Assembly (NCBI RefSeq): GCF_011045215.1
Contig: NZ_CP049201.1
Source: Escherichia coli
GTDB taxonomy: Bacteria; Pseudomonadota; Gammaproteobacteria; Enterobacterales; Enterobacteriaceae
Direction: 5' to 3' (one strand)
Length of the DNA stretch: 64,000 nucleotides
Under the pieces are notes generated by a model. The model was given only the letters and a program-made list of their open reading frames with translations. It had not been told where the DNA came from and searched no databases. Within the stretch, counting starts at the first letter, position 1. Each line of letters opens with the position of its first letter. Positions 1-64,000 of the stretch are shown one piece after another. The position numbers were made by a program, and so were the translations under genes.

Positions 1-8622: not shown

Positions 8623-10180
8623 TCGCCTGAAAAAACTGTTTCCCGGTAACAGCAATACCAGCAGTACTGAGACAACTGCCCCGGAGGTTGCACACCAGTC
8701 AGAACGTCTGCCTGAAGGTTTTTATATGCCCCGGACTGCGGAGGAACTGACGTCCACACCACACAGGAAACAGTGCCTGAAACAGCTGTGGGAAAACAGC
8801 AGTATGCCATCCGACGTGTATCAGCAGTTCTGTCTGGCGCCGGTACAAAAACTCCTGATGGCGGCGCAGAACGTTCCCGCTGCCAGAGACTCCCGGTGGG
8901 CAGATGCCAACGGTTTTGGCGACCTGACGCTGCAGTTCACCACCTATGCCGTTCGTCTGGCCAGAGGATATATGTTTCCGCCCGGTGCCACACCGGAAGA
9001 GCAGGCCGCACAGTCTGGTGTATGGAATGCCGTGGTGTTCTGGTCGGCACTGTTTTATCACCTGCCACTTCTTGCACACCTTGAGGGTGAACTGGTCAGT
9101 GGAAAGTTATGGCAGCCGGGGATGTCATCACCGGATGAGGCATTTCGTTTTCGTTACAGACAGCAACGTCTGCAGGACACAGAGGCACAGCAACTGGCAG
9201 CGGTGATGGCCGGGCAGTTGTTACCTGAGGGAGCGACTGCTTGGCTGGCCACTGTACCGGGGGCATTACAGAATCTGGCGGGAGCGGTCTGGAATCAGCA
9301 TCCGGAGATGGCATTGATTCGTTCAGTCCTGAAAACAGCGGCAGAAGAGGTGGAGAGTCCGCTTCTCGCGTTGCCAGTAACGGAACCCGTAACGGCACCT
9401 TTGCCTTCAGAAACCACTGTGCAGTCTGAAGGCAATGTGCCATCTGAGAGCCAGCCAGAAACATCAACAGAGGCCATTGCGCCGGAAATGCCGGCGGTCG
9501 TCACGGAGGTGGGCGAATTTACGCTGCAGCCATCTGTTTCAGGAACCGGTGAGGCAGAAGCAGTAGCCCCGGATACGTTGCAGTCTGCAACAGACACGGA
9601 GAAAAAGTCACCTGAGGAGCAGAGCCTCCATGATGATACCGATATATTGCTGAGTCTGTTTTCTGCTGCAGATGACCATGCTGCAGTAGTGACAGCGGAT
9701 GGAGAATGCTTACAGGAAACGCAGATGCTGATTGATAATGATCATTCTCAAAGAAAACATGAGGATGCCTCTATCACATTGATTTCCGGAAGCTCTGCTC
9801 CGGAAGCTGTTATTTCAGAAGGAGAGATGTTTATAAACTGGTTAAAAAAAGGAGTGAGAAACGGGGAAATTAGCCTGAACGGAAAAAAAGATAAAATTCA
9901 TATTGTTGCCGGCTTTGTTTTTTTACCAGTACCGGGAATTTTTTATGAGTTTACGAAAGCAGCAGGCATCCCTGCAGACAAAAAAGATGATATTCAGGCA
10001 TCGTTTGAACGCCTGAGCATTCATAAGCGGCGGGATAACCGACGCTTTTATTTTGCACATTTGTGTGAAGAGCCTGAAAACAGAAGTCGTTTTAAAACGC
10101 TAAAAGGTTATCTGGTAAAAGGCAGGCAGCTCCTGGATGGACAGGAACTACAGGACAGCCGTTATCTCTTTTTTCCATGA
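8615..10180 (+). CDS. Hypothetical protein, helicase-coupled partner (521 aa), no recognisable catalytic motif, central Pro/Glu/Thr-rich low-complexity segment
   Basis: Start ATG 8615 preceded by AGGAGG and overlapping the helicase stop by 8 nt (ATGCTTAA); no Walker A or nuclease motif seen. Confidence 0.6.
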   Translation: MLNRLKKLFPGNSNTSSTETTAPEVAHQSERLPEGFYMPRTAEELTSTPHRKQCLKQLWENSSMPSDVYQQFCLAPVQKLLMAAQNVPAARDSRWADANGFGDLTLQFTTYAVRLARGYMFPPGATPEEQAAQSGVWNAVVFWSALFYHLPLLAHLEGELVSGKLWQPGMSSPDEAFRFRYRQQRLQDTEAQQLAAVMAGQLLPEGATAWLATVPGALQNLAGAVWNQHPEMALIRSVLKTAAEEVESPLLALPVTEPVTAPLPSETTVQSEGNVPSESQPETSTEAIAPEMPAVVTEVGEFTLQPSVSGTGEAEAVAPDTLQSATDTEKKSPEEQSLHDDTDILLSLFSAADDHAAVVTADGECLQETQMLIDNDHSQRKHEDASITLISGSSAPEAVISEGEMFINWLKKGVRNGEISLNGKKDKIHIVAGFVFLPVPGIFYEFTKAAGIPADKKDDIQASFERLSIHKRRDNRRFYFAHLCEEPENRSRFKTLKGYLVKGRQLLDGQELQDSRYLFFP

Positions 10181-10237
10181 AATGCGTTCCGGAGGTGAGC
10201 CTTGTTGTTGAACGGATATATTTAAAGGTAAAGAAAT

Positions 10238-11230
10238 ATGAAAACTCACGATGTTGACAGCCTCTGGGATAATCTGATGGATGAGTATTTTTTTTGTAAG
10301 TCGTTACGGAGAGCCACGGAGTGGAGTTATCGCAAGGTGTTGTCGGGGTTCCGGAAGTTTGTTGGTTTTCACCGGACTCCTGACAGCATTGTTCGTCGTG
10401 ATGTTCAGGAATGGCGTCGTTTTGTGCTGAAAGATCAGGGGTTAACTTCCCATACCTGGAATAACAAGGTGAGGCATATGCGTGCGATTTATAACTTTGG
10501 AGAAGAATCTGGGTTGATCACTGTTTCAGAAAATCCTTTTAGTGGCATGCTGGTTAAGCAGGAAAAAAGACGGAAGAAAACGCTGACAAAAGCACAGATC
10601 TCGCGGATTGTGCTTATTCTGCAACAATTTTCGGAAGCAGAAAATCAGTACACCGGACTTTATATCAAATGTGCCATAAGGCCAGCGTGGTTCTGGCTGA
10701 CGGTGGTGAATACCCTGCGTTACACCGGTATGCGTCTGAATCAGTTGCTGCATTTACGCCTAAAGGATGTTTGTCCGGCAGAAAAATGGATCGATTTACG
10801 GGCTGAAGGTAGTAAAACTCACAGAGAATGGCGTATTCCGGTTGCGCGTCAGTTACAGCCACAACTGCAGAAACTACTGGATGAAGCCGTCAGACGGGGA
10901 GCCACACCGGAAGACTATCTTTTCCACTACAAGCGTTTTGTTGTGCCGGTGTCAGAAGCAAAACGTATAACGGGTTTGCCGGATGAGCAGCCTGTGAAAT
11001 CGTTTTTCCGCAGATTATCTCAGGAGTGTGGTTTTCAGGTGTCTCCACATCGTTTCAGACATACACTGGCGAGTATACTGATGAGCACTCCGGAGCGTAA
11101 TCTTCACCTGGTGAAAAACATGCTCGGACACCAGAACGTATCAACCACAATGGGATATGTGGAGATGAATCTGGAGATTGCCGCACAGGCACTGGAGCAT
11201 GAACTGGAGGTGTTCACTGACAGGCTGTAA
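10238..11230 (+). CDS. Tyrosine site-specific recombinase / integrase (330 aa)
   Basis: C-terminal catalytic region HRFRHTLAS ... LGHQNVSTTMGYVE (R-H-R-Y family); adjacent to tRNA-Phe. Confidence 0.85.
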   Translation: MKTHDVDSLWDNLMDEYFFCKSLRRATEWSYRKVLSGFRKFVGFHRTPDSIVRRDVQEWRRFVLKDQGLTSHTWNNKVRHMRAIYNFGEESGLITVSENPFSGMLVKQEKRRKKTLTKAQISRIVLILQQFSEAENQYTGLYIKCAIRPAWFWLTVVNTLRYTGMRLNQLLHLRLKDVCPAEKWIDLRAEGSKTHREWRIPVARQLQPQLQKLLDEAVRRGATPEDYLFHYKRFVVPVSEAKRITGLPDEQPVKSFFRRLSQECGFQVSPHRFRHTLASILMSTPERNLHLVKNMLGHQNVSTTMGYVEMNLEIAAQALEHELEVFTDRL

Positions 11231-11288
11231 TCGCAGACAGATTGACAATCCACTGAAGGGTTGTAATCATATATAGTGATCGAGAAAA

Positions 11289-11313
11289 GGGAGCATGCGG
11301 CAAACATGCTCCC
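11289..11313. terminator. Hairpin between integrase and tRNA-Phe (possible int terminator or att-region structure)
   Basis: Perfect 9-bp inverted repeat GGGAGCATG / CATGCTCCC with 7-nt loop. Confidence 0.35.
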
Positions 11314-11422
11314 TTTCGAGAAGAAAAATCATGATGTACATGAACCAGACTCACGACATCTGACACCTTCCCGATGACACCCGTCAGGTTTCTCACTCCT
11401 GACCAGTGGCTTTGATGTAAGG

Positions 11423-11498
11423 TGGTGCCCGGACTCGGAATCGAACCAAGGACACGGGGATTTTCAATCCCCTGCTCTACCGACTGAGCTATCCGGGC
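11423..11498 (-). tRNA. pheU: tRNA-Phe (GAA)
   Basis: Reverse complement reads GCCCGGATAGCTCAGTCGGTAGAGCAGGGGATTGAAAATCCCCGTGTCCTTGGTTCGATTCCGAGTCCGGGCACCA. Confidence 0.95.
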
Positions 11499-11604
11499 AA
11501 CGGGGCGCATTAAACCGTAATCTGCACATCTCGTCAACCTAATTTCAGTAAAAGCGATTCAACTGCTTAAGATTGCGGCAAATCGCTTCTTTTCTGTGTT
11601 TCTG

Positions 11605-12180
11605 TCAGGTCAATGCGCCACCCTGGCGGCAGCGGGCGAAGCGCAGGATATCTTCCGCCAGCCGATGTGCAGTGTCGACATCCGCCTGGCTACGATTCAC
11701 CAGCATCCGGCTCAGGCATCCTTCCAGCACCAGTTCCATCTGCTTTGCTACCATCGCCGGATCGTCAACTTCCAGCGTGGTTAACAGTTCGTGGGTGAAA
11801 TCGTAGGCCGCGCTTTTTTGCTGATCGGCCAGTTGATGAATAGGGTGGCCAGGATCGGGATAAAACGTACAGGCAGCGATAAATAGACAGCCCGGATAGC
11901 GGTTGTTTTTAACGCACTCCGATAACGCCTGATAACGTGCCAGCAGCTTTTGTTCGGCGGTTTGCGTTTCGTCCAGCATCAGCTGACGACGCCAGACATC
12001 TATCTGTTGGCTAAGATAACGCAGCGCATCGTAGAGGATTGCCTCTTTGTCTGGCCAGAAGCGGCGCAGCTCGTCCAGTGGATAATCCACACGTTCAGCA
12101 ACCATCTCCAGCGTGGTGTTGGCAATCCCTTGTAATTCTAATAATTTCAGGGCTTCTCCCAGTACATCTTCACGTTGCAC
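11605..12180 (-). CDS. yjdC: TetR-family transcriptional regulator YjdC
   Basis: Translation recognised as K-12 YjdC; K-12-like GTG start at 12180 (an in-frame ATG also exists at 12204). Confidence 0.85.
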
Positions 12181-12216
12181 GCTATTTTCCTCCGTCTTTC
12201 CCACTGCAAGTGTCGT

Positions 12217-13914
12217 TCACGGTTGGCGATCGCGCAAATGTGCGCTGAAGGTTTCAGCATCCATAAAGCCCGTGACGCGTGCTTGTGGATGCTCCTGGCC
12301 TTGTCCGTCAAAAAAGAGAATTGTCGGTAGGCCAAGGACATTAAGATGCTTTAACAGCGCCACATCTTGTGCGTCGTTGGCCGTGACGTTGGCCTGAAGT
12401 AAGACCGTGTCTGCTAACGCTTTTTGCACCTGCGGGTCGCTGAAGGTGTATTTCTCAAACTCTTTACAGGCGACGCACCAGTCGGCATAAAGATCTAACA
12501 TCACCGGTTTGCCTTTGGCTTCAACGAGCGCCTGATTTAACTCATCTACCGTTTTGATTTGTGTAAAGTTGAGATGCGTCTGAGTTTGCGCGGTATGCGT
12601 CGCACCAAATGCCCAATCCTGAAGTGGGCGCACGCTAACCAATGCCGCTGCCAGCAGGATTATTTGCATCACGCGCATCCAGCCGCGTTTGGCCTGTAGG
12701 CTGGTGATAAAGGCCCAGCCAAAGAATGCGACACCCAGCGCCGACCACAAGCGTAATCCCCATATATCACCAATCACTCGCTCCAGCAGGAAGACCGGCA
12801 GTGCGAGGATCACAAAACCAAACGCGGTTTTGACTTGTTCCATCCACGGGCCGCTTTTCGGCAGCAAGCGGTTACCAAAGACGGTAATTAGCATCAGCGG
12901 CAGGCCCATGCCCAACGCATAGAGATAAAGCGTGCCGCCGCCCAGCCACATGTTCCCGCTTTGGGCGATATACAGCAGAATCGCGCTAAGCGGTGCGGTG
13001 GTGCATGGTGAACAGATCAGTCCGGCAATCGCCCCCATAATAAACACTCCGCCGGGTGAGCCGCCCTGTTGGCGATTGCTCATCAGCGTGAGGCGCGTTT
13101 GCAGCGAGGAGGGGAGTTGTAGAGTAAACAAGCCAAACATTGACATCGCCAGCAAGGTAAAGACGATGGCGAGGCCAATGAGCACGTATGGGTGCTGTAG
13201 CGCCGCCTGGAACTGTAACCCTGCGGCGGCAACTACCAGACCCAGCGCCGTGTAAGTCAGTGCCATCCCCTGCACATAAATAAAGGTCAGCAACAATGCT
13301 CTGGCTGTGGAAAGCCGCTGTTTACCGCCCAGCACGATGCCAGAAATCAGTGGGTACATTGGCAGCACGCATGGCGTAAAGGCGATACCAATACCGATCA
13401 ACAACGCCCAGAGCGCGGAAAAGGGCAATTGCGCGGTGGGCTGCTCTTGCTGCGGAACAGACACAGGCTGTGGCGCTGTGTTGTTGGCGACCACTTCGCT
13501 TAACGGAACGGTTTTGGTTTCTGGCGGATAACAGAAACCGGCATCAGCACAGCCCTGGTAGGTGACAGTTAACGTCGCTCCCGCACTCGCCTGGTTGATG
13601 GTTACGGGAAGCGTCAGCCGATCGCGGTAAATCTCGCTTTTGCCGTAAAACTCATCTTCATGCCAGACGCCTTGCGGAAGCTGCACGTCGGCAATTTTCG
13701 CGTGTTCCGGCGTAATGCGGATCTGTTTACGGTAGAGGTAGTAACCGTCTTTGATCTGCCAGGTCAGATTAAGGTCATGTTGGTTTTGCTGAAAATCAAA
13801 AGTAAAGGCTTGATCCGCGGGGACAAATTGTGAACGTCCCGGCGCGTCGAATAATCCGGCAAAAACGGAAGTGCTGCAAAGTAGCAGGATCAGCGTAAAG
13901 ATGCGTTGAGCCAT
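12217..13914 (-). CDS. dsbD: Thiol:disulfide interchange protein DsbD
   Basis: Start [12 protein letters not shown]; CVAC thioredoxin motif; ORF-track N-extension rejected. Confidence 0.9.
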
Positions 13915-14228
13915 GAGAGGTAATCTGTGTCTCCGTGTGTAACAGGTAAAACCAGAAGTTCCGGGGTTTGATATGGATGATGAGACTTCAGGCATTCCAG
14001 CAGTGCCTGCTGGTGAGATACGGTAGTTTTTAAAATCATCTGCACTTCGTATTCTTGCTCCAGCTTACCTTCCCAGTAATAGAGAGAGGTAGCGCCGGGG
14101 ATCAAGGTCGCGCAGGCCGCCAGTTTTTCCGCCAGCACTTTGGCGGCTAAATCCTGGGCTGTCGCTTCATCCGGTGCGGTACATAGCACCACGACAGACG
14201 CGGTATTCGAACTTTTTTCATCAAGCAT
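13890..14228 (-). CDS. cutA: Divalent-cation tolerance protein CutA
   Basis: Translation [21 protein letters not shown]... recognised. Confidence 0.9.
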
Positions 14229-14343
14229 AAACACCTCGCAAGAACAGATGGAACCGCAAGAGAGAGGTCACTATACAACGGACGGGGAAAGGATGTTAGT
14301 CGGCGGGAAAGAAAGCGGGGCGTGAACGCCCCGCGATTGGTCA

Positions 14344-15645
14344 TTACAGCATGAAGCTACCCAGCACGAAGCCGAAGCAAACGGCCAGGGCAACACCCAG
14401 AGTACCCGGGATGAAGAACGGATGGTTGAAGACGAATTTACCGATACGGGTAGTACCCGTGTCATCCATCTGTACCGCAGCAACCAGCGTCGGGTAGGTC
14501 GGCAGAATGAACAGACCAGACACCGCAGCGAAAGAAGCAACAGCGGTCAGCGGAGAAACGTTCAGTGCCAGAGCCATCGGCATCAGTGCTTTTGCGGTTG
14601 CAGCCTGAGAGTACAGCAGAGCAGAAGCAAAGAAGAAGATGACGGCCAGCAGCCACGGATGACCCTGAATCACTTCACCAGCGGTATCTTTGATCCAGTC
14701 GATGTTGTTGGAAACGAAAGTATCGCCCAGCCACGCAACACCCAGGATACAAATACAGGCGCTCATACCTGCTTTGAAGGTGCTGGAGTTGAGGATGTTG
14801 TCGGTATCGACTTTACAGATAACGGTGGTCAGAGTTGCAACGCTGAGCATGATGATCAGGATTGCGTTGGTGGTGTTCATCAGCGGTTTTTCAACCAGAC
14901 CCATGCTTGGGCTGTTGATGATTGCATAGATAACCACGCCAACTACGCCCAGCAGGAACAGCCAGACGGACGTTTTTGCACCGGATTTGATTTCAATCTG
15001 CTTTTCACCGCGCAGTTCAACCAGGCCCTCTTCCAGACGCTTGCGATAAATCGGATCGTCAGAGAGTTTGGAGTTGAACAGCATAGTGACCAGGAAGGAC
15101 ATCACCAGAACCGCCAGCAGGGTGGACGGGATGACCACGGAGAGCAGATGGAGGTAGCTGATGCCATGACCTTCCATCACGGAAGACATGTAAACCACTG
15201 CCGCTGAGATTGGCGATGCGGTGATCGCAATCTGCGCGGATACCACTGCAGTAGACAGCGGACGGCAAGGTTTAACGCCTTGTTCCTTCGCAACTTCAGC
15301 GATAACTGGCAGTGTCGCCAGAGAGATGTTGCCAGTACCAGCAAAGATAGTCAGGAAATAGGTCACGATCGGTGCGAGGATCGTGATGTATTTCGGGTTA
15401 CGGCGCAGCAGCTTTTCTGTCTGATGAACCAGATAGTCCAGACCGCCAGCAACCTGCATGGCAGAAATAGCGGCGATAACCGCCATGATAATGGAAATGA
15501 CATCGAACGGGATGTTACCGGGTTTAACGCCAATAGCGGCAAGAACCAGCACCCCCAATCCGCCTGCAAAACCAATACCTATTCCCCCCAATCTGGCGCC
15601 CAAGAAGATCGCCAGCAAAACTATGATGAGTTCTACAACTAGCAT
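14344..15645 (-). CDS. dcuA: Anaerobic C4-dicarboxylate transporter DcuA
   Basis: 433-aa polytopic membrane protein recognised as DcuA; K-12 gene order. Confidence 0.9.
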   Translation of the reverse strand: MLVVELIIVLLAIFLGARLGGIGIGFAGGLGVLVLAAIGVKPGNIPFDVISIIMAVIAAISAMQVAGGLDYLVHQTEKLLRRNPKYITILAPIVTYFLTIFAGTGNISLATLPVIAEVAKEQGVKPCRPLSTAVVSAQIAITASPISAAVVYMSSVMEGHGISYLHLLSVVIPSTLLAVLVMSFLVTMLFNSKLSDDPIYRKRLEEGLVELRGEKQIEIKSGAKTSVWLFLLGVVGVVIYAIINSPSMGLVEKPLMNTTNAILIIMLSVATLTTVICKVDTDNILNSSTFKAGMSACICILGVAWLGDTFVSNNIDWIKDTAGEVIQGHPWLLAVIFFFASALLYSQAATAKALMPMALALNVSPLTAVASFAAVSGLFILPTYPTLVAAVQMDDTGTTRIGKFVFNHPFFIPGTLGVALAVCFGFVLGSFML

Positions 15646-15710
15646 ATTAGCCTTCCTTGTTTTTTAACAAGTTGATATTAGATTGTTATTTTTAAGTTAC
15701 TGCTCACAAG

Positions 15711-15745
15711 AAAAAAGGCACGTCATCTGACGTGCCTTTTTTATT
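15711..15745 (-). terminator. aspA rho-independent terminator (bidirectional hairpin)
   Basis: GGCACGTCA..TGACGTGCC stem flanked by A/T runs. Confidence 0.5.
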
Positions 15746-15762
15746 TGTACTACCCTGTACGA

Positions 15763-17199
15763 TTACTGTTCGCTTTCATCAGTATAGCGTTTTGCTTTGT
15801 AAGCCGGGTGCATCAGATTCTGTACGGAGAAAATATCGTCAAGTTCCGCTTCAGTCAACAGACCGCGTTCCAGAACGACTTCACGTACACTCTTACCGGT
15901 TTCGGCACAGATTTTACCCACGATGTCACCGTTGTGGTGACCGATGAACGGGTTCAGGTAAGTAACGATACCGATAGAGTTGTAAACGTAACCTTCGCAC
16001 ACTTCTTTGTTAGCAGTGATGCCGTTAATGCATTTTTCCAGCAGGTTGTAGCAAGCGTTGGTCAGAATGTGAACGGATTCGAACATAGCCTGGCCAATGA
16101 CCGGCTCCATAACGTTCAACTGCAGCTGACCTGCTTCTGCTGCCATGGTAACAGTGGTGTCGTTACCGATGACTTTGAAGCATACCTGGTTAACCACTTC
16201 CGGAACAACCGGGTTTACTTTAGCTGGCATGATGGAAGAGCCCGCCTGCAGTTCCGGCAGGTTGATCTCGTTCAGGCCGGCACGTGGACCAGAAGAGAGC
16301 AAGCGCAGGTCGTTACAGATTTTGGACATCTTCACAGCCAGGCGTTTCAGCGCGCCGTGAACCATAACATAAGCGCCGCAGTCTGAGGTCGCTTCGATCA
16401 GGTCTTCAGCCGGTACGCATGGGAAGCCAGTGACTTCAGCCAGTTTTTTCACTGCCAGCGGAGAGTACTCTTTCGGCGTGTTCAGACCAGTACCGATTGC
16501 TGTTGCACCAAGGTTAACTTCCAGCAGCAGTTCAGCGGTACGTTGGATATTTTTCACTTCTTCTTTCAGCAGGATGCTGAAAGCGCGGAATTCCTGACCG
16601 AGGGTCATCGGTACTGCGTCCTGCAGCTGGGTACGACCCATTTTCAGGATGTCCTGGAATTCGACAGCTTTACGTTCAAAGCCTTCACGCAGTTGGTTAA
16701 TCGCATCTACCAGCTTAATCAGGGAAGAGTAAACTGCGATACGGAAACCGGTCGGGTAGGCGTCGTTAGTGGACTGACATTTGTTAACATGGTCGTTCGG
16801 GTTCAGGTACTGATATTCACCTTTCTGGTGACCCATCAGTTCCAGACCGATATTGGCCAGCACTTCGTTGGTGTTCATGTTTACGGAAGTACCTGCGCCG
16901 CCCTGGTAGACGTCTACCGGGAACTGATCCATGCATTTTCCGTTGTTCAGGACTTCATCACATGCGGCAATGATGGCATTCGCTACACTTTTAGGAATGG
17001 TTTGCAGCTCTTTGTTTGCCATAGCTGCGGCTTTTTTAACCATTACCATACCGCGAACAAATTCAGGAATATCACTGATTTTGTTGTTGCTGATATAGAA
17101 GTTTTCAATCGCTCTCAGAGTGTGAACACCATAGTAGGCATCAGCTGGAACTTCCCTGGTACCCAACAGATCTTCTTCGATACGAATGTTGTTTGACAT
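15763..17199 (-). CDS. aspA: Aspartate ammonia-lyase
   Basis: Start [18 protein letters not shown]; fumarase/aspartase family signature [11 protein letters not shown]. Confidence 0.92.
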
Positions 17200-17535
17200 G
17201 TGAACCTTCTTTTTCAAGCTGCCAATGATTTGCTTTAAACACACAGAATATATGTGGTTTCGAATGTTTTTCGACCGACGATTATCCCCTGCATCGACCG
17301 AATACCCGAGATCATATGCTGCTTGAGGATTTCTACCGTAATCTGGATCACTTTAAGTGTCGGTTTTTACCCCTTAATTATTAATTTGTGAAATAGATCA
17401 CCGCTTTGGGATTACTACCAAAAATAGTTGCGCAAATATCTTGAAATTTTGCTAATGACCACAATATAAGCTGAACGCGATTCGCAACCCATTCAGGTAG
17501 CCGGGTTTAACCGGCTGCTATTACAGGAGAAACCT

Positions 17536-18012
17536 TTGCGCTGGTTACCTTTTATTGCCATTTTCCTTTATGTCTATATTGAGATTTCAATCTTTATTCA
17601 GGTTGCCCATGTATTGGGGGTATTGCTGACTCTCGTGCTGGTTATATTTACGTCAGTTATCGGTATGTCACTGGTACGTAACCAGGGCTTTAAGAATTTC
17701 GTGCTGATGCAGCAAAAAATGGCGGCGGGTGAAAACCCAGCGGCGGAGATGATTAAAAGTGTTTCGCTGATCATTGCCGGTTTGCTGCTTTTATTACCGG
17801 GCTTTTTCACCGACTTCCTCGGTCTTCTGCTTTTATTGCCGCCGGTGCAAAAGCATCTGACAGTGAAGTTGATGCCGCATTTGCGCTTTTCTCGTATGCC
17901 AGGCGGCGGTTTTAGCGCCGGGACCGGTGGCGGTAATACTTTTGATGGTGAGTACCAGCGAAAGGATGATGACCGCGACCGCCTTGATCATAAAGACGAT
18001 CGCCAGGATTAA
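17536..18012 (+). CDS. fxsA: FxsA inner-membrane protein
   Basis: 158-aa translation recognised as FxsA. Confidence 0.85.
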   Translation: MRWLPFIAIFLYVYIEISIFIQVAHVLGVLLTLVLVIFTSVIGMSLVRNQGFKNFVLMQQKMAAGENPAAEMIKSVSLIIAGLLLLLPGFFTDFLGLLLLLPPVQKHLTVKLMPHLRFSRMPGGGFSAGTGGGNTFDGEYQRKDDDRDRLDHKDDRQD

Positions 18013-18027
18013 TGTCGAAACGCCGGA

Positions 18028-19284
18028 TTATGTGGTTATGCCATTTTCCGGCGTTTTTCGTTTTGGCAGAAACAGCCATAACCCCGCCAGCATGATCAGC
18101 GCATAGAGACTTTTCCAGCCGACCATTGCCAGTAACAGAACGCATAACAGCCCGCCAACCACCGCCAGTAGTCGATAACGACCTTGCAATAATTTACAGC
18201 CTGCCAGCATGCATAACAGATAAATCATAATAAAGATGCCATTGGCATAAATAATAAGAGCGTCCAGATTGATCTCTAAAGCATGAATCACCAACGTGCT
18301 CACCACGCAGCAGCCGAGCACCGCATTGAGGGCATTATTCGGGATATGGCGAGAAGAGAGGCGTGCCAGGTAGTGGTCAGGATTATGTTGCGCCTGCGAC
18401 CAGACCAGGCGGGCGAAGCTCTGTATATAAATGTTGAGACTGGCAAAGCAGGCCAGATAGCCAATCACGCAGGCAATCCATAACGCTCCTACACCGAACA
18501 ACTGCACTACAATTTTTGGAAGCGATGCTGCCGCCGCCATTTGTTCACCATAGGCGTCGAAGTGTAAGACGACTACCGTACAGCCCCAGTAGACTAATCC
18601 TGCCAGCAGCAGACCAATCATCAAAGCACGAGGAAAATCACGTTCTGGATTTTTAAATTCCGAGGCAAGATGGGCAAATGCTTCCAGACCGACAAAACAC
18701 CAGAACATCACTGATAACGCAGCAAATAACCCGGTAAGTTCAATATTTCCTGGCGCGGGGAAGGGGATACTCGCAGGTTTGATATCGCCCGCCCACCAGA
18801 TAGCGACAATCAGTGCGACGATAAGTCCGGCAATAACGGTTTGTAGATTTGCACTGGAACTGGCACCGCGAGTACCGATATACCACACCAACGCCAGCGT
18901 ACCGAGTTCTGCCAACAACAGTTGCCAGCTATGCCAGCCAAACATCGCCTGGCCGAACCCGGCAGCAATTTGTAGTGCGGCGGGTAAACCCACAGGAATG
19001 ACTGATAAAAACAGCCAGCCGGTGACTCGCTCAAGCCGCGAACCAAACGCCATACCTACGAAGTGCGCGACGCCGCCTGCGCTGGGATAGTGGCGACCCA
19101 GAATCGCAAACACAATCGCAATCGGGAACACTAAGATAATCAAAACGGGCCACGCCCACAGGCTGTTATTGCCCGCTACCAGCGCAGCTAACGCAGGAAC
19201 GGCAAACACGCCAGTGCCTAATAATGACGTCGATAGCAGGCCAATGCCCTGGGCCAGCCCCAGTTCTTGTTTGAGTCCACTCAT
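18028..19284 (-). CDS. yjeH: Amino-acid exporter YjeH (APC family)
   Basis: Start MSGLKQELGLAQGIGL; 418 aa. Confidence 0.85.
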   Translation of the reverse strand: MSGLKQELGLAQGIGLLSTSLLGTGVFAVPALAALVAGNNSLWAWPVLIILVFPIAIVFAILGRHYPSAGGVAHFVGMAFGSRLERVTGWLFLSVIPVGLPAALQIAAGFGQAMFGWHSWQLLLAELGTLALVWYIGTRGASSSANLQTVIAGLIVALIVAIWWAGDIKPASIPFPAPGNIELTGLFAALSVMFWCFVGLEAFAHLASEFKNPERDFPRALMIGLLLAGLVYWGCTVVVLHFDAYGEQMAAAASLPKIVVQLFGVGALWIACVIGYLACFASLNIYIQSFARLVWSQAQHNPDHYLARLSSRHIPNNALNAVLGCCVVSTLVIHALEINLDALIIYANGIFIMIYLLCMLAGCKLLQGRYRLLAVVGGLLCVLLLAMVGWKSLYALIMLAGLWLFLPKRKTPENGITT

Positions 19285-19450
19285 GGGTTGATGTCCGATT
19301 GCGCCCAAATTTTGGGCAACTGCGTAGATTTTCGATGGTAGCACAATCAGATTCGCTTATGACGGCGATGAAGAAATTGCGATGAAATGTGAGGTGAATC
19401 AGGGTTTTCACCCGATTTTGTGCTGATCAGAATTTTTTTTCTTTTTCCCC

Positions 19451-19479
19451 CTTGAAGGGGCGAAGCCTCATCCCCATTT
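19451..19479 (+). promoter_or_regulatory. Sigma-32 heat-shock promoter of groES-groEL
   Basis: CTTGAA (19451-19456) and CCCCATTT (19472-19479) match the sigma-32 -35 and -10 consensus. Confidence 0.8.
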
Positions 19480-19508
19480 CTCTGGTCACCAGCCGGGAAA
19501 CCACGTAA

Positions 19509-19853
<345 letters not shown>

Positions 19854-19884
19854 TCCTCGCACGACACTGAACATACGAATTTAA

Positions 19885-21543
<1,659 letters not shown>

Positions 21544-21572
21544 TTGCCCTGCACCTCGCAGAAATAAACAAA

Positions 21573-21603
21573 CCCCCGGGCAGAAATGTCTGGGGGTTTT
21601 TCT
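21573..21603 (+). terminator. groEL rho-independent terminator
   Basis: CCCCCGGG..CTGGGGG hairpin followed by TTTTTCTTTT. Confidence 0.7.
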
Positions 21604-21680
21604 TTTGGTCATCTTTCTAGTATAAGATTCAGACACGGACGACGCGAGTGGCGTCCAGCTCATTGATTATGGGGAATAAC

Positions 21681-22034
21681 ATGCACGTAAAATACTTAGC
21701 AGGGATTGTCGGTGCCGCGCTACTGATGGCGGGTTGTAGCTCCAGCAACGAATTGAGTGCTGCCGGTCAGAGTGTACGCATTGTGGACGAGCAGCCAGGC
21801 GCAGAGTGCCAGCTGATTGGTACTGCGACAGGTAAGCAAAGCAACTGGCTTTCCGGGCAACACGGAGAAGAGGGCGGTTCTATGCGCGGCGCAGCAAACG
21901 ATCTGCGCAACCAGGCGGCTGCAATGGGCGGTAACGTGATTTATGGCATCAGTAGCCCGTCGCAGGGAATGTTGTCCAGTTTTGTCCCGACGGATAGCCA
22001 GATTACCGGCCAGGTATATAAGTGCCCGAACTGA
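21681..22034 (+). CDS. yjeI: Lipoprotein YjeI
   Basis: MHVKYLAGIVGAALLMAGCSS lipobox signal peptide. Confidence 0.8.
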   Translation: MHVKYLAGIVGAALLMAGCSSSNELSAAGQSVRIVDEQPGAECQLIGTATGKQSNWLSGQHGEEGGSMRGAANDLRNQAAAMGGNVIYGISSPSQGMLSSFVPTDSQITGQVYKCPN

Positions 22035-22059
22035 TGTGATGGTGACAAACGTATAATTG

Positions 22060-22158
<99 letters not shown>

Positions 22159-22226
22159 TGACCAACGATCACGTTATCAGTCATTTCAGGCTGGATGGCT
22201 CCAGCCTCGCATTAGCAAAGATGAGA

Positions 22227-23096
22227 TTATTTCGCCTGTGGTGCAGTTTTGCTGGTGGATTGAACACGTAAGTGATGCAGCGCGCGTAAGCATTGATCCT
22301 GGGTTAGCGGTTGGGCGTTATTCGCCGCTACGGTGCGAACATAGACCTGACATGGCACACCCGCGAGTTTTTTCAGTCGTGGGCTGAAATCAAGCATTCG
22401 GCGAGTGATCGCCTCTATTTCTTTACCCGGCGTTGCTTCACGCGTTTTCACCACTGCGCCGCTAAATTGTTCTTTGCCACTTTCATCTTTAAAGCGGTAA
22501 AGCACCGCCAGATAATGGTCGAACAAGTTATGTTTCCATTCCGGTTGGGAATAGGTGTCATATTCCAGATTGCCATTTTGCTGGCAGTCAACGTCGTATA
22601 ACGGCAGGAAATCTAACAGTGAGGTAATACGTAATGCCAGTTCACGCATTTCCGCATTATTAATTGCATGAATGATTGCTCGCGCCAGCATTTCAATCTG
22701 CAATTCATTGACGACTAACTCACATTTGCTACCGTCATGTAGCGTTAATACGAAGGTAAGATTTTCGCCTTGATTATCGGTAAGTTCCAGCGTGTTAACC
22801 CGACGATTAATATCGGCATTTTTAAGCTCATCAACCAGAATTTCTGGGATGTTTTCTGCCATTTTCTTAATGACTTTATCGCGAGCTTGCTCATACTGAA
22901 GGCGTGCAGCAGCATCCAGTTTATGCTTTTGATGCAGACGACTTTCCAGCGCAATCAGCAGGTCGCGCAGTTCCATGACAGACATAAAGAACAACGATTC
23001 TTTATTGCGAGGTTCTTTAATTTTCAGCGCCAGTGCAATGAAATTATTACTCTTGCGAATAACACCGGTATTAACACCCTTGATGCTTATGGCCAT
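22227..23096 (-). CDS. yjeJ: Uncharacterised protein YjeJ
   Basis: 289-aa ORF in K-12 position between yjeI and epmB. Confidence 0.75.
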   Translation of the reverse strand: MAISIKGVNTGVIRKSNNFIALALKIKEPRNKESLFFMSVMELRDLLIALESRLHQKHKLDAAARLQYEQARDKVIKKMAENIPEILVDELKNADINRRVNTLELTDNQGENLTFVLTLHDGSKCELVVNELQIEMLARAIIHAINNAEMRELALRITSLLDFLPLYDVDCQQNGNLEYDTYSQPEWKHNLFDHYLAVLYRFKDESGKEQFSGAVVKTREATPGKEIEAITRRMLDFSPRLKKLAGVPCQVYVRTVAANNAQPLTQDQCLRALHHLRVQSTSKTAPQAK

Positions 23097-23358
23097 GTAG
23101 GTTCTCCCTAACCATTTCTCAATTAAATAATTAATTTTAATTTATAAGCCAGGTAAATGGGCTTGGTAGTAATAGTTGTTAAAATAACATAAATAGCCGT
23201 ACTCACTCTATATAAACAGAAAAGAAAGGTTAATTATTGGTGTTAGTTATATAAAGAGTAACAACAGCAATGCATATGAATAATTAAAGGTTATGCAACG
23301 TGCAAAGATTAAATTTCCCAGTTTAATGACAGGTTGCTGTACTTGCGTTTTTTGCTCT

Positions 23359-23459
<101 letters not shown>

Positions 23460-23490
23460 ATTTTAATGTTTGACTTCCCTGTTTAATCAG

Positions 23491-24519
23491 TTACTGCTGG
23501 CGTAGCTGGAGATCCAGCGGCGTTTTGCTGGGTTCGCCGCCAATTTCTCGCGCCAGTTTCGGCACCAGATATCCCGACACCAGTGTCAGCAACTCACGCA
23601 TAATCTGCCGTGCTTCGTCATCACTCACCATAAAATGCGCCGCGCCCTGTACTTTATCGAGCACATGCAGGTAATACGGCATCACGCCTGCATCGAACAA
23701 CGCATTACTCAGGTTTGCCAGCGTTTGTGCGTTATCGTTCACACCACGTAACAGAACGCTCTGGTTCAGCAAAGTAACGCCCGCCCGGCGCAACTTAGCC
23801 ATCGCCTGACGGAATGTTTCATCTATCTCATTGGCATGGTTGATGTGATTCACCAGCAAGATTTGCAGCGTAGAATGTGAAAAGCGTTCAACCAGCGCAT
23901 CTGTGATGCGTGCCGGGATCACAATCGGCAGACGGCTGTGAATCCGCAGACGTTTGATATGCGGGATGGCTTCCAGTTGTGTGAGCAACCAGTCCAGCTC
24001 GTGATCTTTCGCCATCAGCGGATCGCCGCCGGAGAAAATCATCTCGTCCAGTTCCGGATGCGCAGCAACATACTCAAGTGCAGTTTGCCAGTTACGCTTG
24101 TTGCCCTGATTTTCGGCATAGGGGAAGTGGCGACGGAAGCAATAGCGGCAATTTACCGCGCAGCCGCCTTTGACCAGCAAAAGCGCCCGGTTGTGGTATT
24201 TATGCAACAAACCAGGCACTACGCTGTGCTGTTCTTCCAGCGGGTCGGTGGAGAATCCGGGCGCGATGGCAAACTCATCTTGCGAGGTAAGTACCTGACG
24301 CAAAAGCGGATCGTCCGGATTGCCTTTCTCCATGCGATCGATAAATGAGCGGGGCACACGCAGGGCAAACAGCTTTCTGGCGCTGCGTCCGGCCAACAGT
24401 TTTTCGTCCGCGTCTATATTCAAAAGACGCAGAAGTTCATCAGGATCGGTCACAACATCGGCAAGTTGCGTTAACCAATCTTCTCTGGATGGGGTATTTA
24501 GGGTTACAATATGCGCCAT
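23491..24519 (-). CDS. epmB: EF-P beta-lysylation aminomutase EpmB (YjeK)
   Basis: Radical-SAM CxxxCxxC motif (CAVNCRYC); 342 aa. Confidence 0.9.
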   Translation of the reverse strand: MAHIVTLNTPSREDWLTQLADVVTDPDELLRLLNIDADEKLLAGRSARKLFALRVPRSFIDRMEKGNPDDPLLRQVLTSQDEFAIAPGFSTDPLEEQHSVVPGLLHKYHNRALLLVKGGCAVNCRYCFRRHFPYAENQGNKRNWQTALEYVAAHPELDEMIFSGGDPLMAKDHELDWLLTQLEAIPHIKRLRIHSRLPIVIPARITDALVERFSHSTLQILLVNHINHANEIDETFRQAMAKLRRAGVTLLNQSVLLRGVNDNAQTLANLSNALFDAGVMPYYLHVLDKVQGAAHFMVSDDEARQIMRELLTLVSGYLVPKLAREIGGEPSKTPLDLQLRQQ

Positions 24520-24560
24520 TTTGTGGCTTAGCTACCAATTAACAAATTTCAGAGGGCCTT

Positions 24561-25127
24561 ATGGCAACGTACTATAGCAACGATTTTCGTGCTGGTCTTA
24601 AAATCATGTTAGACGGCGAACCTTACGCGGTTGAAGCGAGTGAATTCGTAAAACCGGGTAAAGGCCAGGCATTTGCTCGCGTTAAACTGCGTCGTCTGCT
24701 GACCGGTACTCGCGTAGAAAAAACCTTCAAATCTACTGATTCCGCTGAAGGCGCTGATGTTGTCGATATGAACCTGACTTACCTGTACAACGACGGTGAG
24801 TTCTGGCACTTCATGAACAACGAAACTTTCGAGCAGCTGTCTGCTGATGCAAAAGCAATTGGCGACAACGCGAAATGGCTGCTGGATCAGGCAGAGTGTA
24901 TCGTAACTCTGTGGAATGGTCAGCCGATCTCCGTTACTCCGCCGAACTTCGTTGAACTGGAAATCGTTGATACCGATCCGGGCCTGAAAGGTGATACCGC
25001 AGGTACTGGCGGCAAACCGGCTACCCTGTCTACTGGCGCTGTGGTTAAAGTTCCGCTGTTCGTACAAATCGGCGAAGTCATCAAAGTGGATACCCGCTCT
25101 GGTGAATACGTCTCTCGCGTGAAGTAA
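24561..25127 (+). CDS. efp: Elongation factor P
   Basis: [24 protein letters not shown]... Confidence 0.97.
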
Positions 25128-25178
25128 TGCGGTTATGGTGCGGCCTGCAGGCTGCACCATCACTTATTCAGGTCAGAG

Positions 25179-25304
25179 ATGATGAAACGCCTTATCGTTC
25201 TTGTTTTGCTTGCCAGCACGCTGCTCACGGGCTGTAACACCGCTCGCGGTTTCGGCGAAGATATCAAACATCTCGGCAACTCCATCTCCCGCGCTGCCAG
25301 CTAA
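25179..25304 (+). CDS. ecnA: Entericidin A lipoprotein (41 aa)
   Basis: [41 protein letters not shown]. Confidence 0.8.
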
Positions 25305-25414
25305 TTTTTCTTCTCTTCCGAAAAATCATCAGATTTCCATCATTTTTGGCGATGTTGTCTATTATTAATTTGCTATAGGCAAACATAAATAACATTACCT
25401 AAAAGGAAGACGTT

Positions 25415-25561
25415 ATGGTGAAGAAGACAATTGCAGCGATCTTTTCTGTTCTGGTGCTTTCAACAGTATTAACTGCCTGCAACACCACGCGTGGCGTTGG
25501 TGAAGACATTTCTGATGGCGGTAACGCGATTTCTGGTGCAGCAACGAAAGCGCAGCAATAA
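25415..25561 (+). CDS. ecnB: Entericidin B lipoprotein (48 aa)
   Basis: [48 protein letters not shown]. Confidence 0.8.
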
Positions 25562-25736
25562 GCAATAACGGTACGACAGCTGTGTCGTGCCGTTTGTTTT
25601 TTCTGCGATAGTCACAAAGGTAATAGTTGAAATTCCCCTGCCACCTGGCAAAATATCCGTTCAACCATCAGCTTTGCAGGACGACCTGCAAACGCGTCTT
25701 TTCACCGGGGACGGCCCCAATTCTCCGGAGCCTGAT

Positions 25737-26054
25737 ATGTCCTGGATTATCTTAGTTATTGCTGGTCTGCTGGAAGTGGTATGGGCCGTTGGCCTGAAAT
25801 ATACCCACGGCTTTAGTCGTTTGACGCCGAGTGTTATTACCGTGACGGCGATGATTGTCAGTATGGCGCTACTTGCCTGGGCGATGAAATCGTTACCAGT
25901 AGGGACGGCTTATGCCGTGTGGACGGGTATTGGCGCAGTCGGCGCGGCCATCACCGGCATTGTGCTGCTCGGTGAGTCCGCTAACCCGATGCGTCTGGCG
26001 AGTCTGGCGTTAATCGTATTGGGGATTATTGGTCTGAAACTCAGCACTCACTAA
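25737..26054 (+). CDS. gdx: SMR-family guanidinium exporter Gdx (SugE)
   Basis: [26 protein letters not shown]..., 105 aa. Confidence 0.9.
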
Positions 26055-26584
26055 CTACCGGGCTGCTGTACCCAAATAAACTTACTGACATCAAACCCTT
26101 CCCGGGTCGCGACTGCCAGCATCTCCTGTTTCACTTCGTCAGAAATGGTTGGCGTGCGGGAGAGTATCCACAGGTAGTCGCGGTCCGGGCCGCAAACCAG
26201 CGCATGGCGGTATTCCCGATCGAGTGCAATAACGTTATAACCGCCATAGAAAGGACCAAAGAATGACACTTTCAGCGCAGCGCGAGTTGGTGCGCCGGTA
26301 AAGTACGCTTTCCCTTCACTCTGCTGCCACATTTCTCTGTCAGGGTTATAGCCTTTATTAATGACATTCAGGCCGCCATCATCCCTCAGGCTGTATGTTG
26401 CGGTGACTTTTTCCAGTCCACGTTCAAAGCGGTGATCAAAACGGGCAATCTCATACCAGGTACCGAGATAGCGTTTAGCGTCGAAATTATTCACTACGGT
26501 CACGCCACGCGGCGGCGTAGGAGAACTGCAGGCAACGACCAGAAATGCAGCTGTCGCTGCGGCAACGAGAGGGAGCAGGCGCAT
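26051..26584 (-). CDS. blc: Outer-membrane lipocalin Blc
   Basis: Lipobox LVVACSSP; 177 aa. Confidence 0.9.
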
Positions 26585-26672
26585 AAATGTTTCCTTACTG
26601 GTTTTTTTCTAAGTGTAGATGACAGCAAGGAAAAGCGGAGAAAAGGTCCGAAAATTCGGACCCGATGAAATT

Positions 26673-28228
<1,556 letters not shown>

Positions 28229-28238
28229 CTCAGGCTCC

Positions 28239-29371
<1,133 letters not shown>

Positions 29372-29379
<8 letters not shown>

Positions 29380-31180
29380 TCGCCTTCTCCTTCTTATTGG
29401 CTGCTTCCGCCTTATCGGCTGCATCCGCTTCGCCACCGTAAACGCGTTTAGCTGGCGGTAGCGTAGTAATCTTCACGTCGCTGTACTCCAGGCGAGTCGT
29501 GCCATCAGCATCGCGGAAGGCGAGGGTGTGTTTGAGGAAGTTGACGTCGTCACGCTCGGTGCAACCTTCGTCCAGACGCTGGTGTGCGCCGCGGGACTCT
29601 TTACGTGCCATTGCGGAGTGCGCCATACATTCAGCAACGTTCAGACCGTGGCCCAGTTCAATGGTGTAGAGCAGGTCGGTGTTGAACACGCTGGAGGTGT
29701 CGGTGATGCGCACGCGCTTGAAGCGTTCCTGCAGCTCTGCCAGCTTGTCGATGGTTTTCTGCATCAGTTCCGGCGTACGGTAGATACCGCAGCCTTCTTC
29801 CATAGCCAGGCCCATTTCGTCGCGGATCTTCGCCCAGTTTTCGCCGCCATCCTGGTTAACCAGATCTTTCAGACGTTGTTCAACGCCAGCTGCCTGCGCT
29901 TCAATTGCCGCTTCGTTGCCATTACCGGCAGTTGCTGCACGCTCTGTCGCTTGTTCACCGGCCAGACGGCCGAAGACCACCAGTTCCGCCAGGGAGTTAG
30001 AACCCAGACGGTTTGCACCGTGCAGACCAACAGAGGAACATTCACCCACGGCGAACAGACCTTTAATGCGGGTTTCACAGTTCTGATCGGTTTCGATACC
30101 GCCCATGGTGTAGTGTGCGGTCGGACGTACCGGAATCGGTTCTTTAACCGGATCGACGCCAACGTACGCTTTCGCCAGTTCGCAGATGAACGGCAGACGT
30201 TCATGCAGTTTTTTCTCGCCGAGGTGACGCAGGTCGAGATAAACCACATCGCCACGCGGCGTGGAGATGGTGTTGCCTTTACGCCATTCGTGCCAGAAGG
30301 CCTGAGAGACTTTGTCGCGTGGACCCAGTTCCATATATTTGTTTTTCGGCTCGCCCAGCGGAGTTTCCGGGCCCATGCCGTAATCTTGCAGATAACGGTA
30401 GCCATTTTTGTTGACCAGAATACCGCCTTCGCCACGGCAACCTTCGGTCATCAGGATACCGGAACCTGGCAGACCGGTTGGGTGATACTGAACGAATTCC
30501 ATGTCACGCAGCGGAACGCCGTGGCTTAGCGCCATACCCATACCGTCACCGGTAACGATGCCGCCGTTGGTGTTGTAACGATAAACGCGACCCGCACCGC
30601 CAGTAGCCATAACGACCGCGTTAGCACGGATCTGCACCAGCGTGCCTTCCATCATGTTCATTGCTACCAGGCCGCGAACATGACCATCATCAACCAGAAT
30701 ATCCAGCACGAAATGTTCGTCAAAACGCTGGATCTGCGGGAATTGCAGAGAGGTCTGGAACAGCGTGTGCAGCATATGGAAGCCGGTCTTATCGGCGGCG
30801 AACCAGGTACGCTCGATTTTCATGCCGCCGAAGCGACGTACGTTGACGCTACCATCCGGGCGACGGCTCCATGGGCACCCCCACAGTTCCAGTTGGGTCA
30901 TTTCGGTTGGGCAGTGGTGGACGAAATAATCCACGACATCCTGCTCACACAACCAGTCGCCACCCGCTACTGTATCGTGAAAGTGATATTCGAAGCTGTC
31001 ATGATCCTGCGCGACAGCGGCGGAGCCCCCTTCTGCAGCAACGGTATGGCTACGCATCGGGTATACTTTTGAGATTAGTGCGATTTTTGCATTTGGATTT
31101 GCCTGCGCGGCAGCAATTGCAGCACGTAATCCCGCGCCACCGGCGCCTACAATGGCAAGATCGGCTTGAAAGGTTTGCAC
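29372..31180 (-). CDS. frdA: Fumarate reductase flavoprotein subunit (GTG start)
   Basis: [24 protein letters not shown]-binding fold. Confidence 0.95.
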
Positions 31181-31504
31181 GACATTCCTCCAGATTGTTT
31201 TTATCCCACAGCCCCGTACTTCAGGGTAAGTGCCTGAAAGTTACGGTCTGCGAACGCTATTCCACTGCTCCTTTATAGGTACAACAGTATAGTCTGATGG
31301 ATAAGTCTGAAATTTGACGAGATCGATTTTTTTAGTGCGCAAGAGGGCTAAATTATCACTGAAGATGATTAATTTAATTACTAAACCATCAGATCGTGCT
31401 TTTTTTAGTCACTGCCCACCGTTGTTTGATTCCTGCGTAAAATTTGTCTCGCCGTCGCGTTGCGAGTAGACTTCGTGCCCTTGTCAAAAACTGGAGATTT
31501 AACT

Positions 31505-32482
31505 ATGAGCGAAACGGCATCCTGGCAGCCGAGCGCATCCATTCCTAACTTATTAAAACGCGCGGCGATTATGGCGGAGATCCGTCGTTTCTTTGCCGAT
31601 CGTGGAGTGCTGGAGGTGGAGACGCCTTGTATGAGCCAGGCGACGGTAACCGATATTCATTTGGTCCCGTTTGAGACACGTTTCGTTGGCCCCGGGCATT
31701 CGCAGGGGATGAATCTCTGGTTAATGACCAGCCCGGAATACCATATGAAACGCCTGCTGGTTGCCGGTTGCGGGCCGGTATTCCAGCTGTGCCGCAGTTT
31801 CCGTAATGAAGAGATGGGGCGTTATCACAACCCTGAGTTCACTATGCTTGAGTGGTATCGACCGCACTATGATATGTACCGGTTGATGAACGAGGTGGAC
31901 GATCTCTTACAACAGGTGCTGGACTGCCCGGCAGCAGAAAGCCTTTCTTATCAACAAGCTTTCTTGCGTTATCTGGAAATTGACCCGCTCTCTGCCGACA
32001 AAACGCAACTGCGGGAAGTGGCAGCGAAACTGGATTTGAGCAATGTTGCTGATACCGAAGAAGACCGCGACACGTTGCTACAATTGCTGTTTACCTTTGG
32101 CGTAGAGCCAAATATTGGCAAAGAAAAACCGACCTTTGTGTACCACTTTCCAGCCAGCCAGGCATCACTGGCGCAAATCAGTACCGAAGATCATCGGGTC
32201 GCTGAACGCTTTGAGGTTTATTATAAAGGTATTGAGCTGGCGAATGGTTTCCATGAATTGACGGATGCCCGTGAGCAGCAACAACGCTTTGAACAAGATA
32301 ACCGTAAGCGCGCGGCGCGCGGTTTGCCGCAGCACCCTATTGACCAGAATCTGATTGACGCCTTGAAAGTCGGTATGCCTGACTGTTCCGGCGTGGCATT
32401 AGGTGTTGATCGTCTGGTGATGTTGGCGCTGGGCGCGGAGACACTGGCTGAAGTCATCGCCTTTAGCGTTGACCGGGCATAA
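31505..32482 (+). CDS. epmA: EF-P lysine-lysyltransferase EpmA (PoxA/GenX)
   Basis: Start [12 protein letters not shown]; class II aaRS-like. Confidence 0.9.
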
Positions 32483-32700
32483 TTCTGAAAAATTACTGAA
32501 TTAACAGCGAAGAATGGCGTGATAAGCGCCATTCTGTAGCATATGTTTTCATTTTTCTGTTAAAGGCCACAATTTAAGACTGGATATTTGATATCATCCA
32601 GGTATCAATTCTGTATTGGTTTTGACGCTGCCCGCTCAATGTTGGGCAGTGCAGTTCAGTGGGCGCGTTTTATACACGCGCTGAAATGAAGGATGGTTTC

Positions 32701-34203
32701 ATGCCTCACACGATAAAAAAGATGAGTCTGATAGGACTCATATTGATGATCTTTACTTCCGTATTTGGATTTGCCAATAGCCCATCGGCTTATTACTTAA
32801 TGGGTTATAGTGCGATTCCCTTTTATATATTTTCTGCATTGTTATTCTTTATTCCATTCGCCTTAATGATGGCTGAAATGGGAGCTGCTTATCGCAAAGA
32901 AGAAGGTGGTATCTATTCCTGGATGAATAATAGTGTCGGACCACGTTTTGCCTTCATTGGTACGTTTATGTGGTTTTCCTCTTATATCATCTGGATGGTG
33001 AGTACCTCCGCGAAAGTTTGGGTACCGTTCTCAACATTCCTCTATGGTAGCGACATGACCCAGCACTGGCGTATTGCCGGACTGGAGCCTACGCAGGTGG
33101 TTGGTCTGCTGGCAGTGGCATGGATGATTCTGGTCACCGTCGTTGCTTCTAAGGGGATTAATAAAATTGCCCGCATTACTGCGGTGGGCGGTATTGCAGT
33201 AATGTGTCTGAATTTAGTATTGCTGTTAGTAAGCATTACTATTTTGTTATTAAATGGTGGGCATTTCGCGCAGGATATTAATTTCCTTGCATCACCGAAC
33301 CCGGGTTATCAGTCCGGTCTGGCAATGCTATCGTTTGTGGTATTTGCTATTTTTGCCTATGGCGGAATTGAAGCGGTTGGTGGTCTGGTCGATAAAACGG
33401 AAAATCCAGAAAAGAACTTTGCCAAAGGTATTGTTTTTGCCGCTATTGTTATTTCAATCGGTTATTCGCTGGCAATATTTTTATGGGGCGTCAGCACAAA
33501 CTGGCAGCAGGTATTAAGTAATGGTTCCGTTAACCTCGGCAATATTACCTATGTGCTGATGAAGAGCCTCGGGGTGACGCTGGGTAACGCACTGCATTTG
33601 TCTCCTGAAGCGTCATTGTCGCTGGGCGTATGGTTTGCGCGTATTACCGGACTTTCGATGTTCCTCGCTTATACCGGTGCGTTCTTTACGCTTTGCTATT
33701 CACCGCTGAAAGCCATCATCCAGGGGACGCCGAAAGCATTGTGGCCGGAACCGATGACGCGCCTGAATGCGATGGGGATGCCGTCTATCGCCATGTGGAT
33801 GCAGTGCGGGTTGGTTACTGTCTTCATCCTGCTGGTTTCGTTTGGTGGCGGTACCGCATCGGCGTTCTTTAACAAGCTGACGCTGATGGCGAACGTGTCT
33901 ATGACGCTTCCTTACCTGTTCCTCGCGCTGGCTTTCCCATTCTTTAAAGCACGTCAGGATCTCGACAGACCATTTGTGATTTTCAAAACGCGTATGTCGG
34001 CAATGATTGCGACGGTGGTTGTCGTTCTGGTGGTGACATTTGCGAACGTCTTCACCATTATTCAGCCTGTGGTTGAAGCCGGAGACTGGGACAGCACATT
34101 GTGGATGATTGGCGGCCCTGTCTTCTTCTCGCTGTTAGCGATGGCGATTTACCAGAACTATTGCAGTCGCATGGCGAATAAACCTGAGTTAGCTCTCGAC
34201 TGA
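32701..34203 (+). CDS. yjeM: Putative transporter YjeM (APC superfamily)
   Basis: Start MPHTIKKMSLIGL; polytopic membrane protein. Confidence 0.85.
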   Translation: MPHTIKKMSLIGLILMIFTSVFGFANSPSAYYLMGYSAIPFYIFSALLFFIPFALMMAEMGAAYRKEEGGIYSWMNNSVGPRFAFIGTFMWFSSYIIWMVSTSAKVWVPFSTFLYGSDMTQHWRIAGLEPTQVVGLLAVAWMILVTVVASKGINKIARITAVGGIAVMCLNLVLLLVSITILLLNGGHFAQDINFLASPNPGYQSGLAMLSFVVFAIFAYGGIEAVGGLVDKTENPEKNFAKGIVFAAIVISIGYSLAIFLWGVSTNWQQVLSNGSVNLGNITYVLMKSLGVTLGNALHLSPEASLSLGVWFARITGLSMFLAYTGAFFTLCYSPLKAIIQGTPKALWPEPMTRLNAMGMPSIAMWMQCGLVTVFILLVSFGGGTASAFFNKLTLMANVSMTLPYLFLALAFPFFKARQDLDRPFVIFKTRMSAMIATVVVVLVVTFANVFTIIQPVVEAGDWDSTLWMIGGPVFFSLLAMAIYQNYCSRMANKPELALD

Positions 34204-34353
34204 TCATATGAAATCCTGCAACTCATCGTCTCTCCGGCGATGAGTTGTCAGGAAGTAATGCGTATGGATGATACTCTCCAGGGCCGGTGATAACTGAAGA
34301 TGATGTTAAGCTGCTAAATGAGCCACGTTGACATCATTTGGCAGCTTCATGCA

Positions 34354-37300
34354 TTACAAACTTCCCGCCTGACGACCTTTGCCCGCAGACGTCAGCGTTC
34401 TCCCCGTTTGTTTACCGTTGAGGCTTTCCAGACGCATCTGGAAGGGCGGGAATGGCATATCGATACCGTGGGCATGGAAGCCAGCCAGAATCAGCTGGTG
34501 GATCTCATGGCGTAGCGGCATACGGTGACCCATCTCAGCGGCGTAAATACGCAGCTCGAAAATCTGAATCCCCTGTTGCAGATCCACCAGGAAGACTTCC
34601 GGTGCCGGGTTGTCGATCACCAGCGAGCAGCGACGCGCTGCGGTGAGCAGGATTTCCGTCACTTCTTCACTGTTGGCATCGGCAGGGGCCGGAATCGTCA
34701 ACACCACGCGCGTGACCGAGTCAGAGAGCGACCAGTTGATAAACTGCTCGGTAATAAACGCCTTGTTCGGCACGATTATCTCTTTACGGTCCCAGTCGCT
34801 GATGGTGGTGGCGCGGGTGTTAATTTTTGTCACGCTGCCGGTAAGATCGCGGATCGTTACCGTATCGCCAATGCGAATCGGTTTTTCGAACAGGATGATC
34901 AGGCCAGAGATAAAGTTGGCGAAAATTTCCTGCAAACCAAAACCGAGACCAACACCGAGCGCGGCAACCAGCCACTGCAATTTCGACCACTCAATACCAA
35001 TCATTGAGAAGCCGACCAGCCCGCCAATCAGCATCAGCAGATATTTGGTGATGGTGGTGATGGCGTAACCCGTACCCGGCGTTAAATCCAGGTGCTGCAA
35101 AATCGCCAGTTCCAGCAGCGCGGGCAGGTTGCGCACCAGTTGCGTGGTGATGATAAACACCAGAATGGCAATCAGCACCGCACCGAGGGTAATTGGCTCC
35201 AGACTTTCTACGCCCTGTACCGTGGAGGTGACATCCCACAGCGAAATATTTTCGAGGAAGCCGAAAGCGGAATGGATTTCTGACCACAGCACAATGACCG
35301 AAAGCAGGGCGATCAACATCAAAATTGAGCGCACCAGCCGCAAGGATTGCGCACTAATGGCATCGAGATCGACTTCGCTTTCATCGACTTCAATTGCCCC
35401 TTCCGGGCTACTGTGATGATGTGCTTCCTCTTCGCCACGCGCGCGTTGCGCTAACATCTCTGCCCGGCGATGCTTCGCCCGGTCAAACGCCAGCCTGCGG
35501 CGCTGGATCAGCATCCAGCGGCGGATAACGTGATAAACCACCAGTAGCAGGAACCAGATGGCAACCGAGGTTTCAAGCCTCGCTAACAGCGCCTGTGCCG
35601 TTGCCAGATAACCCACCGCCGACGCCAGAATGGCAACCAGTGGCGCGCCAATCATCATGTTCCACAACATATGGTTGGTAATATTGTCGCCGCTGCCTTC
35701 TTTGTTGAGATACAGCGGGATCCCGGCCTTTTTCAGGCTGAGGGTGACCACCGCCAGCGCACCGCAAATGAGGATAAAGCAAAGCCGTCCCAGCGAACCG
35801 GAAAATTCGCGGTCGTCGAGGTTATCGAACATCATCAGCGCCATAATCAGTGGCACAATAAGCCCGATGCTCATCAGGTAGTAGCGCATCCCACGAGAAA
35901 CACGTTCGCGCGGCCAGCCAAAATGAGCGATAAACAAGCCGTTCGGGCGGGCAAAAGTAGCGCAAATCATCACTACCCACAGCAGCGGCACGGTGGCTGT
36001 TACGCCATCGCCAATCGCGACCGCCAGCGGATAAGGCCACGCCTCGCGCAAGCCGTAACCCAGCGTCATCCACAGCACCGGCAGCGGTGACGCGACGAGA
36101 ATCGACCAGAAAAGAGTGCGTAACGTCAGCCAGAAGTGATCCTGAGTCACTTTACCGACTTTCGCCGCCGAACGTTCAAGAAAACGGGTGAAATAGCGGC
36201 GCGAGTAAATACTGCAACCGACCAGAATCAACGCGCCAAACAGCGGCAAAATCGTCTCTTTGCTGGTCAGCATCATCACACTGGCTTTGCCCAACTGACT
36301 GAAGGTGTCCAGCGAAATGAGACGACGCAGATCCTGGGCGATTTCCAGCGGCCAGGCGATGGTCATCGGGCGCACGTCAGAGGTCCAGAACAGATAGCGG
36401 TGCGTCGCTTCGTTCACCTCTTTCAGCGCATCCTCCAGTTGCCCGTTAGAGACTTTCAGCTTGGTCAGTTCCAGCAGTAGTGTGTCGCCACCCTGCAACA
36501 ATGAGTTCAGCAACTCACGCTGAGTGCGTAGCTGTGCTTCGAGAATACGGTTTTGCTCGGCAGTCAGCGGCTGACCGTCGGCCTGATGAATTTGCCGTAG
36601 CAGCGGCTGTTTATTAAGCAGATCCTCATAACGTAACCGTTGCACACGCAACTGCGCCATTTCGGTATCAAGCTGTTGTGGTTTCGGCATTTCCGGCAGC
36701 CGTGCCACCTGCGCCCGCAACGCTTCACCGAGCAGATTGGACGATCCCAGCCATTGCGACTGTTCACGCAGCGTATTCAACGCCTGCCGGACCTGTAACG
36801 TCTGGCTGGCAGCCTGACGCTGTTGCGAGGCAACGAGATCCATCCGCTGCGCCTGTTGATTCAAAGCCGCCGATAGTTCGCGGTTAATTTTGAATTGCGC
36901 GACGATATCTTTCGGCAAATCGGCACTGTTTTCTGCTAGTAATTCGGTACTTTCCAGCGCCCGCTCGGCCTCAAGCTGGCGTTGGCTGTTCAATTGATTA
37001 CGCAAGGCCTGCAAATACGCATCCAGTTGCTGGCTCTCTTTTTCAGCCAGCTCAGAGCGCAAGCGCGCTAATTCCTGGCGGTTATTGGCAGACAGCTGCG
37101 CCAGCTCCAGTTCATCAACGAGCGCCTTAAGACGTGCAGAGTCAGACTGCAACGAGAAATTTTGTGCCTGATTGAGCGGAGTATTGCCGGTAAGCGTTCC
37201 CAGGCGGCGCTCGATCTCGTTTAACTGACGGCGGGCGTCGGTTTGCTGTTGCGGCAGTTGATTCAGCGAATCGGCAATCTCGCGGGCGCGCTCCTGCTCT

Positions 37301-37677
37301 TGCTGGGCCTGACGGCTTTTATCCAGCAACTGACTGCTGACCTGGAGAATTTCCTGATTCAGCGCGTCGGTAGACATCCCCGGCGACACGCTGCGCGGCT
37401 CGTCACGCATGTTGTTTAATTGTGCGCGCAGAGTTGCGGAGAGTTTCGGGTAATTATCGATAACTTGCTGATATTGTTTGATGCGCTCAAGGGAACCTTT
37501 TCGTTCCTCAAGCGCATTTAAGGCAGACTGGAGTGCCTCTATGACTTCTGGCTGCGCGGGTTTCGCCGCTTTTGCCTGCTCCAGTTCCTGGGTGATTTGT
37601 TTGCTATCGGGGGCCGTCGCGGCGTACGCCCCCCAACTGAGGCACCAGGCCATCAGAAAAGTGATAATCAGGCGCAC
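34354..37677 (-). CDS. mscM: Miniconductance mechanosensitive channel MscM (YjeP)
   Basis: 1107 aa; N-terminal coiled-coil periplasmic region plus C-terminal MscS-like domain. Confidence 0.9.
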   Translation of the reverse strand: MRLIITFLMAWCLSWGAYAATAPDSKQITQELEQAKAAKPAQPEVIEALQSALNALEERKGSLERIKQYQQVIDNYPKLSATLRAQLNNMRDEPRSVSPGMSTDALNQEILQVSSQLLDKSRQAQQEQERAREIADSLNQLPQQQTDARRQLNEIERRLGTLTGNTPLNQAQNFSLQSDSARLKALVDELELAQLSANNRQELARLRSELAEKESQQLDAYLQALRNQLNSQRQLEAERALESTELLAENSADLPKDIVAQFKINRELSAALNQQAQRMDLVASQQRQAASQTLQVRQALNTLREQSQWLGSSNLLGEALRAQVARLPEMPKPQQLDTEMAQLRVQRLRYEDLLNKQPLLRQIHQADGQPLTAEQNRILEAQLRTQRELLNSLLQGGDTLLLELTKLKVSNGQLEDALKEVNEATHRYLFWTSDVRPMTIAWPLEIAQDLRRLISLDTFSQLGKASVMMLTSKETILPLFGALILVGCSIYSRRYFTRFLERSAAKVGKVTQDHFWLTLRTLFWSILVASPLPVLWMTLGYGLREAWPYPLAVAIGDGVTATVPLLWVVMICATFARPNGLFIAHFGWPRERVSRGMRYYLMSIGLIVPLIMALMMFDNLDDREFSGSLGRLCFILICGALAVVTLSLKKAGIPLYLNKEGSGDNITNHMLWNMMIGAPLVAILASAVGYLATAQALLARLETSVAIWFLLLVVYHVIRRWMLIQRRRLAFDRAKHRRAEMLAQRARGEEEAHHHSSPEGAIEVDESEVDLDAISAQSLRLVRSILMLIALLSVIVLWSEIHSAFGFLENISLWDVTSTVQGVESLEPITLGAVLIAILVFIITTQLVRNLPALLELAILQHLDLTPGTGYAITTITKYLLMLIGGLVGFSMIGIEWSKLQWLVAALGVGLGFGLQEIFANFISGLIILFEKPIRIGDTVTIRDLTGSVTKINTRATTISDWDRKEIIVPNKAFITEQFINWSLSDSVTRVVLTIPAPADANSEEVTEILLTAARRCSLVIDNPAPEVFLVDLQQGIQIFELRIYAAEMGHRMPLRHEIHQLILAGFHAHGIDMPFPPFQMRLESLNGKQTGRTLTSAGKGRQAGSL

Positions 37678-37698
37678 GTCAGCGTTTCCTTTGATGGA

Positions 37699-38667
37699 TT
37701 AGACCTGGTCTTTTTTATCGTCAACCAATGGGCTGGCGTCGTGTTCTGCTTCGATCTCTTCAGCAGGAAGCGGGGCGGGTTCAGCGTCTGGCGTAACAAA
37801 GGTTTCGGTAGATACTGCCAGCGGCTGGCCAATTTTCGTGACAGACAGGCTTTCCAGTTGCTCAACCAGATTCACTTTACCCGGTGCAAACAGGTTGATA
37901 ACGGTGGAACCGAGTTTAAAGCGACCCATTTCCTGGCCTTTCAGCAGTGCCACAGAACCGTCGTTTTCCCCGGCAGGCCAGGTCCAGCGCTTGATGATGC
38001 CTTCGCGCGGCGGCGTAATGGTGCCCGCCCAGACAGTCTCAATGCTGCCTACAATCGTCGCACCGACCAGAATCTGCGCCATTGGGCCAAATTCGGTATC
38101 GAACAGGCAGATCACGCGTTCGTTACGGGCAAACAGATTCGGCACGTTCTGAGCCGTGAGATGGTTAACGGAGAAGAGATCGCCCGGCACGTAGATCATC
38201 TCACGCAGAATACCGTTGCACGGCATGTGTACGCGGTGGTAGTCACGCGGGGAGAGGTAAGTGGTCACAAACGTACCGTTGCGGAACAGGTCCGCCATCA
38301 GATAGTTGCCTGCCAGCAGGGCTTCGAGGCTGTAGTTGTGGCCTTTGGCTTGCAGGATTTTATCTTCTTCGATTTTACCCAACTGGCTGATAACGCCATC
38401 GGCAGGCATAACCAGGACATTCGGATCGGTATCGATTGGGCGTACTTCGTCACGCAGCGGACGGACAAAGAATTCGTTAAAGGTGCGGTAGCTGGCGGTG
38501 TCCGGCTTTTGCGCCTCTTTCATGTCGACCTTGTAGTATTTAACGAACAGATCGATAACCAGTTTTGTCAGCCATCCTGCCCGCTTGCTTGCGCCCCAAC
38601 CCGCCAGGCGAGTAAGCCATAGTTTCGGCAGAATGTACTGTAGCGAAAGTTTAAATGAATTTAACAA
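37699..38667 (-). CDS. psd: Phosphatidylserine decarboxylase proenzyme (TTG start)
   Basis: [15 protein letters not shown]...; LGST self-cleavage site. Confidence 0.93.
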
Positions 38668-38763
38668 GGTAGCCTCCAGGCCATTGTTTTGTCGTTCCTG
38701 ATCCGGCCTACATGCCGGATCCTGAAAAAAAGGGGACGATTCTAACGACGGTTAGCTTAATTG

Positions 38764-39816
38764 TCAGTCATCCGTATCAGAAAAGTTTTTACGCGTTTTT
38801 ACCTGCGCCATGCTTTCCAGAATACGGTGATAGTTTTCGAAACGGGTTTCCGCGATTTTCCCTTCCTCAACCGCTTCCCGGATAGCGCAGCCCGGATCGG
38901 TATCGTGTTTGCAATCGCGATATTTACACAGACCTAAGTAGTCATGGAATTCGACAAAACCCTGAGTGATTTGTTCCGGCTCCAGGTGCCAGAGGCCGAA
39001 CTCACGCACACCAGGGGAATCAATCACATCACCGCCGTGCGGGAAGTGATACAGCCGAGCGGCGGTCGTGGTGTGCTGACCAAGCCCCGAGTTGTCAGAG
39101 ACATCGTTGGTCAGGATCTCTTTTTGCAGCCCCAGCAACGCGTTCAGCAGGCTGGATTTACCAACGCCAGACTGCCCGGCAAAAATGCTGATGCGCCCGG
39201 TCAACGCCTCTTCCAGCGGTTTCAGCCCATCCTGAGTATGGCTGGAAACCATCAATACGCGATAACCGATATTGCGGTAGATATCCATCTGCTCGTTGAC
39301 GAATGCCATGCCTTCGTCGTCCAGCAGGTCTATCTTGTTGAGCACAATAATCGGCTCAATCTGCAAGGTTTCGCAGGCCACCAGGTAACGGTCGATAATA
39401 TTGAGCGACAGCTCCGGCAAAATGGCGGAGACAATGACAATCTGGTCGATGTTGGCGGCAATAGGTTTCACGCCGTCGTAGAAATCCGGACGCGTCAACA
39501 CTGAGGTGCGCTCATGCACCGCTTCCACGATCCCTTTGACATTTACGCCTTCCGCCGCCGGTTTACCCGGACGCCAGACTACGCGGTCGCCGGTCACCAG
39601 CGAACGGATGGTACGGCGAATATTGCAGCGGTGAACGTCGCCATCGGCGGATTCCACATCAGCGTGCATACCAAAGCGGCTGATGACGATACCTTCATCA
39701 GGCTCGCCAAACAGATTGTCGTCGTAGTCGGGCTTCTCCTTAGACGTTTTAAGACGACGCTGGTGATTGGCGTTCACGCGGCGCTGCTGGCCTTTGGAGA
39801 GTTTATTTTTACTCAA
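38764..39816 (-). CDS. rsgA: Ribosome small-subunit biogenesis GTPase RsgA (TTG start)
   Basis: [13 protein letters not shown]...; [10 protein letters not shown]1 motif. Confidence 0.9.
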
Positions 39817-39910
39817 TCGTACTGACTCCTGGTCGCCCCTGATGGGCAAAACATCTATGATACACGCAATTGTGGATCAATATAGTCACTGTGAATGGGT
39901 GGAAAATAGC

Positions 39911-40456
39911 ATGAGTGCCAATGAAAACAACCTGATTTGGATCGATCTTGAGATGACCGGTCTGGATCCCGAGCGCGATCGCATTATTGAGATTGCCACG
40001 CTGGTGACCGATGCCAATCTGAATATTCTGGCAGAAGGGCCGACCATTGCAGTACATCAGTCCGATGAACAGCTGGCGCTGATGGATGACTGGAACGTGC
40101 GCACCCATACCGCCAGCGGGCTGGTGGAGCGCGTGAAAGCGAGCACGATGGGCGATCGTGAAGCTGAACTGGCAACGCTCGAATTTTTAAAACAGTGGGT
40201 GCCTGCGGGTAAATCGCCGATTTGCGGTAACAGCATCGGTCAGGATCGTCGCTTCCTGTTTAAATACATGCCGGAGCTGGAAGCCTACTTCCACTACCGT
40301 TATCTCGATGTCAGCACCCTGAAAGAGCTGGCGCGCCGCTGGAAGCCGGAAATTCTTGATGGTTTTACCAAACAGGGGACGCATCAGGCGATGGATGATA
40401 TCCGTGAATCGGTGGCGGAGCTGGCTTACTACCGCGAGCATTTTATCAAGCTGTAA
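39911..40456 (+). CDS. orn: Oligoribonuclease
   Basis: [27 protein letters not shown]... Confidence 0.95.
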
Positions 40457-40581
40457 AATTTTTGCTGGTCACGTAAGCGCCGGAATCCACTTGCGGCGGC
40501 GTGATTTTGACGCTAAATTGAACGTCTTGCTGATAATTTCAGCACTTGAGATAAAAACTCAAAAAAAATTTTTTAGGGGGG

Positions 40582-40609
40582 TTGCAGAGGGAAAGATTTC
40601 TCGTATAAT
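40582..40609 (+). promoter_or_regulatory. Stable-RNA-type promoter for tRNA-Gly (-35 TTGCAG, -10 TATAAT, GC-rich discriminator, upstream A/T tract)
   Basis: TTGCAG-16nt-TATAAT followed by GCGCCTCCC; A8T6 tract at 40561-40574. Confidence 0.6.
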
Positions 40610-40666
40610 GCGCCTCCCGTAACGACGCAGAAATGCGAAAATTACGAAAGCAAAATTAAGTAGTAC

Positions 40667-40742
<76 letters not shown>

Positions 40743-40760
40743 AATTCTTCTCTCAATAAA

Positions 40761-41011
40761 ATATCCACAGCGACGCGATGCGTTATTGCTGGTTTTTGTT
40801 GTCTCTGACAAACTCTTGTAAACAGAGTTATCCACAGCCTCAGGCTGTAATCTTAATTTCAAAGAAACTTCGCACGGTGAATAGTATTTTTTTAACCTAT
40901 TGATAGGTAAGTTAAAAATTAAGATTCCGTTTTGTCGAGTCGATCACTTGACGATTTTATTCGTCTTGAATTGCAATGCGTTTTTATTTTTATTCACAAG
41001 CTGTGGATGAA
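40761..41011. promoter_or_regulatory. datA: datA-like DnaA-box cluster with an IHF-consensus site
   Basis: ATATCCACA 40761-40769; TTATCCACA 40828-40836; IHF-like TAACCTATTGATA 40893-40905; TTATTCACA 40990-40998; TGTGGATGA (reverse) 41003-41011. Confidence 0.6.
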
Positions 41012-42149
41012 TCAGGCGTCACGCGGTAACCCTTTTTCAATCACCCGAACCAGACGCTGTTTTTTCGGCAATTGCACTTCGACTATGCACGCATTTCGCC
41101 TCTCGATTTGCTGCGCCATCGCCCACGCTATGTGCTCATCAAGAAGTGGGTGCTCACCTTTGCGACTCTCCAGCGCCGCCAGAATCGTTTCATCCCAGGG
41201 CGCATTGCCTAATGCCACGGCGATATTACGCAGCCAGCGCAGGTGACCTATACGGCGAATCGCCGAACCTTCCGTGACTTTTAAAAACCTCTCTTCGCTC
41301 CAGGCGAATAACTCAATGAGTTCCGGTGCGTGTAGCGGCTTACGCGGGCTGAAATCGTCTTCTGTAGTGAGTTGTGAATAGCGATTCCACGGGCAGATAA
41401 GCTGGCAGTCATCGCAACCGTAAATACGGTTTCCCATTAACGGTCGCAACTCTTCCGGGATCGCCCCTTCCAGTTCGATGGTGAGATAAGAGATACAGCG
41501 GCGAGCATCGACGGTATATGGCTCGACGATGGCACCGGTCGGGCAAATCGTCATACAGGCCACGCATTTGCCGCATCCTTCCTCGACTGGTTGATCCACG
41601 GGCAGCGGAATATCGACCAGCAATTCGCCTAAAAAGAAGAACGAACCGGCCTCGCGATTGAGGATAAGTGAGTGCTTACCTGTCCAGCCGAGCCCAGCTT
41701 TTTCAGCTAACGGGCGCTCGAGAATAGGCGCAGAATCGACAAACGGTCTAAAATTCAGCGAAACACAATGTTGCTGAATCATCTCGCCCAGCTTTTTGAG
41801 TCGGTTGCGCAGAAGTTTGTGATAGTCACGGCCCAGCGCATAACGGCTAACATAGCCGAGTTTGGGGTTTTTCAGCGTGCTGGCAAATGCGGCGTTAGCA
41901 GGAAGGTAATTCATCCGCACGCTGATCACGCGCAGCGTACCGGGCAATAACTCATGGGGGCGAGCGCGCAGCATACCGTGACGTGCCATCCAGTCCATTT
42001 CGCCGTGGTATTGTTTGTCCAGCCATGCTTGCAGTTTGGGCTCGGACTCGCTGAGATCGGTATCGGTAATACCTACCTGCTGAAAGCCCAGTTCCAGCCC
42101 CCACTGTTTAATTTTTTGCGCTAACTGATTGAGATCGAGGGGCTCTGAC

Positions 42150-42151
<2 letters not shown>
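41012..42151 (-). CDS. queG: Epoxyqueuosine reductase QueG (YjeS)
   Basis: Start MSEPLDLNQLAQKIK; 4Fe-4S cysteine motifs; ORF-track N-extension rejected. Confidence 0.9.
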
Positions 42152-44130
<1,979 letters not shown>

Positions 44131-44148
44131 CCTTTGAAAGGTGGCGGG

Positions 44149-45486
44149 ATGATGTATCGCATCAGAAATTGGTTGGTAGCGACGTTGCTGCTGCTGTGCG
44201 CGCAGTCGGGTGCCGCGACGCTCTCTGATATTCAGGTTTCTAACGGCAACCAACAGGCGCGGATAACGTTGAGTTTTATTGGCGATCCTGATTATGCGTT
44301 TAGCCATCAAAGCAAACGCACCGTGGCGCTCGATATCAAACAAACGGGCGTGATTCAGGGACTGCCGTTGTTGTTCAGCGGTAATAATCTGGTGAAGGCG
44401 ATTCGCTCCGGAACGCCTAAAGATGCACAAACGCTACGGCTGGTGGTCGATCTTACCGAAAACGGTAAAACCGAAGCGGTGAAGCGGCAGAATGGCAGCA
44501 ATTACACTGTCGTCTTTACGATTAACGCCGATGTGCCGCCACCGCCTCCTCCGCCGCCCGTGGTTGCGAAACGCGTTGAAACGCCTGCGGTTGTCGCACC
44601 GCGCGTCAGCGAACCGGCGCGCAATCCGTTTAAAACGGAAAGTAACCGCACTACGGGTGTTATCAGCAGTAATACGGTAACGCGTCCGGCTGCGCGCGCG
44701 ACGGCTAACACTGGCGATAAAATTATCATCGCTATTGATGCCGGACACGGCGGTCAGGACCCTGGCGCTATCGGCCCCGGTGGTACGCGGGAGAAAAATG
44801 TCACCATCGCCATCGCGCGTAAATTGCGTACTTTGCTCAATGACGATCCGATGTTTAAAGGCGTTTTAACCCGTGACGGGGATTACTTTATCTCGGTGAT
44901 GGGGCGCAGCGATGTGGCACGTAAGCAAAACGCCAATTTCCTCGTGTCGATTCACGCTGATGCCGCACCGAACCGCAGTGCGACTGGCGCTTCCGTATGG
45001 GTGCTCTCTAACCGTCGCGCCAACAGCGAAATGGCCAGCTGGCTGGAGCAGCACGAGAAACAGTCGGAGCTGCTGGGCGGGGCGGGTGATGTGCTGGCGA
45101 ACAGTCAGTCTGACCCCTATTTAAGCCAGGCGGTGCTGGATTTACAGTTCGGTCATTCCCAGCGGGTAGGGTATGATGTAGCGACCAGTATGATCAGTCA
45201 GTTGCAACGCATTGGCGAAATACATAAACGTCGACCAGAACACGCCAGCCTTGGCGTTCTGCGCTCGCCGGATATCCCATCAGTACTGGTCGAAACCGGT
45301 TTTATCAGCAACAACAGCGAAGAACGTTTGCTGGCGAGCGACGATTACCAACAACAGCTGGCAGAAGCCATTTACAAAGGCCTGCGCAATTATTTCCTTG
45401 CGCATCCGATGCAATCTGCGCCGCAGGGTGCAACGGCACAAACTGCCAGTACGGTGACGACGCCAGATCGCACGCTGCCAAACTAA
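44149..45486 (+). CDS. amiB: N-acetylmuramoyl-L-alanine amidase AmiB
   Basis: Start [16 protein letters not shown]; poly-Pro linker; amidase_3 domain. Confidence 0.9.
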
Positions 45487-45495
45487 GGACGATTG

Positions 45496-47343
45496 ATGCC
45501 AATTCAGGTCTTACCGCCACAACTGGCGAACCAGATTGCCGCAGGTGAGGTGGTCGAGCGACCTGCGTCGGTAGTCAAAGAACTGGTGGAAAACAGCCTC
45601 GATGCAGGTGCGACGCGTATCGATATTGATATCGAACGCGGTGGGGCGAAACTTATCCGCATTCGTGATAACGGCTGTGGTATCAAAAAAGACGAGCTGG
45701 CGCTGGCGCTGGCGCGTCATGCCACCAGTAAAATCGCCTCTCTGGACGATCTCGAAGCCATTATCAGCCTGGGCTTTCGCGGTGAGGCGCTGGCGAGTAT
45801 CAGTTCGGTTTCCCGCCTGACGCTCACTTCACGCACCGCAGAACAGCAGGAAGCCTGGCAGGCCTATGCCGAAGGGCGCGATATGGACGTGACGGTTAAA
45901 CCGGCGGCGCATCCGGTGGGAACGACGCTGGAGGTACTGGACCTGTTCTACAACACCCCGGCGCGGCGCAAATTCCTGCGCACCGAGAAAACCGAATTTA
46001 ACCATATCGATGAAATCATCCGCCGCATCGCACTGGCGCGTTTCGACGTCACGATCAACCTGTCGCATAACGGCAAAATCGTACGCCAGTACCGCGCGGT
46101 GCCGGAAGGCGGGCAAAAAGAACGGCGCTTAGGCGCGATTTGTGGCACCGCTTTTCTCGAACAAGCGCTGGCGATTGAATGGCAACACGGCGATCTCACG
46201 CTGCGCGGCTGGGTGGCCGATCCAAATCACACCACGCCCGCACTGGCGGAAATTCAGTATTGCTACGTGAATGGTCGCATGATGCGCGATCGCCTGATCA
46301 ATCACGCGATCCGCCAGGCCTGTGAAGACAAACTGGGGGCCGATCAGCAACCTGCATTTGTGTTGTATCTGGAGATCGACCCGCATCAGGTGGACGTCAA
46401 CGTGCACCCCGCCAAACACGAAGTGCGTTTTCATCAGTCGCGTCTGGTGCATGACTTTATCTATCAGGGCGTGCTGAGCGTGCTACAACAGCAACTGGAA
46501 ACGCCGCTACCGCTGGACGATGAACCCCAACCTGCACCGCGTCCCATTCCGGAAAACCGCGTGGCGGCGGGGCGCAATCACTTTGCTGAACCGGCAGTTC
46601 GTGAGCCAGTAGCTCCGCGCTACACTCCTGCGCCAGCATCAGGCAGTCGTCCGGCTGCCCCCTGGCCGAATGCGCAGCCAGGTTACCAGAAACAGCAAGG
46701 TGAAGTGTATCGCCAGCTTTTGCAAACGCCCGCGCCGATGCAAAAACCAAAAGCGCCGGAACCGCAGGAACCTGCACTTGCGGCGAACAGTCAGAGTTTT
46801 GGTCGGGTACTGACTATCGTCCATTCCGACTGTGCGTTGCTGGAGCGCGACGGCAACATTTCACTTTTAGCCTTGCCAGTGGCAGAACGTTGGCTGCGTC
46901 AGGTACAACTGACGCCGGGTGAAGCGCCCGTTTGCGCCCAGCCGTTGCTGATTCCGTTGCGGCTAAAAGTTTCTGGCGAAGAAAAATCGGCATTAGAAAA
47001 AGCGCAGTCTGCCCTGGCGGAATTGGGTATTGATTTCCAGTCAGATGCACAGCATGTGACCATCAGGGCCGTGCCTTTACCCTTACGCCAACAAAATTTA
47101 CAAATCTTGATTCCTGAACTGATAGGCTACCTGGCGAAGCAGTCCGTATTCGAACCTGGCAATATTGCGCAGTGGATTGCACGAAATCTGATGAGCGAAC
47201 ATGCGCAGTGGTCAATGGCACAGGCCATAACCCTGCTGGCGGACGTGGAACGGTTATGTCCGCAACTTGTGAAAACGCCGCCGGGTGGTCTGTTACAATC
47301 TGTTGATTTACATCCGGCGATAAAAGCCCTGAAAGATGAGTGA
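45496..47343 (+). CDS. mutL: DNA mismatch repair protein MutL
   Basis: [39 protein letters not shown] (GHKL ATPase). Confidence 0.95.
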
Positions 47344-48286
47344 TATCAGTAAGGCGAGCCTGCCTAAGGCGATTTTTTTGATGGGGCCGACGGCCTCCGG
47401 TAAAACGGCGTTAGCCATTGAGCTGCGTAAAATTTTACCAGTAGAGTTGATAAGCGTTGATTCTGCCCTTATTTACAAAGGGATGGATATCGGGACGGCG
47501 AAGCCGAACGCTGAAGAGTTACTCGCCGCGCCGCACCGATTGCTGGATATTCGCGATCCGTCGCAGGCTTACTCGGCTGCTGATTTTCGCCGCGATGCGC
47601 TGGCGGAAATGGCCGATATCACCGCGGCGGGGCGGATCCCACTGTTAGTGGGCGGTACGATGTTGTATTTCAAGGCATTGCTGGAAGGGTTGTCGCCGCT
47701 ACCGTCGGCAGACCCGGAAGTACGGGCCAGAATTGAGCAACAGGCGGCAGAGCAAGGTTGGGAGTCATTGCATCGTCAACTTCAGGAGATCGATCCGGTT
47801 GCGGCAGCAAGGATTCATCCAAATGATCCACAAAGGCTTTCCCGGGCACTGGAAGTTTTTTTCATTTCGGGTAAAACTTTAACGGAACTGACGCAAACGT
47901 CAGGAGACGCTCTACCGTATCAGGTGCATCAGTTCGCCATCGCCCCGGCGAGCCGTGAACTGCTCCATCAACGAATTGAGCAGCGTTTTCATCAGATGTT
48001 GGCTTCAGGTTTTGAAGCAGAAGTCCGGGCGCTTTTTGCCCGAGGAGATTTGCATACGGACTTGCCTTCCATTCGTTGCGTGGGTTATCGCCAGATGTGG
48101 TCTTACCTTGAAGGCGAAATCTCATACGATGAAATGGTTTATCGAGGTGTTTGCGCCACGAGACAGTTGGCGAAGCGGCAGATAACCTGGCTGCGTGGTT
48201 GGGAAGGGGTTCACTGGCTTGACAGTGAAAAACCAGAACAGGCGCGTGACGAAGTATTACAGGTTGTTGGTGCTATCGCAGGCTGA
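47336..48286 (+). CDS. miaA: tRNA dimethylallyltransferase MiaA
   Basis: P-loop GPTASGKT; 316 aa. Confidence 0.95.
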
Positions 48287-48359
48287 ATGTGTACAATTGA
48301 GACGTATCGTGCGCAATTTTTTCAGAATCGAAAGGTTCAAAGTACAAATAAGCATATAA

Positions 48360-48680
<321 letters not shown>

Positions 48681-48756
48681 GGTTTCGGGCTGTTTTTTTT
48701 ACACGGGGAGCCAGCGATCCTGCGTTCCCCGCTGATCTATTTAGAGGGTTATACGC

Positions 48757-50037
48757 TTGTTTGACCGTTATGATGCTGGTGAGCAGGCGGTACTGGTACA
48801 CATCTATTTTACGCAAGACAAAGATATGGAAGACCTCCAGGAGTTTGAATCTCTGGTCTCTTCCGCCGGTGTCGAAGCATTGCAGGTGATTACCGGTAGC
48901 CGTAAAGCGCCGCACCCAAAGTATTTTGTAGGTGAAGGTAAAGCAGTTGAAATTGCGGAAGCTGTCAAAGCGACGGGTGCTTCGGTCGTTCTTTTTGACC
49001 ATGCCCTGAGCCCGGCGCAAGAGCGTAACCTGGAGCGTTTGTGCGAGTGTCGTGTTATCGACCGCACCGGCCTTATTTTAGATATTTTCGCCCAACGTGC
49101 GCGTACCCATGAGGGTAAGTTGCAGGTTGAGCTGGCGCAGCTGCGCCATCTGGCTACACGCCTGGTGCGTGGCTGGACCCACCTTGAAAGACAGAAAGGC
49201 GGGATTGGTTTGCGTGGTCCGGGTGAAACCCAGCTCGAAACCGACCGTCGTTTGTTGCGTAATCGCATCGTGCAGATACAGTCGCGCCTGGAAAGAGTTG
49301 AAAAGCAGCGTGAGCAGGGGCGGCAATCGCGTATCAAAGCCGACGTTCCTACTGTTTCGCTGGTGGGATATACCAACGCCGGTAAATCTACCCTTTTCAA
49401 TCGCATCACCGAAGCGCGGGTCTACGCGGCAGACCAGTTGTTTGCCACCCTCGACCCGACGTTGCGGCGTATTGACGTTGCAGATGTCGGTGAAACCGTA
49501 CTTGCAGATACCGTAGGGTTTATTCGCCACCTGCCGCACGATCTGGTGGCAGCATTTAAAGCCACGTTACAAGAGACGCGGCAAGCCACATTGCTGCTGC
49601 ATGTGATTGATGCGGCGGATGTGCGTGTACAAGAAAACATCGAAGCGGTGAATACGGTTCTTGAAGAGATCGACGCTCACGAGATCACAACCCTGCTGGT
49701 GATGAACAAGATCGATATGCTGGAAGATTTCGAACCGCGTATTGATCGGGACGAAGAGAACAAACCGATCCGTGTCTGGCTTTCCGCACAGACCGGAGCG
49801 GGGATACCACAGCTTTTTCAGGCTTTGACGGAGCGGCTTTCCGGCGAGGTGGCGCAGCATACATTGCGTCTGCCACCGCAGGAAGGGCGTCTGAGAAGTC
49901 GTTTTTATCAGCTTCAGGCAATAGAAAAAGAGTGGATGGAGGAGGACGGCAGCGTAAGTCTGCAAGTTCGTATGCCGATCGTTGACTGGCGTCGCCTCTG
50001 TAAACAAGAACCGGCGTTGATCGATTACCTGATCTAA
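48757..50037 (+). CDS. hflX: GTPase HflX (TTG start)
   Basis: G-domain GYTNAGKST; 426 aa. Confidence 0.93.
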
Positions 50038-50122
50038 CGGCGTAGCGTCTGAAGCGTGGAGTCATATCCTCTGGCGTCGAAAGACAACAGGGATCACCGC
50101 ATAACAAATATGGAGCACAAAC

Positions 50123-51382
50123 ATGGCGTGGAATCAGCCCGGTAATAACGGACAAGACCGCGACCCGTGGGGAAGCAGCAAACCTGGCGGCAACTCTGAG
50201 GGAAATGGAAACAAAGGCGGTCGCGATCAAGGGCCACCTGATTTAGATGATATCTTCCGCAAACTGAGCAAAAAGCTCGGTGGTCTGGGCGGCGGTAAAG
50301 GCACCGGATCTGGCGGTGGCAGTTCATCGCAAGGCCCGCGCCCGCAGCTTGGCGGTCGTGTCGTTACCATCGCAGCGGCAGCGATTGTCATTATCTGGGC
50401 GGCCAGTGGTTTCTATACCATTAAAGAAGCCGAACGTGGCGTGGTAACACGCTTTGGTAAATTCAGCCATCTGGTTGAGCCGGGTCTGAACTGGAAACCG
50501 ACGTTTATCGACGAAGTCAAACCGGTGAACGTGGAAGCCGTGCGTGAACTGGCCGCTTCTGGTGTGATGCTGACGTCGGACGAGAACGTAGTGCGCGTTG
50601 AGATGAACGTGCAGTACCGCGTCACCAATCCGGAAAAATATCTGTATAGCGTGACCAGCCCGGATGACAGCCTGCGTCAGGCTACCGACAGCGCCCTGCG
50701 TGGAGTTATCGGTAAATACACCATGGACCGCATTCTGACGGAAGGTCGTACCGTGATTCGTAGCGATACTCAGCGCGAACTGGAAGAGACTATCCGCCCG
50801 TATGACATGGGTATCACGCTGCTGGACGTCAACTTCCAGGCTGCTCGTCCGCCGGAAGAAGTAAAAGCGGCGTTTGACGATGCGATTGCCGCGCGTGAAA
50901 ACGAACAGCAATACATTCGTGAAGCAGAAGCGTATACCAACGAAGTTCAGCCGCGTGCGAACGGTCAGGCGCAACGTATCCTCGAAGAGGCGCGTGCGTA
51001 CAAGGCCCAGACCATCCTGGAAGCTCAGGGTGAAGTGGCGCGCTTTGCTAAACTTCTGCCGGAATATAAAGCCGCGCCGGAAATTACTCGCGAGCGTCTG
51101 TATATCGAGACGATGGAAAAAGTGTTGGGTAACACCCGCAAAGTGCTGGTTAACGATAAAGGTGGCAACCTGATGGTTCTGCCGTTAGACCAGATGCTGA
51201 AAGGTGGTAACGCCCCTGCGGCGAAGAGCGATAACGGTGCCAGCAATCTGCTGCGTCTGCCGCCAGCCTCTTCCTCCACAACCAGTGGAGCAAGCAACAC
51301 GTCGTCCACCAGTCAGGGCGATATTATGGACCAACGCCGCGCCAACGCGCAGCGTAACGACTACCAGCGTCAGGGGGAATAA
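50123..51382 (+). CDS. hflK: Membrane protease modulator HflK
   Basis: SPFH/band-7 domain; 419 aa. Confidence 0.93.
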   Translation: MAWNQPGNNGQDRDPWGSSKPGGNSEGNGNKGGRDQGPPDLDDIFRKLSKKLGGLGGGKGTGSGGGSSSQGPRPQLGGRVVTIAAAAIVIIWAASGFYTIKEAERGVVTRFGKFSHLVEPGLNWKPTFIDEVKPVNVEAVRELAASGVMLTSDENVVRVEMNVQYRVTNPEKYLYSVTSPDDSLRQATDSALRGVIGKYTMDRILTEGRTVIRSDTQRELEETIRPYDMGITLLDVNFQAARPPEEVKAAFDDAIAARENEQQYIREAEAYTNEVQPRANGQAQRILEEARAYKAQTILEAQGEVARFAKLLPEYKAAPEITRERLYIETMEKVLGNTRKVLVNDKGGNLMVLPLDQMLKGGNAPAAKSDNGASNLLRLPPASSSTTSGASNTSSTSQGDIMDQRRANAQRNDYQRQGE

Positions 51383-51384
51383 CG

Positions 51385-52389
51385 ATGCGTAAGTCAGTTA
51401 TCGCGATTATCATCATCGTGCTGGTAGTGCTTTACATGTCTGTCTTTGTCGTCAAAGAAGGTGAGCGCGGTATTACGCTGCGTTTTGGTAAGGTACTGCG
51501 TGACGATGACAACAAACCTCTGGTTTATGAGCCGGGTCTGCATTTCAAGATACCGTTCATTGAAACGGTGAAAATGCTCGACGCACGTATTCAGACCATG
51601 GACAACCAGGCCGACCGCTTTGTGACCAAAGAGAAGAAAGACCTGATCGTCGACTCTTACATCAAATGGCGCATCAGCGATTTCAGCCGTTACTACCTGG
51701 CAACGGGTGGTGGCGACATTTCGCAAGCGGAAGTGCTGTTGAAACGTAAGTTCTCTGACCGTCTGCGTTCTGAAATTGGTCGCCTGGACGTGAAAGATAT
51801 CGTCACTGATTCCCGTGGTCGTCTGACCCTCGAAGTACGTGACGCGCTGAACTCCGGTTCTGCGGGTACAGAAGATGAAGTTACTACCCCGGCGGCAGAT
51901 AACGCCATTGCCGAAGCGGCAGAGCGCGTAACGGCTGAGACGAAGGGCAAAGTTCCGGTCATCAACCCGAACAGTATGGCGGCGCTGGGTATTGAAGTTG
52001 TCGATGTGCGTATCAAGCAGATCAACCTGCCGACCGAAGTGTCTGAAGCGATCTACAACCGTATGCGCGCCGAGCGTGAAGCGGTAGCGCGTCGTCACCG
52101 TTCACAAGGTCAGGAAGAAGCGGAAAAACTGCGCGCGACTGCCGACTATGAAGTGACCAGAACGCTGGCAGAAGCTGAGCGTCAGGGCCGTATCATGCGT
52201 GGTGAAGGCGATGCCGAAGCAGCCAAACTGTTTGCTGATGCATTCAGTAAAGATCCGGACTTCTACGCATTCATCCGTAGCCTGCGTGCTTATGAGAACA
52301 GCTTCTCTGGCAATCAGGACGTGATGGTCATGAGCCCGGATAGCGATTTCTTCCGCTACATGAAGACGCCGACTTCCGCAACGCGTTAA
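51385..52389 (+). CDS. hflC: Membrane protease modulator HflC
   Basis: SPFH/band-7 domain; 334 aa. Confidence 0.93.
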   Translation: MRKSVIAIIIIVLVVLYMSVFVVKEGERGITLRFGKVLRDDDNKPLVYEPGLHFKIPFIETVKMLDARIQTMDNQADRFVTKEKKDLIVDSYIKWRISDFSRYYLATGGGDISQAEVLLKRKFSDRLRSEIGRLDVKDIVTDSRGRLTLEVRDALNSGSAGTEDEVTTPAADNAIAEAAERVTAETKGKVPVINPNSMAALGIEVVDVRIKQINLPTEVSEAIYNRMRAEREAVARRHRSQGQEEAEKLRATADYEVTRTLAEAERQGRIMRGEGDAEAAKLFADAFSKDPDFYAFIRSLRAYENSFSGNQDVMVMSPDSDFFRYMKTPTSATR

Positions 52390-52470
52390 TATAACGACTG
52401 CGGTACAGGTCAATAAAGCCACCGCATCCTCAGGGATGTCGGTGGTTTTCTTTTTCTATAAGGATAATGA

Positions 52471-52668
52471 ATGAATTCGACAATCTGGCTGGCGCTTGCC
52501 CTGGTTTTGGTACTGGAAGGTTTAGGGCCGATGCTTTACCCGAAGGCATGGAAGAAGATGATCTCTGCGATGACCAATTTGCCCGATAATATTTTACGTC
52601 GTTTTGGCGGTGGACTTGTGGTTGCGGGCGTTGTGGTCTACTACATGTTGAGGAAAACGATTGGCTGA
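52471..52668 (+). CDS. yjeT: Small membrane protein YjeT
   Basis: 65-aa two-helix membrane protein in K-12 position. Confidence 0.75.
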   Translation: MNSTIWLALALVLVLEGLGPMLYPKAWKKMISAMTNLPDNILRRFGGGLVVAGVVVYYMLRKTIG

Positions 52669-52768
52669 ACAAAAAACAGACTGATCGAGGTCATTTTTGA
52701 GTGCAAAAAGTGCTGTAACTCTGAAAAAGCGATGGTAGAATCCATTTTTAAGCAAACGGTGATTTTGA

Positions 52769-54070
<1,302 letters not shown>

Positions 54071-54274
54071 TTCTGGTACGCCTGGCAGATATTTTGCCTG
54101 CCGGGCTAACAGTGTGATACATTGCTGTGTCGGTTAAGCCATTACGCTATCCGACACAGTGTTAAATCCTCGCTTTTTTCCTTCCCCGAACTGAAATAAA
54201 TTAGCGACACAGCTTGTGGCTGGTTTATCATCAATATAAATGTATTTTTTCCCGATTTCCCTTTTGAGGTTGAT

Positions 54275-54700
54275 GTGCAGTTAACGAGTTTCACTGATTA
54301 CGGATTACGTGCGCTGATCTACATGGCGTCATTGCCAGAAGGGCGGATGACCAGTATTTCTGAAGTGACTGACGTCTACGGCGTCTCCCGTAATCATATG
54401 GTCAAAATAATCAATCAACTTAGTCGTGCCGGCTACGTGACTGCTGTTCGTGGAAAAAATGGCGGCATTCGCCTGGGTAAACCGGCGAGTGCGATACGTA
54501 TTGGTGATGTGGTGCGCGAGCTGGAGCCCTTATCGCTGGTGAATTGCAGCAGTGAGTTTTGCCACATTACACCTGCCTGTAGGTTGAAACAGGCACTTTC
54601 TAAGGCCGTGCAAAGTTTTCTTACGGAACTGGATAACTACACGCTTGCCGATTTGGTTGAAGAGAATCAACCGCTTTATAAATTATTGCTGGTGGAGTGA
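54275..54700 (+). CDS. nsrR: NO-sensing Rrf2-family repressor NsrR
   Basis: [23 protein letters not shown]...; 141 aa. Confidence 0.93.
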
Positions 54701-54738
54701 CGAAAATCTTCATCAGAGATGACAACGGAGGAACCGAG

Positions 54739-57180
54739 ATGTCACAAGATCCTTTCCAGGAACGCGAAGCTGAAAAATACGCGAATCCCATCCCTAGTCG
54801 GGAATTTATCCTCGAACATTTAACCAAACGTGAAAAACCGGCCAGCCGTGATGAGCTGGCGGTAGAACTGCACATTGAAGGCGAAGAGCAGCTTGAAGGC
54901 CTGCGTCGCCGCCTGCGCGCGATGGAGCGCGATGGTCAACTGGTCTTCACTCGTCGTCAGTGCTATGCGCTGCCGGAACGCCTCGACCTGGTGAAAGGTA
55001 CCGTTATTGGCCACCGTGATGGCTACGGCTTTCTGCGGGTTGAAGGGCGTAAAGATGATTTGTATCTCTCCAGCGAGCAGATGAAAACCTGCATTCATGG
55101 CGATCAGGTGCTGGCTCAGCCGCTGGGTGCTGACCGTAAAGGTCGTCGTGAAGCGCGTATTGTCCGCGTACTGGTGCCAAAAACCAGCCAGATTGTTGGT
55201 CGCTACTTTACCGAAGCGGGCGTCGGCTTTGTGGTTCCTGACGACAGCCGTCTGAGCTTCGATATCTTAATCCCGCCCGATCAGATCATGGGCGCGCGGA
55301 TGGGCTTTGTGGTCGTAGTCGAACTGACTCAGCGTCCGACTCGCCGCACCAAAGCGGTGGGTAAAATCGTCGAAGTCCTTGGCGATAATATGGGCACCGG
55401 CATGGCGGTTGATATCGCTCTGCGTACCCATGAAATTCCGTACATCTGGCCGCAGGCTGTTGAGCAACAGGTTGCCGGGCTGAAAGAAGAAGTGCCGGAA
55501 GAAGCAAAAGCGGGCCGTGTTGATCTGCGCGATTTACCGCTGGTCACCATTGATGGCGAAGACGCCCGTGATTTTGACGATGCAGTTTACTGCGAGAAAA
55601 AACGCGGCGGCGGCTGGCGTTTATGGGTCGCGATTGCTGACGTCAGCTACTATGTGCGTCCGCCAACGCCGCTGGACAGAGAAGCGCGTAACCGTGGCAC
55701 GTCGGTGTACTTCCCTTCGCAGGTTATCCCGATGCTGCCGGAAGTGCTCTCTAACGGCCTGTGTTCGCTCAACCCGCAGGTAGACCGCCTGTGTATGGTG
55801 TGCGAGATGACGGTTTCGTCGAAAGGCCGCCTGACTGGCTACAAATTCTACGAAGCGGTGATGAGCTCTCACGCGCGTCTGACCTACACCAAAGTCTGGC
55901 ATATTCTGCAGGGCGATCAGGATCTGCGCGAGCAGTACGCCCCGCTGGTTAAGCATCTCGAAGAGTTGCATAACCTCTATAAAGTGCTGGATAAAGCCCG
56001 TGAAGAACGCGGCGGGATCTCATTTGAGAGCGAAGAAGCGAAGTTCATTTTCAACGCTGAACGCCGTATTGAACGTATCGAACAGACTCAGCGTAACGAC
56101 GCACACAAGTTAATTGAAGAGTGCATGATTCTGGCGAATATCTCGGCGGCGCGTTTCGTTGAGAAAGCGAAAGAACCGGCACTGTTCCGTATTCACGACA
56201 AGCCGAGCACCGAAGCGATTACCTCTTTCCGTTCAGTGCTGGCGGAGCTGGGGCTGGAACTGCCGGGCGGTAACAAGCCGGAACCGCGTGACTACGCGGA
56301 GCTGCTGGAGTCGGTTGCCGATCGTCCTGATGCAGAAATGCTGCAAACCATGCTGCTGCGCTCGATGAAACAGGCGATTTACGATCCAGAAAACCGTGGT
56401 CACTTTGGCCTGGCATTGCAGTCCTATGCGCACTTTACTTCGCCGATTCGTCGTTATCCAGACCTGACGCTGCACCGCGCCATTAAATATCTGCTGGCGA
56501 AAGAGCAGGGGCATCAGGGTAACACCACTGAAACCGGCGGCTACCATTATTCGATGGAAGAGATGCTGCAACTGGGTCAGCACTGTTCGATGGCAGAACG
56601 TCGTGCCGACGAAGCAACGCGCGATGTGGCTGACTGGCTGAAGTGTGACTTCATGCTCGACCAGGTAGGTAACGTCTTTAAAGGCGTAATTTCCAGCGTC
56701 ACTGGCTTTGGCTTCTTCGTCCGTCTGGACGACTTGTTCATTGATGGTCTGGTCCATGTCTCTTCGCTGGACAATGACTACTATCGCTTTGACCAGGTAG
56801 GGCAACGCCTGATGGGTGAATCCAGCGGCCAGACTTATCGCCTGGGCGATCGCGTGGAAGTTCGCGTCGAAGCGGTTAATATGGACGAGCGCAAAATCGA
56901 CTTTAGCCTGATCTCCAGCGAACGCGCACCGCGCAACGTCGGTAAAACGGCGCGCGAGAAAGCGAAAAAAGGCGATGCAGGTAAAAAAGGCGGCAAGCGT
57001 CGTCAGGTCGGTAAAAAGGTAAACTTTGAGCCAGACAGCGCCTTCCGCGGTGAGAAAAAAACGAAGCCGAAAGCAGCGAAGAAAGACGCGAGAAAAGCGA
57101 AAAAGCCATCGGCGAAAACGCAGAAAATAGCTGCAGCGACCAAAGCGAAGCGTGCGGCGAAGAAAAAAGTGGCAGAGTGA
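54739..57180 (+). CDS. rnr: Ribonuclease R
   Basis: Start [20 protein letters not shown]; RNB domain; Lys-rich C-terminal tail. Confidence 0.95.
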
Positions 57181-57237
57181 TCATTGCCCTCTTCAAACAG
57201 AAGAGGGTTAGATTGCTGACAAAATGCGCTTTGTTCA

Positions 57238-57337
57238 TGCCGGATGCGGCGTGAACGCCTTATCCGGCCTACATAATCACGCAAATTCAATATATTGCAG
57301 GGATCATGTAGACCGGATAAACGTAGTGCATCAGGCA
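57238..57337. repeat. REP/BIME palindromic elements
   Basis: TGCCGGATGCGGCGTGAACGCCTTATCCGGCCTACA plus inverted partner. Confidence 0.7.
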
Positions 57338-57360
57338 AAACGTAAACAACGAGTACATTA

Positions 57361-58092
57361 ATGAGCGAAATGATTTACGGCATCCACGCAGTGCAGGCCC
57401 TGCTGGAGCGCGCCCCTGAACGTTTTCAGGAAGTCTTTATTTTAAAAGGCCGTGAAGATAAACGTCTGTTACCGCTGATTCACGCCCTTGAGTCTCAGGG
57501 CGTGGTTATCCAGTTGGCAAACCGCCAATATCTCGACGAGAAAAGCGACGGTGCCGTGCATCAGGGCATTATCGCCCGCGTGAAGCCAGGACGTCAGTAT
57601 CAGGAAAACGATCTGCCGGATCTGATCGCTTCGCTCGATCAACCGTTCCTGCTGATCCTCGACGGTGTAACCGATCCGCACAACCTCGGCGCGTGCCTGC
57701 GTAGCGCGGACGCTGCTGGCGTTCACGCGGTGATTGTGCCGAAAGATCGCTCCGCACAGCTCAACGCCACGGCGAAAAAAGTAGCCTGCGGCGCGGCAGA
57801 AAGCGTTCCACTGATTCGGGTGACTAACCTTGCGCGCACCATGCGTATGTTGCAGGAAGAGAATATCTGGATCGTCGGTACGGCAGGTGAGGCGGATCAT
57901 ACGCTTTATCAAAGCAAAATGACCGGACGCCTGGCGCTGGTGATGGGCGCGGAAGGTGAAGGTATGCGTCGCCTGACCCGTGAACATTGCGATGAGTTGA
58001 TCAGCATCCCAATGGCAGGAAGTGTTTCTTCCCTGAACGTTTCGGTTGCAACCGGAATTTGCTTATTTGAAGCGGTGCGTCAGCGCAGCTAG
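57361..58092 (+). CDS. rlmB: 23S rRNA (Gm2251) 2'-O-methyltransferase RlmB
   Basis: SpoU/TrmH family; 243 aa. Confidence 0.93.
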
Positions 58093-58110
58093 TTCCTCTG
58101 AATTATGAAA

Positions 58111-58139
58111 AGCCATCCAGATTTGGATGGCTTTTTTTT
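58111..58139 (+). terminator. rlmB rho-independent terminator
   Basis: AGCCATCCA..TGGATGGCT hairpin followed by T8. Confidence 0.65.
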
Positions 58140-58218
58140 GTCTATAGCTGGTAAGATAATTACGTACTGCAAATATTCATTTTATTAATATTTAAACTAA
58201 ATCTATATGGAATAATAT

Positions 58219-58620
58219 ATGACATGGAATCCGTTGGCGCTGGCGACGGCGCTGCAAACTGTACCTGAACAAAATATTGATGTAACAAATAGCGATAACG
58301 CATTAATTATTAAAATGAATGATTATGGCGATTTGCAAATCAATATTCTTTTTACTTCCCGCCAAATGATTATCGAAACCTTTATTTGTCCGGTAAGTAG
58401 TATCAGCAATCCAGATGAATTTAATACCTTCTTATTAAGAAATCAGAAGATGATGCCGTTGTCATCGGTAGGAATCTCCAGCGTGCAACAGGAAGAGTAT
58501 TACATTGTTTTCGGGGCGTTATCGCTTAAATCTTCTCTTGAAGATATCCTGCTTGAGATAACCTCGCTGGTAGATAACGCATTGGATCTGGCTGAAATTA
58601 CAGAAGAATATTCACACTAA
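58219..58620 (+). CDS. yjfI: Uncharacterised protein YjfI
   Basis: 133-aa ORF, first gene of the yjfIJKLMC cluster. Confidence 0.8.
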   Translation: MTWNPLALATALQTVPEQNIDVTNSDNALIIKMNDYGDLQINILFTSRQMIIETFICPVSSISNPDEFNTFLLRNQKMMPLSSVGISSVQQEEYYIVFGALSLKSSLEDILLEITSLVDNALDLAEITEEYSH

Positions 58621-58638
58621 TTACAAGGACGGGTATTT

Positions 58639-59337
58639 ATGGGAATTTTAAAAAGTTTATTCACGCTGGGGAAATCGTTTATCTCCCAGGCGGAAGAGTC
58701 CATTGAAGAAACCCAGGGCGTGCGCATGCTGGAACAGCATATTCGTGACGCTAAAGCTGAACTCGATAAAGCCGGAAAATCTCGCGTCGATCTGCTGGCG
58801 CGGGTGAAATTAAGTCACGATAAGCTGAAAGATTTACGTGAGCGCAAAGCCAGTCTGGAAGCCCGTGCGCTGGAAGCGTTAAGCAAGAACGTTAATCCGT
58901 CGTTGATTAACGAAGTTGCTGAAGAAATCGCGCGCCTTGAGAATCTCATTACCGCTGAAGAGCAAGTGTTGTCGAATCTGGAAGTCTCCCGTGATGGCGT
59001 GGAAAAAGCAGTTGCAGCGACAGCGCAGCGTATCGCTCAGTTTGAGCAGCAAATGGAAGTCGTTAAAGCCACTGAAGCCATGCAGCGTGCACAACAGGCT
59101 GTAACGACTTCTACCGTTGGCGCATCTTCCAGCGTTTCGACAGCAGCAGAATCCTTAAAACGCCTGCAAACGCGTCAGGCCGAACGTCAGGCTCGCCTGG
59201 ATGCTGCCGCACAGTTAGAAAAAGTCGCAGACGGTCGCGACCTTGACGAAAAGCTGGCGGAAGCCGGAATTGGCGGTAGCAATAAAAGTAGCGCCCAGGA
59301 TGTATTAGCAAGACTGCAACGCCAACAGGGCGAGTAA
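58639..59337 (+). CDS. yjfJ: PspA/IM30-family protein YjfJ
   Basis: Coiled-coil-rich 232-aa protein. Confidence 0.8.
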   Translation: MGILKSLFTLGKSFISQAEESIEETQGVRMLEQHIRDAKAELDKAGKSRVDLLARVKLSHDKLKDLRERKASLEARALEALSKNVNPSLINEVAEEIARLENLITAEEQVLSNLEVSRDGVEKAVAATAQRIAQFEQQMEVVKATEAMQRAQQAVTTSTVGASSSVSTAAESLKRLQTRQAERQARLDAAAQLEKVADGRDLDEKLAEAGIGGSNKSSAQDVLARLQRQQGE

Positions 59338-59387
59338 TTTTTTTGCCAGCCTCACTGCAAGGCTGGCAACTATTTTAAGGATAAAAT

Positions 59388-60047
59388 ATGTCTGGTTTTT
59401 TCCAGCGTCTGTTTGGCAAGGATAATAAGCCTGCTATCGCTCGCGGTCCGCTGGGACTTCATCTCAATAGTGGCTTTACGCTCGACACGTTAGCGTTTCG
59501 TTTGCTGGAAGATGAATTGCTGATTGCGCTGCCGGGTGAGGAATTTACGGTAGCCGCTGTCAGCCACATCGATCTGGGCGGCGGTAGTCAGATTTTCCGC
59601 TACTACACTTCAGGCGATGAGTTTCTGCAAATCAATACCACCGGCGGCGAAGATATTGATGACATTGATGATATCAAGCTCTTTGTCTATGAAGAGAGCT
59701 ACGGTATCAGTAAAGAGAGTCACTGGCGCGAGGCGATCAACGCCAAAACGATGGGGGCAATGACCTTAAACTGGCAGGAAAAACGCTGGCAGCGATTTTT
59801 TAACAGCGAAGAACCGGGAAATATCGAACCCGTCTACATGCTGGAAAAAGTAGAAAATCAAAATCATGCTAAATGGGAAGTCCATAATTTTACCATGGGC
59901 TACCAGCGGCAAGTGACCGAAGATACTTACGAATATTTGCTGCTAAATGGTGAGGAATCTTTTAACGATCTCGGCGAGCCAGAGTGGTTATTTTCGCGCG
60001 CGTTGGGTGTCGATATCCCGCTGACATCACTTCATATTATTGGTTAA
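59388..60047 (+). CDS. yjfK: Uncharacterised protein YjfK
   Basis: 219 aa. Confidence 0.8.
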   Translation: MSGFFQRLFGKDNKPAIARGPLGLHLNSGFTLDTLAFRLLEDELLIALPGEEFTVAAVSHIDLGGGSQIFRYYTSGDEFLQINTTGGEDIDDIDDIKLFVYEESYGISKESHWREAINAKTMGAMTLNWQEKRWQRFFNSEEPGNIEPVYMLEKVENQNHAKWEVHNFTMGYQRQVTEDTYEYLLLNGEESFNDLGEPEWLFSRALGVDIPLTSLHIIG

Positions 60048-60064
60048 TTACAAGGACGTTTACA

Positions 60065-60463
60065 ATGCATATACTGGATTCACTTCTTGCCTTTAGTGCC
60101 TATTTTTTTATTGGCGTGGCGATGGTGATTATTTTTCTGTTTATCTACTCCAAAATTACACCGCACAACGAATGGCAGTTAATCAAAAACAATAATACCG
60201 CGGCGTCACTGGCATTCAGCGGTACATTGTTGGGTTACGTGATCCCCTTATCCAGTGCGGCAATCAATGCGGTGAGTATTCCAGACTATTTCGCCTGGGG
60301 CGGGATTGCACTGGTGATTCAGTTACTCGTTTTTGCTGGTGTCAGACTTTATATGCCCGCATTAAGCGAAAAAATTATTAATCACAATACCGCAGCAGGA
60401 ATGTTTATGGGAACCGCCGCGCTGGCTGGCGGTATTTTTAACGCAGCTTGTATGACATGGTAA
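60065..60463 (+). CDS. yjfL: Inner-membrane protein YjfL
   Basis: Start MHILDSLLAFSAYFFIGVAMV; ORF-track N-extension rejected. Confidence 0.8.
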   Translation: MHILDSLLAFSAYFFIGVAMVIIFLFIYSKITPHNEWQLIKNNNTAASLAFSGTLLGYVIPLSSAAINAVSIPDYFAWGGIALVIQLLVFAGVRLYMPALSEKIINHNTAAGMFMGTAALAGGIFNAACMTW

Positions 60464-60472
60464 TGGACGATC

Positions 60473-61111
60473 ATGGCCAGAAAACGCAAATCAAGAAATA
60501 ACAGTAAAATTGGTCACGGAGCGATCAGTCGCATTGGTAGACCGAATAATCCTTTTGAACCGCGTCGCAATCGCTACGCACAAAAATACTTAACGTTGGC
60601 GCTAATGGGCGGTGCCGCTTTTTTAATAGTCAAAGGATGGAGTGAAAGTAGCGATGTCGATAACGACGGCGACGGAACGTTTTACTCGACTGTGCAGGAT
60701 TGTATTGATGACGGTAATAATGCCGACATTTGCGCGCGTGGCTGGAACAACGCCAAAGCAGCATTTTATGCCGATGTTCCGAAGAATATGACTCAGCAGA
60801 ATTGTCAGTCTAAGTACGAAAATTGCTACTACGACAACGTTGAACAGAGTTGGATCCCGGTCGTTTCTGGATTTTTGTTAAGCCGGGTTATTCGTAAAGA
60901 TCGCGATGAGCAGTTTGTTTATAACAGCGGCGGATCCTCATTTGCTTCCCGCCCCGTCTGGCGCAACACTTCTGGTGATTACTCCTGGCGCTCCGGTTCT
61001 GGCAAAAAAGAGTCTTACTCTTCAGGCGGCTTTACCACCAAAAAAGCGTCAACCGTTTCTCGCGGCGGCTATGGTCGTTCTTCCAGCGCCCGTGGGCATT
61101 GGGGAGGCTAA
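60473..61111 (+). CDS. yjfM: Uncharacterised protein YjfM
   Basis: 212 aa. Confidence 0.8.
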   Translation: MARKRKSRNNSKIGHGAISRIGRPNNPFEPRRNRYAQKYLTLALMGGAAFLIVKGWSESSDVDNDGDGTFYSTVQDCIDDGNNADICARGWNNAKAAFYADVPKNMTQQNCQSKYENCYYDNVEQSWIPVVSGFLLSRVIRKDRDEQFVYNSGGSSFASRPVWRNTSGDYSWRSGSGKKESYSSGGFTTKKASTVSRGGYGRSSSARGHWGG

Positions 61112-61113
61112 TC

Positions 61114-64000: not shown

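Follow-up and report, generated by a model that had tools for sequence, protein, structure and literature searches.

The acidic, Pro/Thr/Glu-rich segment described here is the intrinsically disordered middle of a TraI protein of the MOBH type, and its probable function is that of a flexible tether with a putative partner-docking motif. It lies close to an island end at tRNA-Phe in a 64,000-nt stretch of Escherichia coli DNA (contig NZ_CP049201.1; hereafter, the window).

Identity and Domain Architecture of the TraI Protein

The acidic peptide is encoded on the + strand within a 548-aa open reading frame (8534..10180), in which nt 9355–9650 correspond to residues 274–373, or to residues 247–346 when counted from the ATG at 8615. 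This ATG is the preferred start, supported by AGGAGG at 8602–8607 and by an M1 that is invariant among homologues. The resulting protein (the "partner protein" of the initial annotation) is divided as follows:

8615..10180, + strand: TraI-domain protein of 521 aa, MOBH-type, PFGI-1 class, of a motif-less "MOBH3-like" clade
8705..9364, + strand: N-terminal TraI_2 domain, residues 31–250, with a helical HD-phosphohydrolase-like fold
9365..9814, + strand: acidic disordered linker, residues 251–400, net charge −25, 19% D/E and 3% K/R
9815..10177, + strand: C-terminal TraI_2_C domain, residues 401–521, basic (net +6), with a winged-helix-like alpha/beta fold

The RefSeq annotation of the protein is TraI-domain protein. 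It matches Pfam TraI_2 (PF07514; E 3.4e-20) at model positions 4–193 of 324 only, and its C-terminus matches TraI_2_C (DUF1528; Pfam, E 1.6e-17); its score against TIGR03760 is 206.8 bits (NCBIfam; curated cut-off 161.4), and its best matches, by sequence as well as by fold, are 2IPQ and 3KQ5. Judged by its TraI_2 and TraI_2_C matches, the 521-aa protein is a MOBH-type TraI of a conjugative element.

In the AlphaFold2 model, built with a 75-sequence alignment, residues 31–250 (helical) and 396–521 (alpha/beta) have pLDDT >90; the ~145 residues between them (251–395) have pLDDT 38–67 and contain a single short helix (341–347). Domains with pLDDT >90 flanking a stretch at 38–67 support the disorder as well as the division into two domains. 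Net charge is −4 for the N-domain, −25 for the linker and +6 for the C-domain. The initial annotation had described a helical N-terminal half and a separate basic C-terminal domain with an acidic disordered linker between them, all of which hold, and the AlphaFold check that it had suggested on the protein alone gave two separable domains and no single compact fold. Its range for the linker, 9355–9650, does cover an acidic segment, but the disorder is longer (residues ~251–400, nt 9365–9814), such that this range represents the first two thirds. The middle region typical of the MOBH-type TraI plan (about 50–200 aa, low in conservation and putatively disordered) is present in the window TraI, at ~145–150 residues.

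Composition and Evolution of the Linker

The 100 aa encoded by 9355–9650 are rich in E (15%), T (13%), P (12%), and S (11%), and include 20 D/E vs. 2 K/R (net −18) and one aromatic residue. The P/T/S/E/Q fraction reaches 0.73 in 30-aa segments of the linker, compared with 0.1–0.4 in the flanking domains. Negative charge is clustered in TraI beyond chance expectation: the most negative 100-aa segment of the protein has a charge of −21, a value that shuffling of its residues reached 59 times in 20,000. The description of the linker as "low-complexity" is apt for its compositional bias but not in the strict sense, given a windowed entropy of 3.0–3.3 bits. At the DNA level, the sole repeat found in the linker is a short duplication:

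9377..9399, + strand: 12-bp tandem duplication, GTAACGGAACCC x1.9, encoding VTEP/VTAP (Tandem Repeats Finder)

A 4-aa length polymorphism of relatives maps to this site, with an indel in homologues P0011 and P0072. Among close relatives, the linker is the fastest-evolving part of TraI, showing 67–97% identity vs. 92–99% for the N-domain, with indels present. Across 88 family representatives, the inter-domain segment spans 24–352 aa (median 152), the lengths in the distant catalytic clade being overestimates because the relaxase domain there runs ~100 aa past the boundary extrapolated from the query. In all 88, the segment is net negative and its net charge is below that of either neighboring domain; a net positive C-domain is seen in 75. 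In 15 of the 88, the linker is down to 24–67 aa and lacks the short motif described below (motif B); hence, not every member requires a long linker or the motif. The linker is also short in Coxiella burnetii 3KQ5 (one 393-aa chain). The initial annotation had named absence of the linker from homologues with the same function as an outcome that would count against its proposal, and these short forms go halfway toward it: a long linker is dispensable for the TraI_2/TraI_2_C architecture.

It is possible, if unlikely, that the linker is an autoinhibitory or DNA-mimic tail, which folds onto the basic C-domain, or onto the N-domain where that binds DNA, and so acts as a competitor of DNA. Autoinhibition of this kind could restrict binding to the cognate oriT or adaptor, and is compatible with a tether, possibly as an additional role. 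In the AlphaFold2 monomer, however, the linker (pLDDT 38–67) makes no confident contact with either TraI domain; across the family, total linker charge shows no correspondence with C-domain charge (r = −0.16); and members with short linkers exist. Furthermore, full-length gonococcal TraI cleaved oriT slightly faster than the relaxase domain alone (PMC6736028).

Conserved Short Motifs in the Linker

Two short motifs were identified within the linker:

9515..9544, + strand: motif A, a degenerate copy (EFTLQPSVSG) of the homologue form L[AGST]S[AS][LIFV]
9629..9664, + strand: motif B, HDDTDILLSLFS, residues 339–350, acidic-hydrophobic, with the linker's one predicted helix (linker 20-mer peptide for motif B: EEQSLHDDTDILLSLFSAAD)

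Invariant positions among close relatives include F302, L304, Q305, V308, and G310 in the region of motif A, and H339–D343, L345, L346, L348, and S350 in motif B. An HMM of motif B scores 3–22 bits in 60 related loci vs. a maximum of 0.7 in 360 shuffles, and a B-like motif occurs in 44 of 73 long linkers, where 5.8 would be expected from shuffles. Motif A is found in 18 of 73 long linkers (shuffle mean 1.5), always 28–48 aa upstream of motif B. Xenorhabdus TraI homologues that have neither the C-domain nor the helicase retain motif B, and it is present in 14 of 26 representatives having catalytic motifs. The TraI_2_C domain is a module exchangeable between alleles, and an allele-swap breakpoint lies directly after motif B. 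Recombinase similarity is ~46–60% with or without strict motif B, and no co-variation signal emerged across the related loci. A literature search on "LLSLF" returned nothing relevant. Docking of motif B onto TraI's own domains was considered and rejected, as the monomer model gives no confident docking; pLDDT for motif B in this model is ~50.

Several features could be read as those of a passive spacer, in which a fast-evolving junk linker has a composition that reflects absent constraint: the linker is the least conserved part of TraI (67–97% identity), it has indels and a slippage-type 12-bp duplication, and its length, with the overestimates noted above, varies 15-fold. We regard this as very unlikely, given that negative net charge is held in 88 of 88 representatives, that the ordered motifs A and B stand well above shuffle expectation, and that motif B outlives loss of the C-domain.

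A tether and docking role is favored because motif B is far above shuffles, is kept without the C-domain and without the helicase, and is shared with the catalytic clade. In this role, the linker would join the HD-fold TraI_2 domain to the basic winged-helix TraI_2_C domain as a flexible acidic spacer that would not stick to DNA, and the two domains might thereby each engage a site or partner of its own within the relaxosome, at the end of the element that holds oriT/att. The amphipathic motif DDTDxLLSLF would dock a partner common to all these elements.

Recruitment of the replisome is a highly improbable alternative, by which the L-S-L-F core would bind the beta sliding clamp and place DnaN and Pol III on the element, once nicked or excised, to replicate it as a rolling circle. 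The consensus for beta sliding-clamp-binding motifs is QL[SD]LF. LLSLF fits four of these five positions and is located in a disordered region, as is usual for clamp-binding motifs; in addition, the motif is conserved across hosts, the element of E. coli UMNK88 (see below) has its own replication genes, and the related ICEclc replicates post-excision in a traI- and oriT-dependent manner (bioRxiv 10.1101/451864). Nevertheless, the consensus Gln at position 1 is missing, and Gln is not conserved at any fixed position. When DnaN was modeled with AlphaFold2 as a DnaN-(GGGGS)6-peptide fusion, the motif was helical at pLDDT ~50, no higher than in TraI, and DnaN itself had a mean pLDDT of just 64.5, in a shallow alignment with DnaN homologues that were all 87–93% identical, which makes this a weak test. 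The literature search found no paper tying relaxases to clamp-binding motifs.

Genomic Context of TraI

The TraI gene lies between a helicase gene and the integrase gene of an island that ends at tRNA-Phe:

7042..8622, + strand: UvrD-like SF1 helicase, with partial NCBIfam UvrD/PcrA/Rep matches and an acidic C-terminal tail
10238..11230, + strand: XerC/XerD-like tyrosine recombinase, the island integrase (NCBIfam tyrosine recombinase matches)
11423..11498, − strand: tRNA-Phe (pheU), the attachment site at the island end (ARAGORN)

Beyond tRNA-Phe is E. coli backbone (yjdC/dicD, dsbD, cutA, dcuA, aspA). The true start of the helicase is likely near 7108 (MSLTPTDEQ...), with tblastn matches opening at residues 16–23; its stop and the start of TraI share an 8-nt overlap. 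Genes in the order helicase–TraI–recombinase–tRNA-Phe recur, at 93–96% nt identity, in 21 complete genomes of E. coli. In E. coli UMNK88, where the helicase counterpart is 97% identical (RefSeq name "UvrD-helicase domain-containing protein"), the same module closes a complete SPI-7/PFGI-1-type ICE that carries a TraD coupling protein, TIGR037xx mating-pore genes, DnaB-PI, ParAB, and SSB. For window positions 1–7000, the match to complete E. coli genomes is confined to an autotransporter. The TraI protein probably belongs to an SPI-7/PFGI-1-family ICE inserted at tRNA-Phe (pheU), and the window copy is seen as the last ~11.4 kb of the island only, comprising cargo genes, helicase, TraI, and integrase.

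The constant neighbor of TraI is the recombinase, not the helicase. Of 61 eligible loci, 52 have the recombinase directly after the TraI homologue, and tRNA-Phe follows the recombinase in 26 of the 47 loci scanned, whereas the helicase adjoins TraI in just 21 of 62 related loci. The helicase was accordingly rejected as an obligate partner of TraI on the basis of this low adjacency and the persistence of motif B without it.

The initial annotation had proposed a sensor/effector role beside the helicase, as would befit a subunit of a helicase-containing anti-phage defense system. The upstream gene does partially match GajB-type UvrD helicase models (PADLOC), and the overlap between the helicase and TraI genes is consistent with such a pairing. 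However, PADLOC gave no match for TraI or for the recombinase, and the helicase matches are generic SF1 stretches; TraI has relaxase-family domains (TraI_2/TraI_2_C), the helicase is adjacent in only a minority of the related loci, and the module is situated at the integrase/tRNA end of an ICE. The PADLOC search and the gene-context survey thus effectively refute a defense function.

Absence of Catalytic Motifs

The alternative 3H motif (S-E-x-H-H-H) is absent from the window TraI and from its whole clade, in which the aligned columns are A-R-D-S-R-W; SExHHH is present in distant Pseudomonas, Halomonas, and Burkholderiales members of the alignment. The HD-domain metal ligands (H117; H161-D162 with K165, LLHDxGK) were not found in the alignment of the window TraI, and equivalents of Y212/H215 (RDYxLH) are absent, the query columns being LQ-DTEA in a part of the alignment that is of moderate quality. 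Against the MobH equivalog NF041494 (cut-off 200), the model for catalytically competent MOBH1/MOBH2 relaxases, a class marked by site-specific, Mn2+/Co2+-dependent nicking of single-stranded oriT DNA, the window TraI scores 86.8 bits, covering positions 5–222 of 340; L064, a homologue from Pseudomonas, reaches 342 bits (positions 4–340). As judged from the aligned columns, the TraI_2 domain of this clade has lost the known catalytic motifs. With both domains present, the 3H and HD motifs absent, and kinship to 2IPQ and 3KQ5, the protein fits, by sequence, into the motif-less "MOBH3" clade, in the usage of PMC6736028.

A speculative and unlikely extension is that the HD-fold TraI of this clade is no longer a nuclease but an adaptor. 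Its essential part would be the acidic tail with DDTDxLLSLF, which would draw a universal partner to the end of the element where the integrase is bound, and another protein would cleave DNA. On this reading, motif B would predate the loss of catalytic residues, since it also occurs in the clade with intact HHH and HD motifs. Candidate partners for such an adaptor would be the host sliding clamp or replisome, the coupling protein, or the neighboring integrase. The label of a working "relaxase" for the window TraI leans on the genetics of relatives (HAI2 ECA0613) cited in PMC6736028, as its N-domain has none of the catalytic motifs that are essential in gonococcal TraI.

Comparison With Known Systems

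Two domains with a disordered middle have already been published for the TraI family. The TraI of the gonococcal genetic island is the MOBH2 prototype (Heilers et al., 2019, PMC6736028), for which SAXS indicated two globules connected by an extended region (PMC6736028). Like the window TraI, it has TraI_2 and TraI_2_C globules with an extended and putatively disordered middle between them; unlike the window TraI, it is 850 aa in length, has a middle of ~300 aa, and begins with an amphipathic helix at the N-terminus. It also has the alternative 3H motif, the HD motif, and Y212, essential for Mn2+-dependent oriT cleavage, all of which the window TraI lacks.

STY4665 of Salmonella Typhi SPI-7, the C-domain of which is PDB 2IPQ, was assigned to the "MOBH3" clade (PMC6736028); in a comparison covering the C-domain of STY4665, it has a different C-domain allele from that of the window TraI. 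The hypothetical protein 3KQ5 of C. burnetii is 14% identical, has 393 aa, and is devoid of a long acidic linker. In Pectobacterium atrosepticum HAI2, ECA0613 is a putative relaxase reported to take part in ICE mobilization (Vanga et al., 2015, as cited in PMC6736028). Pectobacterium loci L012–L014, candidate counterparts of HAI2 and ECA0613, encode a motif-less TraI (37% identity) with motif B as QNDTQALLSLFS, and have the recombinase downstream and tRNA-Phe.

[quoted passage not shown] It differs from the window TraI in that its C-domain family is MIBD rather than TraI_2_C, and in that its N-domain is catalytically intact. By analogy, the IncA/IncC winged-helix domain, as a specificity and recruitment module, provides a precedent for a possible role of the tethered C-domain.

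Implications

By itself, the finding of the linker matters little, since the annotation and the architecture were already known. The middle region has been published as having "little to no sequence conservation" (PMC6736028), and what appears to be new here, from comparison of sequences, is the constant acidity of the linker together with the conserved, docking-like motif B. Both give mutagenesis a concrete target within this middle region. Furthermore, a clade without the motifs that are essential in the gonococcal protein sharpens the question of who nicks oriT in tRNA-Phe islands of Enterobacterales. These side observations could aid studies of SPI-7/PFGI-1/ICEclc-type elements, through which genes for virulence and resistance spread in Enterobacterales and Pseudomonas.

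Architecture of the TraI protein

The peptide quoted in the initial annotation is encoded on the + strand by an ORF at 8534..10180 (548-aa reading), in which window positions 9355-9650 correspond to residues 274-373 (E 15%, T 13%, P 12%, S 11%; 20 D/E, 2 K/R, and 1 aromatic residue). The true TraI start is almost certainly ATG 8615, giving a product of 521 aa, to which all residue numbers refer. AGGAGG precedes this ATG at 8602-8607, the RefSeq annotation of E. coli UMNK88 uses the equivalent start (8-nt overlap with the upstream gene), and M-[LF]-x-x-[LI]-K forms the N-terminus of every homologue, at identities down to 33%.

In an AlphaFold2 model built with a 75-sequence alignment, residues 31-250 (entirely helical) and 396-521 (alpha/beta) have pLDDT >90; residues 251-395, between them, have pLDDT 38-67, with a helix at 341-347 as the sole predicted secondary structure. 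Low confidence between two confident domains confirms the earlier observation of an acidic, disordered linker that splits the protein into two separable domains. The linker nevertheless reaches approximately residue 400 (nt 9365-9814), past the proposed limit of 9650. It is compositionally biased but not repetitive: at the DNA level, a 12-bp x1.9 duplication (9377-9399) is the sole repeat, and it coincides with a 4-aa indel among relatives. Net charges are -4 for the N-domain, -25 for the linker, and +6 for the C-domain, and the most negative 100-aa stretch (-21) is attained in 59/20,000 shuffles of the protein's own sequence; charge is clustered beyond the expectation from composition.

Family assignment and catalytic motifs

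TraI matches Pfam TraI_2 (3.4e-20) and TraI_2_C (1.6e-17), scores 206.8 bits against NCBIfam TIGR03760 ("integrating conjugative element relaxase, PFGI-1 class"; cut-off 161.4), and has a C-domain matching PDB 2IPQ (STY4665 of Salmonella Typhi; E 7e-22). In many MOBH relaxases, TraI_2 and TraI_2_C flank a middle part of ~50-200 aa that is poorly conserved and putatively disordered; by SAXS, both domains are globular with an extended region between them, and the members of a "MOBH3" clade, the 2IPQ and 3KQ5 proteins among them, are without catalytic motifs (Heilers et al., 2019; PMC6736028). The linker noted initially is this already-described middle part.

In gonococcal TraI, the 3H, H117, HD/K, and Y212/H215 elements are essential for oriT cleavage, whereas the N-domain examined here (8705-9364) has lost all of them. 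Alignment with motif-bearing family members gives ARDSRW in place of the alternative 3H motif SExHHH, GDL at the H117 position (LDH), LFYHL-P in place of the HD/K motif LLHDIGK, and LQ-DTEA in place of the Y212/H215 stretch RDYxLH. The catalytic motifs are equally missing from all 60-odd Enterobacterales loci retrieved; both motifs are kept in Pseudomonas, Halomonas, Burkholderiales, and one Citrobacter locus, in proteins of 600-660 aa. The protein also fails the MobH equivalog model (86.8 bits vs. 200; positions 5-222 of 340), which a Pseudomonas homologue passes with 342 bits. Together, the domain matches, the MobH-model failure, and the missing motifs make this protein a TraI_2/TraI_2_C family member, but not a demonstrably active HD-type relaxase. 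Despite the lost cleavage residues, no part of the protein is better conserved than the N-domain (92-99% in relatives).

Island and gene context

The window covers the last 11.4 kb of its island, seen as cargo (an EAL-like protein, an AIDA-type autotransporter, and a RamA/SoxS-like regulator) and an end module around TraI:

781-1569, EAL-domain c-di-GMP phosphodiesterase-like ORF
1804-2277, UidC-porin-like fragment, probably a pseudogene
2997-5549, minus strand, AIDA-I/MisL-type autotransporter
6365-6721, minus strand, small RamA/SoxS/MarA-family regulator
7042-8622, UvrD-like helicase, upstream of TraI
downstream of TraI, XerC/D-like tyrosine recombinase
11423-11498, minus strand, tRNA-Phe (pheU), after the recombinase
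beyond tRNA-Phe, E. coli backbone genes dsbD, cutA, dcuA, and aspA

The helicase ORF probably begins near 7108 rather than 7042, because homologues and RefSeq entries begin at MSLTPTDEQ; its C-terminus carries an acidic tail of its own (SPSEDGENDAVYGQEDENA). The 8-nt overlap of its stop with the TraI start suggests translational coupling. The initial annotation envisaged a sensor/effector role beside a helicase; we reject a defence reading of this pair: TraI and the recombinase have no PADLOC match, and the helicase matches only generic SF1.

The three-gene module lies beside pheU in 21 complete E. coli genomes (93-96% nt identity). In UMNK88, it ends an element of ~66 kb, bounded by cadC and pheU, that encodes ParA/ParB, an SPI-7-type DnaB-PI helicase, STY4528-family replication proteins, topoisomerase III, SSB, the TraD coupling protein, TIGR037xx mating-pore genes, TraG, and ArdC; this element is a complete SPI-7/PFGI-1-type integrative conjugative element (ICE). 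Cargo in window 1-7000 has low GC (0.35-0.38), the autotransporter excepted, and this stretch has no whole-length match among complete E. coli genomes; the autotransporter alone matches, partly on plasmids. In UMNK88, the cargo slot (L001:8743-14392) directly precedes the helicase-TraI-integrase module and contains a CBASS-like set (nucleotidyltransferase, ThiF/E1, JAB/MPN, and SAVED effector), broken by an IS4-family element, with an inverse autotransporter after it. Defence and adhesin genes seem to have a cargo hot spot here.

Across 71 loci (one genome per species), a tyrosine recombinase lies <=700 nt downstream of TraI in 52/61 eligible loci, the helicase is directly upstream in only 21/62, and tRNA-Phe follows the recombinase in 26/47 loci scanned. 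Genes recurring 0.2-3.5 kb upstream of TraI (L002-L068; names from the UMNK88 annotation) encode a DUF1281-like protein (34 loci), a small N6-DNA-methylase-like protein (33 loci; ~230 nt away when no helicase intervenes), and ArdC (9 loci), and together make up a conserved backbone end of these tRNA-Phe islands.

Linker charge and conserved motifs

Among 1.84 billion cluster representatives searched without a profile, 653 are relatives, and both domains can be delimited in 88 of them. Their inter-domain segments span 24-352 aa (median 152), with lengths overestimated in the catalytic clade because boundaries were extrapolated from the window TraI and the relaxase domain there is ~100 aa longer. 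In 88/88, the segment has a net negative charge (median -10.8 per 100 aa) and is more negative than either neighboring domain; the N-domain is neutral, and 75/88 C-domains are net positive. Among close relatives, evolution is fastest in the initial part of the linker (67-97% identity vs. 92-99% for the N-domain).

This charge pattern is compatible with the initial proposal that the acidic segment is autoinhibitory or a DNA mimic. The proposal is nevertheless the less likely reading: linker and C-domain charges are uncorrelated (r = -0.16), AlphaFold2 places no confident linker-domain contact, and full-length gonococcal TraI cleaves slightly faster than the isolated relaxase domain (PMC6736028). 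Best supported is a flexible acidic tether, non-sticky for DNA, that would link the HD-fold domain to a basic winged-helix module. This module may serve specificity or recruitment, as the MobI-binding winged-helix domain of IncA/C TraI (bioRxiv 10.1101/2025.04.21.649884) suggests by analogy.

One short acidic-hydrophobic motif in the linker (motif B; 9629..9664, + strand; H339-DDTDILLSLFS-350) stands out against the description "little to no conservation"; its variants include ADDTDALLSLF, QNDTQALLSLF, and EEDMQALLSLM. Its 14-column HMM scores 3-22 bits in related loci, whereas 360 shuffled proteins reach at most 0.7, and a relaxed pattern occurs in 44/73 long linkers vs. 5.8 expected (maximum 12); among linkers <70 aa, just 1/15 carries it. 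Another motif, L[AGST]S[AS][LIFV], is weaker (18/73 long linkers vs. 1.5 expected); it always lies 28-48 aa upstream of motif B and is degenerate here (EFTLQPSVSG). An acidic-flanked hydrophobic motif ending L-x-L-F occurs in 14/26 representatives carrying catalytic motifs, 55-100 aa before the C-domain (e.g., DDTDNILALFND, DATDVMLSLFDQ).

Speculatively, the L-S-L-F core of motif B could bind the beta-clamp: it resembles the consensus QL[SD]LF, although the Q is missing. Once excised, the related ICEclc depends on traI and oriT for its replication (bioRxiv 10.1101/451864). In a DnaN-(GGGGS)6-peptide fusion model, however, the motif is helical with pLDDT ~50, which gives no support; the test is weak, since DnaN, modelled on a shallow alignment, has a mean pLDDT of just 64.5. 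In the best-supported reading, the acidic tether would present motif B as a docking site for a putative partner common to all these elements.

Probable exchange of the C-domain

Xenorhabdus genomes (loci L025-L052) each carry several copies of a TraI_2-only gene of 295-345 aa (e.g., L029:7001-8014 and L040:7001-7894), which passes TIGR03760 (236 bits) and has the same tyrosine recombinase downstream, sometimes with tRNA-Phe; TraI_2_C and a nearby helicase are both missing from these loci. The genes look like a reduced, multi-copy island family. Their products end in DDTQTLLSLFQ, which ties motif B to the N-domain rather than to the helicase or C-domain. Among relatives in E. coli and Salmonella, identity is 92-99% as far as motif B but falls to 22% in the remaining linker and 36-38% in the C-domain (window 9665-10177 vs. 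proteins P0031, P0056, P0072, and P0110). This drop implies that the linker is a recombination junction and the C-domain a swappable module, probably exchanged through a breakpoint inside the linker.

The initial observation was thus correct, and the feature is an ordinary, already-described one: the disordered middle region of a MOBH-type TraI, in an ICE at pheU. Four modest points are new for specialists: the linker is negatively charged across the family; it contains the conserved DDTDxLLSLF motif; the Enterobacterales tRNA-Phe clade completely lacks catalytic motifs; and the constant neighbor is the integrase, not the helicase.

Follow-up and report, generated by a model that had tools for sequence, protein, structure and literature searches.

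The pheU-proximal end of a probable integrating conjugative element in Escherichia coli and its predicted tRNA-facing terminator

Genes at the pheU junction

We identified the end of an island next to the tRNA-Phe gene pheU in the window, the whole stretch of 64,000 nucleotides of Escherichia coli DNA analysed here (Table 1). Three mobility genes lie at this end in the order helicase-traI-int, and int converges on the 3' end of pheU, stopping 192 bp short of it. The integrase gene, pheU and the strong hairpin between them, which had been pointed out in an earlier reading of the letters alone (the sequence-only reading), were all recovered at the same positions, as an open reading frame, by ARAGORN and Rfam, and as a stem spanning 11289-11313, respectively. 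The genes of the related island of E. coli UMNK88 as annotated in RefSeq provide a guide to gene boundaries. The helicase homologue starts there at the equivalent of 7108, and is named ‘UvrD-helicase domain-containing protein’ in UMNK88, in the circular pSGI4 and in a Citrobacter circle. The relaxase matches NCBIfam TIGR03760, ‘integrating conjugative element relaxase, PFGI-1 class’, at 206.8 bits (cut-off 161.4); its tabulated start is that of the longest ORF, and its RefSeq homologue starts at the equivalent of 8615, so that the gene overlaps the helicase stop by 8 bp. The homologous int gene has the same ends as the ORF in the window. Cargo genes in the window encode an EAL-domain protein and an AIDA-like autotransporter.

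Table 1. Features at the pheU-proximal end of the island (positions in the window)
Feature	Position	Strand	Basis and remarks
UvrD-like superfamily-1 helicase	7042..8622	+	Pfam UvrD-helicase, UvrD_C_2, UvrD_C
TraI/MobH-type relaxase, PFGI-1 class	8534..10180	+	Pfam TraI_2 and TraI_2_C; NCBIfam TIGR03760
Xer-like ‘simple’ tyrosine recombinase, ICE integrase	10238..11230	+	330 aa; PF00589; reads towards att and pheU
Outward sigma-70 promoter-like site	11242..11270	+	Consensus scan
Intrinsic terminator (predicted), tRNA strand	11280..11316	-	Fold, d-score, covariation, U-tract
Second conserved stem-loop, tRNA trailer	11377..11409	-	Predicted fold; RNAalifold on relatives
Inferred att core (49-bp 3' part of tRNA-Phe, anticodon stem to CCA)	11423..11471	-	UMNK88 direct repeat
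tRNA-Phe(GAA) gene pheU	11423..11498	-	ARAGORN; Rfam tRNA, 68.3 bits

The gene pheU and its upstream flank are identical to those of K-12, with dicD/yjdC, dsbD and cutA on the pheU 5' side as in that strain. The sequence-only reading had suggested setting 11231-11422 against the K-12 cadC-pheU spacer. In this comparison identity ends exactly at the pheU 3' end, position 11423, and thus 11231-11422 is, by this alignment, wholly island DNA with no cadC-pheU spacer in it. Remnants of P4-type (CP4-like) islands flank the pheU site, one example being yjdQ, a pseudogene in K-12 whose counterpart carries the annotation of an integrase fragment in UMNK88. We found no second copy of the tRNA 3' end within the window, and the far end of the island therefore lies outside it; the window holds about 11.4 kb of island and a single end. 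This end is present in 27 of the 5426 complete E. coli genomes. The corresponding region of UMNK88 is 98% identical and lies at one end of an island about 65.6 kb long, which encodes parA, dnaB-PI, parB, topoisomerase III, ssb, pilL, traD, TIGR037xx ICE proteins and traG. The maintenance module and the G-type secretion and pilus genes seen in UMNK88 and in circular relatives would thus fall beyond the window here.

Elements of similar design are known. ICEEc2 (of E. coli BEN374, reportedly described by Roche and colleagues in 2010), SGI-4, ICEKp2 and ICEPan are pKLC102/PAGI-2 (PAPI) ICEs at tRNA-Phe (pheU/pheV) that have, like the end studied here, a XerC-like integrase and a TraI relaxase on the tRNA-proximal side, and that carry parA at the other end. 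The window integrase is just 42-65% identical to those of other genera, and the cargo noted above also differs. Both pSGI4 and the Citrobacter circle share the helicase-traI-int order. PLSDB contains circular records of relatives, and in the two circles just named int, the promoter-like site, the hairpin, att and parA follow one another in order on one strand. Among 80 related loci, 49 carry tRNA-Phe on the opposite strand, 180-400 bp beyond the int stop. Convergence of int on tRNA-Phe is a family rule, and a short integrase in convergent orientation is normal for this ICE family. Excision, circularisation and transfer have been shown for ICEEc2 and ICEKp2 (PMC6761156), for SGI-4 (PMC6543542) and for an ICE at pheU/pheV (PMC13127887), and a further report shows excision and transfer of relatives (PMC4458695). 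By analogy with these relatives, the copy in the window may also be able to excise.

Given these features, we consider it likely that 7042-11471 is the att-proximal (right) end of an ICE of the pKLC102/PAGI-2 (PFGI-1, ICEEc2, SGI-4) family, inserted in the 3' part of pheU, and that the hairpin is a terminator facing the tRNA gene. The locus itself is ordinary, a known type of conjugative island (ICEEc2/SGI-4/PAPI-1 family) in E. coli pheU, and of low novelty. Adhesins and resistance to metals and antibiotics are found on elements of this kind, which are also able to mobilise chromosomal DNA (PMC13127887); the correct recognition of such ICE ends is of practical value for annotation.

The integrase and its inferred att core

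The integrase matches Pfam Phage_integrase (PF00589) with an E value of 5.8e-19 and 68.9 bits (cut-off 27.1). The catalytic tyrosine, Y307, the absence of which the sequence-only reading had named as part of what would refute it, is invariant in an alignment of 27 sequences, as are R166, K193, H271, R274 and H298, so that the RKHRHY active site is complete. Judged from these residues, the 330-aa protein is a real tyrosine recombinase and probably active. The domains detected with Pfam and NCBIfam are Phage_int_SAM_4 (core-binding, SAM-like, a weak match) and Phage_integrase, and nothing else; a search of both collections for an arm-binding domain (DUF4102/Arm-DNA-bind) found none. The XerA, XerC and XerD models align to the integrase over their full length (residues 19-317), all scoring below their cut-offs, and its best relatives among solved structures are XerA and XerC-like. 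By its domain content the integrase is thus a Xer-like, two-domain ‘simple’ enzyme, composed of core-binding and catalytic domains without an arm-binding domain.

P4-type integrases, of about 400 aa, have an arm-binding domain at the N terminus and are transcribed away from the tRNA. P4-type (CP4-like) islands occupy the same tRNA-Phe targets, pheU and pheV, as the ICE in the window. Membership of the window integrase in the P4 type was considered and rejected on account of its length and of the missing arm-binding domain. The remark in the sequence-only reading that the enzyme is shorter than P4-type integrases holds, the difference being explained by the Xer-like two-domain architecture, and all 120 homologues among the matches listed measure 306-375 aa. 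In tblastn searches the integrase of pKLC102 is 38% identical over 91% (E 3e-52) and that of ICEHin1056 30% identical. ‘Simple’ recombinases of PAPI-1 and ICEEc2 have been described as ‘IntKX’ (PMC8138268), and no excisionase (Xis/RDF) partner is reported for 15 IntKX ICEs (PMC8138268) or for SGI-4 (PMC6543542).

The att core can be placed with the help of UMNK88, where an exact 49-bp copy of the tRNA 3' part at the left junction of the island adjoins the native pheU terminator of K-12 type. The same 49 bp lie between int and parA in pSGI4 and in the Citrobacter circle. We infer from UMNK88 that the att core consists of the final 49 bp of the tRNA gene, beginning 107 bp from the hairpin. The hairpin had itself been put forward as a possible att core; this has to be abandoned, as the empty site of K-12 has no similarity to 11231-11422 and the repeat in UMNK88 corresponds to 11423-11471. 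Most likely, the integrase would recombine the 49-bp tRNA-Phe segment of attP, which contains the symmetric anticodon stem-loop, with the same segment of the chromosome. Integration of this kind would keep the tRNA gene intact and displace its own terminator by about 65 kb, so that it sits at the opposite island end. The partial tRNA copy left by a CP4-type island in strain XB2 is only 23 bp long, as against 49 bp for the ICE, which indicates that CP4-type islands and the ICE use different sub-sites of the same tRNA. Two integrase families would thus share pheU and pheV, and the length of the copies may help in reading tandem islands at this hotspot.

The hairpin and the putative outward promoter

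The hairpin has a G+C-rich core of 9 bp, in which GGGAGCATG (11289-11297) pairs perfectly with CATGCTCCC (11305-11313) around a loop of 7 nt (11298-11304). The sequence-only reading saw this core correctly, but the full perfect stem is 12 bp (11286-11297 with 11305-11316), and below it comes another stem, TCGA/TCGA. The predicted folding energy is -21.2 kcal/mol on the + strand and -23.0 on the - strand (z = -5.2 and -5.8), and none of 200 shuffled sequences was as stable. On the tRNA strand the hairpin is followed by the U-tract UUUUCUCG (UUUUCUCGA as the complement of 11280-11288), while the tail in the direction of int, on the + strand, reads UUUCGAGAAG. We scored both strands with our own d'Aubenton-Carafa-type implementation using modern energy parameters, and obtained d = +11.8 on the tRNA strand versus -15.0 on the int strand; the former is modest beside the +29.0 of the native K-12 pheU terminator. 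A simple built-in terminator scan called the hairpin on neither strand, because its greedy stem extension absorbs three of the U's. An Rfam scan of 10000-11700 (E <= 1) matched the tRNA alone, with no RNA family for this hairpin or for the second stem-loop.

About 50 related loci have an equivalent hairpin, equally far from the tRNA. Its stem sequence differs freely even between close relatives and its loop varies from 3 to 8 nt, and the only invariant flank is the T-run on the tRNA strand. All nine pairs identified by RNAalifold show compensatory changes, 89.5% of cells are paired (67.0% in shuffles), and the covariation score is 0.731, which 0 of 500 shuffles attain, as against 0.289 when shuffled and at most 0.143 with partners slid, although the related loci are phylogenetically non-independent and these shuffle counts overstate significance. 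Across 60 loci, d is positive on the tRNA strand in 41 and not positive in 19, is positive on the int strand in 8, and is higher on the tRNA strand in 56, with medians of +8.1 and -25.8. In the same loci, there are 35 G·U cells versus 9 A·C cells when the stem is read on the tRNA strand. A tRNA-sense hairpin with a U-tract is also found between int and att in pKLC102, which targets tRNA-Lys. ICEHin1056, checked as a third tRNA target, was uninformative, as an additional gene separates its int from the end of the record and a similar spacer is missing. Since the tRNA strand is favoured by the U-tract, by the d-scores and by the G·U pairs alike, the hairpin is most likely a family-conserved, element-borne replacement terminator for pheU.

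A terminator that protects the tRNA had been among the roles first suggested for the hairpin; its terminator-like character is borne out, but the polarity is most likely the reverse, such that transcripts of pheU would be stopped on entering the island. Predicted from the sequence, termination at the hairpin would give pheU transcripts a defined end about 140 nt beyond the mature 3' end, and would keep antisense transcription, driven by the strong tRNA promoter, out of int, traI and the remaining island. The ICE family appears to bring its own terminator facing the target tRNA gene, which would explain how a highly expressed tRNA gene, cut off from its native terminator by a 65-kb insertion, avoids antisense transcription of int.

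Between the int stop and the hairpin we identified an outward sigma-70 promoter-like site (TTGACA-17-TGnAATCAT), made up of the -35 hexamer TTGACA (11242-11247), a 17-bp spacer and TGt followed by the -10 hexamer AATCAT (11265-11270). The predicted start is near 11277, about 9 nt ahead of the hairpin. Sites scoring at least 9 are present in 52 of 58 distinct related loci and sites scoring at least 10 in 49, a score of 10 being reached by only 4.6% of shuffles. TTGACA is identical in the 49 loci where it is found, the spacing is 17-18, TG is kept in 47 of the 49, and the spacer sequence varies. It is the sole sigma-70-like site in the int-parA spacer of circular pSGI4, and the stretch from att to parA has none when the element is integrated. 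The promoter-like site of pKLC102 is found past the hairpin, and promoter and hairpin are therefore separable. Promoter activity, as suggested by the consensus match and its conservation, would be directed through the hairpin, which is predicted to be a poor terminator in that direction. Excision would bring the two ends of the element together, so that the promoter faces the parA-dnaB-parB operon across attP. Expression of PAPI-1 soj reportedly rises on circularisation, when the gene becomes linked to a promoter at the 3' end of the element (PMC2654960, citing Qiu 2006). By analogy, the outward promoter probably drives parA after circularisation. The conserved promoter marks the island end and may provide, across Enterobacterales, a sequence basis for the circularisation-dependent soj/parA expression reported in PAPI-1.

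The hairpin might instead end the traI-int transcript, alone or as a bidirectional terminator shared with pheU, and so shield the tRNA from read-through. It lies 56 nt beyond the int stop between convergent genes, an A-run precedes it and UUU follows it on the + strand, and some relatives have moderately T-rich tails on the int strand (mean 4.0 T in 9 nt), in keeping with the eight loci of positive d. We nevertheless regard termination of int as unlikely, given the tail and the negative d of the window itself, the wide separation of the two medians, and the fact that the G·U pairs of the tRNA strand turn into A·C mismatches when the int strand is read. The promoter also argues against efficient termination in the int direction: conserved between the int stop and the hairpin, it would be pointless if transcription of the + strand were stopped there, and its place beyond the hairpin in pKLC102 shows that the two parts can be separated.

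Two further explanations are less probable than termination of int. One takes int for a decayed remnant and the hairpin for an incidental inverted repeat at the dead end of an island, in line with the rarity of this end among complete E. coli genomes, with the mere 11.4 kb or so of island in the window and with relatives that clearly are remnants, for instance that of XB2, in which a frameshifted cargo gene precedes int. It is very unlikely, as the ORF is intact and keeps all catalytic residues, the region is 98% identical to the copy on the complete ICE of UMNK88, conservation of hairpin and promoter, with covariation, extends across genera, and the shuffled sequences exclude chance. Most improbable in our view is a site acting at the DNA level, either an attP inverted repeat bound by the integrase or an accessory protein, or a single-strand oriT or initiation structure. 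The 12-7-12 arms do resemble the core sites of simple recombinases (Xer, lox, FRT), the distance from the hairpin to the att core is at most 110 bp (and that to traI 1.1 kb), and single-stranded DNA tolerates G·T pairs. A palindromic site co-evolving with its protein would change on both arms, and an inverted repeat bound by a co-evolving dimeric protein would likewise show symmetric changes. Yet the integrases share one tRNA-Phe target while the stem sequence varies, which fits a role of structure and not the recognition of a sequence; the crossover region is the 49-bp tRNA segment, the loop length is not fixed, and no model of recombination or nicking needs an invariant T-run on the tRNA strand.

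Related systems and the tRNA trailer

The PAPI-1 and pKLC102 elements share the architecture of this end (mobH/traI, int, att and then soj/parA in the circle), the Xer-like integrase type and the tRNA-sense hairpin with U-tract between int and att, and an outward promoter at their int end is reported to raise soj expression on circularisation (PMC2654960, PMC2704930). Their target is tRNA-Lys, whereas that of the ICE in the window is tRNA-Phe. Unlike that of the window, the promoter-like site of pKLC102 lies between the hairpin and att and would yield a transcript without the hairpin. The pKLC102 integrase, at 427 aa, has extra N- and C-terminal sequence beyond the aligned core. The Pcirc promoter of ICEclc is an outward promoter that is fused to intB13 at the other end in the circle only (PMC5812530). 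The logic is the same as that proposed for the promoter in the window, but the ICEclc promoter is far from int and drives the integrase, whereas the promoter here is at the int end and would drive parA. The ICEclc integrase is also long, P4-like and directed away from the tRNA, in contrast to the short integrase studied here, which reads towards it.

In phage lambda, int reads towards att and a hairpin, the sib/tI retroregulator, lies past the int stop. The lambda-like geometry noted in the sequence-only reading stands in so far as the integrase converges on pheU much as lambda int reads towards attP. The lambda sib spans attP and is parted from int by integration, whereas the hairpin in the window lies between int and the att core whether the element is integrated or circular; the window enzyme is also without an arm-binding domain, and the polarity of the hairpin as a terminator is opposite to int. 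Retroregulation of the lambda sib type was rejected, as the hairpin is linked to int in both the integrated and the circular form.

The second conserved stem-loop lies in the trailer of the tRNA, 14-46 nt beyond its 3' end. The core of the stem is GUCAGG/CCUGAC (11383-11388 with 11398-11403), and the outer stem is CACU/GGUG. An RNAalifold prediction on 29 relatives gave 10 pairs, seven of which show compensatory changes, and G·U pairs are numerous when the tRNA strand is read. A 10-codon ORF after the hairpin (ATGATGTACATGAACCAGACTCACGACATCTGA, 11333-11365) was also considered and rejected, the spacer sequence there being unconserved among relatives.

We speculate that the trailer of about 140-150 nt could be an island-encoded structured RNA of three stem-loops ending in the terminator, made solely from the host pheU promoter while the island is integrated, and forming, with convergent transcription, a switch that responds to the state of integration; we hold this to be rather doubtful. 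Such an RNA would resemble a tRNA 3' external transcribed spacer RNA. If the switch were real, the promoter for parA and partition would be kept off while the island sits in the chromosome and set free in the circle that excision produces. The trailer is fully antisense to the leader of the transcript predicted for the outward promoter.

Integrase and element family

We identified a Phage_integrase domain (Pfam, E 5.8e-19) and a weak Pfam match to an N-terminal SAM-like core-binding domain in the 330-aa recombinase encoded next to the tRNA-Phe gene pheU. The NCBIfam models XerA, XerC and XerD align to nearly its full length with scores below their cut-offs, and the nearest solved structures are XerA and a XerC-like protein. 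Neither Pfam nor NCBIfam detected an arm-binding domain, the absence of which accounts for the short length pointed out by the sequence-only reading. An alignment with 26 homologues (47-65% identity) shows no variation at R166, K193, H271, R274, H298 or Y307; the catalytic Tyr, whose absence that reading had named as part of a refuting outcome, is thus present as Y307. Integrases of ICEEc2-type ICEs have been named ‘IntKX’ and described as simple recombinases without an arm-binding domain or a detectable Xis (PMC8138268).

The two genes upstream of int encode a UvrD-like helicase and the relaxase TraI, whose score against TIGR03760 (‘integrating conjugative element relaxase, PFGI-1 class’) exceeds the cut-off. 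The counterpart region of E. coli UMNK88 is 98.3% identical and forms the end of an approximately 65.6-kb island encoding parA, dnaB-PI, parB, topoisomerase III, ssb, pilL, traD, TIGR037xx ICE proteins and traG. ICEEc2, inserted at pheU in E. coli BEN374, is a pKLC102/PAGI-2-family ICE related to ICEKp2 (PMC6761156); ICEPan (PMC4458695) and SGI-4 (PMC6543542) are elements of the same kind, and ICEs at pheU and pheV mobilise chromosomal DNA (PMC13127887). The locus, real but ordinary, is the att-proximal end of an ICE of this known family and carries the Xer-like integrase customary there.

A database search with a cut-off of E <= 1e-10 retrieved 367 integrase homologues; those listed, 120 in number, are 306-375 aa long. 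Among 80 related loci fetched from Enterobacterales genomes, 49 have tRNA-Phe on the opposite strand, 180-400 bp beyond the int stop, and partial tRNA copies occur in several of the others. Convergence of int and tRNA-Phe is the family rule. Here 192 bp separate the int stop from the tRNA 3' end, and the claimed arrangement, a recombinase reading towards pheU with a hairpin between them, is present in full. The 5' side of the tRNA holds dicD/yjdC, dsbD and cutA, as at K-12 pheU.

Helicase and traI overlap in their reading frames; traI would start at about 8615, 8 bp ahead of the helicase stop (mapped from the UMNK88 RefSeq annotation), which suggests translational coupling of the two. Cargo, in part a gene fragment, lies beside the mobility genes, and the equivalent place in UMNK88 holds an inverse autotransporter.

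Features of the att-proximal island end (window positions)
Feature	Position	Strand	Remark
EAL-domain c-di-GMP phosphodiesterase-like protein	781-1569	+	cargo
Fragment resembling C-terminal part of UidC porin	1804-2277	+	cargo
AIDA-I/MisL-type autotransporter adhesin, 850 aa	2997-5549	-	cargo
Helicase-traI frame overlap	8534-8622	+
Integrase ORF, 330 aa	10238-11230	+
Promoter-like site TTGACA-17-TGtAATCAT	11242-11270	+	between int stop and hairpin; -35 TTGACA 11242-11247, -10 AATCAT 11265-11270
tRNA trailer, tRNA end to predicted terminator	11274-11422	-
Hairpin, perfect 12-bp stem overall	11286-11316
Second stem-loop	about 11377-11409	-	14-46 nt beyond tRNA-Phe 3' end
tRNA-Phe(GAA)	11423-11498	-	in E. 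coli chromosome
49-bp segment repeated in UMNK88	11423-11471		inside of anticodon stem to CCA

The hairpin between int and tRNA-Phe

The perfect 9-bp stem noted earlier is formed by GGGAGCATG (11289-11297) and CATGCTCCC (11305-11313) around a 7-nt loop. Its predicted folding energy is -21.2 kcal/mol on the + strand and -23.0 on the - strand (z about -5 to -6), and none of 200 shuffles was equally stable. Comparison with the K-12 cadC-pheU spacer, proposed by the sequence-only reading, revealed identity only from 11423 rightwards and unrelated sequence leftwards; the hairpin is therefore island DNA.

That reading had considered the hairpin to be either the att core or a terminator protecting the tRNA from read-through. 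At the distal island end of UMNK88, the 3' part of the tRNA recurs as an exact 49-bp copy, directly adjoined by the native K-12-type pheU terminator (AAACGGACCTCC-ACGG-GGAGGTCCGTTT). Circular records of two relatives, pSGI4 and a Citrobacter ‘plasmid’, also hold these 49 bp, positioned between int and parA. These relatives place the att core, by inference, within the tRNA gene; it begins 107 bp away from the hairpin rather than in it. Integration at such a core also shifts the native terminator away by the length of the island.

The polarity of the hairpin is most likely opposite to that suggested. In the window, the d'Aubenton-Carafa-type score reaches +11.8 for the tRNA strand and -15.0 for the int strand (+29.0 for the native K-12 pheU terminator). 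Of 60 loci scored, 41 have a positive value for the tRNA strand and 8 for the int strand; in 56 the tRNA strand has the higher value. The tRNA strand has 35 G·U cells against 9 A·C cells (G·U when read on the opposite strand), and on the tRNA strand most loci keep a U-tract flank, the hairpin being followed by TTTTCTCG, TTTTTCG or TTTTTTCG. pKLC102, which targets tRNA-Lys, likewise has a tRNA-sense hairpin and U-tract between int and att.

Stem sequences vary widely between loci (GGGAGCCTG, GGATGCCTGTG, GGGAATCTG, GGGTAGCTGT, GAGTGTTTGC, CCAGAGGCAT, GCCCGCTTG and others) while spacing from the tRNA end is similar, 105-145 nt in most. Applied to 32 distinct sequences aligned with MAFFT, RNAalifold recovered the stem unaided, with compensatory changes in 9/9 pairs. 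Paired cells amount to 89.5% (67.0% in shuffles) and the covariation score is 0.731 (0.289 in shuffles), a value reached by 0/500 shuffles, counts that are not probabilities because the loci are kin. Controls with slid partners retain this kinship, yet score at most 0.143. Thus, the hairpin is most likely a family-conserved, predicted intrinsic terminator against transcription from the tRNA gene. Ending int transcripts is probably not its role, although it may act more weakly as a bidirectional terminator. A terminator facing the tRNA would substitute for the displaced native pheU terminator and shield int and traI from antisense transcription.

A predicted outward-facing promoter

The promoter-like site faces out of the island, through the hairpin. 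It scores at least 9 in 52 of 58 distinct related loci and at least 10 in 49, a level reached by 4.6% of shuffles. In the 49 TTGACA-bearing loci this hexamer shows no variation, a spacing of 17-18 precedes a -10 of the form nAnnAT, and TG is retained in 47; the spacer sequence varies freely. This conservation pattern indicates a selected, predicted promoter with an extended -10.

In the circular records the site faces across att into parA-dnaB-parB, and the int-parA spacer of pSGI4 has no other sigma-70-like site. In integrated UMNK88, no such site was found from the att repeat to parA. In the circle, the predicted promoter would read across att into parA. This resembles PAPI-1, for which PMC2654960 and PMC2704930 (citing Qiu 2006) report higher soj expression in the circular form, as a result of soj being joined to a promoter at the element's 3' end. 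ICEclc Pcirc follows a parallel logic (PMC5812530). pKLC102 has the same two parts in reverse order (L086 4896-4960 and L087 1-140, two fetched pKLC102 loci): the predicted tRNA-sense terminator comes first, and TTGACA-17-TAATGT follows, nearer the att segment of tRNA-Lys; parA lies 136 bp into the record.

tRNA trailer and neighbouring islands

The trailer is unusually structured, with a predicted fold of three stem-loops (-60.3 kcal/mol, z about -5), and is more stable on the tRNA than the int strand in 49/52 related loci (median z -4.07 vs -3.10). The second stem-loop covaries, is rich in G·U pairs when read on the tRNA strand, and keeps a GAUGAGA-like loop in many relatives; a U-tract is absent there. 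The trailer could be a stable RNA. We consider it unlikely that it is an island-encoded RNA transcribed from the host tRNA promoter in the integrated state alone and antisense to the leader of the outward transcript.

In E. coli XB2 (NZ_CP162303.1, 3001-4320 of the fetched locus), the same integrase gene is followed by just 23 bp of the tRNA 3' end, and next to these a CP4-type island (DUF4942, cbtA/cbeA) has its distal end. Tandem islands occupy one phe tRNA here. The partial tRNA copies differ by integrase family, 23 bp for the CP4-type island and 49 bp for the ICE. The ‘empty’ K-12 cadC-pheU spacer contains the yjdQ pseudogene (L001 2692-2854), whose UMNK88 counterpart (L083 5167-5326) is annotated as a frameshifted tyrosine recombinase fragment; another island appears to have sat at this site before.

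Follow-up and report, generated by a model that had tools for sequence, protein, structure and literature searches.

A predicted datA locus between a single tRNA-Gly gene and queG in Escherichia coli

Gene context and transcription signals

In the window, which is the whole 64-kb stretch of Escherichia coli DNA that was analysed, a single tRNA-Gly(GCC) gene (40667-40742, plus strand) is located downstream of orn (39911-40456) and is followed by a spacer of 269 bp (40743-41011), which is AT-rich (35% G+C) and is bounded by the stop codon of queG, the gene of epoxyqueuosine reductase (41012-42151, minus strand). The tRNA gene is called by ARAGORN, has an Rfam tRNA score of 69 bits and is identical to glyV, glyX and glyY of K-12. 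The queG gene, as defined by the open reading frame list and the annotations of K-12 and strain C9, is convergent with the tRNA operon. According to the same two annotations, the gene order rsgA-orn-tRNA-Gly-[datA]-queG-nnr is common to the window and K-12; the genes examined for local synteny within the 64-kb window are mscM, mutL, amiB, nnr, purA and rnr.

When the region from the 3' end of the tRNA-Gly gene to the queG stop is aligned with K-12 MG1655 (NC_000913.3, 4392659-4392927), 268 of the 269 bases are found to be identical. The sole difference is G40907, which is an A in K-12 and which lies 2 nt 3' of the core of the IHF site, outside this core. The spacer is better conserved than its coding neighbours, with 1 difference from K-12 in 269 nt versus 31 in the 1,686 nt of orn and queG (10/546 and 21/1140, respectively). 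Because of the 268/269 match and the same orn/tRNA-Gly/queG context, the region is almost certainly the chromosomal datA locus. In the initial annotation it was described as a datA-like DnaA titration locus directly downstream of the tRNA-Gly gene, for which an alignment with K-12 datA was proposed as a check. The alignment bears out the homology, and the location, between orn/tRNA-Gly and queG, is that of datA in K-12, with the tRNA gene ending at 40742 and the first DnaA box 18 nt further. [quoted passage not shown]

The locus is present in 5,423-5,425 of the 5,426 complete E. coli genomes, and the annotations are always those of queG and tRNA-Gly. For E. coli OHT76-1 (NZ_CP135244.1) the locus queries match solely a stand-alone tRNA-Gly gene elsewhere (2048170-2048245), and the region comprising orn, glyV-X-Y, datA and the end of queG is apparently missing. 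This is the sole such case among the complete E. coli genomes, and it may reflect either a natural deletion of datA or a misassembly.

The putative promoter of the tRNA gene (40582-40609, plus strand) is of the glyV type, having a -35 hexamer TTGCAG, a 16-nt spacer, a -10 hexamer TATAAT and then a GC-rich discriminator (GCGCCTCCC). Its hexamers and the leader are identical to those upstream of glyV in K-12, where the function of this promoter, PglyV-X-Y, has been shown experimentally (PMC10950094). The TglyV-X-Y terminator/attenuator (40765-40802, plus strand) consists of an imperfect GC-rich hairpin (40765-40792) and then a T-run, TTTTTGTTGT; the RNA fold of 40743-40812 has a calculated energy of -14.3 kcal/mol (z = -1.9) and overlaps with DnaA box 1. 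A generic promoter and terminator scan of 40400-41100 finds no promoter and misses the tRNA terminator, because the -35 hexamer is weak (3/6 match) and the terminator stem is imperfect; both elements were located by eye, by folding and by their identity with K-12. The intergenic region between orn and the tRNA-Gly gene has four differences from K-12, at 40464, 40559, 40569 and 40575. The last three cluster in an A/T-rich stretch just upstream of the -35 hexamer of the tRNA promoter, where UP-element contacts or contacts with Fis would be expected.

A further putative promoter, PyjeV, is predicted from the sequence at 40796-40824 (plus strand), with a -35 hexamer TTGTTG (40796-40801), a 17-nt spacer and a -10 hexamer TAAACA (40819-40824). 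As published, the PyjeV -35 overlaps with TglyV-X-Y and PyjeV overlaps with box 7 (PMC10950094), and the putative pair of hexamers fits both overlaps. The small ORF yjeV (40976-41029, plus strand, 17 codons), which is placed by means of the K-12 annotation via the alignment, overlaps with boxes 3 and 4 and with the queG stop. The middle base of its ATG has a conservation of 0 in other genera (39 non-Escherichia species among the matches listed), and this non-conserved start speaks against a conserved protein-coding role of yjeV. A terminator-like hairpin (40932-40964, plus strand), TTGTCGAGTCGATCACTTGACGA followed by TTTTATTCGT, is located downstream of the IHF site and is partly conserved. 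This hairpin may correspond to the "other potential regulatory elements" that interrupt datA transcription in PMC10950094.

The DnaA boxes and the IHF site

DnaA boxes were taken as 9-mers having at most one mismatch to TTATNCACA. The four DnaA-box 9-mers and the IHF-consensus site within 250 bp that had been noticed initially are all found, at 40761-41010, but the count of one perfect box needs correction, as two boxes are perfect under the usual TTATNCACA or TTWTNCACA consensus. Box 1 (40761-40769, plus strand; ATATCCACA) has one mismatch and, at the aligned position, a perfect TTATCCACA is present in 25 of 41 orthologues among the matches listed; this box overlaps with TglyV-X-Y and is dispensable for DDAH (PMC10950094). 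Box 2 (40828-40836, plus strand) is a perfect TTATCCACA and is known as a high-affinity, essential box (PMC5742627, PMC10950094), as is box 3 (40990-40998, plus strand; TTATTCACA), which has the orientation of boxes 7 and 2 (PMC5742627). Box 4 (41002-41010, minus strand; TCATCCACA) is inverted, follows 3 nt after box 3, with the queG stop 2 nt beyond it, and is stimulatory in vitro (PMC5742627, PMC10950094, PMC10380432). The predicted IHF-binding site (IBS, 40893-40905) is a perfect match to the IHF consensus, TAACCTATTGATA. It fits TAAnnnnTTGATW as well as WATCAANNNNTTR, and for the latter pattern no more than 4 matches exist in the 64 kb.

The 9-mer at 40816-40824 (plus strand; TTGTAAACA), with two mismatches and located 3 nt upstream of box 2, is probably the low-affinity box 7, having the same orientation as box 2. 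We infer this coordinate because the span from box 7 to box 3 is then exactly 183 bp, the size of the minimal datA, and because of the published overlap with PyjeV. The minimal datA is given as 183 bp, or as 187 bp in a later review, and the three essential DnaA boxes share one orientation (PMC5742627, PMC10950094, PMC10380432). The elements 1, 7, 2, IBS, 3 and 4, each of which is identical to its K-12 counterpart, thus all occur, in the order and orientation that have been published and with the K-12 spacing: the gaps are 3 nt between boxes 7 and 2, 56 nt between box 2 and the IBS, 84 nt between the IBS and box 3, and 3 nt between boxes 3 and 4.

Some further motifs are seen in and near this region. 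A box-like 9-mer between box 2 and the IHF site, CTATTCACC (40876-40884, minus strand), is not conserved and was discounted. A perfect 6-bp hairpin, ACAGCCTCAGGCTGT (40834-40848), overlaps with the 3' end of box 2 and is not conserved outside Escherichia. Inside the queG coding sequence, the 9-mers CTATTCACA and TTATCCTCA (41373-41381 and 41659-41667, minus strand) each have one mismatch to the box consensus, and one of these may be the "box 5" of the original datA fragment of about 1 kb. When 40300-41200 is searched with Rfam at a permissive threshold, the tRNA alone is matched, and no known RNA family is found inside datA.

Conservation across Enterobacterales and comparison with other elements

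One genome per prokaryotic species was scanned with the pattern TTATCCACA-N45-70-TAANNNNTTGAT-N75-100-TTWTNCACA, which matches at least 120 loci. Among the matches listed, the module of box 2, IBS and box 3 is found in about 50 species of Enterobacterales, belonging to Escherichia, Salmonella, Enterobacter, Cedecea, Buttiauxella, Pantoea, Erwinia, Tatumella, Serratia, Rahnella, Rouxiella, Chimaeribacter, Edwardsiella, Morganella, Providencia, Photorhabdus and Xenorhabdus. The gaps of these orthologues (about 40-50 Enterobacterales species among the matches listed) are confined to 55-58 and 82-86 nt, when the pattern would have allowed 26 values for each, and wherever a listed Enterobacterales locus has sufficient sequence downstream, the module borders directly on the 3' end of a convergent queG. 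The position relative to the tRNA genes is less strict: in Photorhabdus thracensis, P. khanii and Xenorhabdus anantnagensis the module is beside the 3' end of queG, with 1.2-2.4 kb inserted before the tRNA-Gly array, and the coupling to tRNA read-through may be lost or changed in these genera.

Boxes 1 and 7, which are not part of the search pattern, are also conserved. Compared with the window, the 39 non-Escherichia sequences among the matches listed have an average identity of 0.74 in box 1 and of 0.78 in box 7, versus 0.41 in the rest of the spacer. An imperfect box, with one to three mismatches, occupies the position of box 7 in 42 of 42 listed sequences. Its consensus in these sequences is roughly TTnTrAACAGAG, in which ACAGA is invariant and positions 3 and 5 are the most variable, position 5 being the N of the DnaA consensus. 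This pattern is as expected for a low-affinity site that is kept deliberately weak. The inverted box 4 is found at the same offset in the listed Escherichia, Salmonella, Enterobacter/Cedecea/Buttiauxella and Pantoea/Erwinia sequences, and at this offset it is missing in the listed Morganellaceae, Edwardsiella and Rouxiella; such patchy retention fits with its merely stimulatory role. With the fixed spacing, the ever-imperfect box 7 and the linkage to queG, rather than a strict linkage to the tRNA array, the cross-species comparison provides independent, modest support for the published model of minimal datA.

Some blocks of the spacer that match no assigned element and have no resemblance to DnaA boxes are also kept in the 39 non-Escherichia species. 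These are TTGA at 40966-40969 (0.7-0.98 identity) and CAA at 40974-40976, as well as the T-tract TTTTTATTT at 40981-40989, which directly abuts box 3; the background identity of the spacer is 0.41. It is possible that the blocks in 40966-40989 could serve in bending of the DNA or could bind the factor that is postulated in PMC10950094.

The scan also finds, among the matches listed, a recurrent module in Beta- and Gammaproteobacteria having gaps of 59 or 69 nt and of 94-99 nt. Such loci occur in Sutterellaceae (L110 and L044, between hemE and priA), Neisseriaceae (L064, L065, L036 and L120), Moraxella (L090, L092 and L121) and Methylococcales (L040, L058, L103 and L112). In most of these non-enterobacterial loci, Moraxella excepted, a second direct box is located ahead of the right-hand box (...CACAnagTTATCCACA), and the right-hand box often has an inverted box behind it. 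Being distant versions of datA is rejected for these loci, as their geometry differs and their right end resembles the DARS core (TTTTTCACAgTTATCCCAGctttcTGTGGATAA); they possibly represent elements of the DARS2 type that carry an IHF site. The Veillonella matches of the scan are located upstream of dnaA-dnaN.

DARS2, in the rppH-mutH intergenic region, resembles datA in being a non-coding element with DnaA boxes and an IHF site, in which the timed binding of IHF controls the nucleotide state of DnaA. Its activity is opposite to that of datA, as the release of ADP regenerates ATP-DnaA, and it also needs Fis. The DARS2 core of K-12 has two direct boxes and then an inverted one (TTTTTCACAgTTATCCCAGctttcTGTGGATAA). 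Such a DARS-type core, with the inverted box close to the two direct boxes, is not found in 40761-41010, where the only inverted pair is box 3/box 4 and where box 3 is not immediately preceded by a second direct box. The left half of oriC, with the R1 box, an IHF site, R5M and low-affinity boxes, is also similar to datA when considering the head-to-tail oligomerisation of ATP-DnaA on boxes of the same orientation, which is aided by the bend introduced by IHF; unlike this half of oriC, datA has no duplex-unwinding element and no origin function, and the outcome is ATP hydrolysis instead of unwinding. The DnaA-box clusters of Bacillus subtilis and Streptomyces coelicolor, which are cited as analogues (PMC10950094), are likewise chromosomal and repress untimely initiation, but they are not homologous to datA, are in another genomic context, and no IHF-dependent hydrolysis is described for them. 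The closest relative is K-12 datA itself, with which the window shares boxes 1, 7, 2, 3 and 4, the IBS, the spacing, the flanking genes and yjeV, and from which it differs by G40907, by having one tRNA-Gly gene instead of three and by the three SNPs upstream of the -35 hexamer.

Functional readings, read-through and tRNA-Gly copy number

Box-like 9-mers can cluster by chance in AT-rich intergenic DNA, and when only the motif statistics are considered, the significance of the cluster is modest: the whole window has 45 boxes at up to one mismatch, and at least four boxes in some 251-bp span are obtained in 4.5% of 1000 shuffles of the window in which the dinucleotides are preserved (p ~0.045). 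As the whole-window significance is only at this level, it is the homology to K-12 datA, and not the box count, that is the decisive evidence. In shuffles of the 269-bp intergenic stretch itself, at least four boxes are seen in only 0.04% of the cases; moreover, the region is nearly identical to an experimentally defined locus, and its architecture is kept across Enterobacterales. A chance cluster is refuted by the K-12 alignment together with the conservation across genera, and its probability is practically nil. The original datA model, a passive titration sink that soaks up many DnaA molecules after its duplication and does not catalyse ATP hydrolysis, agrees with the presence of the high-affinity boxes 2 and 3. 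It is nevertheless very unlikely, as reviews report that the datA-IHF complex is catalytic for the hydrolysis of DnaA-ATP and that box 7, the box orientation and the spacing of the IHF site are essential (PMC5742627, PMC10950094, PMC10380432). A simple sink also needs neither a geometry that is fixed within 2-4 nt nor a box that is imperfect throughout the order; this conserved geometry and the weak box argue for an ordered complex over a simple sink. For K-12, an in vitro assay has been published in which ATP-DnaA is converted to ADP-DnaA in an IHF-dependent way and in molar excess over the DNA of datA.

It can also be considered that the boxes and the IHF site primarily control transcription, of the tRNA-Gly operon, yjeV or queG, without a dedicated role in replication. 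Box 1 indeed overlaps with the tRNA terminator and box 7 with the putative PyjeV -10 hexamer, and read-through is attenuated both by DnaA bound to box 2 and by IHF bound to the IBS (PMC10950094). Still, this reading is extremely unlikely, since deletion of datA causes untimely, asynchronous initiation (PMC4585315, PMC10950094), with over-initiation and a fitness cost (PMC4585315), and since deletion of PqueG is without effect on initiation (PMC10950094). The comparison of species also counts against it, as the Photorhabdus and Xenorhabdus modules stay by queG, at 1.2-2.4 kb from the tRNA array, and as the yjeV start codon is not conserved.

The preferred reading is that of an ordered DnaA-IHF complex that catalyses hydrolysis of DnaA-ATP. 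Its mechanism, which is taken from the literature on the K-12 locus, is matched in the window by the identity, order, spacing, synteny and conservation of the elements, and it may be pictured as follows. DnaA would occupy the high-affinity boxes 2 and 3, and ATP-DnaA would bind cooperatively to the low-affinity box 7. After initiation, IHF would bind at its one site, which lies between boxes 2 and 3, and bend the DNA sharply, and the resulting oligomer would hydrolyse the DnaA-bound ATP, generating inactive ADP-DnaA; DDAH would thus back up RIDA against untimely initiation. Before initiation, transcripts from the tRNA-Gly promoter would leak through the terminator/attenuator and across the IHF site, by which IHF would be kept off, and after initiation the bound IHF would block the read-through. 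The DDAH mechanism and the read-through are described in PMC5742627, PMC10380432 and PMC10950094. The relative distance of datA to oriC is conserved (PMC4585315), and, with an origin-proximal position, datA would be duplicated soon after initiation; oriC is not in the 64-kb window, and in K-12 it is about 467 kb away.

Detailed knowledge of the datA element already exists, and the idea of tRNA read-through has also been published. The initial annotation rightly suggested that transcription from the tRNA promoter passes through the boxes, as was published for K-12 in 2024 (PMC10950094). In this study, PglyV-X-Y is the main source of RNA over the datA IHF site, with read-through being high before initiation and blocked by IHF afterwards; when the promoter is deleted, or when rrnBT is inserted upstream, IHF is held more stably on datA and the initiation frequency falls (PMC10950094). 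As for the predicted read-through in the window, the promoter hexamers, the leader and the leaky terminator are present and are identical to those of K-12.

The tRNA-Gly(GCC) copy number differs, as the window has one copy versus the three identical tandem copies of K-12 (glyV, glyX and glyY), which puts the tRNA promoter 223 bp closer to datA than in K-12. The junctions of the one-copy arrangement are exactly those of the glyV leader and the glyY trailer, which would fit with unequal recombination and equally with assembly collapse of the 111-112-bp tandem repeat. When a junction query is used, the one-copy arrangement is found in only 14 of the 5,426 complete E. coli genomes. This query, with a strict E-value cut-off, was used for counting the copies, the BLAST coverage statistics being ambiguous through the joining of pieces. 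The one-copy genomes are scattered over lineages and include the K-12 derivatives MC1061 and OV2, O104:H4 2011C-3493 and several TUM strains. In 122 genomes the entire locus is covered by one match, meaning one or two copies, such that about 108 have two copies, and among the matches listed three copies are the usual state across Enterobacterales. In the species representative E. coli SCPM-O-B-8794 (L054), box 2 and the end of orn are 122 nt further apart than in K-12. This spacing suggests four tRNA-Gly copies, although three were called by ARAGORN, in which case the copy number varies in both directions within E. coli.

An effect of the tRNA copy number on datA, as was also proposed initially, is indirectly disfavoured and is probably small, because the rise of read-through in the initiation period is kept when the array is replaced: with kan in place of the whole glyV-X-Y array, the read-through RNA still rose three-fold at initiation (PMC10950094). 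The location of datA beside queG and at a distance from the tRNA array in Photorhabdus and Xenorhabdus also argues against a large effect.

The DnaA ATP/ADP cycle of E. coli has four extrinsic regulators, of which datA is one, and all that follows from its intact presence in the window is that this genome is normally equipped for replication control. That the one-copy array together with the three SNPs upstream of the promoter might measurably change the read-through across the IHF site is considered improbable. If true, DnaA would be inactivated with an altered timing or strength in this lineage, which would then be a natural variant that connects the dosage of tRNA genes with the control of replication. 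The published model, in which tRNA transcription is coupled to datA, could be put to a test with the rare one-copy arrangement, which nature already provides.
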